This document shows positions 1-38,821 of a stretch of 38,821 nt of DNA, piece after piece. The translations under genes and the position numbers were made by a program. Source of the DNA: an uncultured archaeon (GTDB taxonomy: Archaea > Halobacteriota > Archaeoglobi > Archaeoglobales > Archaeoglobaceae). Location: assembly GCA_964592825.1 (NCBI GenBank), contig CAZQJR010000016.1, positions 1 through 38,821 on the forward strand, in the 5' to 3' direction. Every line of letters starts with the position of its first letter. The first letter of the stretch is position 1. Below the pieces are notes generated by a model that was given only the letters and a program-made list of their open reading frames with translations, was not told where the DNA came from and did no database searches.

Positions 1-96
1 TCTGGCAGATGAGACGTTTAAAAATTTAAAAATCTGAAATCCGGACTTACCGAAACCGATATATTTCTCCCCTGCATTTAAGGTTTTGAGTTTTGA

Positions 97-169
97 GCGG
101 TCGTAGTCTAGCCTGGCAGGACACGGGCCTCCCGAGCCCGTTGCCCGGGTTCAAATCCCGGCGGCCGCA
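97..169 (+). tRNA. tRNA-Gly (anticodon CCC)
   Basis: Hand-folded cloverleaf: acceptor GCGGTCG/CGGCCGC (one G-U), anticodon stem CGGGC/GCCCG with loop CTCCCGA, T-arm CCGGG-TTCAAAT-CCCGG, discriminator A. No encoded CCA. Confidence 0.85.
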
Positions 170-184
170 TAATTTATAAAAAAT

Positions 185-933
185 TTAAATTATTTTAAAT
201 TTTACCTTTTCTGTTGTTTTTAAATTTGTAATGTAATCTTTTATAGTTACCGCCAAAGTGTACGTCCCTGATTTTGAAGGAAGATGAGGTGAATTTAGTT
301 TATAGTGTAGAAAATTAGCACTTGTAAATCCGCAATCCCTTCCAACATCATATGAATTTTTCCAAAGTTGTAATCCTTCTGGATCGAATAATTCCTCATA
401 TATGTGAATATCGTATTTTCCATTGTGAATAACATTGTAAACGTCATAGGTGGCCTCAAAATACTCGCCAGCTTTATAGGTACTTTTTTGTAGGTGTATT
501 ATGATCTTTGGAGGCTTATATATTTCTTTAGTAACTTCTGATGATTTGTTTTTTACTTTTGATATTGAATACAAAGATTCTGTGTTAAATACAATTTTCC
601 ATGTTGCAAGTTTTACTCCTGTAAAAAAGTCACCAAAGTCGTACTGTATTTTTAATCCTGTTGCCGATTCTGGTATCTCAAATAGTATTTTACCTCTTGT
701 TCTTTCGCCTGGATACAATTCTTTAAGAGCCTCTAAGCCATCGTCACCATTTTTGCAGTCTCACCAACCTTAAGGTTAAGTACGGTTGGTGTTACCGTTG
801 TAGGTAGTGTTTTAGTATATTTTTGTTCAGGTGGGCTTTCAACTTTTACAGGCACTTCTTTTTCTATACAACCAATTACAAGCAGAGTAGGTAGTAGATA
901 TATCGCTACGAAAACTAATAACTTTAACTTCAC
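185..933 (-). pseudogene. Disrupted secreted lipoprotein gene. The signal-peptide/lipobox fragment is 733..933; the beta-rich remainder is open from 760 down to 185.
   Basis: The 66-aa ORF starts MKLKLLVFVAIYLLPTLLVIGC (signal peptide plus lipobox-like LVIGC) and stops at TAG 733..735. A second frame is open from 760 and continues ...LYPGERTRGKILFEIPE (like the end of DUF4352-type lipoprotein domains), followed by an Ig-like beta-rich tail. The frames overlap at a T5 run (A5 on the coding strand) at 750..754. The 177-aa ORF has only a TTG start. Confidence 0.45.
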
Positions 934-1210
934 GTCACCATCTCCTTAAATTTTATAGAATGCGATCGAACACGATGTAGATATAAACTTTGCTAAATTT
1001 GTTAAATTAATGATACTTAAATAGTATAAGCTGATTAACTGTAAATTTAGCGATTAATGAACTTGAGAAAAGCATCATTAAAGTTTGTAAGAAAGTTTCT
1101 CAAGGAAGTCATGGACAACTTTCTCATATCGTCTTTTTTCATCATCAGAAATATCTTTCAGCTGTATTACTTTAACAAACTGTTCATATTGAAATTTGAC
1201 AGAATTGTAA

Positions 1211-1295
1211 TGCGGGGGGGGGGATTTGAACCCTCGAACCCCTACGGGACGGGACCCTAAATCCCGCGCCTTTGACCTGACTCGGCAACCCCCGC
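1211..1295 (-). tRNA. tRNA-Leu (anticodon UAG), class II with long variable arm
   Basis: The reverse complement reads GCGGGGGTTGCCGAGTCAGGTCAAAGGCGCGGGATTTAGGGTCCCGTCCCGTAGGGGTTCGAGGGTTCAAATCCCCCCCCCCGCA. Acceptor GCGGGGG/CCCCCGC, anticodon stem CGGGA/TCCCG, loop TTTAGGG, T-loop TTCAAAT. Confidence 0.85.
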
Positions 1296-1336
1296 TTCGA
1301 CGAAGTATTGACGGGAACATCATTTAAGCGTTTTCG

Positions 1337-2026
1337 TTAGATTTCGAAGTACTCCTTCTCCAAATCCTTCACGTCCTCAGCCCTTCCCTCCTTCACTATC
1401 TTCCCTCCAACGAGAACGTAAACCCTATCCGCCACGTCGAGGGCGAGACCTATGTTCTGCTCTACCAAGAGAATCGAAAGCTTCAACTCCTCCTTTATCC
1501 TCTTCAGCGCGTCGGATATGGTCTTCACGACTATAGGAGCCAACCCCATGGACGGTTCGTCCAAGAGCATCAGCTTCGGCTTGGACATCAGAGCCCTCCC
1601 TATTGCGACCATCTGCTGTTCTCCCCCGCTCATCGTCCTGACCAGCTGATTCCTCCTCTCCCTAAGCTTCGGAAATAGCGTGTAAACGTACTCCAACCTG
1701 TCTTCGCACTCCCCAAGCAAAGCTCCGAGCTTCAGGTTGTCCTCCACGCTCATGTTGGGAAAGAGCCTTCTACCTTCGGGACATATCGAGATACCGAGCC
1801 TAATCCTCTCGTGGGTTTTGAGGTTAGATATGTCCCTTCCGAAGAACTCTATCCTCCCCCTCGTCTTCACGAGCCCGCATATTGCCTTCAGAAGCGTGGT
1901 CTTTCCAGCGCCGTTCGGCCCCAAAACCGCCACTACCTCTCCCTTACCCACCTTTACGTTAACCCCCCTAAGTATCTGCGCTTTGTCATAAAACGCGTCG
2001 AGATCCTCAAGCCTCAACATTCGCAT
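1337..2026 (-). CDS. livF: HAAT-family (branched-chain amino acid type) ABC transporter ATP-binding protein, LivF-like
   Basis: Walker [10 protein letters not shown], signature MSGGEQQM, Walker B LMLLDEPSMGL. Typical LivF length (229 aa). Overlaps the upstream livG-like gene. Confidence 0.9.
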   Translation of the reverse strand: MRMLRLEDLDAFYDKAQILRGVNVKVGKGEVVAVLGPNGAGKTTLLKAICGLVKTRGRIEFFGRDISNLKTHERIRLGISICPEGRRLFPNMSVEDNLKLGALLGECEDRLEYVYTLFPKLRERRNQLVRTMSGGEQQMVAIGRALMSKPKLMLLDEPSMGLAPIVVKTISDALKRIKEELKLSILLVEQNIGLALDVADRVYVLVGGKIVKEGRAEDVKDLEKEYFEI

Positions 2027-2699
2027 TCCCCAGATACGCTCTTATCACCCTCTCGTCCCTAACCGCCTCCTCCGGACTTCCGTCGAATATGACCTTGCCG
2101 AGGTTGAGGACTATCACCCTCTCCGTAAGGTTGAAGAGTTCCTTCAGCCTGTGCTCTATTATCACCTGCGTTATGCCGTTCTCGTTCAACTCCCTTATTA
2201 TCGCGTCGAGCTCCTCCGCCTCCTTCGGACTGAGACCCGAAAAAGGTTCGTCGAGCAACAGAACCTTCGGATCGGTTGCGAGAGCCATTCCTATGCTCAA
2301 CCTCCTCAACTCCCCTTGGGAGAGATTCTTCGCGAGCATGTTCCTCTTGTCCCACAACCCCATCCGTCTCAGTATCTCCTCCGACTTCCCGTTCCAACAC
2401 GCGACCTCGACGTTCTCCTCGACGGTCATGTTCTTGAACACCCTAATTATCTGAAACGTTCTTACGAGCCCCATCTTAACGAGTTGACTCGGTTTCTTAC
2501 CGACGACGCTCTTGCCCCCCAGCTTAACGTCCCCGGAGTCAGGTCTTATAAATCCCGATATTACCCCGAAGAGCGTGGTCTTTCCGGCACCGTTCGGGCC
2601 GATTATTCCGAGGATCTCTCCCTTCTTCACCTCAAAGCTGACCCCGTTGAGCGCGTGAATCTCGCCGAAGCTCTTGGTAACCCTCTCCACCCTCAGCAT
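2007..2699 (-). CDS. livG: HAAT-family ABC transporter ATP-binding protein, LivG-like
   Basis: Walker [10 protein letters not shown], signature LSQGELRRL, Walker B LLLDEPFSGL, and a C-terminal VIRAYLG motif typical of LivG. Confidence 0.9.
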   Translation of the reverse strand: MLRVERVTKSFGEIHALNGVSFEVKKGEILGIIGPNGAGKTTLFGVISGFIRPDSGDVKLGGKSVVGKKPSQLVKMGLVRTFQIIRVFKNMTVEENVEVACWNGKSEEILRRMGLWDKRNMLAKNLSQGELRRLSIGMALATDPKVLLLDEPFSGLSPKEAEELDAIIRELNENGITQVIIEHRLKELFNLTERVIVLNLGKVIFDGSPEEAVRDERVIRAYLGNANVEA

Positions 2700-2722
2700 G
2701 TCATTCTGTTACTAATTTGCAC

Positions 2723-2736
2723 AATATTTAAATATT
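2723..2736. promoter_or_regulatory. Perfectly palindromic TATA element AATATTTAAATATT in the 57-nt divergent spacer between the livG-like and SBP genes
   Basis: The 14-nt sequence is its own reverse complement and contains TTTAAATA on both strands. Its centre is about 27 nt from ATG 2757 and about 30 nt from the minus-strand ATG at 2699. Confidence 0.5.
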
Positions 2737-2756
2737 GCCGTTCTCTCGCCTCAAAC

Positions 2757-4064
2757 ATGAGGCACGTCGCCCTATTCCTCTTGTTAGCATTGCTCATACC
2801 AGTTGCGAACGCGGAAGTGATAAAGATCGGAGTAATCGGGCCTATGCAGACGAAATACGGTTTAGCTATGAAGCATGCGGTGGAGCTCGCGGCGAAGGAA
2901 ATAAACGAACACGGAGGGATCTTGGGCAGGAAGGTGGTCGTTATAACCGCGGACACAAGGTTCGACTCCAACACCGCAACCACAGCGTTCAGGGATCTCG
3001 TCGACAGGGGTTGCAGGGTGATAATAGGCGGGTTCGCGAGCGGAGTTGCGCTTTCGATGATGGACACGATGGCTGATCTCGCGAAGACGGGGCACAAGGT
3101 ATTATGGCTCGGAGACGCCTCCTCCCCGAGGATAACCGCTCTCGTGGCGAAGGACTACAAGGATTACAAGTACTACTTCAGGGTGCTAACCTTGAACGCC
3201 TCCACGTTCCCGCTCGACATGATAGACATGCTCGACTTCCTCAGGGCGCAGGGGCTGAAGATCAAGAAGGTGGCGATAATAAGGGACAACGCCCTTTGGA
3301 CGGATGACGTGATGAAGAAGTTCAGACCTTTGCTCGAGAAGCACGGATACGAGATAGTCATCGACGAGAAGGTCAGCAGGGGGCAGACGGACTTCTCCTC
3401 CTTCCTCCTAAAGGCTCAAAAGGAGGCGGACGTGATAGTTCCGATCCTCGCCCACGTCAACGGAGCGTCTTTGGTCAAGCAGTGGGCGGACATGCACATC
3501 GGCATACCCATAGCGGGGCACGATCTCGCAGCCATCGATCCCGACTACTGGAACGCCACGGACGGTAAGTGCAACTACGAGATATACACCGCCGACGGAG
3601 GATCGGTGCCCGTTCCCATAAATCCGAAGATGGCGCACTTCCTTAAAGCTTACAAGGAGGAGTACGGGCATCTGCCGGAGGCCTTCAGCGCTTACGGTTG
3701 CTACGACGCCGTTTACCTCTACAAGACGGTGGTCGAGCAGGCTTATAAGCACGGGGCTAAGGATCCTTTCGATCCAGACGTGCTCGTCGAGTACTTGGAG
3801 AGGTACAACGCCACCCATCCCTACGAAGGGATAAGGGGCAAGATCGCCTTCACCAAGAACCACGACCTACTCTGGGGCAACGGTTACATAAGAAACTGGA
3901 TCTGCCAGTGGCAGAACGGAAAACAGGTGGTGCTTTATCCGAAGAGCGTAGCTACCGGAAAGCTCGTGCTCCCCAAGAAAACTGCCAAAAAGGGTCCGGG
4001 CTTTGAGATTGTCGCGGGACTCGTAGCTCTGATGGTCGGATACGCTCTGAGGAGATCATCGTAA
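2757..4064 (+). CDS. LivJ/LivK-like periplasmic-type amino-acid binding protein with N-terminal signal peptide and C-terminal PGF-CTERM anchor
   Basis: The in-frame ATG at 2757 gives MRHVALFLLLALLIPVANA|EVIKIGVIGP (signal peptide plus a type-I SBP start). The C-terminus is KKGPGFEIVAGLVALMVGYALRRSS. The upstream part of the 637-aa ORF is antisense to livG. Confidence 0.85.
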   Translation: MRHVALFLLLALLIPVANAEVIKIGVIGPMQTKYGLAMKHAVELAAKEINEHGGILGRKVVVITADTRFDSNTATTAFRDLVDRGCRVIIGGFASGVALSMMDTMADLAKTGHKVLWLGDASSPRITALVAKDYKDYKYYFRVLTLNASTFPLDMIDMLDFLRAQGLKIKKVAIIRDNALWTDDVMKKFRPLLEKHGYEIVIDEKVSRGQTDFSSFLLKAQKEADVIVPILAHVNGASLVKQWADMHIGIPIAGHDLAAIDPDYWNATDGKCNYEIYTADGGSVPVPINPKMAHFLKAYKEEYGHLPEAFSAYGCYDAVYLYKTVVEQAYKHGAKDPFDPDVLVEYLERYNATHPYEGIRGKIAFTKNHDLLWGNGYIRNWICQWQNGKQVVLYPKSVATGKLVLPKKTAKKGPGFEIVAGLVALMVGYALRRSS

Positions 4065-4089
4065 AATTCTTAAATTTTTTCCAAACTCC

Positions 4090-4935
4090 ATGGCGGTGAT
4101 GCTGGAGATCCTCATATACGGCGTCATCATCGGTTCCATATGGGCTCTCGTCGCGTCGGGCTTTAGCTTGGTCTTCGGAGTTGCGAGAATACTCAACTTC
4201 GCCCACGGAATATTCTTCATCCTCGGAGCTTATTTGGCGGTCGTTCTCTTCCCTTACCTCGGCTTTCTCTCAATAGTCCCCTCCGTCCTGATGGTGGGAG
4301 CTTTCGGATGGTTCGTTTACAGATTCCTCATAAGCCCCATAAAGGGATACGAGGTAATGGTCATCCTTATAACGCTCGCCTTGGCTCTGCTGATGGAGCA
4401 GATAGTCCTCGCGATATTCAAGGACGTGTCCATATCCTTTCCCCTCTTCCTTTCCGGAGTCGTGTTCCTGTTCGGAGTTCCCGTTCCCGAGAACAGACTG
4501 CTGATAACGGCCATAGCCTTTGCGGTCATAGCGATCCTCGACATTTTCATAACGAGGTCTAAGACGGGCAAGTTCATCACGGCCACGTCCCAAGACATGG
4601 AAGCTTCGATGCTCGTTGGAATAGACGTTGAGAGCGTGTACTCCGTTACGATGGCCATATCCGCAATGCTCGCGGGACTCGCGGGAATACTCTACGCCCA
4701 AATATACGCCGTAAATCCGGAAACGGCGCTGAGAGTTCTGATATACGCCTTCGCGATAGTCATACTCGGAGGGCTCGGTAGCGTTAGGGGGAGCGTCGTG
4801 GCGTCCTTCATAATAGGTTTCATCCAGACCGCGGTATCCACTCTTTACGATCCGAGGTGGGCTGAGATAGTCGCCTTGGTAACCATAATAGTCGTGCTAA
4901 TAGTGAGACCCAAGGGGTTGTTCGGGGTGGAGTGA
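4090..4935 (+). CDS. livH: HAAT-family ABC transporter permease, LivH-like
   Basis: 281-aa polytopic membrane protein. N-terminus LEILIYGVIIGSIWALVASGFSLVFGVARILNFAHG is typical of LivH. Confidence 0.88.
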   Translation: MAVMLEILIYGVIIGSIWALVASGFSLVFGVARILNFAHGIFFILGAYLAVVLFPYLGFLSIVPSVLMVGAFGWFVYRFLISPIKGYEVMVILITLALALLMEQIVLAIFKDVSISFPLFLSGVVFLFGVPVPENRLLITAIAFAVIAILDIFITRSKTGKFITATSQDMEASMLVGIDVESVYSVTMAISAMLAGLAGILYAQIYAVNPETALRVLIYAFAIVILGGLGSVRGSVVASFIIGFIQTAVSTLYDPRWAEIVALVTIIVVLIVRPKGLFGVE

Positions 4936-4936
4936 T

Positions 4937-5869
4937 ATGAGGTGGCTGGTGCTCCTGATCCCGCTCCTCGTAGCCCCTCTCGTAGCTCCGCAGTCTCTCA
5001 TCTATCTCCTCGGACTTACGTTCATATTCGTGGTCTTCGTTGTAAGCTGGGATCTTATAGCCGGATACGCGGGGCAGATAAACTTGGGTCACACCGTTTT
5101 CATAGGTATAGGGGCTTACACGACCGCGCTACTGCAAAATCCGGAAAGGATAGGGTTGCACTTGAACGTTCCCATCTGGGCGTCGATACTGGCGGGAGGA
5201 TTCGTTGCTTTGGCCTTCGGATTCGCCATAGGGGCGGTATGTCTCAGGCTTAGGGGATACTACCTCGCCCTCGTTACGGCGATACTTCCCCTCATATGCA
5301 TCCAGCTTCTGAACGTTTACTCGAACGTTTTCGGGGGTTACGAGGGGTTCTCCGTGGGGTTCGGAAAGGCTCTCGCACCGAATCTCGTCGAGGAGTATTA
5401 CGTGACCCTCCTGTTCATGATCGTCTGCCTGCTCTCAATCACGCTGCTGGTTCGCAGTCCGCTGGGGAAGAAGCTGAAAGCCGTTAGGGAGGATGAAGAA
5501 CTCGCGGAGGCGGTGGGGGTCGATGTTGTCAAGTACAAGCTCATAGCTTTCTGCCTGAGCGCCTTCTTCGCGGGAGTGGCGGGGGCTGTGATGGTTCACT
5601 ACAGGCTCACCGTCGGCCCCGATTACTTCGACGTTCCCCTGATGCTCACGATAATACTCGCCGCGGTCATAGGGGGCTTGGGAACTATATACGGCCCCGT
5701 GCTTGGAGCTTTCATGGTTTACCTCGCTAAGAACTACGTTTTCTCGGCGATAGTTCAAGCTCTCTCCTTAAACGTGTCCGACGAGATCTTCCTCTACGCT
5801 CTGCTCATCCTGATCATACTGAAGTGTCCGGAGGGAATATTCGAGAAGATCGGGAGGGCGATCTCATGA
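4937..5869 (+). CDS. livM: HAAT-family ABC transporter permease, LivM-like
   Basis: 310-aa polytopic protein with GYAGQINLGHTVFIGIGAY and the LRGYYLALVT motif of LivM. Starts 1 nt after the livH stop. Confidence 0.88.
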   Translation: MRWLVLLIPLLVAPLVAPQSLIYLLGLTFIFVVFVVSWDLIAGYAGQINLGHTVFIGIGAYTTALLQNPERIGLHLNVPIWASILAGGFVALAFGFAIGAVCLRLRGYYLALVTAILPLICIQLLNVYSNVFGGYEGFSVGFGKALAPNLVEEYYVTLLFMIVCLLSITLLVRSPLGKKLKAVREDEELAEAVGVDVVKYKLIAFCLSAFFAGVAGAVMVHYRLTVGPDYFDVPLMLTIILAAVIGGLGTIYGPVLGAFMVYLAKNYVFSAIVQALSLNVSDEIFLYALLILIILKCPEGIFEKIGRAIS

Positions 5870-6708
5870 TCGTGGCGATTCCGAACAAGGGAAGGCTGAG
5901 CGAACCTTCTTTGGATCTGCTGAGGCAGGCTGGGATTAAGCCTGAGCTTGAGGGCAGGAGGCTCGTCGTTCCGACCAACAACCCCAACGTGAGCGTGCTC
6001 TTCGCGAGGGCGAGGGACATTCCGGAGTACGTGGAGATGAACGCCGCTCAGGTTGGAATAACCGGATACGATATGGTGGTAGAATCGGGGGCGGACGTGG
6101 AGGTTCTCCTCAAGCTCGGATTTGGAAAGGCCAAGCTCGTGGTTGCGGTTCCCGCGGATTCGGGAATAGGGAGCGTAGAGGATCTTGACGGGCTGAGGGT
6201 TGCGACGGAGTTCGGAAACATAGCGAGGCGATTCTTCGAGGAGAAGGGAGTGAGGGTGAAGATAGTCGAGGTCTCGGGGGCGTGCGAGAACGCTCCCCAC
6301 ATAGGCATAGCCGACGCCATACTCGACCTAACTTCCACGGGAACGACGCTTAAGATGAACAACCTGAAGGTTGTGGGGGAGGTTTTAGAAACCGAGGCGG
6401 TGTTGATAGCGAACAAGGAGCACGTAGAAGATTTCGAGGTGAAGGCTCTCGTAACGTCCGTGAAGGGCGTTCTGAACGCGAGGGGCATGATGTATCTTAT
6501 GATGAACGTGCCCGAAGGTGCGCTCGAGGATGTGAAGAGGATAGTCCCCGGCCTCAAGGGGCCGACGGTGATGAAGGTGGAGGCCGAGGGTATGCTCGCA
6601 GTCCACGTCGTGGTTCACGAGGACGAGTTGTTCGGAGTTTTGGAGAAGCTGAAGAAGGTCGGGGCGAGGGACATACTTATAATTCCAGTTCAGAGGCTCA
6701 TCTACTGA
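5866..6708 (+). CDS. hisG: ATP phosphoribosyltransferase, long form with C-terminal regulatory domain
   Basis: MIVAIPNKGRLSEPSLDLLRQAGI..., LDLTSTGTTLKMNNL, and the C-terminal HisG_C-like MMNVPEGALEDVKRIVPGLKGPTV. ATG 5866 overlaps the livM stop (ATGA). Confidence 0.9.
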   Translation: MIVAIPNKGRLSEPSLDLLRQAGIKPELEGRRLVVPTNNPNVSVLFARARDIPEYVEMNAAQVGITGYDMVVESGADVEVLLKLGFGKAKLVVAVPADSGIGSVEDLDGLRVATEFGNIARRFFEEKGVRVKIVEVSGACENAPHIGIADAILDLTSTGTTLKMNNLKVVGEVLETEAVLIANKEHVEDFEVKALVTSVKGVLNARGMMYLMMNVPEGALEDVKRIVPGLKGPTVMKVEAEGMLAVHVVVHEDELFGVLEKLKKVGARDILIIPVQRLIY

Positions 6709-7165
6709 GGAGCTTGGATATCTGCTCTAAGAGCACGCGGTAGTTGGACACTACGAACTTGATGAGATCGGCGGCCATTTCGAGCTTGAGGAGTTGGTAA
6801 GCCCAGACCTTGAACACCTCTATTTTCGTAAGACTCGCGACTCCGAACAGGACGAGAGCGGACGAGAAAGCGGAGAAGAATATTACGAGGAGGGACTCCC
6901 AAAGCCTTATGCTCAGAACGGCCTTTATCAGGATCAGATAAACTACGAGGGATATGACGGGGGCGAACATCCTGTAGGTCGGTATTAGGGAAGTTACCCA
7001 ATACAGCACACCGCAGAATACGACGGCTATGATGTTGACGAGCAGCACGTCCAAAAACTTCCTGTCCCTTCCCACACCCTTGAGGCTGAGCCACATGAAG
7101 AGGCTGAGGAGGTATATGAGGAGAAGGGCGAACGCGAGCCCCAGCAGTAGAACTATCATCTTCAA
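6698..7165 (-). CDS. Hypothetical integral membrane protein (about 4 TM segments)
   Basis: Hydrophobic 155-aa ORF with core-like composition. No recognisable family. Confidence 0.5.
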   Translation of the reverse strand: MKMIVLLLGLAFALLLIYLLSLFMWLSLKGVGRDRKFLDVLLVNIIAVVFCGVLYWVTSLIPTYRMFAPVISLVVYLILIKAVLSIRLWESLLVIFFSAFSSALVLFGVASLTKIEVFKVWAYQLLKLEMAADLIKFVVSNYRVLLEQISKLLSR

Positions 7166-7234
7166 TCGTTGAGAGCCTTAATATTTAAAGATTTATCCCG
7201 AAGGTTTTTATAGTTCGAGCTCATTCTGGGAGCG

Positions 7235-7957
7235 ATGATCGTAGTGGCTTCGAATCTGCACGGGAATCTGGTGGCTCTGAGAAGGCTTTTGGAGGAGGTA
7301 GAGAAGCTCAGAGATGAGGGAAAGGACGTTAAGGGGATCTACGTTCTCGGAGTTTTCGGATACATGCCTTATCCGAGGGAGGTTCTTGAGGAGATCGTGG
7401 AGAGGGGGATAGAGGTAACGAGGGGCAGGATAGACCATCTTATAGCTAAGTGGAAGGACATGAGCGAAGAGGAGAAGGAAGAGATTCCAGAGTTGGAGAG
7501 ATTCGTAGTGGAGTGGAACAGGGAGAGGCTTGGAAAGGAGGGAAGGAGTTGGATAAGGAACGAGGTTCCGGCGTTTCTGACCGAGAAGTTCGGAGACAAC
7601 GAGTTCCTCTTTACCTACGGAAGTCCTTTCGATCCTATCAACGGGGAGGTTCTTCCGAACCAGCCCTCGTCGTACTACGAGAGCATCCTCGCACCCTTCA
7701 AGAAGTTCGAGATGTTCGTTGTGGGGGGATACGAACCGTTCATAGCCGAAACGCCTTACGGAAAGTTGGTCTGTCCGGGGGTTTGCGGTTTCTACAGGAA
7801 GGGGAGCCGCCCCACGTTCGCGCTTATAGATACGAGGAGTTTGGACGTGTCCTTCTACGACTTCGATTTCGACAGGGGGGAGGTGGAGAGAAGGATAAAG
7901 GAGGAGGGATTACCGGAGGACGTAGTTAGGATCCTGCACCACGGAACCGTTATCTGA
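7235..7957 (+). CDS. Hypothetical protein, possibly a degenerate calcineurin-like metallophosphoesterase fold
   Basis: The N-terminus MIVVASNLHGN...IYVLGVFGY resembles MPE motifs I/II (xxSDxHGN, GDxxxxG), but the Asp ligands are replaced. 240 aa, with a TTTTTATA box about 27 nt upstream. Confidence 0.35.
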   Translation: MIVVASNLHGNLVALRRLLEEVEKLRDEGKDVKGIYVLGVFGYMPYPREVLEEIVERGIEVTRGRIDHLIAKWKDMSEEEKEEIPELERFVVEWNRERLGKEGRSWIRNEVPAFLTEKFGDNEFLFTYGSPFDPINGEVLPNQPSSYYESILAPFKKFEMFVVGGYEPFIAETPYGKLVCPGVCGFYRKGSRPTFALIDTRSLDVSFYDFDFDRGEVERRIKEEGLPEDVVRILHHGTVI

Positions 7958-9224
7958 ACACGTGCCTCTTAACACCCTTCATTCTTATTAGGGGCTTGGA
8001 GAGGTGTCTTCTTGCGCAGGGCGGAACTTCGTAAAAGCCCGTGTCGAGATCCCTTTTAATTTTCCTCCTTATCTTTTCGAACGCCTTCGTCTTGCAACGC
8101 TTGCACCTGAAGCCCTTTCCCCTGCCGGCTGAGTCCATCCTCCTCCCGCACTTCGGGCATATCGGATTCTCCTCAATCCAAACATCAGCGAGCTTGAGAA
8201 CGTTTATCTTCTCCAAGTTGATCGTGTCCCTCTTCATCGAGCCGTAGACCTCCACAACGTCCCCCTTCCTCAGCTTCCTTACGACGTGTCTGAACTGCTT
8301 CGTCGGCTCGAACGCGGCGCACTTGACCTCACCGAAGGCGGTGTCTATAGTGAAGAATACGTGCCCTCCCGTTATGTCGTAGGGCTCTTCAACCACGACA
8401 CCCCTTAGAACGTAGGAGTGGTAATTCTCGAGCTCCTTTATCTCGTTTTCGGGGATCAAATGCATGTCCGTCCCCTGATTAGTTATGAATATCATGTACC
8501 TATCGATAGGCTCCGTCTTGACCATCTCGAACGCCCTCATCACTGCGTGGAAATCGTCGCCCCTTATTCCGAATAGAACGGGATCGGGGGAGTTGGGAAC
8601 CGCAACGACGCACTCGTTGCACCAGTCAACGGTGTCCCAAGTTCCCGGATACGTTTCCCAGTCGGCGTCGAAGAACGACTCCTCGTCCACTTCCCTTTCC
8701 GTTCCAAACCTCTCGGGACTTCTGTAAGCCAACAACTCTATGGTGTAATCCGTCAACTCCAGTCCGATCGATGCGAGAGCACCTATGAGCCCGAGACCCT
8801 TCTTGAACTTCAGGTGAGGTAGCATGTACTTTCCTATTATGAAGAGGGCTTCATCAAGCAGAACGACATCCCTAACGGCCTTCAGCGCGAACTTCGATAG
8901 GACGTTCATAACGTCGTCCCTGTCCTCTACAAAAACGACGCCGGGGTTAGTTTTTTCGTGTCCGAGCTCGGCGTGTTCCTCCACCACCTCCTTCATAACC
9001 TCGATCGCTTCGTCCCTCCTGTCTTCCTCGATTTCTAAGAGGAAGGAAACCGCCCCGTTTCCCCTCGTCTTGAAAGGAATGGTCGGATTTAGTCTTATGA
9101 GGCGGGGAAACCCAAGTAGTTTGAAACCCTCCCTTTCGAGTCTTTCTATTGCGAGGGTGGCCAAGTAGGTCGTGCACATACCGTTAGGCGAGTCCGTGTC
9201 GTCCATTCCGATCCAGAGTCTCAT
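7950..9224 (-). CDS. tiaS: tRNA(Ile2) 2-agmatinylcytidine synthetase
   Basis: MRLWIGMDDTDSPNGMCTTYLA N-terminus (DUF1743/TiaS kinase-like domain), an OB-fold region, and the C-terminal zinc ribbon CPKCGRRMDSAGRGKGFRCKRC. Confidence 0.85.
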   Translation of the reverse strand: MRLWIGMDDTDSPNGMCTTYLATLAIERLEREGFKLLGFPRLIRLNPTIPFKTRGNGAVSFLLEIEEDRRDEAIEVMKEVVEEHAELGHEKTNPGVVFVEDRDDVMNVLSKFALKAVRDVVLLDEALFIIGKYMLPHLKFKKGLGLIGALASIGLELTDYTIELLAYRSPERFGTEREVDEESFFDADWETYPGTWDTVDWCNECVVAVPNSPDPVLFGIRGDDFHAVMRAFEMVKTEPIDRYMIFITNQGTDMHLIPENEIKELENYHSYVLRGVVVEEPYDITGGHVFFTIDTAFGEVKCAAFEPTKQFRHVVRKLRKGDVVEVYGSMKRDTINLEKINVLKLADVWIEENPICPKCGRRMDSAGRGKGFRCKRCKTKAFEKIRRKIKRDLDTGFYEVPPCARRHLSKPLIRMKGVKRHVFR

Positions 9225-9266
9225 CCTACCTCCGTTGGATTCGAGGAAATAAAGGTTTTTAAAAAA

Positions 9267-9497
9267 TTAGAAGAGATCGTACCGTTCGAGCCAAACGAAA
9301 CTGTTTCTCCTCCTCTTAACCGTGATGGGGATAACACCTCTCTCGAATTCCTCCTTGGCTATCTCCAGCGGATCCGTCTTGTCCGTTTCTATCAGTACGG
9401 GGGCGCCCATGGCTATCTGCAGAGCCCTCGCTCCGATGATACGGGCTTTCTCAAACCGAGTATATTTAAAAGGGAAGGTGGTTTTGATAGGCATCAC
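9267..9497 (-). CDS. rpoK: DNA-directed RNA polymerase subunit K (Rpb6 homologue)
   Basis: [26 protein letters not shown]... is the conserved Rpo6 core. Lies in the conserved position after tRNA-Pro/rpoN. Confidence 0.88.
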
Positions 9498-9504
9498 CCC
9501 TGAG

Positions 9505-9578
9505 TGGGGCCGCCGAGATTTGAACTCGGGTCACCGGCTCCCGAAGCCGGGAGGATAACCAGGCTACCCTACGGCCCC
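9505..9578 (-). tRNA. tRNA-Pro (anticodon CGG)
   Basis: The reverse complement reads GGGGCCGTAGGGTAGCCTGGTTATCCTCCCGGCTTCGGGAGCCGGTGACCCGAGTTCAAATCTCGGCGGCCCCA. Acceptor GGGGCCG/CGGCCCC, anticodon stem CCGGC/GCCGG, loop TTCGGGA. Confidence 0.85.
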
Positions 9579-9767
9579 ATGGAATCGGGCGAACTCCTTT
9601 ATCACGGACTTATACGTCAGGAACATCCTCCTGCAACAGTACCTTTCTATGCCGAGTTCGTCCAACGCTTCCTTCGGCGTCTTCCCCTCCTCCTCTACCT
9701 TCCTCCTGTACTCCTCCCAAAGATGCCCGATCACCGCCCCGCAGCTGAAGCAACGGACGGGAAACAT
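9564..9767 (-). CDS. rpoN: DNA-directed RNA polymerase subunit N (Rpb10 homologue)
   Basis: MFPVRCFSCGAVIG...ERYCCRRMFLTY has the zinc-binding CxxC...CC signature. Start is ATG at 9767. The last 4 codons plus stop lie inside tRNA-Pro. Confidence 0.88.
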   Translation of the reverse strand: MFPVRCFSCGAVIGHLWEEYRRKVEEEGKTPKEALDELGIERYCCRRMFLTYKSVIKEFARFHGAVG

Positions 9768-9774
9768 TTTTTGA

Positions 9775-10173
9775 TCACCTGTAGGAGGTCTGCCTCCTCT
9801 TCCTCGCTCCTCTTCCACCCTGCTTCTTCGGCTCCTTCCTCCTCACGTCGTTCACGAGCAGATATTTGTCGTACTGCAGATAAGCTTTTCTGAGCTCCTC
9901 ATCACCGCTCCATTCAACGAGACCTCTCGCAATAGCCGTCCTCGCAGCTTCAGCCTGACCCATCACTCCACCTCCCTTGACGGTCACGTCTATGTCCACC
10001 TGCTTCGCGAGATCCTTCGCGATTATCAGGGGCTCCATTATGGTCATTCTCGCGAGCTCGGGCTGGTATATCTCTATGGGTATCTTGTTTATTCTCACCC
10101 TTCCTATCCCCGATCTGACGACCGCCTTCGCGATTGCGGTCTTCCTCTTACCGCTCGTTATCACGATCTTCAT
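9775..10173 (-). CDS. rps9: 30S ribosomal protein uS9
   Basis: [19 protein letters not shown]...[20 protein letters not shown]...[12 protein letters not shown] at 10173 is preferred; an in-frame GTG at 10179 is the alternative. Confidence 0.9.
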
Positions 10174-10175
10174 AC

Positions 10176-10655
10176 TCACACACCCCTAAACCCCAAATAC
10201 CTGCTAACGTCCGCGAGGGTTACGAACTTGTCCGTCTTACAAACCTTCTCATACAGCGCGCACTCGACGACCTCGAACTCCTTATCCTTTAGCTCCTCGG
10301 GAACTCCCATGAAAACCCTGAGCCTCCTATACGCCTCCCTACCCCTCCTGCTCTTCCAAGGCAACATGCCCCTGACCGTCCTCTTGAATATCCTCTCGGG
10401 ATGCCTCGGGAAGTAAGGCCCCTTCTCCTTGCTCCCCCTGTCGTACTTCTCCTTGTACCTCTGAAATATCATGTCCCTGTCGCCGGTTATTATCGCCTTC
10501 TCCGCGTTGACCACAACTATCTTTTCCCCGTTGAGCAACCTCTTGGCTATCACGCTGCTCAACCTACCGAGCACGTGCCCCTCCGCGTTTATCACCCTGT
10601 AGTCGTCGCCCAACTTCTTTAGCACCCTCCTAACGTTCACCGTCATTCCGACCAC
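10176..10655 (-). CDS. rpl13: 50S ribosomal protein uL13
   Basis: [38 protein letters not shown]... is the canonical uL13 core. The start could be the second Met, 9 nt downstream. Confidence 0.9.
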
Positions 10656-10656
10656 C

Positions 10657-11034
10657 CTACGCCATTATCCTAACGCCCGAACCCTTCGGATTCGTTTCCA
10701 TTAGCTCCTTTATCGTAATACACTTTCCACCAGCTTCCGTTATCTTCCTCTTAGCGGTTTCGGAGAAGCTTAGGGCGGCGACGGTTACGGCCTTGCTTAT
10801 CTTCCCCCCTCCGAGCACCTTGCCGGGAACGAGCACCGTTTCTCCTTCGTTGGCGTACCTCTGTATCTTCGCCACGTTCACCTCTGCATAAAGCCTTTTT
10901 GGCTTAGCAAGTCTTTCGGCGATGTCCTTCCATATCGGAGCGTTGTTGGCGGCGGAGGCCTTTAGCAGTTCATCGATCAGCCTGACGAGGTTCGGATTGG
11001 ACTTTCTCTTCACGAGTCTTCTTATTTTGCTCAT
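10657..11034 (-). CDS. rpl18e: 50S ribosomal protein L18e (eL18)
   Basis: [19 protein letters not shown]...[15 protein letters not shown]...[11 protein letters not shown], in the conserved order L18e-L13-S9-RpoN. The ATTTAAATAT box at 11058..11067 lies about 29 nt upstream. Confidence 0.88.
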
Positions 11035-11258
11035 AGCAGAGAATCGCGGAGGGTTGGATATTTAAATGTATCTTCCGATCGGGGGTTCGATGGTAAGACA
11101 TTTCCCCATCGACGATTGCGAGCAAAGAAAAGCTATGCCCCCAAGTCGTGGAAGAAGCTGTAAGGGAATACTTCAAGAAAGAATAAGTGGAAGGAATACG
11201 ACGAAACTACTAAGAGCTTTCTTATAACTAAGTTCGGTAAGGAGATAGCGGAGGAGGT

Positions 11259-11459
11259 TTGAAAGTGGGAGAAGTGGTAATTAGGGTTAAGATTCCGAAG
11301 GAATTCGAACACCTGAAGGATAGGATTGAGGAGACGGTAAATAAGGAGGCTGAAATGTATAATGATATTTACGAAATTGAACGTTTAGCTACGCTCGACG
11401 TTGAAGATTTTAAGGAACCTTGTGAGAAGGAAGGTATAACTATAGTGTATGAATCCTAA
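11259..11459 (+). CDS. Small hypothetical protein (TTG/GTG start) with a possible ribbon-helix-helix-like N-terminus
   Basis: 66-aa ORF in a lower-GC spacer. EVVIRVKIPKEFEHLKDRIEE looks like a beta-strand followed by a helix. No ATG start and no recognised family. Confidence 0.3.
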   Translation: MKVGEVVIRVKIPKEFEHLKDRIEETVNKEAEMYNDIYEIERLATLDVEDFKEPCEKEGITIVYES

Positions 11460-11538
11460 TCACCGCATTGGCTTTCGTCTCTACCCTTTCGCTTTAACGA
11501 CGTTCAGTTGAAATGTAGTTCGGATAAATCCTTAAGGA

Positions 11539-12993
11539 TCAGAAGAAGTCTTCGAGCGTCTTCATTCCGGTCGGCTTTTTCTTTCTCGTAGTCTTCTTTT
11601 TCTTCTTTTCCTCCTTCGGCTTTTCCTCTTCGACCTTCTTCAGCCTCTCCTCTATTTCCCTTTCGATTTCCTCCGGCTTCTCCTCCACAACCTCCTCGAC
11701 CCTATGAAGCTTGTGTTTCCTTACGAACTCCTTTATCTCCTTAGCCCTCTTCTCGCTACCAGTAAGAATCGCCAACTCCTCCTCGGTGAAATCGTAAAAC
11801 GCTGCGACCATCGCGGCGGTTTTTACGTCCGCATTTCTCAACAACGTGACGATGTAACCGAGCATCTCCGTCAAAGCCTTCCTCTTCGACATGTGCGAAT
11901 ACTTCGCTATCTTCTCCACGATCTTTTTGAACTTCTCCCTTCTATCCTTGAACTGAACGAGTAGTTGCCAGACGTTCGGTCTCTGGTACCTCGTCCAACC
12001 GCCCTTGGCCTTCTTCTTCGCCTGCTGAACTCCGACGGTCATCAGATAGCTCGCATACCTCCATAGTCTGTAGAACTGCCTTCTCCTAACCCTCCCCAAG
12101 AACATGTCCGCCCTCGAAAGCACGAGGTAAGCTTTCAGCAGATCCTCACCCTCGTATTCCAACGGCAGGTTCTCGTCTATCCAGACTATTAGATCCTCGG
12201 GCGACTCGTCCAAGAGCATAGCTTCGCCGTAAACCGAGGGATTGAACGTCTTGAAGATCTTCTGCATAACTTTGAACACATCTGTCTCTTGAGTTCTCTT
12301 CGCAACCACTACATCCTCGAGCTTAATTTCCTTCTTACCCTCCGCTATGGCCTGCAGATCGTTTATGGCAGCCCTAAGATCCCCACCTGCATTCCTCGCT
12401 ATCGCCTCCAACGCCTTCCTGTCAGCTTTGATGCCTTCTGCCGCGCATATCCTCTCCAAAACCTTCACGATCTGCTGAACGGTCAAACGCTTGAATGTGA
12501 TCATCTCGCAGAGATTCCTAAGCTCGGGGGAGAGGTTGTATGGATCGTTTGCGGTCAGAATGAGCGGTTGCCTCGGTTTTCTCTTTAACAACCTGATCAG
12601 AGCACCCTCCCCACCGAAATCCTCCTTCTTGTGGATGTTGTCGACCTCATCCAATATTATGAGCTTGAGCTTACCGGTTCGGGACGAGAGGAACTCTCCC
12701 TCATCGCTTATCGTTTCGTTGAAAGCCCCTTCGCCGACGATCTTTCTTATGATCTGCCAGTTTCGTTGATCGCTCGCGTTGAGCTCGACGACCTCCCAAC
12801 CGAATGTGTTCGCCAAAGCCAACGCGAGGGAGGTCTTACCAACACCCGGTGGGCCGGCTAAAAGCAAGGGCTTTTGCGGAAAACCCTCCTCCCACTTCTT
12901 AGCCCACATTACCACCTTCTCGATTATGTCACGGGGGGCGACTACCTCCTTTAAGGTCTTAGGTCTGTATTTCTCCACCCAAAGCTCCGGCAT
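11539..12993 (-). CDS. rfcL: Replication factor C large subunit
   Basis: WVEKYRPKTLKEVV, Walker A GPPGVGKTS, DEVD box, and a Lys/Glu-rich C-terminal tail ending in a PIP-like KTLEDFF. Confidence 0.9.
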   Translation of the reverse strand: MPELWVEKYRPKTLKEVVAPRDIIEKVVMWAKKWEEGFPQKPLLLAGPPGVGKTSLALALANTFGWEVVELNASDQRNWQIIRKIVGEGAFNETISDEGEFLSSRTGKLKLIILDEVDNIHKKEDFGGEGALIRLLKRKPRQPLILTANDPYNLSPELRNLCEMITFKRLTVQQIVKVLERICAAEGIKADRKALEAIARNAGGDLRAAINDLQAIAEGKKEIKLEDVVVAKRTQETDVFKVMQKIFKTFNPSVYGEAMLLDESPEDLIVWIDENLPLEYEGEDLLKAYLVLSRADMFLGRVRRRQFYRLWRYASYLMTVGVQQAKKKAKGGWTRYQRPNVWQLLVQFKDRREKFKKIVEKIAKYSHMSKRKALTEMLGYIVTLLRNADVKTAAMVAAFYDFTEEELAILTGSEKRAKEIKEFVRKHKLHRVEEVVEEKPEEIEREIEERLKKVEEEKPKEEKKKKKTTRKKKPTGMKTLEDFF

Positions 12994-13114
12994 CGACTTA
13001 AATTTGGCGGGATGTTATAAAATCATTGCTATCTAATAATACTATTCAAGCGAAATTCAGCAAGGACATCGCCGTGGGAGTAATTCTTATCGAGTACTTC
13101 AGTAATGAAATAAT

Positions 13115-13121
13115 AAAAAAA
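13115..13121 (-). terminator. Oligo-T tract (T7 on the minus strand) 12 nt after the phosphatase stop codon
   Basis: The minus strand reads TAA-CGTGAAAATTATTTTTTTATTATT. Archaeal terminators are typically oligo-T runs. Confidence 0.4.
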
Positions 13122-13132
13122 TAATTTTCACG

Positions 13133-14626
13133 TTACACGGCCATCGATAGACATCTGGCTTCGTTTGCATATGCCTTGCTCAGTATGAGACAGACATCGT
13201 TATAGTCGATTATACCATTGCCATCCATGTCGATGTTCTTGTATGCCCCACTGACATTTCCCACATGCATTAGAGCAATGTACGCGTCTTCTTCGTTTAC
13301 GATACCGTCTCCGTTTGCATCTCCTTTAATTTTTGATCGTGCAAGCTTCGCCACCTTGAAATCTCTGTCGAATAGCATCAGCTTTGCGATAATCTTAGAA
13401 GTGGCCACGTGGTGTAGGAAGCCGCCTTTGAATTCGTCGGATCCGTAAACCATCAGCGGAACTGGAGAGCCCGTGTGCTTATGAGTCGCAAACTTAACAC
13501 CCATCTTTTCCGATATGATTTCGCCCAGTGTATCTTCAAGTCCGTATTTTTCCTTTTCAGCTTCTTTTATCCTCTTAACTTCTTCAGGACTTAACTCGAT
13601 TCCAGCGTATTTCTTTACGACGTATTCAATGCTTTTACCACTTCTTATCTCTTTAGCCATATATTCTACGCTCTTTTTCACCTTTAGTATGTCCTTCACT
13701 TTTACCGATTTTCCGTACGTTATTCCCACCGCTAAGCCACCGGTTTCGTGATCTGCTGTAACTATAACGACTGTATCACCTCTATGTTTAGCGTAATTCA
13801 GTACATACTTAACGACGTCGTCAAACTCCTTTGTTTCTGCAACGACGGAGGCTATGTCGTTTATGTGACATGCGTGGTCTATTCTTCCGCCCTCGACCAT
13901 TAAGAAGAAGCCGTTTGGATTTTTCTCGAGAACTTCGATAGCCTTCTTTGTCATATCGAGCAAACTGGGTATGTTTTTACTTCTATCAAGAACGAATGGT
14001 ATGTTGGATTTTGCAAATAAACCCAGAATATATTTGCCTTTCGCCCTTTCAAGCGATTTCTTATCGTGAACGATGACATACCCGTACTTCTTTGCCAGTT
14101 TGAGCGTCTTTTCATCAAAGTATTTTGCACCCCCTCCAAGCAAAACGTTGACTCTGTGCTCTATCAGCTGCCTTGCAATCACATTTTCCATATGTCTGTT
14201 TTTAACGTGAGACGCAAAGACCGCCGGTGTTGCGTCGGTTATTCTTGCAGTCGTGACCAGTCCGGTCGACTTGTTGATCCTTTCAGCAACCTCCAAAATC
14301 GTCGTTAGATTTACTGTTTTGTTGTTGAGCTTTAAAGTCGAAATCATTCCATTGTACGTTTTGAATCCTGTTGCTATGGCGGTTCCGGCTGCAGCAGAGT
14401 CGGTAACCTCTCCACTTAGGGAATCTGTGAGTTCAAAGCCTACGCATGTCCAGTTAAAATGTTCCATAGTTAGGTTTCCATAAACGAGCTCTGTTATATG
14501 TAGCTGTGGAAAACCCATTCCGTCGCCTATTAGGAGTATCACGTTTTTCACTTCGCCAGCGCTGGTGATACCTATCTGGGCGAAGATCAACAAAATTCCA
14601 ACTGCCAACGCAATTTTTGGCTTCAT
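13133..14626 (-). CDS. Secreted alkaline phosphatase (PhoA family) with a C-terminal dockerin-like module
   Basis: Signal peptide MKPKIALAVGILLIFAQIGITSA; LLIGDGMG; active-site TDSAAAGTA; GGRIDHACH; ADHETGG; THKHTG. The C-terminus carries duplicated Ca-binding segments, DANGDGIVNEEDAYIAL and DMDGNGIIDYNDVCLIL (nt 13169..13330). Confidence 0.85.
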   Translation of the reverse strand: MKPKIALAVGILLIFAQIGITSAGEVKNVILLIGDGMGFPQLHITELVYGNLTMEHFNWTCVGFELTDSLSGEVTDSAAAGTAIATGFKTYNGMISTLKLNNKTVNLTTILEVAERINKSTGLVTTARITDATPAVFASHVKNRHMENVIARQLIEHRVNVLLGGGAKYFDEKTLKLAKKYGYVIVHDKKSLERAKGKYILGLFAKSNIPFVLDRSKNIPSLLDMTKKAIEVLEKNPNGFFLMVEGGRIDHACHINDIASVVAETKEFDDVVKYVLNYAKHRGDTVVIVTADHETGGLAVGITYGKSVKVKDILKVKKSVEYMAKEIRSGKSIEYVVKKYAGIELSPEEVKRIKEAEKEKYGLEDTLGEIISEKMGVKFATHKHTGSPVPLMVYGSDEFKGGFLHHVATSKIIAKLMLFDRDFKVAKLARSKIKGDANGDGIVNEEDAYIALMHVGNVSGAYKNIDMDGNGIIDYNDVCLILSKAYANEARCLSMAV

Positions 14627-14867
14627 GATCTCAGTTGATATCTGATTGCAATATATATTTTTCCTATATTATTTATAGATTGCTATTGATGATAATCAAA
14701 CCACTTGTGAGTATGTAGGATATGTAGTTCTCATTGTAGATAGATCTTCTAAAATTATTATTATTAAGTTATTATTTAGCATTAGTATGCGGTAACAAAT
14801 TGATATAAACTCACTCGATGAATCTACAGTAATTTTATCCCTCGCAAATTTTGCATTTTATAAAATA

Positions 14868-15740
14868 CTACTCCACGATTTCGACTCCGTAAACCCTCTC
14901 AACGTTCTCGACGCAGATCTTGTAAATGAAATCCTCGTCGAAACCGTGCTTCAGCAACTCCTTAACCTTCCTCGGAACGGTCTTTGGCCCCAACACCGCT
15001 CCGGGTCTGCTCTTGTCGTCGATGTAGTCCGTTTCGAGCATGAACCTGCTACCCTGCTTCGCAGCTTCGAGCGCGTAGTCGTTCAGGCATATAACCGACG
15101 GGAATATCCCGACCTCCTCGAACTCTTTCACTTTGGGCGGAGAGAAGTGTTTGACGACCTTTTCCCTCTTCAACCCAACCTTATCCGCCATCTCAGCTAT
15201 TTCCTTGATACCTTCGAGCGTATAGGATTCGGTGTGCAATTGGACGGCACAACCGACATCTTTAGCTACCTCGAAAGCGTGCATCATGACCTCGTTGCTC
15301 AATTCCCATACGTCCTTAGGCACCTTGTAGTGCGGTCTTCCGCTCTTTATCGCCACGGCCTTTCCCTCCTCGACGTATTTTCCAGCTATTTCGAGCGCTT
15401 CCTTCATTATCTCCGCCGCCCTCTTGAACCCCAATCTCCCGCCGATTATCGTTATCTCAGCGGGATGAACGCCTAAAACGGCAAAAGCTCGGACTATCTT
15501 GTTGGCCTTGTTGACCAAGCTTACGTGGGCATCGAAAATCTTTTTGAAATCTTCTCCCTTCGTTGGCCTTACGTTGTAGTGCTTGCTGAGCAGGGAAACC
15601 AGAAAGACGTGAGTTCCGCCGGCGTTTTTGAACTGCTCTAACGCCTTCAGCCTGAGATGGTTGTAGAGGTGCATGTGATCGTCCGTTATTATCATGAAAC
15701 GCCGATCGATCGTCTCGGTAGTTATCGTTATTGGTTTCAA
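14868..15740 (-). CDS. TatD-related metal-dependent hydrolase (TIM-barrel amidohydrolase superfamily, COG1099-like)
   Basis: MIITDDHMHL (HxH metal motif at the first strand), later VQLHTES and LETDY motifs. About 275-290 aa. The start may be the internal Met at MIITDD. Confidence 0.6.
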   Translation of the reverse strand: MKPITITTETIDRRFMIITDDHMHLYNHLRLKALEQFKNAGGTHVFLVSLLSKHYNVRPTKGEDFKKIFDAHVSLVNKANKIVRAFAVLGVHPAEITIIGGRLGFKRAAEIMKEALEIAGKYVEEGKAVAIKSGRPHYKVPKDVWELSNEVMMHAFEVAKDVGCAVQLHTESYTLEGIKEIAEMADKVGLKREKVVKHFSPPKVKEFEEVGIFPSVICLNDYALEAAKQGSRFMLETDYIDDKSRPGAVLGPKTVPRKVKELLKHGFDEDFIYKICVENVERVYGVEIVE

Positions 15741-15812
15741 ACTTAATAATTAAATATTTAAATTAACTCAAAATTTATTTAAATAGAAAATCCATAAGAA
15801 TACGCTCTTAGC

Positions 15813-17063
15813 CTAATATCTCCAAATTATTATGGATTCAGAGCTAATAGTTTCGGACTTCATGCCAGAAATATTTTCAGGAGCGTTCTCCCAAGGAATT
15901 CTTTTTGTTGGAATCCTCCTGTAAATCGTTTTCTCGTGTACTAATTCGTATTTTTCCGCTAATTCAACGAGAATTTTATCGGTCGGAACCCTTACCCTTC
16001 TCATGGTTCTATTACCAATTACAAAAACCATACGACTTCTACCTTTTTTCAAAGCCTTTGTTAATTTTAACAACGCTCTATCCATATCAAAGAAAAAACT
16101 ATATAAATCCCATGCTCTACGTTCATCTTTTTCATATATTTTGTTAAAAGTCTCTTCTAACGTTTTTGATTCCAATTTCGAAACGTCTCCTCTAATTCTC
16201 TTTCCACCTAACGATTTTTTATCCACATCTAGTACCTCTCTCAGTCCCAACCACAGCGCAGAATATTTTGAGAATTGCCCATAAGCCACTGTGGTTTTAC
16301 TATCTCCATACGGCGGAGATGTCAAAATTAAAGTAACTTCCTCTTCCAAATCGCATTCTCTTACATCTTTGAGATAAATTTCAGCTTTTGCATTTTTATT
16401 CTTCATAATGCTATAAAATTCCTCCATGGCTCTTAGATTGTCATAAAGGATTCTGCCAAAAACCGATATGACATCTGGATTCCACCTTTCCAATTCTTTT
16501 TTTGGCATTCTGTAAAGCTTGTATTCACCTTTTCTAATATTGCTAACCTTCCAAACACAATATGAAAATGCAACGGCGAAGAAGTTGTAGATTTTTTCAT
16601 CTTCTATACTTTTAATGTTGTGGAGAATTCTCGACAATTCCTTAATTACCTTGGGCTTAAACCAATAGTGTAAATTAGGGATTTTTGGCTCGGGATATTC
16701 TGTTTTATCGGTTAAGATTTGATCGAGAACGTCATTTATTTTACTTCTAAGAATTCTAGGATCGATAGGTGTTGTTTTGGCTTTACCGATCAAAATGGCA
16801 AGGGGATTGATATCAAATCCTATAGCATTTCTGTTATGAACTATGGATTCCACTAAAACGGTACAACTCCCACAAAATGGGTCTAGAACGATATCATCCT
16901 CTCTTGTGGCATACCTCTCTATAATTCTCTTTGCTATAAGTGGCATCATTCTTGCCGGGTACGGATGTAAACCATGAGTCAAGTATTTAGTGTCTTTACC
17001 CGCAAACGTCCAATCTTCACATTCATCCTGTACAACCGCAAATTCTGTTAGCCTTCTTATCAT
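15813..17063 (-). CDS. DNA methyltransferase, amino-MTase type (SPPY motif IV, so probably N4-cytosine; N6-adenine not excluded)
   Basis: HPYPARMMPLIAKRII, AdoMet motif I VLDPFCGSCTVLVES, and about 170 aa later motif IV LILTSPPYGD. Very low G+C. The start overlaps the stop of the AbrB-like ORF (ATGA). Confidence 0.75.
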   Translation of the reverse strand: MIRRLTEFAVVQDECEDWTFAGKDTKYLTHGLHPYPARMMPLIAKRIIERYATREDDIVLDPFCGSCTVLVESIVHNRNAIGFDINPLAILIGKAKTTPIDPRILRSKINDVLDQILTDKTEYPEPKIPNLHYWFKPKVIKELSRILHNIKSIEDEKIYNFFAVAFSYCVWKVSNIRKGEYKLYRMPKKELERWNPDVISVFGRILYDNLRAMEEFYSIMKNKNAKAEIYLKDVRECDLEEEVTLILTSPPYGDSKTTVAYGQFSKYSALWLGLREVLDVDKKSLGGKRIRGDVSKLESKTLEETFNKIYEKDERRAWDLYSFFFDMDRALLKLTKALKKGRSRMVFVIGNRTMRRVRVPTDKILVELAEKYELVHEKTIYRRIPTKRIPWENAPENISGMKSETISSESIIIWRY

Positions 17064-17218
17064 TCCTTCTCACTCCTTCTTTTCACGACTACTATTTTAT
17101 CGTTTTCAATATACCAGTCTATATACTCGCCTGGTTTAACATCTAACGCTTCTCTTACCGCCTTTGGTAAGCTAATTAAGAACTTACGCATAACCTTGCT
17201 TGTGGCAACTCTTCTCAT
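17060..17218 (-). CDS. AbrB/SpoVT (MazE-like) swapped-hairpin DNA-binding protein, 52 aa, not in the supplied ORF track
   Basis: My translation is MRRVATSKVMRKFLISLPKAVREALDVKPGEYIDWYIENDKIVVVKRRSEKE*. The core xxxLxIPKxxRExLxxKxGDxxxxxxxxxxIVL pattern is typical of SpoVT_AbrB domains. ATG is at 17216..17218 and TGA at 17060..17062. Confidence 0.65.
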   Translation of the reverse strand: MRRVATSKVMRKFLISLPKAVREALDVKPGEYIDWYIENDKIVVVKRRSEKE

Positions 17219-17220
17219 AA

Positions 17221-17241
17221 TTTTACCAGGTTTTTACCAGG
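17221..17241 (-). promoter_or_regulatory. Tandem direct repeat TTTTACCAGG x2 (offset 11 nt) immediately upstream of the AbrB-like ORF; candidate operator
   Basis: Copies at 17221..17230 and 17232..17241 are identical. On the coding strand they read CCTGGTAAAA-A-CCTGGTAAAA-TT-ATG. Each copy contains CCAGG/CCTGG. Confidence 0.45.
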
Positions 17242-17281
17242 TTAATAAATTTTTTGAAAATAAAAAACATTAAAAATATAA

Positions 17282-18037
17282 TTATTTAAGTTTTGTTTTA
17301 TTTAAAAATTTAGAAAGATCATTTGGTAAATCTGAAAGTTTTCTAAAAATACCTTTAAATTTTTCTTCTAATTCGTTTTTATACTTTTCATAAAGCACAT
17401 CTGGTATGTATACTCTTTTCATACCTCTTTCTACCATGTCTTTTGCCTTATTCGGCGTAAAATCTTTATCTGGTTTAATTAACACGAAAGCTGCGTTTGG
17501 AAACTTCTTGAAGATATCTATATCCTCAGACCACCTTTCTCTCAAAGTTCTCTTAACTGCTATAGCTACACATCTGCTGGCATCATATGTGATCGCTCTG
17601 TCACTAGGTACAGTTATGTCTGGACGGTAGCCTTCCACTTTAATATTTGAAATCTCACACTCAACTCCAGCGTCACTTAGAGCCTTCTGTAGTATTAATT
17701 CAACCGTTCTTCCTGCCCTACTTCTTCGAGTATTGGCTATACTCGTTACAAGACTATTATCAATAATTTGTTCTATAACATCAATAACATTTTTATTTAT
17801 TAAATTTCTTTCTTCTAAATATTTCCTTATCGCTTTACGCTCATATTCTCTGTATAATTCATCAGCCACCTCTTCTATCTCGTTTACGACTTCTGAAAAT
17901 GATTTTATTTCGAGTAACTCCTTAATGCTACTCTTTTTGTGACGCTTCAATACAATTGTAATGGCTTCATTCACGATTTTCTTTATTTCTGGGATATCAA
18001 GTTTACCCATGCTGATTACTTCAAAATTTAAAGTCAC
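17282..18037 (-). CDS. Putative type II restriction endonuclease (PD-(D/E)XK-like core)
   Basis: TRRSRAGRTVELIL, then GYRPDITVP (PD) and, about 21 residues on, VAIAVKRTLRERWSED (xVK followed by acidic residues). It has a helical acidic N-terminal domain and very low G+C, and sits in an operon with a DNA MTase. Assigned by motif and context only. Confidence 0.5.
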   Translation of the reverse strand: MTLNFEVISMGKLDIPEIKKIVNEAITIVLKRHKKSSIKELLEIKSFSEVVNEIEEVADELYREYERKAIRKYLEERNLINKNVIDVIEQIIDNSLVTSIANTRRSRAGRTVELILQKALSDAGVECEISNIKVEGYRPDITVPSDRAITYDASRCVAIAVKRTLRERWSEDIDIFKKFPNAAFVLIKPDKDFTPNKAKDMVERGMKRVYIPDVLYEKYKNELEEKFKGIFRKLSDLPNDLSKFLNKTKLK

Positions 18038-18084
18038 TTATGTGTTTTTCGTTTACGAAAGTTATTTAATTTAGTTTAGATATT

Positions 18085-18102
18085 TTTAAATATTTTAAAT
18101 AT
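18085..18102. promoter_or_regulatory. Tandem duplicated TATA-like element TTTAAATAT x2 upstream of the putative nuclease gene
   Basis: 18085..18093 and 18094..18102 are identical, lying about 48-65 nt upstream of ATG 18037 (minus strand). The spacer is AT-rich. Confidence 0.35.
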
Positions 18103-18229
18103 AAATTGTAATACGAATGAAGATTTAAATGATTTTAGACTTGCTTAAGTATTTCGAATTTACCATGGGAATTAATGCATGGATCGGCTTATCGTTAACG
18201 CTTAATAGCTTGCAATGAAATCATAGGCC

Positions 18230-19093
18230 ATGAAGTGGAACGTCTGGTTCGGTGAGGTCGTTGAAGAAGATGGAAAGCTGATCGCCAAGAAATCGAACGA
18301 TCTTGTTGAGTCCTTCAAGAATGCTTCGAATCCTGAACCTCTCCCGTTCAACATCCCCGAAGTTGGGCTTCAGGTTTTCGATTCGCTCGAAGATTATTAC
18401 AAAACCCTTCGTAAGATCGCTCTAAAGGTAACTTCAGAGAAGGTCGAGAGGGAGCTCAAGAGGGAGGACAGATACGTAATTCTACTGCTCAAAGCCTTGG
18501 ACAAGCTGAACGAAAGCATAAACATGCTTGAGGAGAAGCTGAGGGACATAGAGGAAGTCAAGATAAGCGATACCACGGAGGACTTCAGGGAGAGAATCGA
18601 GGAGCTCAAGAGGTTGAGGAGGAGGATAGAAAAGGAGATAGAGGATGTCATAACCAAGATCGCACCCAACCTGACGGAGATAGCTGGAGCTGTGATAGCT
18701 GCAAGGCTGCTCGAGAAGGCCGGAAGCTTGGAGAGGCTTGCTTTCTTGCCGGCAAGCAAGATCCAGATCTTGGGTGCGGAGAAGAGCTTATACAAGGCTT
18801 TGGCGAGGATGAGAAAGGGCAAACCCGCCAAAACTCCCAAGCACGGTATTATCTTCATACATCCGTTCATAAGGACTCTGCCTAAGAGGAAGAGGGGTAA
18901 GATGGCGAGGTTCATGGCCGCGAAGCTTGCGATCGCCGCAAAGCTCGATTACTTCAAGGGAGAGTTGGATGAAAGCCTCGCGGAGGCGGTTAGGAAGAAG
19001 TACGAGGAACTGAGAAGGATGAAGGAGGATAAGAAGGAGGAGAGAAAGGAGGAAAGACCGAAGAGGAAGAAGAAAAAGCCTAAGAGGAAGTGA
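18230..19093 (+). CDS. nop5: C/D box snoRNP protein Nop5 (Nop56/58 homologue)
   Basis: NOP domain LAFLPASKIQILGAEKSLYKAL....KTPKHGIIFIHPFI. Lys/Glu-rich C-terminal tail. Immediately precedes fibrillarin. Confidence 0.88.
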   Translation: MKWNVWFGEVVEEDGKLIAKKSNDLVESFKNASNPEPLPFNIPEVGLQVFDSLEDYYKTLRKIALKVTSEKVERELKREDRYVILLLKALDKLNESINMLEEKLRDIEEVKISDTTEDFRERIEELKRLRRRIEKEIEDVITKIAPNLTEIAGAVIAARLLEKAGSLERLAFLPASKIQILGAEKSLYKALARMRKGKPAKTPKHGIIFIHPFIRTLPKRKRGKMARFMAAKLAIAAKLDYFKGELDESLAEAVRKKYEELRRMKEDKKEERKEERPKRKKKKPKRK

Positions 19094-19131
19094 GAGATAA
19101 CGTTTTTAAGCGTGGAGGGGTGTTTTGAACG

Positions 19132-19776
19132 ATGAAAGAGATAATCCACAACGTCTACATAATGGAGAGGGAGGGAAAGGAAGTACTCGTCACCAAGAGC
19201 AGGTACGGATCCCATTACGGTGAGAGGAAGATAGGAGAGTTTAGGGAGTGGATACCTTCGAGGAGCAAGCTCGCAGCGATGATACTCAAGGGGCACGTCA
19301 TCGACATAAAACCCGACTGGAAGGTTCTCTACTTGGGCGCCGCGAGCGGAACGACGGTCAGCCACCTCGCGGACATAGTGGAGGAGGGGATAATATACGC
19401 GGTGGAGTATTCCGCGAAGCCGTTCGTAAAGTTCCTTCAGCTTGCCGAGGAGAGGAGGAACATAATCCCTCTGCTCGAAGACGCGTCGACCCCTTGGAAG
19501 TATAACGGGATCGTGGAGAAGGTCGACTTCGTTTACCAAGACATAGCCCAGAAGAACCAGATTGAGATATTCTTCGCGAACGTGGACATGTTCCTGAAGG
19601 ACGGCGGGGAGGGGATTATAATGGTCAAGGCGAGGAGCATAGACTCCACCGCCGAACCGGAGGAGGTCTTCGACAGGGTGGTGGAGGAGCTCGGTAGCAG
19701 AATGGAGGTGGTAGCACACGGATCCCTCGAACCTTTCCATAAGGATCATATTTACGTTCACGTTAGGAAGGTGTAA
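19132..19776 (+). CDS. flpA: Fibrillarin-like rRNA/tRNA 2'-O-methyltransferase
   Basis: VLYLGAASGTTVSHLADIV AdoMet motif and RNIIPLLEDA. 214 aa, in the conserved nop5-flpA pair. Confidence 0.9.
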   Translation: MKEIIHNVYIMEREGKEVLVTKSRYGSHYGERKIGEFREWIPSRSKLAAMILKGHVIDIKPDWKVLYLGAASGTTVSHLADIVEEGIIYAVEYSAKPFVKFLQLAEERRNIIPLLEDASTPWKYNGIVEKVDFVYQDIAQKNQIEIFFANVDMFLKDGGEGIIMVKARSIDSTAEPEEVFDRVVEELGSRMEVVAHGSLEPFHKDHIYVHVRKV

Positions 19777-19811
19777 TATAGTCGTGTGATAACGTTTGTG
19801 AAGGTGATCGA

Positions 19812-21311
19812 ATGCGGGAGGTTAAGGTATTCGATACCACGCTGAGGGACGGTGAGCAAACTCCGGGCGTTTCTCTTCCGGTCGGATACAAGATCCAGAT
19901 AGCCAAACAGCTCGACAAGCTCGGAGTGGACGTAATAGAGGCGGGTTTTCCCTCGGCATCGAAGGGCGAGTTCGAGGCGGTGAAGGAGATAGCCAACTTG
20001 GGATTGAACGCCAAGATCTGCGGGCTCGCGAGGATGGTCAAGGGGGATATCGACGCAGCCATCAAGGCGGACGTTGACATGGTTCACATATTCATCCCGA
20101 CGTCCAAGATTCAGGTGGAGCACACTATAAAGAAGAGTAGGGAGGAGATAATCGAAATCAGCGTCGAATGCGTGGAATACGTTAAGAGTCACGGAGTAGA
20201 ATGTATGTTCTCCGCAATGGATGCGACGAGGACGGAGATGGATTACCTCAAGAGGATATACAAGGCTGTGGAGGAGGCTGGAGTGGATATAGTCAACGTA
20301 CCCGACACCGTAGGCGTGGCGACCCCCTTCAGGTTCCACGACATGATCAAGGAGCTGAGGGAGCATCTGAAGGTTCCCATAGATGTCCACTGCCACAACG
20401 ATTTCGGATTGGCTACTGCAAACACATACGCTGCGGTTTTGGCTGGAGCGAACGAAGTTCAGGTTACCGTAAACGGAATCGGCGAAAGGGCGGGGAACGC
20501 GGCGCTCGAAGAGGTGGTCGCACTGCTTTATGCGGAGGGATTCAAGACGAACATCAGGATGGAGTATCTGGTGGAAACTTCTCGACTCGTGGAAAGGCTT
20601 ACGGGCGTAAGGATTCCGCCGAACAAACCGATAGTCGGAGAGAACGCCTTCAGCCACGAGAGCGGAATTCACGCCCACGGAGTGCTGAAGGACGCTAGGA
20701 CGTTCGAGCCGGGAATAATAACGCCGGAGATGGTGGGGCACAAGCGTAGGATAGTGATAGGGAAGCACGCCGGGAGGCATCAGATAAAGAAGATACTCGA
20801 GGATGCGGGATACGTCGTGGATGAGGAGAGCCTGACGAAGATAGTGGAGAAGGTGAAGGAGTTGGGCGACAAGGGTAAGAAGGTTACCGATCTCGACCTG
20901 TTCACGATCGCCGAAGTCGTGCTCGGGGAGTTGAGGAAGGAGGAGAGGGCGGTGAACTTGGAGGAGGTAACGGTGATAACGGGCAACAAGATAACGCCAA
21001 CCGCGGTGATAAACGCTGAAGTCATGGGGAACAGGAAGGTCACGTCGGCCATAGGAGTTGGACCCGTCGATGCTTCGCTGAAGGCTGTTACGGAGCTCTT
21101 GGGCAAGAAGATAAAGATAAGGGAGTTCAGGATGGACGCCATAACTGGAGGGAGCGACGCTTTGGCTGACGTTTACGTCACGATAGAGGACGAGAGCGGA
21201 GAAACGTTTACCGCGAGATCCGCCGGCACCGACATAGTCATGGCCTCAATAGATGCTGTTATAAATGCCGTGAACTATCTGATGCTTAAGAAGAGGAAGG
21301 GCAGGAGGTAG
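19812..21311 (+). CDS. 2-isopropylmalate synthase / (R)-citramalate synthase family enzyme
   Basis: VFDTTLRDGEQTPGV, HCHNDFGLATANT, and a C-terminal LeuA-dimer regulatory domain. At 499 aa it cannot be assigned to LeuA or CimA by eye. Confidence 0.88.
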   Translation: MREVKVFDTTLRDGEQTPGVSLPVGYKIQIAKQLDKLGVDVIEAGFPSASKGEFEAVKEIANLGLNAKICGLARMVKGDIDAAIKADVDMVHIFIPTSKIQVEHTIKKSREEIIEISVECVEYVKSHGVECMFSAMDATRTEMDYLKRIYKAVEEAGVDIVNVPDTVGVATPFRFHDMIKELREHLKVPIDVHCHNDFGLATANTYAAVLAGANEVQVTVNGIGERAGNAALEEVVALLYAEGFKTNIRMEYLVETSRLVERLTGVRIPPNKPIVGENAFSHESGIHAHGVLKDARTFEPGIITPEMVGHKRRIVIGKHAGRHQIKKILEDAGYVVDEESLTKIVEKVKELGDKGKKVTDLDLFTIAEVVLGELRKEERAVNLEEVTVITGNKITPTAVINAEVMGNRKVTSAIGVGPVDASLKAVTELLGKKIKIREFRMDAITGGSDALADVYVTIEDESGETFTARSAGTDIVMASIDAVINAVNYLMLKKRKGRR

Positions 21312-21314
21312 ATA

Positions 21315-21842
21315 ATGTCGCTGAAGAGGAAGATAAGCCTGTCTAAGATTCAGAAGATAAAGAAGCTCCTATCCTCCCGAAAGTCCGAAAACAGGAAGAA
21401 GATAGGTGTTCTCGTCGACGGCCCGAACATGCTCAGGAAGGAGTTCAACATAAACCTTAGCGAGATAAGGGAGATACTTTCGGAGTACGGGGACATAAAG
21501 GTTGCAAAGGTTTTTTTAAATCAATACGCGAGCGAGAAGCTCGTTGAGGCCATAGAGAATCAGGGTTTCGAACCGATAGTGACTTCGGGGGACGTGGACG
21601 TTAGGATGGCTGTTGAGGCGATGGAGCTCATATACAACGATTCCATAGACGTCCTCGCCCTCGTTACGAGGGACGCGGATTTCAAGGCGGTGCTGAAGAA
21701 GGCGATGGAGTTGGGGAAGGAAACGATAATAATAGGGGCGGAACCGGGGTTTTCAGCTGCGTTGAGGAACTCCGCTGACATAGCGATAGTTTTGAACGAG
21801 GACGATTTCGAAGAGGTGGAGGAGGAGCAGATCAGAGCATGA
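21315..21842 (+). CDS. NYN-domain (LabA/DUF88-like, predicted RNase fold) protein
   Basis: IGVLVDGPNM ... VTSGDVDVRMAVEAMELIY...DVLALVTRDADFKAVL matches the NYN/LabA acidic-residue pattern. Confidence 0.65.
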   Translation: MSLKRKISLSKIQKIKKLLSSRKSENRKKIGVLVDGPNMLRKEFNINLSEIREILSEYGDIKVAKVFLNQYASEKLVEAIENQGFEPIVTSGDVDVRMAVEAMELIYNDSIDVLALVTRDADFKAVLKKAMELGKETIIIGAEPGFSAALRNSADIAIVLNEDDFEEVEEEQIRA

Positions 21843-22771
21843 AGGTCTTCCTGTTCGAATTCGCAACTTGCTTCGGAGACCTCCCGCCGAGCGTTGCGGT
21901 CGAAGGATTGGGTATGTTCAAATCCCTTTACGAGGGTTTTGTTGAGTTCTGCGATGTCGTATCCTTTTTGGGTTTGGACGTCGATTTCGACGTTTTGTCC
22001 TTCGATTGCGACGATAAGTTCATTTGTCATCTCGAAAGGTCGGATTTCGCCTTGATAATCGCCCCCGAAACGGACTGGCAGTTGTTGAAGCTCACGAGGA
22101 TAGTGGAGGAGGTGGGCGTTCCCAATCTGGGTAGCTCGTCTAAGGCCATAGAGGTTACCTCGGACAAGTGGGAGCTCTACAGAAGGCTCAAGGGTAAGGT
22201 CAGGATGCCCAAGACCTCCCTTAGGCCGATGGATCCGCCCTTCATAGTAAAGCCGAGGGTGGGGTGCGGTGGAGAGGGGATAAGGATTGCGGACAGGGTT
22301 CCCGACGGTTACATAGCCCAAGAGTTCGTGAAGGGTATAGACCTGAGCGTTAGCCTGATCGTGGGCGACGGAGCGGACGTTTTAAGCGTGAACAGGCAGA
22401 TAATAGAGTCGTTTAGGTACGCGGGGGCGGAGGTTCCGTACGAGATGAGGGAGGATGTTATCGAAACCGCATTTAGAGTAGTCGAGGCCATAAAGGGGCT
22501 TTTCGGATACGTAGGAGTGGACGTGATACTTTCGAGCGAGGAAGTTTACGTGGTCGACGTGAACGCGAGGATAACCACGCCATCCATTCTTTTCAGGGAC
22601 GTTTACGGTATGAATCTGGCCAGAATCCTCGTAAGGAATTACGAGGGCAAAAGGGGTTTCGAACACGCTCCGAAGAGGAGGATGAGGTTGAGGAAGGTTG
22701 AGGGGAATAGGGAGAACGCTTACGTTAGCTACGGCGGTTACTCGCTAATCAAGGAGGTTTTGGATGGCTGA
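21839..22771 (+). CDS. ATP-grasp family ligase (COG2232 / MfnD tyramine-glutamate ligase-like)
   Basis: FIVKPRVGCGGEGI, IAQEFVKGIDLSVS and YVVDVNARITT are typical ATP-grasp elements. The short pre-ATP-grasp N-domain MKVFLFEFA...EGLGMFKSL resembles MfnD-type proteins. Subfamily uncertain. Confidence 0.6.
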   Translation: MKVFLFEFATCFGDLPPSVAVEGLGMFKSLYEGFVEFCDVVSFLGLDVDFDVLSFDCDDKFICHLERSDFALIIAPETDWQLLKLTRIVEEVGVPNLGSSSKAIEVTSDKWELYRRLKGKVRMPKTSLRPMDPPFIVKPRVGCGGEGIRIADRVPDGYIAQEFVKGIDLSVSLIVGDGADVLSVNRQIIESFRYAGAEVPYEMREDVIETAFRVVEAIKGLFGYVGVDVILSSEEVYVVDVNARITTPSILFRDVYGMNLARILVRNYEGKRGFEHAPKRRMRLRKVEGNRENAYVSYGGYSLIKEVLDG

Positions 22772-23387
22772 GCTCGTTCTCGCTTTGGATATGCTCGACG
22801 AGACGAGGGCTTTGGAGGTGGCGAGGGAGGTTTCGGAATACGTTTCCGCATTAAAGGTTAACTATCCCCTCGTCCTCAGCGCCGGAGTTGATGTCATCGG
22901 GAAGCTCGCGAAGATCAGGCCTGTCGTGGCGGACTTCAAGGTGGCGGACATCCCCTACACGAGTTCGCTCATAGCCAAGATAGCCTTCGAGGCCGGTGCA
23001 AAGGCGATCATAGTTCACGGATTCGCCGGAGTCGAGACCGTTAAGGCCGTCTTGGATGTTGCGGAGGAGTACGGTGGCGAGGTTTACGTCGTCACGGAGC
23101 TAACGAGTAGCGACGAGTTCTTCAGAGGTGTGGCGGATAGGATCGCAAAGATGGCGAGGGATCTGGGATGTCACGGGATAATAGCTCCCGGAAACAGACC
23201 CGAGAGGGTGAAGGAGCTTAGGAGGATCGTCGGGGGTATGAAGATCCTTTGCCCGGGTATAGGAGTTCAGGGAGGAAAAGCCGAGGCGGTCATCGACGCG
23301 GGAGCGGATGCGATTATAGTTGGAAGGAGCATATACGAGGCGGAGGATCCGAAGAAGGCGGCGGAAGAGCTTTCGAGATTGTTATGA
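22764..23387 (+). CDS. pyrF: Orotidine 5'-phosphate decarboxylase
   Basis: LVLALDMLD...ALKVNYPL...ADFKVADIPYT...GIGVQGG...IIVGRSIY are the canonical short archaeal PyrF motifs. Confidence 0.88.
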   Translation: MAELVLALDMLDETRALEVAREVSEYVSALKVNYPLVLSAGVDVIGKLAKIRPVVADFKVADIPYTSSLIAKIAFEAGAKAIIVHGFAGVETVKAVLDVAEEYGGEVYVVTELTSSDEFFRGVADRIAKMARDLGCHGIIAPGNRPERVKELRRIVGGMKILCPGIGVQGGKAEAVIDAGADAIIVGRSIYEAEDPKKAAEELSRLL

Positions 23388-24349
23388 TCGGAATATACTC
23401 GAACCTTTACTACCCAACGAGATGGGTTCCCCTCAAGAGGAGGGGATTGGGCTGGCATAGGTGTAACGAGCTCTACGAGGAGCACGAGTGCGTAGCTTCC
23501 TGCGGACTTATAGACTCCAAGCTGGAGATAGTCCTCGACATGAAGGGTTGCAACTTCGACTGCAAGTACTGCTGGTGCTGGAAGATGCGCTATCTGTCGA
23601 AGGACATCAGAAAGACTCCCGAACGAGTAGTTTCGGACGTGCTGTGCAGGATCGAGAAGACCCTCGAAGACAGGTTCGTGAGGAGGTCCAAGTACAGGTT
23701 CGGTGTGCTTAGGATAACGGGCAACGAGCCGACCTTGCAGTGGGGGCACGTCGTGGAGGTCATGAGAATCCTGAACGATTTGGACAGGCTTAGAGGGGGG
23801 TCAGTTGCGGAGGTGGCGAGGGGGTTGAAGCTTATAATCGAAACGAACGGCGTCCTCTTAAACGAGATCGATCTCGATCCCCTCCTCGATCTCGACCTGA
23901 CGATCGATTTCGACGTATCCTTCAAAGGCGTGAACCCTATTCAGTTCGAGTGGCTTTCCGATAGGCCGAGAAAGCTCTTCGAAAGACAGATCGAAGGATT
24001 CGTCAGAGCCTTCGACTTCGCGGAATCTAACGGGCTCGATAACGTGAGGGTCAACCCTGTTCTGGGCATAAACCACGCACCCAACTACGTCGTTTGGAGG
24101 AGGGGGAGGAGGTACGTCATGGACGTCGAGATAGTCGACAGGAAGGGTGAGAGGATAGACTTCTACGATTGTTCTAAGGAGTTCGAGGAGGAAGTTTTAA
24201 GTAGGAGAAATTTGAGATACGACGAGGCACCGTTTCGCGAATACTTCGGTATAAACAGAGATAGGGCGAGAAAGGTCGTCGCCGTTATATACGAAGGGAA
24301 GAGGTACCTCCACGTTCTCCCTTCCGAGATACCCGATCTGGTGGGATGA
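23384..24349 (+). CDS. Uncharacterised radical SAM protein
   Basis: ATG 23384 overlaps the pyrF stop (ATGA). CNFDCKYCW is the CX3CX2C cluster motif. ITGNEPTL resembles the GGE motif. There are extra N-terminal cysteines (CNELYEEHECVASC). No subfamily recognised. Confidence 0.6.
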   Translation: MIGIYSNLYYPTRWVPLKRRGLGWHRCNELYEEHECVASCGLIDSKLEIVLDMKGCNFDCKYCWCWKMRYLSKDIRKTPERVVSDVLCRIEKTLEDRFVRRSKYRFGVLRITGNEPTLQWGHVVEVMRILNDLDRLRGGSVAEVARGLKLIIETNGVLLNEIDLDPLLDLDLTIDFDVSFKGVNPIQFEWLSDRPRKLFERQIEGFVRAFDFAESNGLDNVRVNPVLGINHAPNYVVWRRGRRYVMDVEIVDRKGERIDFYDCSKEFEEEVLSRRNLRYDEAPFREYFGINRDRARKVVAVIYEGKRYLHVLPSEIPDLVG

Positions 24350-25440
24350 GCATGCTCTATCTCGTTAGGTACGGGGAGATCTTTCTGAAGTCGGAGTGGG
24401 TGAGGAGGAGGTGGGAGAGGAAGCTCGTGGAGAACATAAGAAAGGTTCTGGATTGCAGGATTAGGAGGGAGAGGGGAAGAATTTGGGTGATAACGGACGA
24501 TCCGACGGCGAGGGAAAAGCTCAAAAAGGTATTCGGCGTGGTCTCCTTTTCCGAATGTTACCGTTGCAAGCTCGAAGATCTAAACGAGGAGGTCTTGAGA
24601 TTCTGCGAGGAGAGGATGGGGAAGGCGAGGACGTTTGCAGTTAGGGTGAAGAGGGTTGGAACTCACGACTTCACATCACAGCAGAAGGCGAGCGAGTTGG
24701 GAGCGCTGATACTCAAGCGTTTTCCCCACCTGAAGGTGGATTTGGACGATCCCGACTTCACGCTCTACGTGGAGATAAGAGGGGAGGATTGCTATCTGTT
24801 CAGCGAGATCGTCGAGGGGGTCGGAGGGATTCCCGTTGGCGTGGAGGGGAGGTTGGTATCGCTATTTTCCGGTGGTATAGATTCCCCCGTCGCCACTTGG
24901 ATGATGATGAAGAGGGGTTGCGAGGTAATCCCGATATACTTCGACTGTTCCCCCTTCACGGACGAAACGACCCTCCAAAGGGCGAGAGAGGTGGAGGGAA
25001 TCTTAAAGGGGTATTGGCCCGATTTCGAGCTTAGGATCGTTGAGCACGGATCCTTTCTGAAGAGGGTCAAGGATGTTCTTAAGGAGAGGGGGCTCGAAAG
25101 CTACACGTGCGTTCTCTGCAAGAGGAGGATGCTAAAGGTGGCGGAGGAGGTGGCGAAGGATGAGGGGGCGAAGGGCATAGTTACGGGCGACTCCTTGGGA
25201 CAGGTGGCGTCCCAAACTCTCGACAACCTTATGGTCGTTGAGATGGCGTGCGACCTTCCGGTATACCGTCCGCTCATAGGAATGGACAAAGAGGAGGTCG
25301 TAAAGCTGGCGAGGAAGATTGGAACCTTCGATGCCTCGGCGAAGAGGGTGAAGGAGTGCGGAGCGGTGCCCAAGAGACCCACGACGAAGGCGAAGCTCGA
25401 AAAGGTTTTGGAGTTGGAGGAGATGCTAAAACCAATCTAA
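24346..25440 (+). CDS. thiI: tRNA 4-thiouridine synthase ThiI (THUMP + PP-loop, no rhodanese domain)
   Basis: LVRYGEIFLKS start, PP-loop SGGIDSPVA, GDSLGQVASQT, and cysteines CVLCKRR plus ECG. The start overlaps the radical SAM stop (ATGA). Confidence 0.88.
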   Translation: MSMLYLVRYGEIFLKSEWVRRRWERKLVENIRKVLDCRIRRERGRIWVITDDPTAREKLKKVFGVVSFSECYRCKLEDLNEEVLRFCEERMGKARTFAVRVKRVGTHDFTSQQKASELGALILKRFPHLKVDLDDPDFTLYVEIRGEDCYLFSEIVEGVGGIPVGVEGRLVSLFSGGIDSPVATWMMMKRGCEVIPIYFDCSPFTDETTLQRAREVEGILKGYWPDFELRIVEHGSFLKRVKDVLKERGLESYTCVLCKRRMLKVAEEVAKDEGAKGIVTGDSLGQVASQTLDNLMVVEMACDLPVYRPLIGMDKEEVVKLARKIGTFDASAKRVKECGAVPKRPTTKAKLEKVLELEEMLKPI

Positions 25441-25959
25441 GCTCCTCATCTTCAGATCCCTTCTCTTCCTCTCCAAGAACCTTTGAACGGTCGAGTGCTG
25501 AGCCCCCTCGACGAGCATCTCTATGGCCTCCCTCGCTATCGCCACGCTCTCCGCGTCGCCTATTATCGCAACGGTCTTCCCGTATATCGATACGTTCACG
25601 TTGAGGACGTCCTCCAAGTACTTCCTCATCTTGCCCTCCTTCCCGATTATTCTTCCCTTTATCCTCTCCAAGTGCTTGGGCGGGACGTAGGAGGTGAGGT
25701 CTATTATCTCCAAAACCATCATCTCGTCCTGAAGGAGCCTCATCGCGGTGTCGGGGTTGAACCCGTGCGCTATCGCCTTTATGACGTCTTGAACCCTCAT
25801 GAAGTTCAGCGGATCCTCGCAGCTAATCCTCACGACCCCCGTCTTGCTGTTTATCCTTATCTTGCATCCCGTTTCTCTCTCAATCCTCTCCTTGACCTCC
25901 CCCTCCTTGCCTATGAGCACCCCTATCCTATCCTCTGGAATCGAGAGCTCGATTTCCAT
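25426..25959 (-). CDS. KH-domain RNA-binding protein (archaeal Dim2/Pno1-like)
   Basis: Two KH modules: IGVLIGKEGEVKERIERETG and GRIIGKEGKMRKYLEDV. 177 aa. Confidence 0.8.
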   Translation of the reverse strand: MEIELSIPEDRIGVLIGKEGEVKERIERETGCKIRINSKTGVVRISCEDPLNFMRVQDVIKAIAHGFNPDTAMRLLQDEMMVLEIIDLTSYVPPKHLERIKGRIIGKEGKMRKYLEDVLNVNVSIYGKTVAIIGDAESVAIAREAIEMLVEGAQHSTVQRFLERKRRDLKMRSLDWF

Positions 25960-26005
25960 CGTTCCACCTCATTACGATTACTCTCCCACCCGTTTTAACC
26001 CTTTC

Positions 26006-26710
26006 TTAAATTCCCAAGTACGCCCTTCTGATCTCGTCAGACTCGGATAGCTCCTCCCCCGTTCCCTCCATTACTATCCTTCCCTCCGCCATCACGTAGG
26101 CGTAATCGCATACCGCAAGGCTTAGGTGAACGTTCTGCTCGACGAGGAGCATCGTTATGCCCTCCTCCTTCAACCTCTTAATTATCTCGAATATTTCGAG
26201 CGTCAGCTTGGGCGATAGTCCGAGACTCGGTTCGTCGAGGATCAGTATCTCCGGGCAACTCATGAGCCCCCTCGCTATGGCGAGCATCTGTTGCTCCCCA
26301 CCGCTGAGCGTTCCGGCCTTCTGGTTCATCCTCTCCTTCAGCCTCGGAAAGAGTTCGAAGACCATTTCGAGCCTCTCCTCCTTCCTCCCCTCCGCCCTCT
26401 TGGAGTAGGCTCCCATCTCCAAGTTCTCGAGCACCGTCATGTTGGGAAATATCATCCTTCCCTCCGGAACCATCACGAGTCCCATCTCCACCCTCTCGTG
26501 AGTCCTGAGCTTCGTTATGTCCTTCCCGTCGAAAATTATCCTCCCCTTCCATATCGGAATTATCCCCATTATCGCCCTTAGAAGCGTGGTCTTCCCTACG
26601 CCGTTTGACCCTATTATCGTAGTCAGCTTACCCCTCTCCGCCCTAACGCTGACGCCCCAGAGAACCTTTACCTCCCCGTAACCGCACTCAACGTCCTTCG
26701 CCTCGAGCAT
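26006..26710 (-). CDS. livF: HAAT-family ABC transporter ATP-binding protein, LivF-like (second locus)
   Basis: Walker A GSNGVGKTT, LSGGEQQMLAIA, ILILDEPSLGL. Confidence 0.9.
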   Translation of the reverse strand: MLEAKDVECGYGEVKVLWGVSVRAERGKLTTIIGSNGVGKTTLLRAIMGIIPIWKGRIIFDGKDITKLRTHERVEMGLVMVPEGRMIFPNMTVLENLEMGAYSKRAEGRKEERLEMVFELFPRLKERMNQKAGTLSGGEQQMLAIARGLMSCPEILILDEPSLGLSPKLTLEIFEIIKRLKEEGITMLLVEQNVHLSLAVCDYAYVMAEGRIVMEGTGEELSESDEIRRAYLGI

Positions 26711-26714
26711 TCGA

Positions 26715-27446
26715 TCACCTCAGAACGAGGCTCGGATCCCCCAAATACGCCTCTACGACCTTCGGATCGTTCGCGACCTCCTCCGGCTTACCCTCCGCTA
26801 TCTTCTTTCCGTAATCGAGGACGATTATTCTGTCCGACACCCTCATTATGGCGTGCATGAGGTGCTCTATCATGAGTATCGTGATCCCCCTCTTCCTGAC
26901 GTCCTCTATGACCTTAAGCATCCCCTTTACCTCCGCCGGATTCAGTCCGGCGAGAACCTCATCGAGCAAAACGAGTTTGGGCTTGGACGCGAGAGCCCTC
27001 GCCATCTCGAGCCTCTTCTTTTCCGGAACGTTCAGCTTTCCCGCGGGCAACTCTGCCTTCTCCATTAGCCCGACCATCCTGAGCACTTCGTCCGCCACCC
27101 TTCTGGCGGAGTCGAGGTCGAGGTATTCCCTTCCGAAGCACGCACCCACCATAACGTTCTCCCTGACCGTAAGCTCGTTCAGGGGTTTGACCACCTGATA
27201 CGTCCTCGCCAGTCCGAGCCTCGCTATCTTGTAGGGTGGCTTTCCCGTTATGTCCTCCCCGTCGAACACTATCCTCCCCTCGTCCGGCTTGTAAACACCC
27301 GAAATCAGGTTGAACAGCGTCGTCTTTCCGGCACCGTTCGGGCCGATTATTCCGAGGATCTCCCCCCTCCTCACCTCGAAGCTTACCCCGTCGACCGCAA
27401 CGAGCCCTCCGAACCTCTTCGTCAACCCCTCAACCTCGAGTATCAT
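26715..27446 (-). CDS. livG: HAAT-family ABC transporter ATP-binding protein, LivG-like (second locus)
   Basis: The internal ATG at 27446 gives [23 protein letters not shown]...GPNGAGKTT. It overlaps the livM stop (ATGA). The longer 405-aa ORF overlaps livM out of frame. Confidence 0.88.
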
Positions 27447-28390
27447 TCGAAATACCTCCTGAGGACGGGCACCCTCTCCCTCAAAAATCCCACTATTCCC
27501 CTCGGAACGAATAGGACGATTAGCAACAGTATAACTCCGGATATGGCGATGTGAAGAGCTTTGAAGCTGACGAGCAGGAGCCCCCTTATCCTCTCGTATA
27601 CCATCGCCCCTATTACCGGTCCGCTGACCGTTCCGAACCCACCCAGCATGACCATGAATATCATCTCTATCGATTTCGTCAGGTGAAATGCGGACTCGGG
27701 ATCTATGTTTCCGTTCTTGAAGAAGAACAGCGCTCCGACCATTCCGGGAAAGAACGCGGAGATGGCGAAAGCGATCGTCTTGTACATGCTCGTGTTCACC
27801 CCCAACGTCAGCGACGCGTCCTCGTCCTCCCTTATCGCCATAAGCCCGAGCCCGAACTTCGACCTCTTCACCTTCCAGTTGACCAAAACCACCGCAACCG
27901 TTACGGCGAGCATTAAGTAGTATGCGAACCATATGGCGTTCTCCGCTCCTCCGTAAGGTCTGTAGACGTTCATGTTGAAGTATATACCCTCCGCTCCTCC
28001 GAGCTGATTCAGGTTCGTCACGAGAGCCTTCACGGCCTCGTTTATCCCTATCGTTGCTATGGCGAAATACGCGCCCCTAAGCCTGAGTATCGCGAGACCG
28101 AGAACGTAGGCAACGAACGCCGAGAACGCACCCGCTAAGAGCATGGCGAGAACGATGTTCGTCCCGTAGTTCTCTATCAGCACGAAGGCAACGTATCCCC
28201 CTATCCCGTAGAAGACTATGTGTCCGAAGCTGACGTATCCGGTGTATCCGAGTATCACGTTCAGACTCTCCGCCAAGGCGACGTACATCAGTATGAGGAA
28301 CACAGTTTCCCTCAGCGTGACGTCGTGGGTTACGATAGGGAGAAATCCCAAGATCAGTATCAAGGCCAGTAGCCAAGCGATCGTCCTCAT
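27443..28390 (-). CDS. livM: HAAT-family ABC transporter permease, LivM-like (second locus)
   Basis: [19 protein letters not shown] and [14 protein letters not shown]. Polytopic, 315 aa. Confidence 0.88.
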
Positions 28391-29250
28391 ATCTCACCAC
28401 CGAATATTCCAGTGGGTCTGAGCAGGAGGACTATTACGAGGATCGTGAATTCGATGAAGGGAACGAGTCCCGTCGGTATTTGGAGCGCCATAACGTTTTC
28501 GAGAATTCCCATTATTAGCCCGCCGACGAGGGCTCCTATCGGACTTCCCAAACCGCCGAGGACGCATATTACGAAGCTCTTGAGCTCGTAAACACCTCCG
28601 GAGAGTATCGTGAACGGGAATATGGTGGCTATAAGGGCTCCCGCGGTCATTGCGAGGGCTATGCCAATTCCGAAGCTGAGGGCGAGGATCTTAGTCGTGT
28701 TTATCCCCATTAGCTCCGCGGCCGTCCTGTTCATCGATACCGCCCTAACGGCCTTTCCCGTCTTGGTCTTGTATAGGAAGTAGTACAGGCTCAAGGCGAG
28801 GGCTATCGAAACCGCCCCCGCTATAACCTTCGTTCCGAGTATCGTCATCCCCCCGACGCTTATAGTCCCGACGTCGAAGCTTATGGCGTAGGGTGATGTG
28901 GACCAGAGGTACGTGCCGACCCCTATTATGAATAGGCTGACGCTGAACGTTGAGAGCAACGTCGAAAGCTCGGGTGCGTCTATTATTCTGTGTAAGGCCA
29001 CGAAGTAAACTACCATGCCCAAAAGCACTCCGATTAGGAAGATTACCGGAACCCCCGCGTAGGGGTTGAGACCGAACGTGAACAGGAAGTACGCGAAGAA
29101 CATACCCAAGGCTATGAAAGCTCCGTGAGAAAGGTTTATTACCTTCATAACACCCCAAATCAGGTTGAGACCCAAAGCCGCGAGGCCGTAAACGAGACCG
29201 AGTAGAATTCCGCTTATTACGCTGTCGATCCATATCTCAATCAAACCCAA
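28387..29250 (-). CDS. livH: HAAT-family ABC transporter permease, LivH-like (second locus)
   Basis: GLVYGLAALGLNLIWGVMKVINLSHGAF. Polytopic, 287 aa, with a 4-nt overlap with livM. Confidence 0.88.
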   Translation of the reverse strand: MGLIEIWIDSVISGILLGLVYGLAALGLNLIWGVMKVINLSHGAFIALGMFFAYFLFTFGLNPYAGVPVIFLIGVLLGMVVYFVALHRIIDAPELSTLLSTFSVSLFIIGVGTYLWSTSPYAISFDVGTISVGGMTILGTKVIAGAVSIALALSLYYFLYKTKTGKAVRAVSMNRTAAELMGINTTKILALSFGIGIALAMTAGALIATIFPFTILSGGVYELKSFVICVLGGLGSPIGALVGGLIMGILENVMALQIPTGLVPFIEFTILVIVLLLRPTGIFGGEI

Positions 29251-29274
29251 TCCCCCCTAAAAAATGTGGGGAGG

Positions 29275-30618
29275 TCAGCGCCTCCTCCTCAGCAGAGCCA
29301 AGGCGACGAGGCTCAACGCCGCCAGCCCCACCTCGAATCCCGGCCCCTTCTTCGTGGACGGCTGTGTGGTCTGCTCGAACTTTACGTAGAGCGGATATAC
29401 CAAGTTCGCGCTCTTGGCGCTCTCAGGCCAGACGACCTCCTTAACGAGCGTTCCGTTTCTCTCCTGCCACTGTAGGTAAACCATCTCGTGAGCCTTCTGC
29501 CTTCCGTAATACTTGCCCTTCTCGAAGCTTATCCTTCCGAAGAAGGTCATTATGTCCATGTTCTCCAACGCCTTCTTAACTGCGGTCGTGTTGAGAGTTC
29601 CCGCATCCTCTATTGCCTTCTGCAGAACCAGTCCAGCGACGTAACCTCCGGCGGCGTGGTATCCGGGAGTGTAACCGTAGGCCTTCTTGAACGCGTTCAC
29701 GAACTCCTGAACCGTCGGCCCGTACCACTCTACCCCCATCTTCTTCGCCATCTCTGGCGAGTACTTGACTTCGGGCTCCCACTGGGAGGGGGCGGTTACG
29801 TAGAGCGCTGCCTTTCCAATCTCCTTGAACTGGGGCAACGCTGGAGCTACGAGCAGGCATACGAGCTTGGCCTTGACCCTCTTCTCGTAAAGCTGTTTGG
29901 CGAGCGTTTCACCGTCCGCGAAATGCCCTCCTCCAAGTATGGCGTCGGGCTTGGTCGCTATGATCTTGTTTATTATGGGCGTGAAGTCGGTAGTTCCGGG
30001 AGGATAGGATTCGAACATAACTACGTCGAACCCCTTCTCCTCCGCGTACTTCTTAACCGCGGTGCACACGTCCTTCGCGAACTCGCTGTCCTCGTAAACT
30101 ATGGCCACCTTCTTCGCCTTCGGATCAACCGCCTTGAGCATGTCTATGGCGCCGGTGAGATATCTCGACGCGGGGGTGTAGATCTGGTATATGCAGTTGT
30201 AACCCTTGTCGAATATGCTGTCGGACGCCGCTCCTACCGCTATCATTATCTTCCCGTACTGCGAAGCTACAACTGCGGCCGAGGCGGTTAGACCGCTGCT
30301 GTAGGGGCTTATTAGGAAGTCAACCTTGTCCTGAGTTATGAGCTTCGTGTAGAGTTGCTGAACCCTGTCCTTGCTGCTTTCATCGTCGTAGTAAATCAGC
30401 TTAACCTTGAGCTTCTTTCCGAGAGACTTGACGTATATTCCGCCCTTAGCGTTCACCTGATCCGCCCAAAGCTTGAGCCCCTCGAACTGCTGTTGGGACT
30501 CCTCGTTGAGCTTACCCGTCTTGGACATCGTGAACCCTATCTTGATATACTGCTCCGCGCTAACAACGGGCACGCTGAAGAGAATCAATGCCACCAGCAA
30601 GGCTACGAGCTTTTTCAT
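29275..30618 (-). CDS. LivJ/LivK-like substrate-binding protein with signal peptide and PGF-CTERM anchor (second locus)
   Basis: MKKLVALLVALILFSVPVVSA|EQYIKIGF; type-I SBP body. The C-terminus is TQPSTKKGPGFEVGLAALSLVALALLRRRR. Confidence 0.85.
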   Translation of the reverse strand: MKKLVALLVALILFSVPVVSAEQYIKIGFTMSKTGKLNEESQQQFEGLKLWADQVNAKGGIYVKSLGKKLKVKLIYYDDESSKDRVQQLYTKLITQDKVDFLISPYSSGLTASAAVVASQYGKIMIAVGAASDSIFDKGYNCIYQIYTPASRYLTGAIDMLKAVDPKAKKVAIVYEDSEFAKDVCTAVKKYAEEKGFDVVMFESYPPGTTDFTPIINKIIATKPDAILGGGHFADGETLAKQLYEKRVKAKLVCLLVAPALPQFKEIGKAALYVTAPSQWEPEVKYSPEMAKKMGVEWYGPTVQEFVNAFKKAYGYTPGYHAAGGYVAGLVLQKAIEDAGTLNTTAVKKALENMDIMTFFGRISFEKGKYYGRQKAHEMVYLQWQERNGTLVKEVVWPESAKSANLVYPLYVKFEQTTQPSTKKGPGFEVGLAALSLVALALLRRRR

Positions 30619-30633
30619 CCCTCACACCCCCTT

Positions 30634-30658
30634 TTTGTCACGATCTTTCCTTGACAAA
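30634..30658 (-). promoter_or_regulatory. Inverted repeat TTTGTCA-N11-TGACAAA between a TATA-like box (30663..30669, TTTTATA on the minus strand) and the SBP start; candidate operator
   Basis: The arms at 30634..30640 and 30652..30658 are perfect complements. A third TTGACAA half-site lies at 30693..30699. Confidence 0.4.
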
Positions 30659-30739
30659 GCCGTATAAAACTTATTCCCTATTTCCCTTGAAATTGACAAT
30701 CAGACTCATCTCGAATCTATTATATACATTTCAAATCTG

Positions 30740-32026
30740 TTAGACGTTGGGCTGAGGGATAAGCCCGAGCTCCATGAGCCTTTTCAGCTTCTCCCTCGCG
30801 GAACCTATTATCCTACCCACCTCCTCCCTTATCTCCTCCTCGCCCATCCTCACCCTCGCGACCCCCTGCTCTATCGCCTTGAGAGCGACGGCCGTCGCCA
30901 CCTCCGGAAAAACGTCTCCCTCCTCCATAGTCGGGACTATGCGTTCCTCGCTCAACCCCCTCTCCTCCGCAAATCTCGCAATGGTCTTTGCGGCTTCGAT
31001 CGTCATTTCATCGGTGATCGTTTTCGCCCTAACGGTAAGAACCCCCCTGAAGACCGCGGGGAATACGAGGGAGTTGTTTATCTGATTCGGAAAATCACTC
31101 CTACCAGTTCCGACGATCCTCGCCCCCGCCTCCTTAGCTTCATCGGGCATGATCTCCGGCGTTGGATTGGCTAAAGCGAACACTATCGCGTCGTCGTTCA
31201 TCTTCGCGATCCACTCCTTCCTTATAACCCCCGGCCCGGGTCTGCTTGCAGCTATGACAACATCAGCACCTTCCAAAGCTTCCGCAATTCCGCCAATTTT
31301 GCCTTCCGCGTTCGTCTTCTGGCAGATCTCCCACTTGTACGGGTTCGACTTGAGATCTTCCCTATGTAAGCCCAAGATGCCTTTGCTGTCCACCACGACC
31401 ATCTTCTTCGGATCCGCACCGAACTTCTCCAAGAGCCTGATCGTAGCGACGTTCGCAGCACCCACTCCAACCACTGCGATCTTCACGTTCCCTATTTTCT
31501 TTCCAACGAGCTTCAAAGCGTTGATAAGCCCAGCGAGCGTTATCGTCGCCGTCCCCTGCTGATCGTCGTGCCAGACGGGGATATCCAACTCTTCCCTCAA
31601 CCTCTCCAATATGTAGAAGCATTTTGGAGTGGCGATATCCTCCAAGTTTATCCCGCCGAATGCCGGAGTTATGGCCTTGACTATCTCGACGAATCTGTCC
31701 GCATCCTGCTCCGCGATCGGCAAGGGAAAAGCGTCGACACCACCCAAATACTTGAAGAGGAGAGCCTTACCTTCCATCACCGGAAGGGACGCCAAAGCTC
31801 CTATGTTTCCCAAACCCAAAACCCTCGAACCGTCGGTAATTACCGCAACGTTGTTCCACTTGTTCGTGAGCTCGTAAGCCTGATCCTCATCCTCAGCTAT
31901 TTTCAAGCAGGGCTGAGCTACTCCGGGGGTGTACCAGATGGCGAAGTCGTCCAAGCTCCTTACCGCACACTTCACCATTACCTCTATCTTCCCCCTGTAG
32001 AATCTGTGGAGTTCGAGCTCTTTCAT
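30740..32026 (-). CDS. NAD(P)-dependent malic enzyme (malate dehydrogenase, oxaloacetate-decarboxylating)
   Basis: LELHRFYRGKIEV...IWYTPGVAQPC, VAVITDGSRVLGLGNIG, GINLEDI, VVGVGAANVA. Start is taken at MKELEL (32026); the ORF extends to 32068. Confidence 0.88.
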   Translation of the reverse strand: MKELELHRFYRGKIEVMVKCAVRSLDDFAIWYTPGVAQPCLKIAEDEDQAYELTNKWNNVAVITDGSRVLGLGNIGALASLPVMEGKALLFKYLGGVDAFPLPIAEQDADRFVEIVKAITPAFGGINLEDIATPKCFYILERLREELDIPVWHDDQQGTATITLAGLINALKLVGKKIGNVKIAVVGVGAANVATIRLLEKFGADPKKMVVVDSKGILGLHREDLKSNPYKWEICQKTNAEGKIGGIAEALEGADVVIAASRPGPGVIRKEWIAKMNDDAIVFALANPTPEIMPDEAKEAGARIVGTGRSDFPNQINNSLVFPAVFRGVLTVRAKTITDEMTIEAAKTIARFAEERGLSEERIVPTMEEGDVFPEVATAVALKAIEQGVARVRMGEEEIREEVGRIIGSAREKLKRLMELGLIPQPNV

Positions 32027-32088
32027 CGGCGGATCGTTGCATTCATACCGCCAAATAGTTTGTTGCAAAATCTGAATAATCTTTGTGC

Positions 32089-32115
32089 AACGTTATTACG
32101 ATTGCATAACGTTAA
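32089..32115 (+). promoter_or_regulatory. Two AACGTTA motifs 20 nt apart (32089..32095 and 32109..32115); the second abuts a TTAATATT TATA-like box 24 nt upstream of the RHH regulator gene
   Basis: Direct reading of the spacer ...gtgcAACGTTAttacgattgcatAACGTTAATATTcc... Each motif contains the palindrome AACGTT, and TTGCA-like elements also recur. Confidence 0.4.
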
Positions 32116-32139
32116 TATTCCTCCAAGCCCACTCCCCGC

Positions 32140-32682
32140 ATGGACAGGAAGACGGTTCGAACGTCGATAGCTTTGGATAAGAGAACTCAGGAGATGCTCG
32201 AAATTCTGATGAAGAAGAAGAACACCACAGCATCCGAAATAATAAGAAGGGCTATAAATCTCTACTTCGAGTTCGAGAACGCGACTACGAAGATCTCTCC
32301 AGACGTTACGAAGATATACACGGACTTTCTCGCAAATGGAGAGCATGTGATCGTGGACATCGAACATTGGACTGCGATATGGGAGGAGTTGAACGAGAAG
32401 GCCAGCGAGAGGTTTTGGAAGATAATAGAGAGGACGGGTTACGAGCACGGAATCCAGTACATGAACAAGGGCCTGAGGAACGTTTACGACATCCTGAGGT
32501 ATATGGAGGTGGGAAACTACTTCAGGATAAAGATCGACGGGGAGGGTTGCTACACGCTCATACTCAGCACCCACGTAGAGCAGAAGTTCCTTAAAATATT
32601 CTTGGAGAACCTGTTCAAAGCACAGGGATGCGAAGTCGAGATAATCGAGGGCTACGGCAAGCTCAGGATTATTAAGAAGTAA
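32140..32682 (+). CDS. Ribbon-helix-helix (CopG/MetJ-type) transcriptional regulator with a C-terminal putative ligand-binding (V4R-like) domain
   Basis: The N-terminus VRTSIALDKRTQEMLEILMKKKNTTASEIIRRAINLYF fits strand-helix-helix. The C-terminal 120 aa (ERTGYEHG...YMEVGNYFRIKIDGEGCYTLILS) resembles V4R domains, at low certainty. Confidence 0.55.
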   Translation: MDRKTVRTSIALDKRTQEMLEILMKKKNTTASEIIRRAINLYFEFENATTKISPDVTKIYTDFLANGEHVIVDIEHWTAIWEELNEKASERFWKIIERTGYEHGIQYMNKGLRNVYDILRYMEVGNYFRIKIDGEGCYTLILSTHVEQKFLKIFLENLFKAQGCEVEIIEGYGKLRIIKK

Positions 32683-32743
32683 TAAACGATACCAAGTCTA
32701 AATAAAAACCTTAATGAGTTTTCATAACCCCCTTGCTCCGTAG

Positions 32744-34435
32744 ATGAAGTTCGACGTCGTCATAGTTGGAGCGGGCTTGGCTGGGATGCGTGCGGCGATA
32801 GCGATAGCGGAGAAGAGGAGAGACGTCAGCGTCGCGATGATATCGAAGACGTATCCGATCAGGTGCCACAGCGTTTGCGCTGAAGGGGGAACGGCTGCGG
32901 TTTTGGACGAAAGGGATAGCTTCGATCTCCACGCGTGGGATACGGTAAAGGGATCCGACTTCTTGGCCGATCAGGATGCGGTCGAGTTCTTCGTTAGGGA
33001 GTGTCCGAAGGAGATTCTCACGTTGGACGCATGGGGATGTCCTTGGAGCAGAACTCCGGACGGCAGAATAGCCCAAAGGCCTTTCGGAGGGCATTCTTTC
33101 AACAGAACGGTCTTTGCAATGGACAGAACTGGGTTTCACGAGGTTCACACGCTCTACGAAAGGACGCTGATGTTCCCCAACATCGAGAGGTTCAACGAGT
33201 ACTTTCTGACGAATCTAATCGTCGAAGATAACGCCGTCAAGGGAGTTACCGCAATAGAGCTCAAGACGGGCGAGCTCGTGCTGTTCGAGGCTAAGGCGGT
33301 GATACTCGCAACTGGAGGGGCGGGAAGGATATACGGATTCACGACCTACAGCCACACCGTAACCGGAGATGGAATGGCGGTGGCGTATAGGTGTGGTGTT
33401 CCACTCAAAGACATGGAGTTCTTTCAGTTTCATCCCACAGGACTCGTCCCATCCGGAATCCTGATGACGGAAGCTTGCAGGGGTGAAGGGGGGTATCTGC
33501 TCAACAGGAACGGAGAGAGGTTCATGAAGAGGTATGCTCCAGAGAGAATGGAGTTGGCTCCGAGGGATGTCGTTGCGAGAGCTATGTGGAAGGAGATCGT
33601 TGAGGGAAGAGGGTTTGAGGGAGATTACGGCCCATATATAGCCTTAGATCTCACCCATTTGGGGGAGGAGAAGATAGAGGAAAGATTGCCCCTGATCAGG
33701 GAGACCGCGATGAAGTTCGCCGGAATAGATCCTGTTGAAGAACCTATTCCGGTTAGGCCGGTCGCTCACTACACGATGGGCGGGATCCACACGAACGTCA
33801 ACTGCGAGACGCCGATAAAGGGGTTGTTCGCTTGTGGGGAAGTTGCGTGCATAAGCGTCCACGGTGCGAACAGATTGGGTTCGAATTCAACGGCTGAGTG
33901 CCTCGTTTTCGGAAGGGTTGCCGGGGAGAAGGCATTGGAATACGTTCTCAAGAGGGATTTCAAGGGAGTGAGCAGGAAGGAGTTCGAGAGAGAGGAGAGC
34001 AGAATTTTCGACGAGCTCTTGGGGAGGAGCGGGGATGAAAGCCCCTACGCTATAAAGAGAGAGCTCAACGAAACCATGGACAAAAACCTCTGGATATTCA
34101 GGGAGGAGAGGGGGATGAAGGAGGCGGTGAAGAAGATCAGGGAGTTGAAGGAGCGATACAAGAACGTGGAAGTGGTTGACAAACACAGGGGGTTCAACAC
34201 CGATCTTATTCAAACGCTCGAAATTGGATACATGCTTGATTTAGCAGAGGTTGTAGCTATATGTGCCTTGCTGAGGCAGGAGAGCAGGGGGGCTCATTAC
34301 AGGCTCGATTATCCGAAGAGGGACGACGAAAATTGGCTGAAGCACTCCTTAGCCTACAACACTGCAGACGGTGTTAAGGTGGATTATCTGCCCGTCACGA
34401 TAACGAAGTGGAAGCCGACGGAGAGGAGGTATTGA
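32744..34435 (+). CDS. sdhA: Succinate dehydrogenase / fumarate reductase flavoprotein subunit
   Basis: FAD fold DVVIVGAGLAGMRAA, RCHSVCAEGG (His for covalent FAD), HPTG, RGEGG, ESRGAHYR. Confidence 0.92.
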   Translation: MKFDVVIVGAGLAGMRAAIAIAEKRRDVSVAMISKTYPIRCHSVCAEGGTAAVLDERDSFDLHAWDTVKGSDFLADQDAVEFFVRECPKEILTLDAWGCPWSRTPDGRIAQRPFGGHSFNRTVFAMDRTGFHEVHTLYERTLMFPNIERFNEYFLTNLIVEDNAVKGVTAIELKTGELVLFEAKAVILATGGAGRIYGFTTYSHTVTGDGMAVAYRCGVPLKDMEFFQFHPTGLVPSGILMTEACRGEGGYLLNRNGERFMKRYAPERMELAPRDVVARAMWKEIVEGRGFEGDYGPYIALDLTHLGEEKIEERLPLIRETAMKFAGIDPVEEPIPVRPVAHYTMGGIHTNVNCETPIKGLFACGEVACISVHGANRLGSNSTAECLVFGRVAGEKALEYVLKRDFKGVSRKEFEREESRIFDELLGRSGDESPYAIKRELNETMDKNLWIFREERGMKEAVKKIRELKERYKNVEVVDKHRGFNTDLIQTLEIGYMLDLAEVVAICALLRQESRGAHYRLDYPKRDDENWLKHSLAYNTADGVKVDYLPVTITKWKPTERRY

Positions 34436-34436
34436 T

Positions 34437-35102
34437 ATGAGGTTCAAGATCAGGCGTTTCGACGGGGAGAGGAGCTACTGGCAGGAATTCGATGTGCCGG
34501 TGAAGAGGGGGATGACCGTGCTTGAGTGCCTTTACTACATAAAGGAGAACCTCGACTCCACTCTCAGCTTCAGGGCTTCGTGCAGAATGGGTGTTTGCGG
34601 GAGTTGTGCCGTTCGGATCAACGGAAAACCCATGCTGGCCTGTGAAACGCAGGCTTTCAAGCTGAAGGAGCCCGTGAAGATAGAGCCCTTAAAGAACTTC
34701 AACGTCATAAGGGATCTCGTAACGGATTTCGAGGGCTTCTTCAAGAAGCACGAGATAGTGAAACCCTATCTGATAAGGAAGAGTGAAGGGGAGATAAGGC
34801 AGACGCCTGAACAGCTGAAGAGATACTACATCTATACCCTCTGCGTAAAGTGCGGTGCTTGCGTGTCAGCATGTCCCGTAGCTAAGAACAGCTTGGGGCC
34901 CATGCCAATCGTTTCCGCTTACAGGTTCAACGAAGACAGCAGGGATGAGGGGAAGGAGGAGAGACTGAAGATTTTGAGCGACCACGTATGGCACTGCCAC
35001 TTCGTTGCGGAATGCAGCGAGGTCTGTCCTAAGAACCTCAATCCAGCGGAGGTAATTCAGAGGCTAAGGCTTGAGGTTTTGAAGTTCAACGTGAGGTGGT
35101 AA
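34437..35102 (+). CDS. sdhB: Succinate dehydrogenase / fumarate reductase iron-sulfur subunit
   Basis: SCRMGVCGSCAVRING (2Fe-2S), CVKCGACVSACP (4Fe-4S), CHFVAECSEVCPK (3Fe-4S). Confidence 0.92.
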   Translation: MRFKIRRFDGERSYWQEFDVPVKRGMTVLECLYYIKENLDSTLSFRASCRMGVCGSCAVRINGKPMLACETQAFKLKEPVKIEPLKNFNVIRDLVTDFEGFFKKHEIVKPYLIRKSEGEIRQTPEQLKRYYIYTLCVKCGACVSACPVAKNSLGPMPIVSAYRFNEDSRDEGKEERLKILSDHVWHCHFVAECSEVCPKNLNPAEVIQRLRLEVLKFNVRW

Positions 35103-35103
35103 C

Positions 35104-35424
35104 ATGCGCCTCAACACGATGGCCTTCTACCTTCACAGGATAACGGGAGTAATACTGGCGATCTACCTCTGCGTGCACCTATGCTTTCTAACCACCGTCA
35201 AAACCGGGCAGTATTCGAGCCTGATCAAGGTGACGCTCTCAAGGCAGTTTCTTCCGTTCGACCTCATGCTCTTCCTGATCGGGATATATCACGGCGTAAA
35301 CGGAGTTAGGCTGATAATACACGAGTTCGGCTTTCTTTATAGGCATAGGAAGGTTCTGCTCTATTTGACTTTCGCGATAGTCCTGACGCTATGGATCGCA
35401 GTTGCGTGGGAGGTGATGAGGTGA
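35104..35424 (+). CDS. sdhC: Succinate dehydrogenase membrane anchor subunit (SdhC-like)
   Basis: 106-aa, 3-TM protein with LHRITGV and YHGVNGVR (haem-ligand-like His). Directly follows sdhB. Confidence 0.7.
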   Translation: MRLNTMAFYLHRITGVILAIYLCVHLCFLTTVKTGQYSSLIKVTLSRQFLPFDLMLFLIGIYHGVNGVRLIIHEFGFLYRHRKVLLYLTFAIVLTLWIAVAWEVMR

Positions 35425-35717
35425 AGGGGTTGGGTTGGCTCATGCAACTCCTGACGGGTTTAGCTTTAACCTTCCTCGTCGCCTACCACTTCCTGATCAC
35501 ACACATCTTTGGCTCTCTCCAGCTGAACGAAGTCGTTGCGAGATTTCACGAGCTAAAGGCCTTCTACGCGGTTCTGCTCGTCGTTGTGACCTTCCACGCC
35601 TTCAACGGTCTGAGCGTTATAGCGGAGGAGATCGGAAGGGGCAGGCTCGCGAAGGCCTTCTACGTCGTAATGGCAGTCGTTATGGCGTACGGTCTCTTGC
35701 TACTCCTCTCAGTTTAG
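35391..35717 (+). CDS. sdhD: Succinate dehydrogenase second membrane anchor subunit (SdhD-like)
   Basis: Hydrophobic 3-TM ORF with FHAFNGL. The likely true start is GTG at 35421, overlapping the sdhC stop (GTGA), which gives 98 aa. Confidence 0.65.
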   Translation: MDRSCVGGDEVKGLGWLMQLLTGLALTFLVAYHFLITHIFGSLQLNEVVARFHELKAFYAVLLVVVTFHAFNGLSVIAEEIGRGRLAKAFYVVMAVVMAYGLLLLLSV

Positions 35718-35725
35718 GTGAGGCC

Positions 35726-35998
35726 ATGGAGGAGGAGTTGAGGAGGGAAACCCTCAAGTGGTTGGAGAGGTTGGAGGAAAGGCTTGATGGGGTTGAACAC
35801 GCGAACGAGAAGGGGAGGGAATTCCTGAACAACATAAGGGCGTACCTGTCGGATTCAAAATACTTCCTATCTAAGGGAGATTTGATCAGAGCGTTCGAGT
35901 GCGTTGTCTGGGCGTGGGCTTGGTTCGAGATAGGCATGGACTTGGGACTCATCCGATCTCGATCTCGAGCCCGTTCCGATCCGCTCGGACGAACTTGA
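35726..35998 (+). CDS. DUF357-family small archaeal protein
   Basis: ATG 35726. NIRAYLSDSKYFLSKGDLIRAFECVVWAWAWFEIGMDLGLI matches the conserved DUF357 pattern (AYxxDsxxFxxxGDxxxAfxxxxYAxGwLDxGxxLG). Confidence 0.6.
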   Translation: MEEELRRETLKWLERLEERLDGVEHANEKGREFLNNIRAYLSDSKYFLSKGDLIRAFECVVWAWAWFEIGMDLGLIRSRSRARSDPLGRT

Positions 35999-36224
35999 CC
36001 CTTCTCCCTATCTCGAACCTCACCTTGTCCGATATCCTTTCTGAAGGCAGCCCGAGGGAGGAGAATATGTATCCCATCAGTAGGGAGCTGTTGACGAAGA
36101 ACAACCCTGCCAGACCCATGTTAAGGAATATCCTGAAGTTCTCCTCACCCATCCTCTTGTCGTAACCCCTCTCCCTAAGCCACCGCTCGAACTCCTCCAT
36201 GGTGAGGGTTATCCTTTTGCCCAT
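35949..36224 (-). CDS. Hypothetical small protein (one hydrophobic segment)
   Basis: 91-aa ORF with core-like codon usage and no recognised family. Its 3' end overlaps the DUF357 gene by 50 nt (convergent). Confidence 0.4.
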   Translation of the reverse strand: MGKRITLTMEEFERWLRERGYDKRMGEENFRIFLNMGLAGLFFVNSSLLMGYIFSSLGLPSERISDKVRFEIGRRVKFVRADRNGLEIEIG

Positions 36225-36261
36225 GCGAAACGTTCAACTTAGAGTAAATTAAGGTTGGTGC

Positions 36262-37239
36262 GTGAGGGGGGTTCTGATAACCGAAGACGGTGATGTCTTA
36301 AGGGGAGAGTTGATCGTGGAGGAAGGGGAAGTGGTGTTCGAGGAAAGGGAGTGCGAGCCGGAATACGTCTTCTCCCCAACTTTCTTCAACGCCCACACGC
36401 ATTTGGGGGATTCCGTCGCCAAGGATCCACCGTTTCTCGATCTGGAGGAGCTCGTGGGGCCGGGAGGTTACAAGTTCAGGGTGCTGAGCGAGGCGGGAGA
36501 GGAAGAGGTTGTTAGAGCTATAAGGGGGTCGATAGGGATCGCACTTGAGAGCGGAACAGCAACTATCCTCGACTTCAGGGAGGGAGGGAGTTTCGGTCTG
36601 AAACTGCTTGAGAGGGCGGACGAGGTTCGTATCTGTAAGCCGTTGGCGAGACCGTCGAATCTTGAGGAGGCGGAGGAGCTCGTGGAGAGGGCAATCGGTT
36701 TCGGAATGAGCTCGACGAGAGATCACGACATGAGGTTTTTGGAGGAGCTCAGGGAGATGACGAGGAGAAAGGGTAAGATTTTTGCGATTCACGCCGGGGA
36801 GAGGGATAACGAAGACGTTGAGGCTGCTTTGGCTCTCGAACCGGATCTGCTCGTTCACATGAACATGGCGGGGGATAGGTTTCTTAGAATGGCGATGGAC
36901 GAGGGAATTCCGATAGTGTCCTGCATCCGCTCCAACGCCTTCTTCGGCCTAACGAATCCCAAGAATTACGGAATTTTGGCGGAGTACGATCGATGGCTCT
37001 TGGGAACCGACAACGTCATGATAGCCAAGCCCTCGATGCTCGAAGAGATGCACTTCGCGTCGCTCGTGGTCAGAAACGATTTGGCCGTGTTCTCAGCAAG
37101 CGTTAGGGGTTTCGAGATATTCGGGGGTAGGAGGGGTTACGTAATCTTCCACATGCGCAAGAACTTCGCGAAATCGAAGAACCTATTGGCGACGCTCGTT
37201 AGGAGAGCGGGGGTGGAGGACATCATAGCAGTTCGTTAA
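36262..37239 (+). CDS. Amidohydrolase-superfamily protein (chlorohydrolase/deaminase-like)
   Basis: FFNAHTHLGDS (HxH metal motif), later IHAGE and LVHMN. 325 aa with a GTG start. Confidence 0.65.
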   Translation: MRGVLITEDGDVLRGELIVEEGEVVFEERECEPEYVFSPTFFNAHTHLGDSVAKDPPFLDLEELVGPGGYKFRVLSEAGEEEVVRAIRGSIGIALESGTATILDFREGGSFGLKLLERADEVRICKPLARPSNLEEAEELVERAIGFGMSSTRDHDMRFLEELREMTRRKGKIFAIHAGERDNEDVEAALALEPDLLVHMNMAGDRFLRMAMDEGIPIVSCIRSNAFFGLTNPKNYGILAEYDRWLLGTDNVMIAKPSMLEEMHFASLVVRNDLAVFSASVRGFEIFGGRRGYVIFHMRKNFAKSKNLLATLVRRAGVEDIIAVR

Positions 37240-38185
37240 GACGTAAAAGCACGTCCCTCGCGAGTTCTATCTCCCTCAAAGCTATCCTTTCCCTTTCCGT
37301 ATGGCAGAGATGCAACTCTCCCGGCCCAAACACCACCACATCCCACCCCGCCTTTTTCAAGTTTATCGCGTCCGTCCACGATGGCATGTGTCCAAATTCC
37401 GGCTTGATTCCCGTCGATTCGATGGCCGACCGGAGGATTTCGGTCACTTCCCCGCTTACGAAACCCCTGTCCTTTTCGAGAACCTCGTACCTTCCCAAAA
37501 TCCCACTTATCCTCCCCAAAAGCTCGTCTGGATCGATTTCGGGTGGGAACGTCATGTCTATTCTCACCTCACAGCTGTCCGGAACCGCATACTCGTCCCA
37601 ACCGCCCACGATCTTTTGAACGAGCATCCTTATCCCCATCTCCCTTAACCTCGTCACCGCATCGATCGCAAGATCTATCGCGTTCACGCCGAACTCCGGA
37701 GTTGCCCCGTGGGCCGATACACCATCGAACCTTGCGAGTATCTCCAAACAACCGTAATGTACATTTGCGATCTTCAACGAAGTGGGCTCCATGACTATCG
37801 CCTTCGCGGGCTTGAAGCTCTCAACGAACAACCTCGATCCCCTACCCCCCTCCTCCTCATCCGAAAGCAACGCAACTCCGAACTTCGGATCTTCCAGCAC
37901 CTCCACGGCTGATAGTATGGCCACCACGCTACCCTTCGTATCGCATACTCCAGTTCCATAAGCGTAAACGCCGTCGAACTCGAAACCCCTCTTCATCGGA
38001 ACCGTGTCGATGTGCGTTACTATCCACAACTCCGCTTCGGGGTTCATCACGAGATTCCTAATTCCATAACCCTCCAAAACCTCGAACCCTTCGTACCTAC
38101 TCATTATGAAATCTATCAGCCTGTCCTCCTTTCCCGACGGTGATGGAATCTCCACGAGGGACTTCAAGAGCTCGAGCATCATCAA
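37223..38185 (-). CDS. M20-family metallohydrolase (ArgE/DapE/LysK-like deacylase)
   Basis: LLKSLVEIPSPSGKE, THIDTVP, GTGVCDTKGS, SDEEEGG; about 320 aa as in the short archaeal LysK/ArgE type. Confidence 0.75.
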   Translation of the reverse strand: MMMLELLKSLVEIPSPSGKEDRLIDFIMSRYEGFEVLEGYGIRNLVMNPEAELWIVTHIDTVPMKRGFEFDGVYAYGTGVCDTKGSVVAILSAVEVLEDPKFGVALLSDEEEGGRGSRLFVESFKPAKAIVMEPTSLKIANVHYGCLEILARFDGVSAHGATPEFGVNAIDLAIDAVTRLREMGIRMLVQKIVGGWDEYAVPDSCEVRIDMTFPPEIDPDELLGRISGILGRYEVLEKDRGFVSGEVTEILRSAIESTGIKPEFGHMPSWTDAINLKKAGWDVVVFGPGELHLCHTERERIALREIELARDVLLRLNELL

Positions 38186-38220
38186 AGCTTAAAAGACGAA
38201 GATAAAAATGTTGATGCGTA

Positions 38221-38682
38221 ATGTACATCAGGAACGTCGTGGAAGATGACATGGACAGCTTCGTGAAGATATACAAGGACGCGTACAGGGGGCTTGAGGA
38301 GTACGCGTATACTAAAACGAAGGACATAAAGTCATACTTTAGATGGCTGATGAACAGGGATAGGAAAGGATTCTTCGTCGCCGAGATCGATGGGAGGCCA
38401 GTCGGATTCGTCGCATGTGATTCGAACTGGTTTAGCTTTTTCGAGAACGAAGAGGTGGGAGAAATTCACGAGATTTTCGTGCATCCAAAATGGCAGGGAA
38501 GGGGCATAGGATCTGCGCTACTGCTCAGGGCCTTGAGGTACGCGAAGGAGAGGGGTAGAAGAAAGGTGGGGCTTTGGGTCGGGGTGGGAAACGTGAGAGC
38601 AAGAAGATTCTACGAGAAGTTCGGGTTTGAGGAGAGGGGAACATGGGGTAGATGGGTGAGGATGGTAAAGTCAGACGTCTAA
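38221..38682 (+). CDS. GNAT-family N-acetyltransferase
   Basis: Acetyl-CoA motif [22 protein letters not shown], and RRFYEKFGF. Confidence 0.85.
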
Positions 38683-38821
38683 GTTCTTTACCTCTTTGGA
38701 ATGCCTCACTATGAACTCCCTCCTCGCCTCCACGTCCTCCCCCATCAGAACGCTGAACAACTCCTCCGCCCTTAGGGCGTCCTCTATCGTTACCTGAACG
38801 AGTATCCTTCTCTCGGGATCC
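38671..38821 (-). CDS. gyrB: DNA gyrase subunit B, C-terminal end (partial, continues beyond the window)
   Basis: The minus-strand translation ...[49 protein letters not shown] matches the conserved GyrB C-terminus (LMGxxVExRRxFI...NLDV). It overlaps the GNAT 3' end by 12 nt. Confidence 0.75.

Follow-up and report, generated by a model that had tools for sequence, protein, structure and literature searches.

Three genes on the minus strand of a 38 821 nt stretch of archaeal DNA (the window), at positions 15813–18037, encode a restriction endonuclease (R), a 52 aa AbrB-fold protein and a DNA methyltransferase (M). Together they most likely form a mobile type IIP restriction-modification (R-M) system of about 2.3 kb that an Archaeoglobales host acquired horizontally. 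A comparison of fibrillarin with PDB structures placed the host in Archaeoglobales rather than Thermococcales. From the sequence features described here, we consider it probable that this is a CCWGG-specific cassette in which the AbrB-fold protein is a methylation-linked autorepressor of a leaderless AbrB-M operon.

The cassette, its enzymes and their likely target

The three ORFs were found at the positions given in an earlier note on this DNA, which had also described the region as a compositional outlier. This was borne out: the G+C content of the cassette is 34.4% (M 36.0%, AbrB 38.4%, R 32.5% and the spacer between R and AbrB 15.9%), against 52.7–52.9% in the backbone around it. The AT-rich spacers on either side (15741–15812 and 18038–18229) belong to the same low-G+C patch, and the first of these, 3' of M on the minus strand, has a G+C content of 18% and is the last low-G+C stretch before TatD. 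One relative (L001) has only 15813–18022 in common with the window. Apart from low-complexity AT-rich matches, a repeat search turned up neither direct repeats nor attachment sites flanking the cassette, and an Rfam scan of the window returned three tRNAs and nothing else.

R (17282–18010, minus strand) is a type IIP restriction endonuclease of the PspGI/EcoRII-C family. The earlier note had placed its start at 18037, where the mechanical ORF begins with a GTG, giving a protein of 251 aa, but alignment of the window R with 12 homologues moved the start to the ATG at 18010 (MGKLDIP...), giving 242 aa. R matched the Pfam EcoRII-C model (PF09019) at 2.8e-11 (44.2 bits, cut-off 25) and the PADLOC type II endonuclease model REase_II at 1.9e-19. 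Among PDB structures, it matched PspGI (3bm3) over residues 12–247 with an E-value of 2.7e-15, EcoRII at 6.7e-08 and Ecl18kI at 1.1e-03. The possibility that the protein resembles something other than a nuclease was thus answered in favour of a nuclease. All of the motifs quoted earlier (RRSRAGR, RPD, a Lys 22 residues past the Asp, and RERWSED) were found, and the suggestion of a PD-(D/E)XK nuclease with the acidic residue after the Lys, as in Cfr10I and NgoMIV, agrees with the alignment, where the PspGI catalytic residues E105, D138, K160 and E173 are kept in R (in TVELIL, RPD, AVK and WSE, respectively) and the Asp-to-Lys distance is 22 in both proteins. The R-(D/E)-R motif reads the CC:GG halves of a target, and the KRTLRERW segment of R, which aligns with R164-E165-R166 of PspGI, is invariant across the 13 homologues. 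R has the full set of catalytic and CC:GG-recognition residues.

M (15813–17063, minus strand; 416 aa) is an SPPY-type DNA amino-methyltransferase of the M.PspGI/M.MvaI kind. It matched the PADLOC model MTase_II (PDLC03322) at 1.8e-129 and the Pfam family N6_N4_Mtase, and the PDB structures closest to it are N4-cytosine methyltransferases. Both of the motifs reported earlier are present and invariant across 24 homologues (DPFCGSCT at residues 61–68 and TSPPY at 248–252), though the distance between motif I and motif IV is about 180 aa rather than the 170 aa first given. D197 and K256 are separated by 59 residues, the same as the published spacing of PD212 and DSK271 in M.PspGI. M groups with R-M methyltransferases that are partnered by PspGI-family nucleases and not with the orphan or RNA methyltransferases that had been a concern. 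As SPPY is diagnostic of N4-cytosine methyltransferases (PMC2532716), M is predicted to be one, with the inner C of CCWGG as the base that it would convert to m4C.

The nearest characterized counterpart is the PspGI system of Pyrococcus sp. GI-H (3BM3). R shares its fold family, the catalytic E/D/K/E set and the R-E-R triad with PspGI, and M has the same SPPY motif and PD...DSK spacing as M.PspGI. The PspGI host is a hyperthermophilic archaeon as well, and the CCWGG target and inner-C m4C predicted here would be shared with it. However, R scores just 60 bits against PspGI, falls in a separate subclade and has an Asp in place of the PspGI pocket residue F64.

The target of the system is most likely CCWGG, though from the sequence of R by itself CCNGG specificity is also conceivable. 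There are six CCWGG in the window, where 71.7±7.9 are expected, and this depletion is four to five times stronger than that of CCSGG on two baselines. Only three of the six lie outside the cassette, two of them within tRNA genes and the third in an ORF of low G+C. Three relatives (L004, L010 and L066) contain no CCWGG and 5–11 CCSGG. CCWGG avoidance is not unique, as GGWCC and CTAG are just as depleted in the window. The flanks of the other lineages did not differ from control loci in CCWGG depletion (0.58 versus 0.67), and flank depletion was dropped as evidence for the target.

The AbrB-fold protein and its linkage to M

The 52 aa protein (17060–17218, minus strand) belongs to the AbrB/MazE/SpoVT family, as the earlier note had supposed, scoring above the curated cut-offs of both PF04014 (41.2 bits, cut-off 24.7) and TIGR01439 (37.7 bits, cut-off 28.3). 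The AbrB domain fills residues 6–51, and an HMM search found no match to an HTH family. The swapped-hairpin fold forms only as a dimer. An AF2 model of the monomer (pLDDT 83) has the order strand-helix-helix-strand-strand, and its best Foldseek matches were the AbrB N-terminal domains 1yfb and 1z0r and MazE (1mvf), with non-significant scores (E ~1, TM 0.44–0.48), so the fold call rests on the HMMs. A single-sequence word-index search with the protein retrieved only itself and one relative, and the members of its clade were found by profile search. The same profile found no match in viral contigs.

The AbrB stop codon and the M start codon overlap in a common ATGA (ggaATGAtaag), as reported earlier. 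Conservation of the small ORF beside homologous methyltransferases, which had been named as a test of its significance, was found: it lies directly 5' of M, mostly overlapping it, in 12 diverged lineages in which M identity ranges from 91% to 50%. The dN/dS of the ORF in these lineages is 0.06–0.24, and it is under purifying selection. Where the system decays (L011 and L002), the small ORF decays along with it.

The position of R is far less constant. R was found upstream and co-directional in the window, L001, L082, L085, L157 and L158, downstream and convergent in L083, L084/L122, L146 and L148, and downstream and co-directional in L086/87. The R genes of these systems also stem from two subclades. 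Since R takes three positions and comes from two subclades, AbrB and M are the conserved module, in keeping with the earlier description of a small gene coupled to M; the small gene tracks M and not R. In related systems, the slot directly 5' of M holds an RHH, wHTH, Xre or MazE-type AbrB regulator instead. The operators of these systems contain no CCWGG, and control of this methyltransferase family can therefore do without methylation sensing.

Promoter and candidate operator

Archaeal termination uses oligo-T signals, and three terminator-like oligo-T tracts (T5, T6 and T4; 17257–17276, minus strand) lie just 3' of the R stop codon. These tracts would split the R transcript from an AbrB-M unit. 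The R promoter lies somewhere in the AT-rich DNA 5' of R (18011–18229, minus strand), which R shares with a divergent Nop5 gene. This DNA is free of CCWGG, as is the intergenic DNA 5' of R at every locus examined; the lone CCWGG within the 150 nt R-upstream stretch (in L086) is inside the M coding sequence.

A TATA-like box (TTTATTAA; 17242–17249, minus strand), preceded by a purine-rich BRE-like stretch, lies upstream of the AbrB gene. About 28 nt separate the centre of the box from the ATG, a distance that suggests a leaderless mRNA. Abutting the box is a candidate operator made up of two perfect tandem 11 nt units (ACCTGGTAAAA; 17221–17242, minus strand), detected by a repeat search and in the list of CCWGG sites. 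It includes CCWGG at 17237–17241 and 17226–17230 and ends 7 nt before the ATG. This tandem repeat, with its CCWGG pair, had been missed in the earlier note. The third CCWGG in the cassette (17130–17134) is in the Lys-Pro-Gly codons of the AbrB gene.

In all 12 lineages, CCWGG-N6-CCWGG is invariant and ends 2–10 nt before the AbrB ATG, while the sequences flanking it cannot be aligned. A TTTATnTA-like box was found at or just upstream of it in 12/12, abutting it in most. Every locus scored with an intact AbrB gene had the paired sites, and none of about 105 M loci without this AbrB did. Of the 24 sites, 23 have T as the central base (p ~3e-6), so that the coding strand reads CCTGG, and the base after the site, a T, is conserved too. 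This bias indicates that the operator is read directionally and is not merely a symmetric R-M target. The interval between TATA box and ATG is a classic position for archaeal repressors. AbrB-fold proteins have an intrinsic preference for TGG, and part of the match between target and operator may for this reason be coincidental. The window operator can be written as TGGTA-AAAACC-TGGTA, and the sites bound by Bacillus subtilis AbrB are paired TGGNA motifs in tandem or inverted arrangement, separated by short A/T-rich linkers (PMC3025583).

It is unlikely that the AbrB protein is instead an activator of the AbrB-M operon, or both activator and repressor. Two sites could be filled sequentially, and classical C proteins do activate at low concentration and repress at high concentration (PMC12707154). 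However, a protein bound at either site would sit past the TATA box and ahead of the start codon, in the way of RNA polymerase. Archaeal activators as a rule bind on the other side, upstream of BRE/TATA, and no conserved site was found there.

Slightly less likely again is an operator that works purely as a promoter-methylation switch of the CfrBI, AhdI or LlaDII type, or as a binding site for M, with the role of AbrB elsewhere. Its invariant core is indeed the R-M target, and promoter-methylation control of M genes has been documented (PMC12707154). This reading would leave the restriction of the pair to one AbrB clade to be accounted for, given that some of the M loci lacking it have a close PspGI-family R. 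A symmetric enzyme target also leaves both the coding-strand bias and the conserved following T unexplained, and the operator fits the TGGNA-pair grammar of AbrB.

The earlier note had raised a combination of R-M with antitoxin-like logic, in which the AbrB protein would neutralize R or another toxin by protein contact. The name of PF04014 comes from the MazE antitoxin, and PrlF was weakly matched, but in the profile search the generic PrlF/MazE antitoxins reached at most 41 bits, against 84–110 within the clade. The protein is a DNA-binding domain only, with no C-terminal toxin-binding extension, the gene 3' of it is always M and never a MazF, PIN or YhaV toxin, and its position follows M while R moves. 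This reading was rejected as highly improbable. Archaeal genomes contain many small AbrB-family genes (1983 matches at E≤0.001 in a representative library), yet the equally remote idea of an unrelated neighbouring regulator or a chance hitch-hiking ORF was dismissed on the linkage to M kept in 12 lineages despite R rearrangement, the overlap with the M start, the low dN/dS and the shared decay.

Proposed regulation and comparison with known controllers

In the autorepressor model that we prefer, R would be transcribed separately and M would be the second cistron of a two-gene operon, with AbrB first. An AbrB dimer, or a pair of dimers, would occupy the two CCTGG(T) half-sites, which are one helical turn apart. 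Bound between the TATA box and the leaderless start, it would block recruitment of RNA polymerase and so repress synthesis of both itself and M, while translational coupling through ATGA would fix the ratio of regulator to M. As the half-sites are the presumed substrate of the system, M would methylate the operator, and m4C in the major groove would be expected to alter repressor binding, such that M output may follow the methylation state of the cell. That the AbrB protein is a true methylation-reading controller gated by m4C, in a slot 5' of M that is swappable across regulator folds, is a possibility we hold tentatively, at a little short of an even chance. The non-canonical controller proposed in the earlier note has survived each of the findings named beforehand as able to refute it, with the controller role read from sequence.

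The proposed controller shares several features with the classical C proteins (C.PvuII, C.AhdI, C.Esp1396I, C.Csp231I and C.Kpn2I), which are likewise small, cassette-encoded DNA-binding proteins with genes co-transcribed with and overlapping an enzyme gene. They also have a bipartite operator in their own promoter, here a candidate, and autoregulate, as proposed here. However, the AbrB swapped-hairpin fold is not an Xre-type HTH and the protein is not a member of the C-protein family, its gene precedes M and not R in every lineage, the operator is placed after an archaeal TATA box and before a leaderless start, and the half-sites are the predicted target of the system itself. A 2025 review of R-M controllers lists only HTH-type proteins (PMC12707154).

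M is known to need autoregulation, which other systems achieve through HTH fusions (M.EcoRII, M.SsoII) or promoter methylation (CfrBI, AhdI, LlaDII) (PMC12707154). M.EcoRII, M.SsoII, M.Ecl18kI and M.MspI, with their N-terminal HTH, also place a DNA-binding module at the M promoter, and belong to systems of the same CCWGG/CCNGG endonuclease family. Repression by M.EcoRII depends on the methylation state of its substrate sites (PMC12707154). In contrast to these fusions, the module here has a different fold and is made as a polypeptide of its own, translationally coupled to M, and its operator contains the presumed substrate sites. CfrBI, AhdI and LlaDII have a cognate site inside the M promoter, as would be the case here if the target is CCWGG, making feedback by M possible. 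There, the methylation sensitivity is that of RNA polymerase, without a dedicated reader protein, whereas here two sites are strictly tied to an AbrB-fold protein. B. subtilis AbrB and Abh have an N-terminal domain of the same swapped-hairpin family and recognize TGGNA pairs (PMC3025583), but are global regulators of about 94 aa with a C-terminal multimerization domain and loose specificity. The protein here is domain-only and apparently dedicated to one operon, with a sharply defined candidate operator.

To our knowledge, the understanding of R-M regulation comes almost wholly from bacteria. Four modes are recognized, namely HTH C proteins, HTH-methyltransferase fusions, promoter methylation and antisense RNA. 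The cassette points to a controller with another fold, associated with M rather than R, at an archaeal TATA/leaderless promoter, and an operator made from the most likely target of its own system suggests an undescribed form of self-methylation sensing. If binding is methylation-sensitive, a 52 aa protein and a 22 bp operator would together form a compact epigenetic feedback loop, with possible use as a thermostable sensor of methylation. A methylation-reading AbrB, if confirmed, would add a fifth mode to these four, one that joins a dedicated transcription factor to promoter methylation, and it would be the first described in archaea. Searches based on HTH families now miss controllers of other folds, and R-M regulators may have been recruited repeatedly from different small DNA-binding folds.

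The R-AbrB-M cassette and its enzymes

The three minus-strand ORFs predicted in the earlier note, encoding an endonuclease (R), a 52-aa AbrB-fold protein (17060..17218) and a methyltransferase (M), were present at their predicted positions, and the ATGA said to be shared by the AbrB stop and the M start was found in the sequence. Two details required revision. The start of R, previously placed at GTG 18037, is most likely the ATG at 18010 (242 aa), because an alignment of 13 R proteins revealed a family N-terminus of M-(G/T/A)-K-L-x-(I/L)-P, and the gap between motifs I and IV of M is about 180 residues rather than about 170.

R matched the Pfam EcoRII-C family (2.8e-11), the PADLOC type II REase model (1.9e-19) and, over nearly its full length, the PspGI structure 3bm3 (2.7e-15). 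The active site of PspGI consists of E105, D138, K160 and E173, and its recognition residues are Q94, R164, E165 and R166 (PMC2577326). When aligned to 3bm3, R was found to keep all of these except Q94, which is replaced by Asn, the residue also present in EcoRII. The proposed active site of the Cfr10I/NgoMIV type, in which the Glu is relocated, was thereby confirmed, with the catalytic residues kept. M matched a single PADLOC type II MTase model (1.8e-129) and, among solved structures, is closest to N4-cytosine MTases. It contains SPPY, treated as diagnostic for N4C enzymes in the M.PspGI paper, and its D197-to-K256 spacing of 59 residues is the same as that of PD212...DSK271 in M.PspGI (PMC2532716). 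R and M are ordinary new members of known enzyme families and, by homology, their predicted target is CCWGG.

The G+C content of the cassette (15813-18037) is 34.4%, with adjoining AT-rich spacers at 18-26% and a backbone of 52.7-52.9% on both sides. The closest genome-resolved relative, the L001 locus, is in an Archaeoglobaceae MAG and has only the 2.3-kb cassette, not the flanks, in common with the window. The sharing of the cassette alone and the G+C deficit of 19 points indicate that R-AbrB-M was recently transferred as one unit. No integration scars were found around the cassette. The fibrillarin encoded in the window scored 311 bits against the A. fulgidus protein (1NT2) and about 173 bits against that of Pyrococcus, which places the host in the Archaeoglobales.

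A second low-G+C patch (1-1400, 34-42%) contains genes for tRNA-Gly(CCC) (97-169) and tRNA-Leu(TAG) (1211-1295), a functionally uncharacterized 177-aa ORF (185-718) and a small signal-peptide-like ORF (733-933), and may be another insertion adjoining tRNA genes. Two genes away from the cassette, an alkaline phosphatase gene (13133-14626), whose product has a C-terminal tail with weak likeness to dockerin and EF-hand domains, has a G+C content of 43%, between the host and cassette values, and may belong to a larger foreign region.

Conservation of the AbrB-M pair

The small ORF exceeded the curated thresholds of both PF04014 and TIGR01439. Its linkage to M was surveyed using an M profile on GTDB genomes, M on metagenome contigs and then phmmer on all ORFs. 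The survey recovered loci in which the small ORF lies directly upstream of M, usually overlapping it by 4-30 nt, and in these loci M ranged from 91% to 50% identity to that of the window. An AbrB profile search recovered about 24 clusters scoring 59-110 bits, all of 48-64 aa and from thermal-environment archaea, separated by a gap from generic PrlF/MazE antitoxins, which reached at most 41 bits. Gene-context look-ups added four lineages, bringing the number of distinct AbrB-M lineages to twelve. In an exhaustive 50%-identity library the R-M-linked AbrB clade accounted for only two clusters above 95 bits, and it is rare.

R was upstream and co-directional in the window, L001, L082, L085, L157 and L158, downstream and convergent in L083, L084/L122, L146 and L148, and downstream and co-directional in L086/87. 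The R of L086/87 falls in another subclade, one closer to PspGI (106 bits against it). Because R takes three positions and represents another subclade in L086/87, the conserved module is, judging from gene order, AbrB-M and not R-AbrB. Two decayed loci were also seen. M is frame-shifted, R truncated and AbrB reduced to a 43-aa remnant in L011 (507-2667), while in L002 (4321-6667), from Methanodesulfokora washburnensis, a fusion has left a degenerate AbrB ORF of 98 aa, and no CCWGG pair is retained upstream. The suggestion that the small ORF is a gene tied to the MTase therefore held: found in twelve lineages, with a dN/dS of 0.06-0.24, and decaying with the system, it is real and dedicated.

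A putative operator containing CCWGG

A putative operator (17221..17242, minus strand), missed in the earlier note, lies in the 63-nt spacer between R and AbrB. On the coding strand, the spacer consists of oligo-T tracts followed by TTTATTAA, then CCTGGTAAAAA-CCTGGTAAAAT, which is a perfect 11-nt tandem repeat, and then T-ATG. All 12 lineages retained CCWGG-N6-CCWGG, whose end is 2-10 nt away from the ATG, and all 12 have a TTTATnTA-like box 5' of the pair, immediately adjacent in most; the rest of the AbrB-upstream DNA could not be aligned. When pairs within 300 nt upstream of M were scored, every locus with an intact AbrB had a CCWGG pair, and none did among about 105 M loci lacking this AbrB, some of which have close PspGI-family R genes. 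CCWGG was absent from the intergenic stretch preceding R at every locus. In L146 and L147 (4001-4195 in each), the public calls make the regulator 64 aa, starting from an ATG upstream of the putative operator, which is consequently mis-annotated as coding; the conserved AbrB start is an internal ATG 8 nt past the second CCTGG.

The four C/G positions per CCWGG were invariant in all 24 operator sites, and this core is most likely the target of the system. The central base was T in 23 of the 24 (p about 3e-6), the base after CCWGG was T in 20, and the spacer between the sites was A-rich. This orientation bias shows that the presumed operator is read by something besides the symmetric enzymes. 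AbrB of B. subtilis recognizes TGGNA pairs, tandem or inverted, with short A/T-rich linkers (PMC3025583), and TGGTA-AAAACC-TGGTA in the operator fits this grammar.

The centre of the TATA-like box is about 28 nt from the AbrB ATG, which has no Shine-Dalgarno sequence before it, and GGAG/GAGG precedes the M start. We infer that AbrB is a leaderless first cistron and M a Shine-Dalgarno-led second cistron, which is the usual archaeal pattern.

The window contains six CCWGG in 38.8 kb, compared with 71.7 +/- 7.9 expected from shuffles. Observed/expected ratios for CCWGG and CCSGG were 0.15 and 0.76, respectively, with a Markov model and 0.08 and 0.33 with the shuffle baseline. This depletion agrees with a CCWGG target, but GGWCC (six sites, at 1252, 3993, 21060, 23685, 27618 and 28900, versus shuffle and Markov-model expectations of 94 and 54, respectively) and CTAG (6 versus 69) are equally depleted, and the window shows no gene of a GGWCC-type R-M system. 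The cassette accounts for three of the CCWGG, tRNA genes for two (tRNA-Gly(CCC), 97-169, and tRNA-Pro(CGG), 9504-9578) and the low-G+C ORF at 185-718 for one (708-712), leaving none in host coding DNA of normal G+C within the window. The related loci L004, L010 and L066 had no CCWGG and 5-11 CCSGG. In the flanks of other lineages, CCWGG depletion was not distinguishable from that in control loci.

Regulators upstream of M and a proposed mechanism

Where relatives of the MTase lack this AbrB, other small DNA-binding ORFs occupied the slot directly preceding M. These were ribbon-helix-helix proteins (RHH_1 in L010:4792-4983, RHH_3 in L103:1949-2092 and several more recognized by eye only), winged helix HTH_20 proteins in nine loci (L017:1378-1647 and eight similar), a classical Xre HTH_3 protein in Parageobacillus (L066:570-842) and, in a Nitrososphaerales MAG, a MazE-type AbrB of another subfamily (L004:4612-4878). 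Between its TATA box and ATG, L004 has its own putative palindromic operator, GGATAGCC-TTT-GGCTATCC. No CCWGG pairs were found at slots with any of these four regulator types.

AbrB-like ORFs were also seen in other settings. A sister clade (P0140, P0142 and P0143; 59-72 bits), represented at L150:3153-3299, L154:1570-2717 and L156:1354-2504, comprises 48-52-aa ORFs overlapping by about 49 nt a 345-378-aa PF27229 SSO2105_N protein with TnpB/IS605-OrfB-like motifs (FDINPDR, NPAYTS). None had a CCWGG pair upstream, and they may be AbrB-type regulators coupled to a TnpB-like gene. In a Thermoplasmata MAG (L152:2758-5033, also L153), P0145, a distant AbrB-like 50-aa ORF (49 bits), is directly upstream of a different, 292-aa N6_N4 MTase and divergent to a 388-aa MTase, with two unknown ORFs (379 and 367 aa) adjoining and 11-bp periodic ATAGAA repeats upstream. 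This locus may represent a second R-M system under the control of an AbrB-type protein.

An antitoxin identity for the AbrB protein was rejected because it has no tail and there is no toxin gene, and the idea of a hybrid with antitoxin-like logic is not supported. The non-canonical controller proposed in the earlier note gains strong comparative support from the AbrB-M linkage and the putative operator. The AbrB-fold protein would occupy two half-sites separated by one helical turn. Both lie downstream of the TATA box and before the transcription start, and the bound protein would prevent recruitment of RNA polymerase, leading to autorepression of the AbrB-M operon, while translational coupling would set the regulator-to-M ratio. 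M would methylate the operator like every other CCWGG, placing four N4-methyl groups per operator in the major groove, and AbrB binding is expected to depend on methylation because these groups enter the groove where the protein reads bases. In a homeostatic version repression would act only on methylated DNA, and the effect of methylation may have either sign. Where M and R are convergent, shut-off of the M promoter could, speculatively, relieve transcriptional interference on R.

The four regulatory modes of type II systems listed in a 2025 review are HTH C proteins, HTH-MTase fusions, promoter methylation and antisense RNA (PMC12707154), and full-text searches of the literature turned up no R-M controller with an AbrB or other non-HTH fold. 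The AbrB protein is proposed to work like a C protein but lacks two defining features, the HTH fold and the linkage to R. An AbrB controller acting at an operator that contains the target of its own system is a strong candidate for a new variation on R-M regulation.
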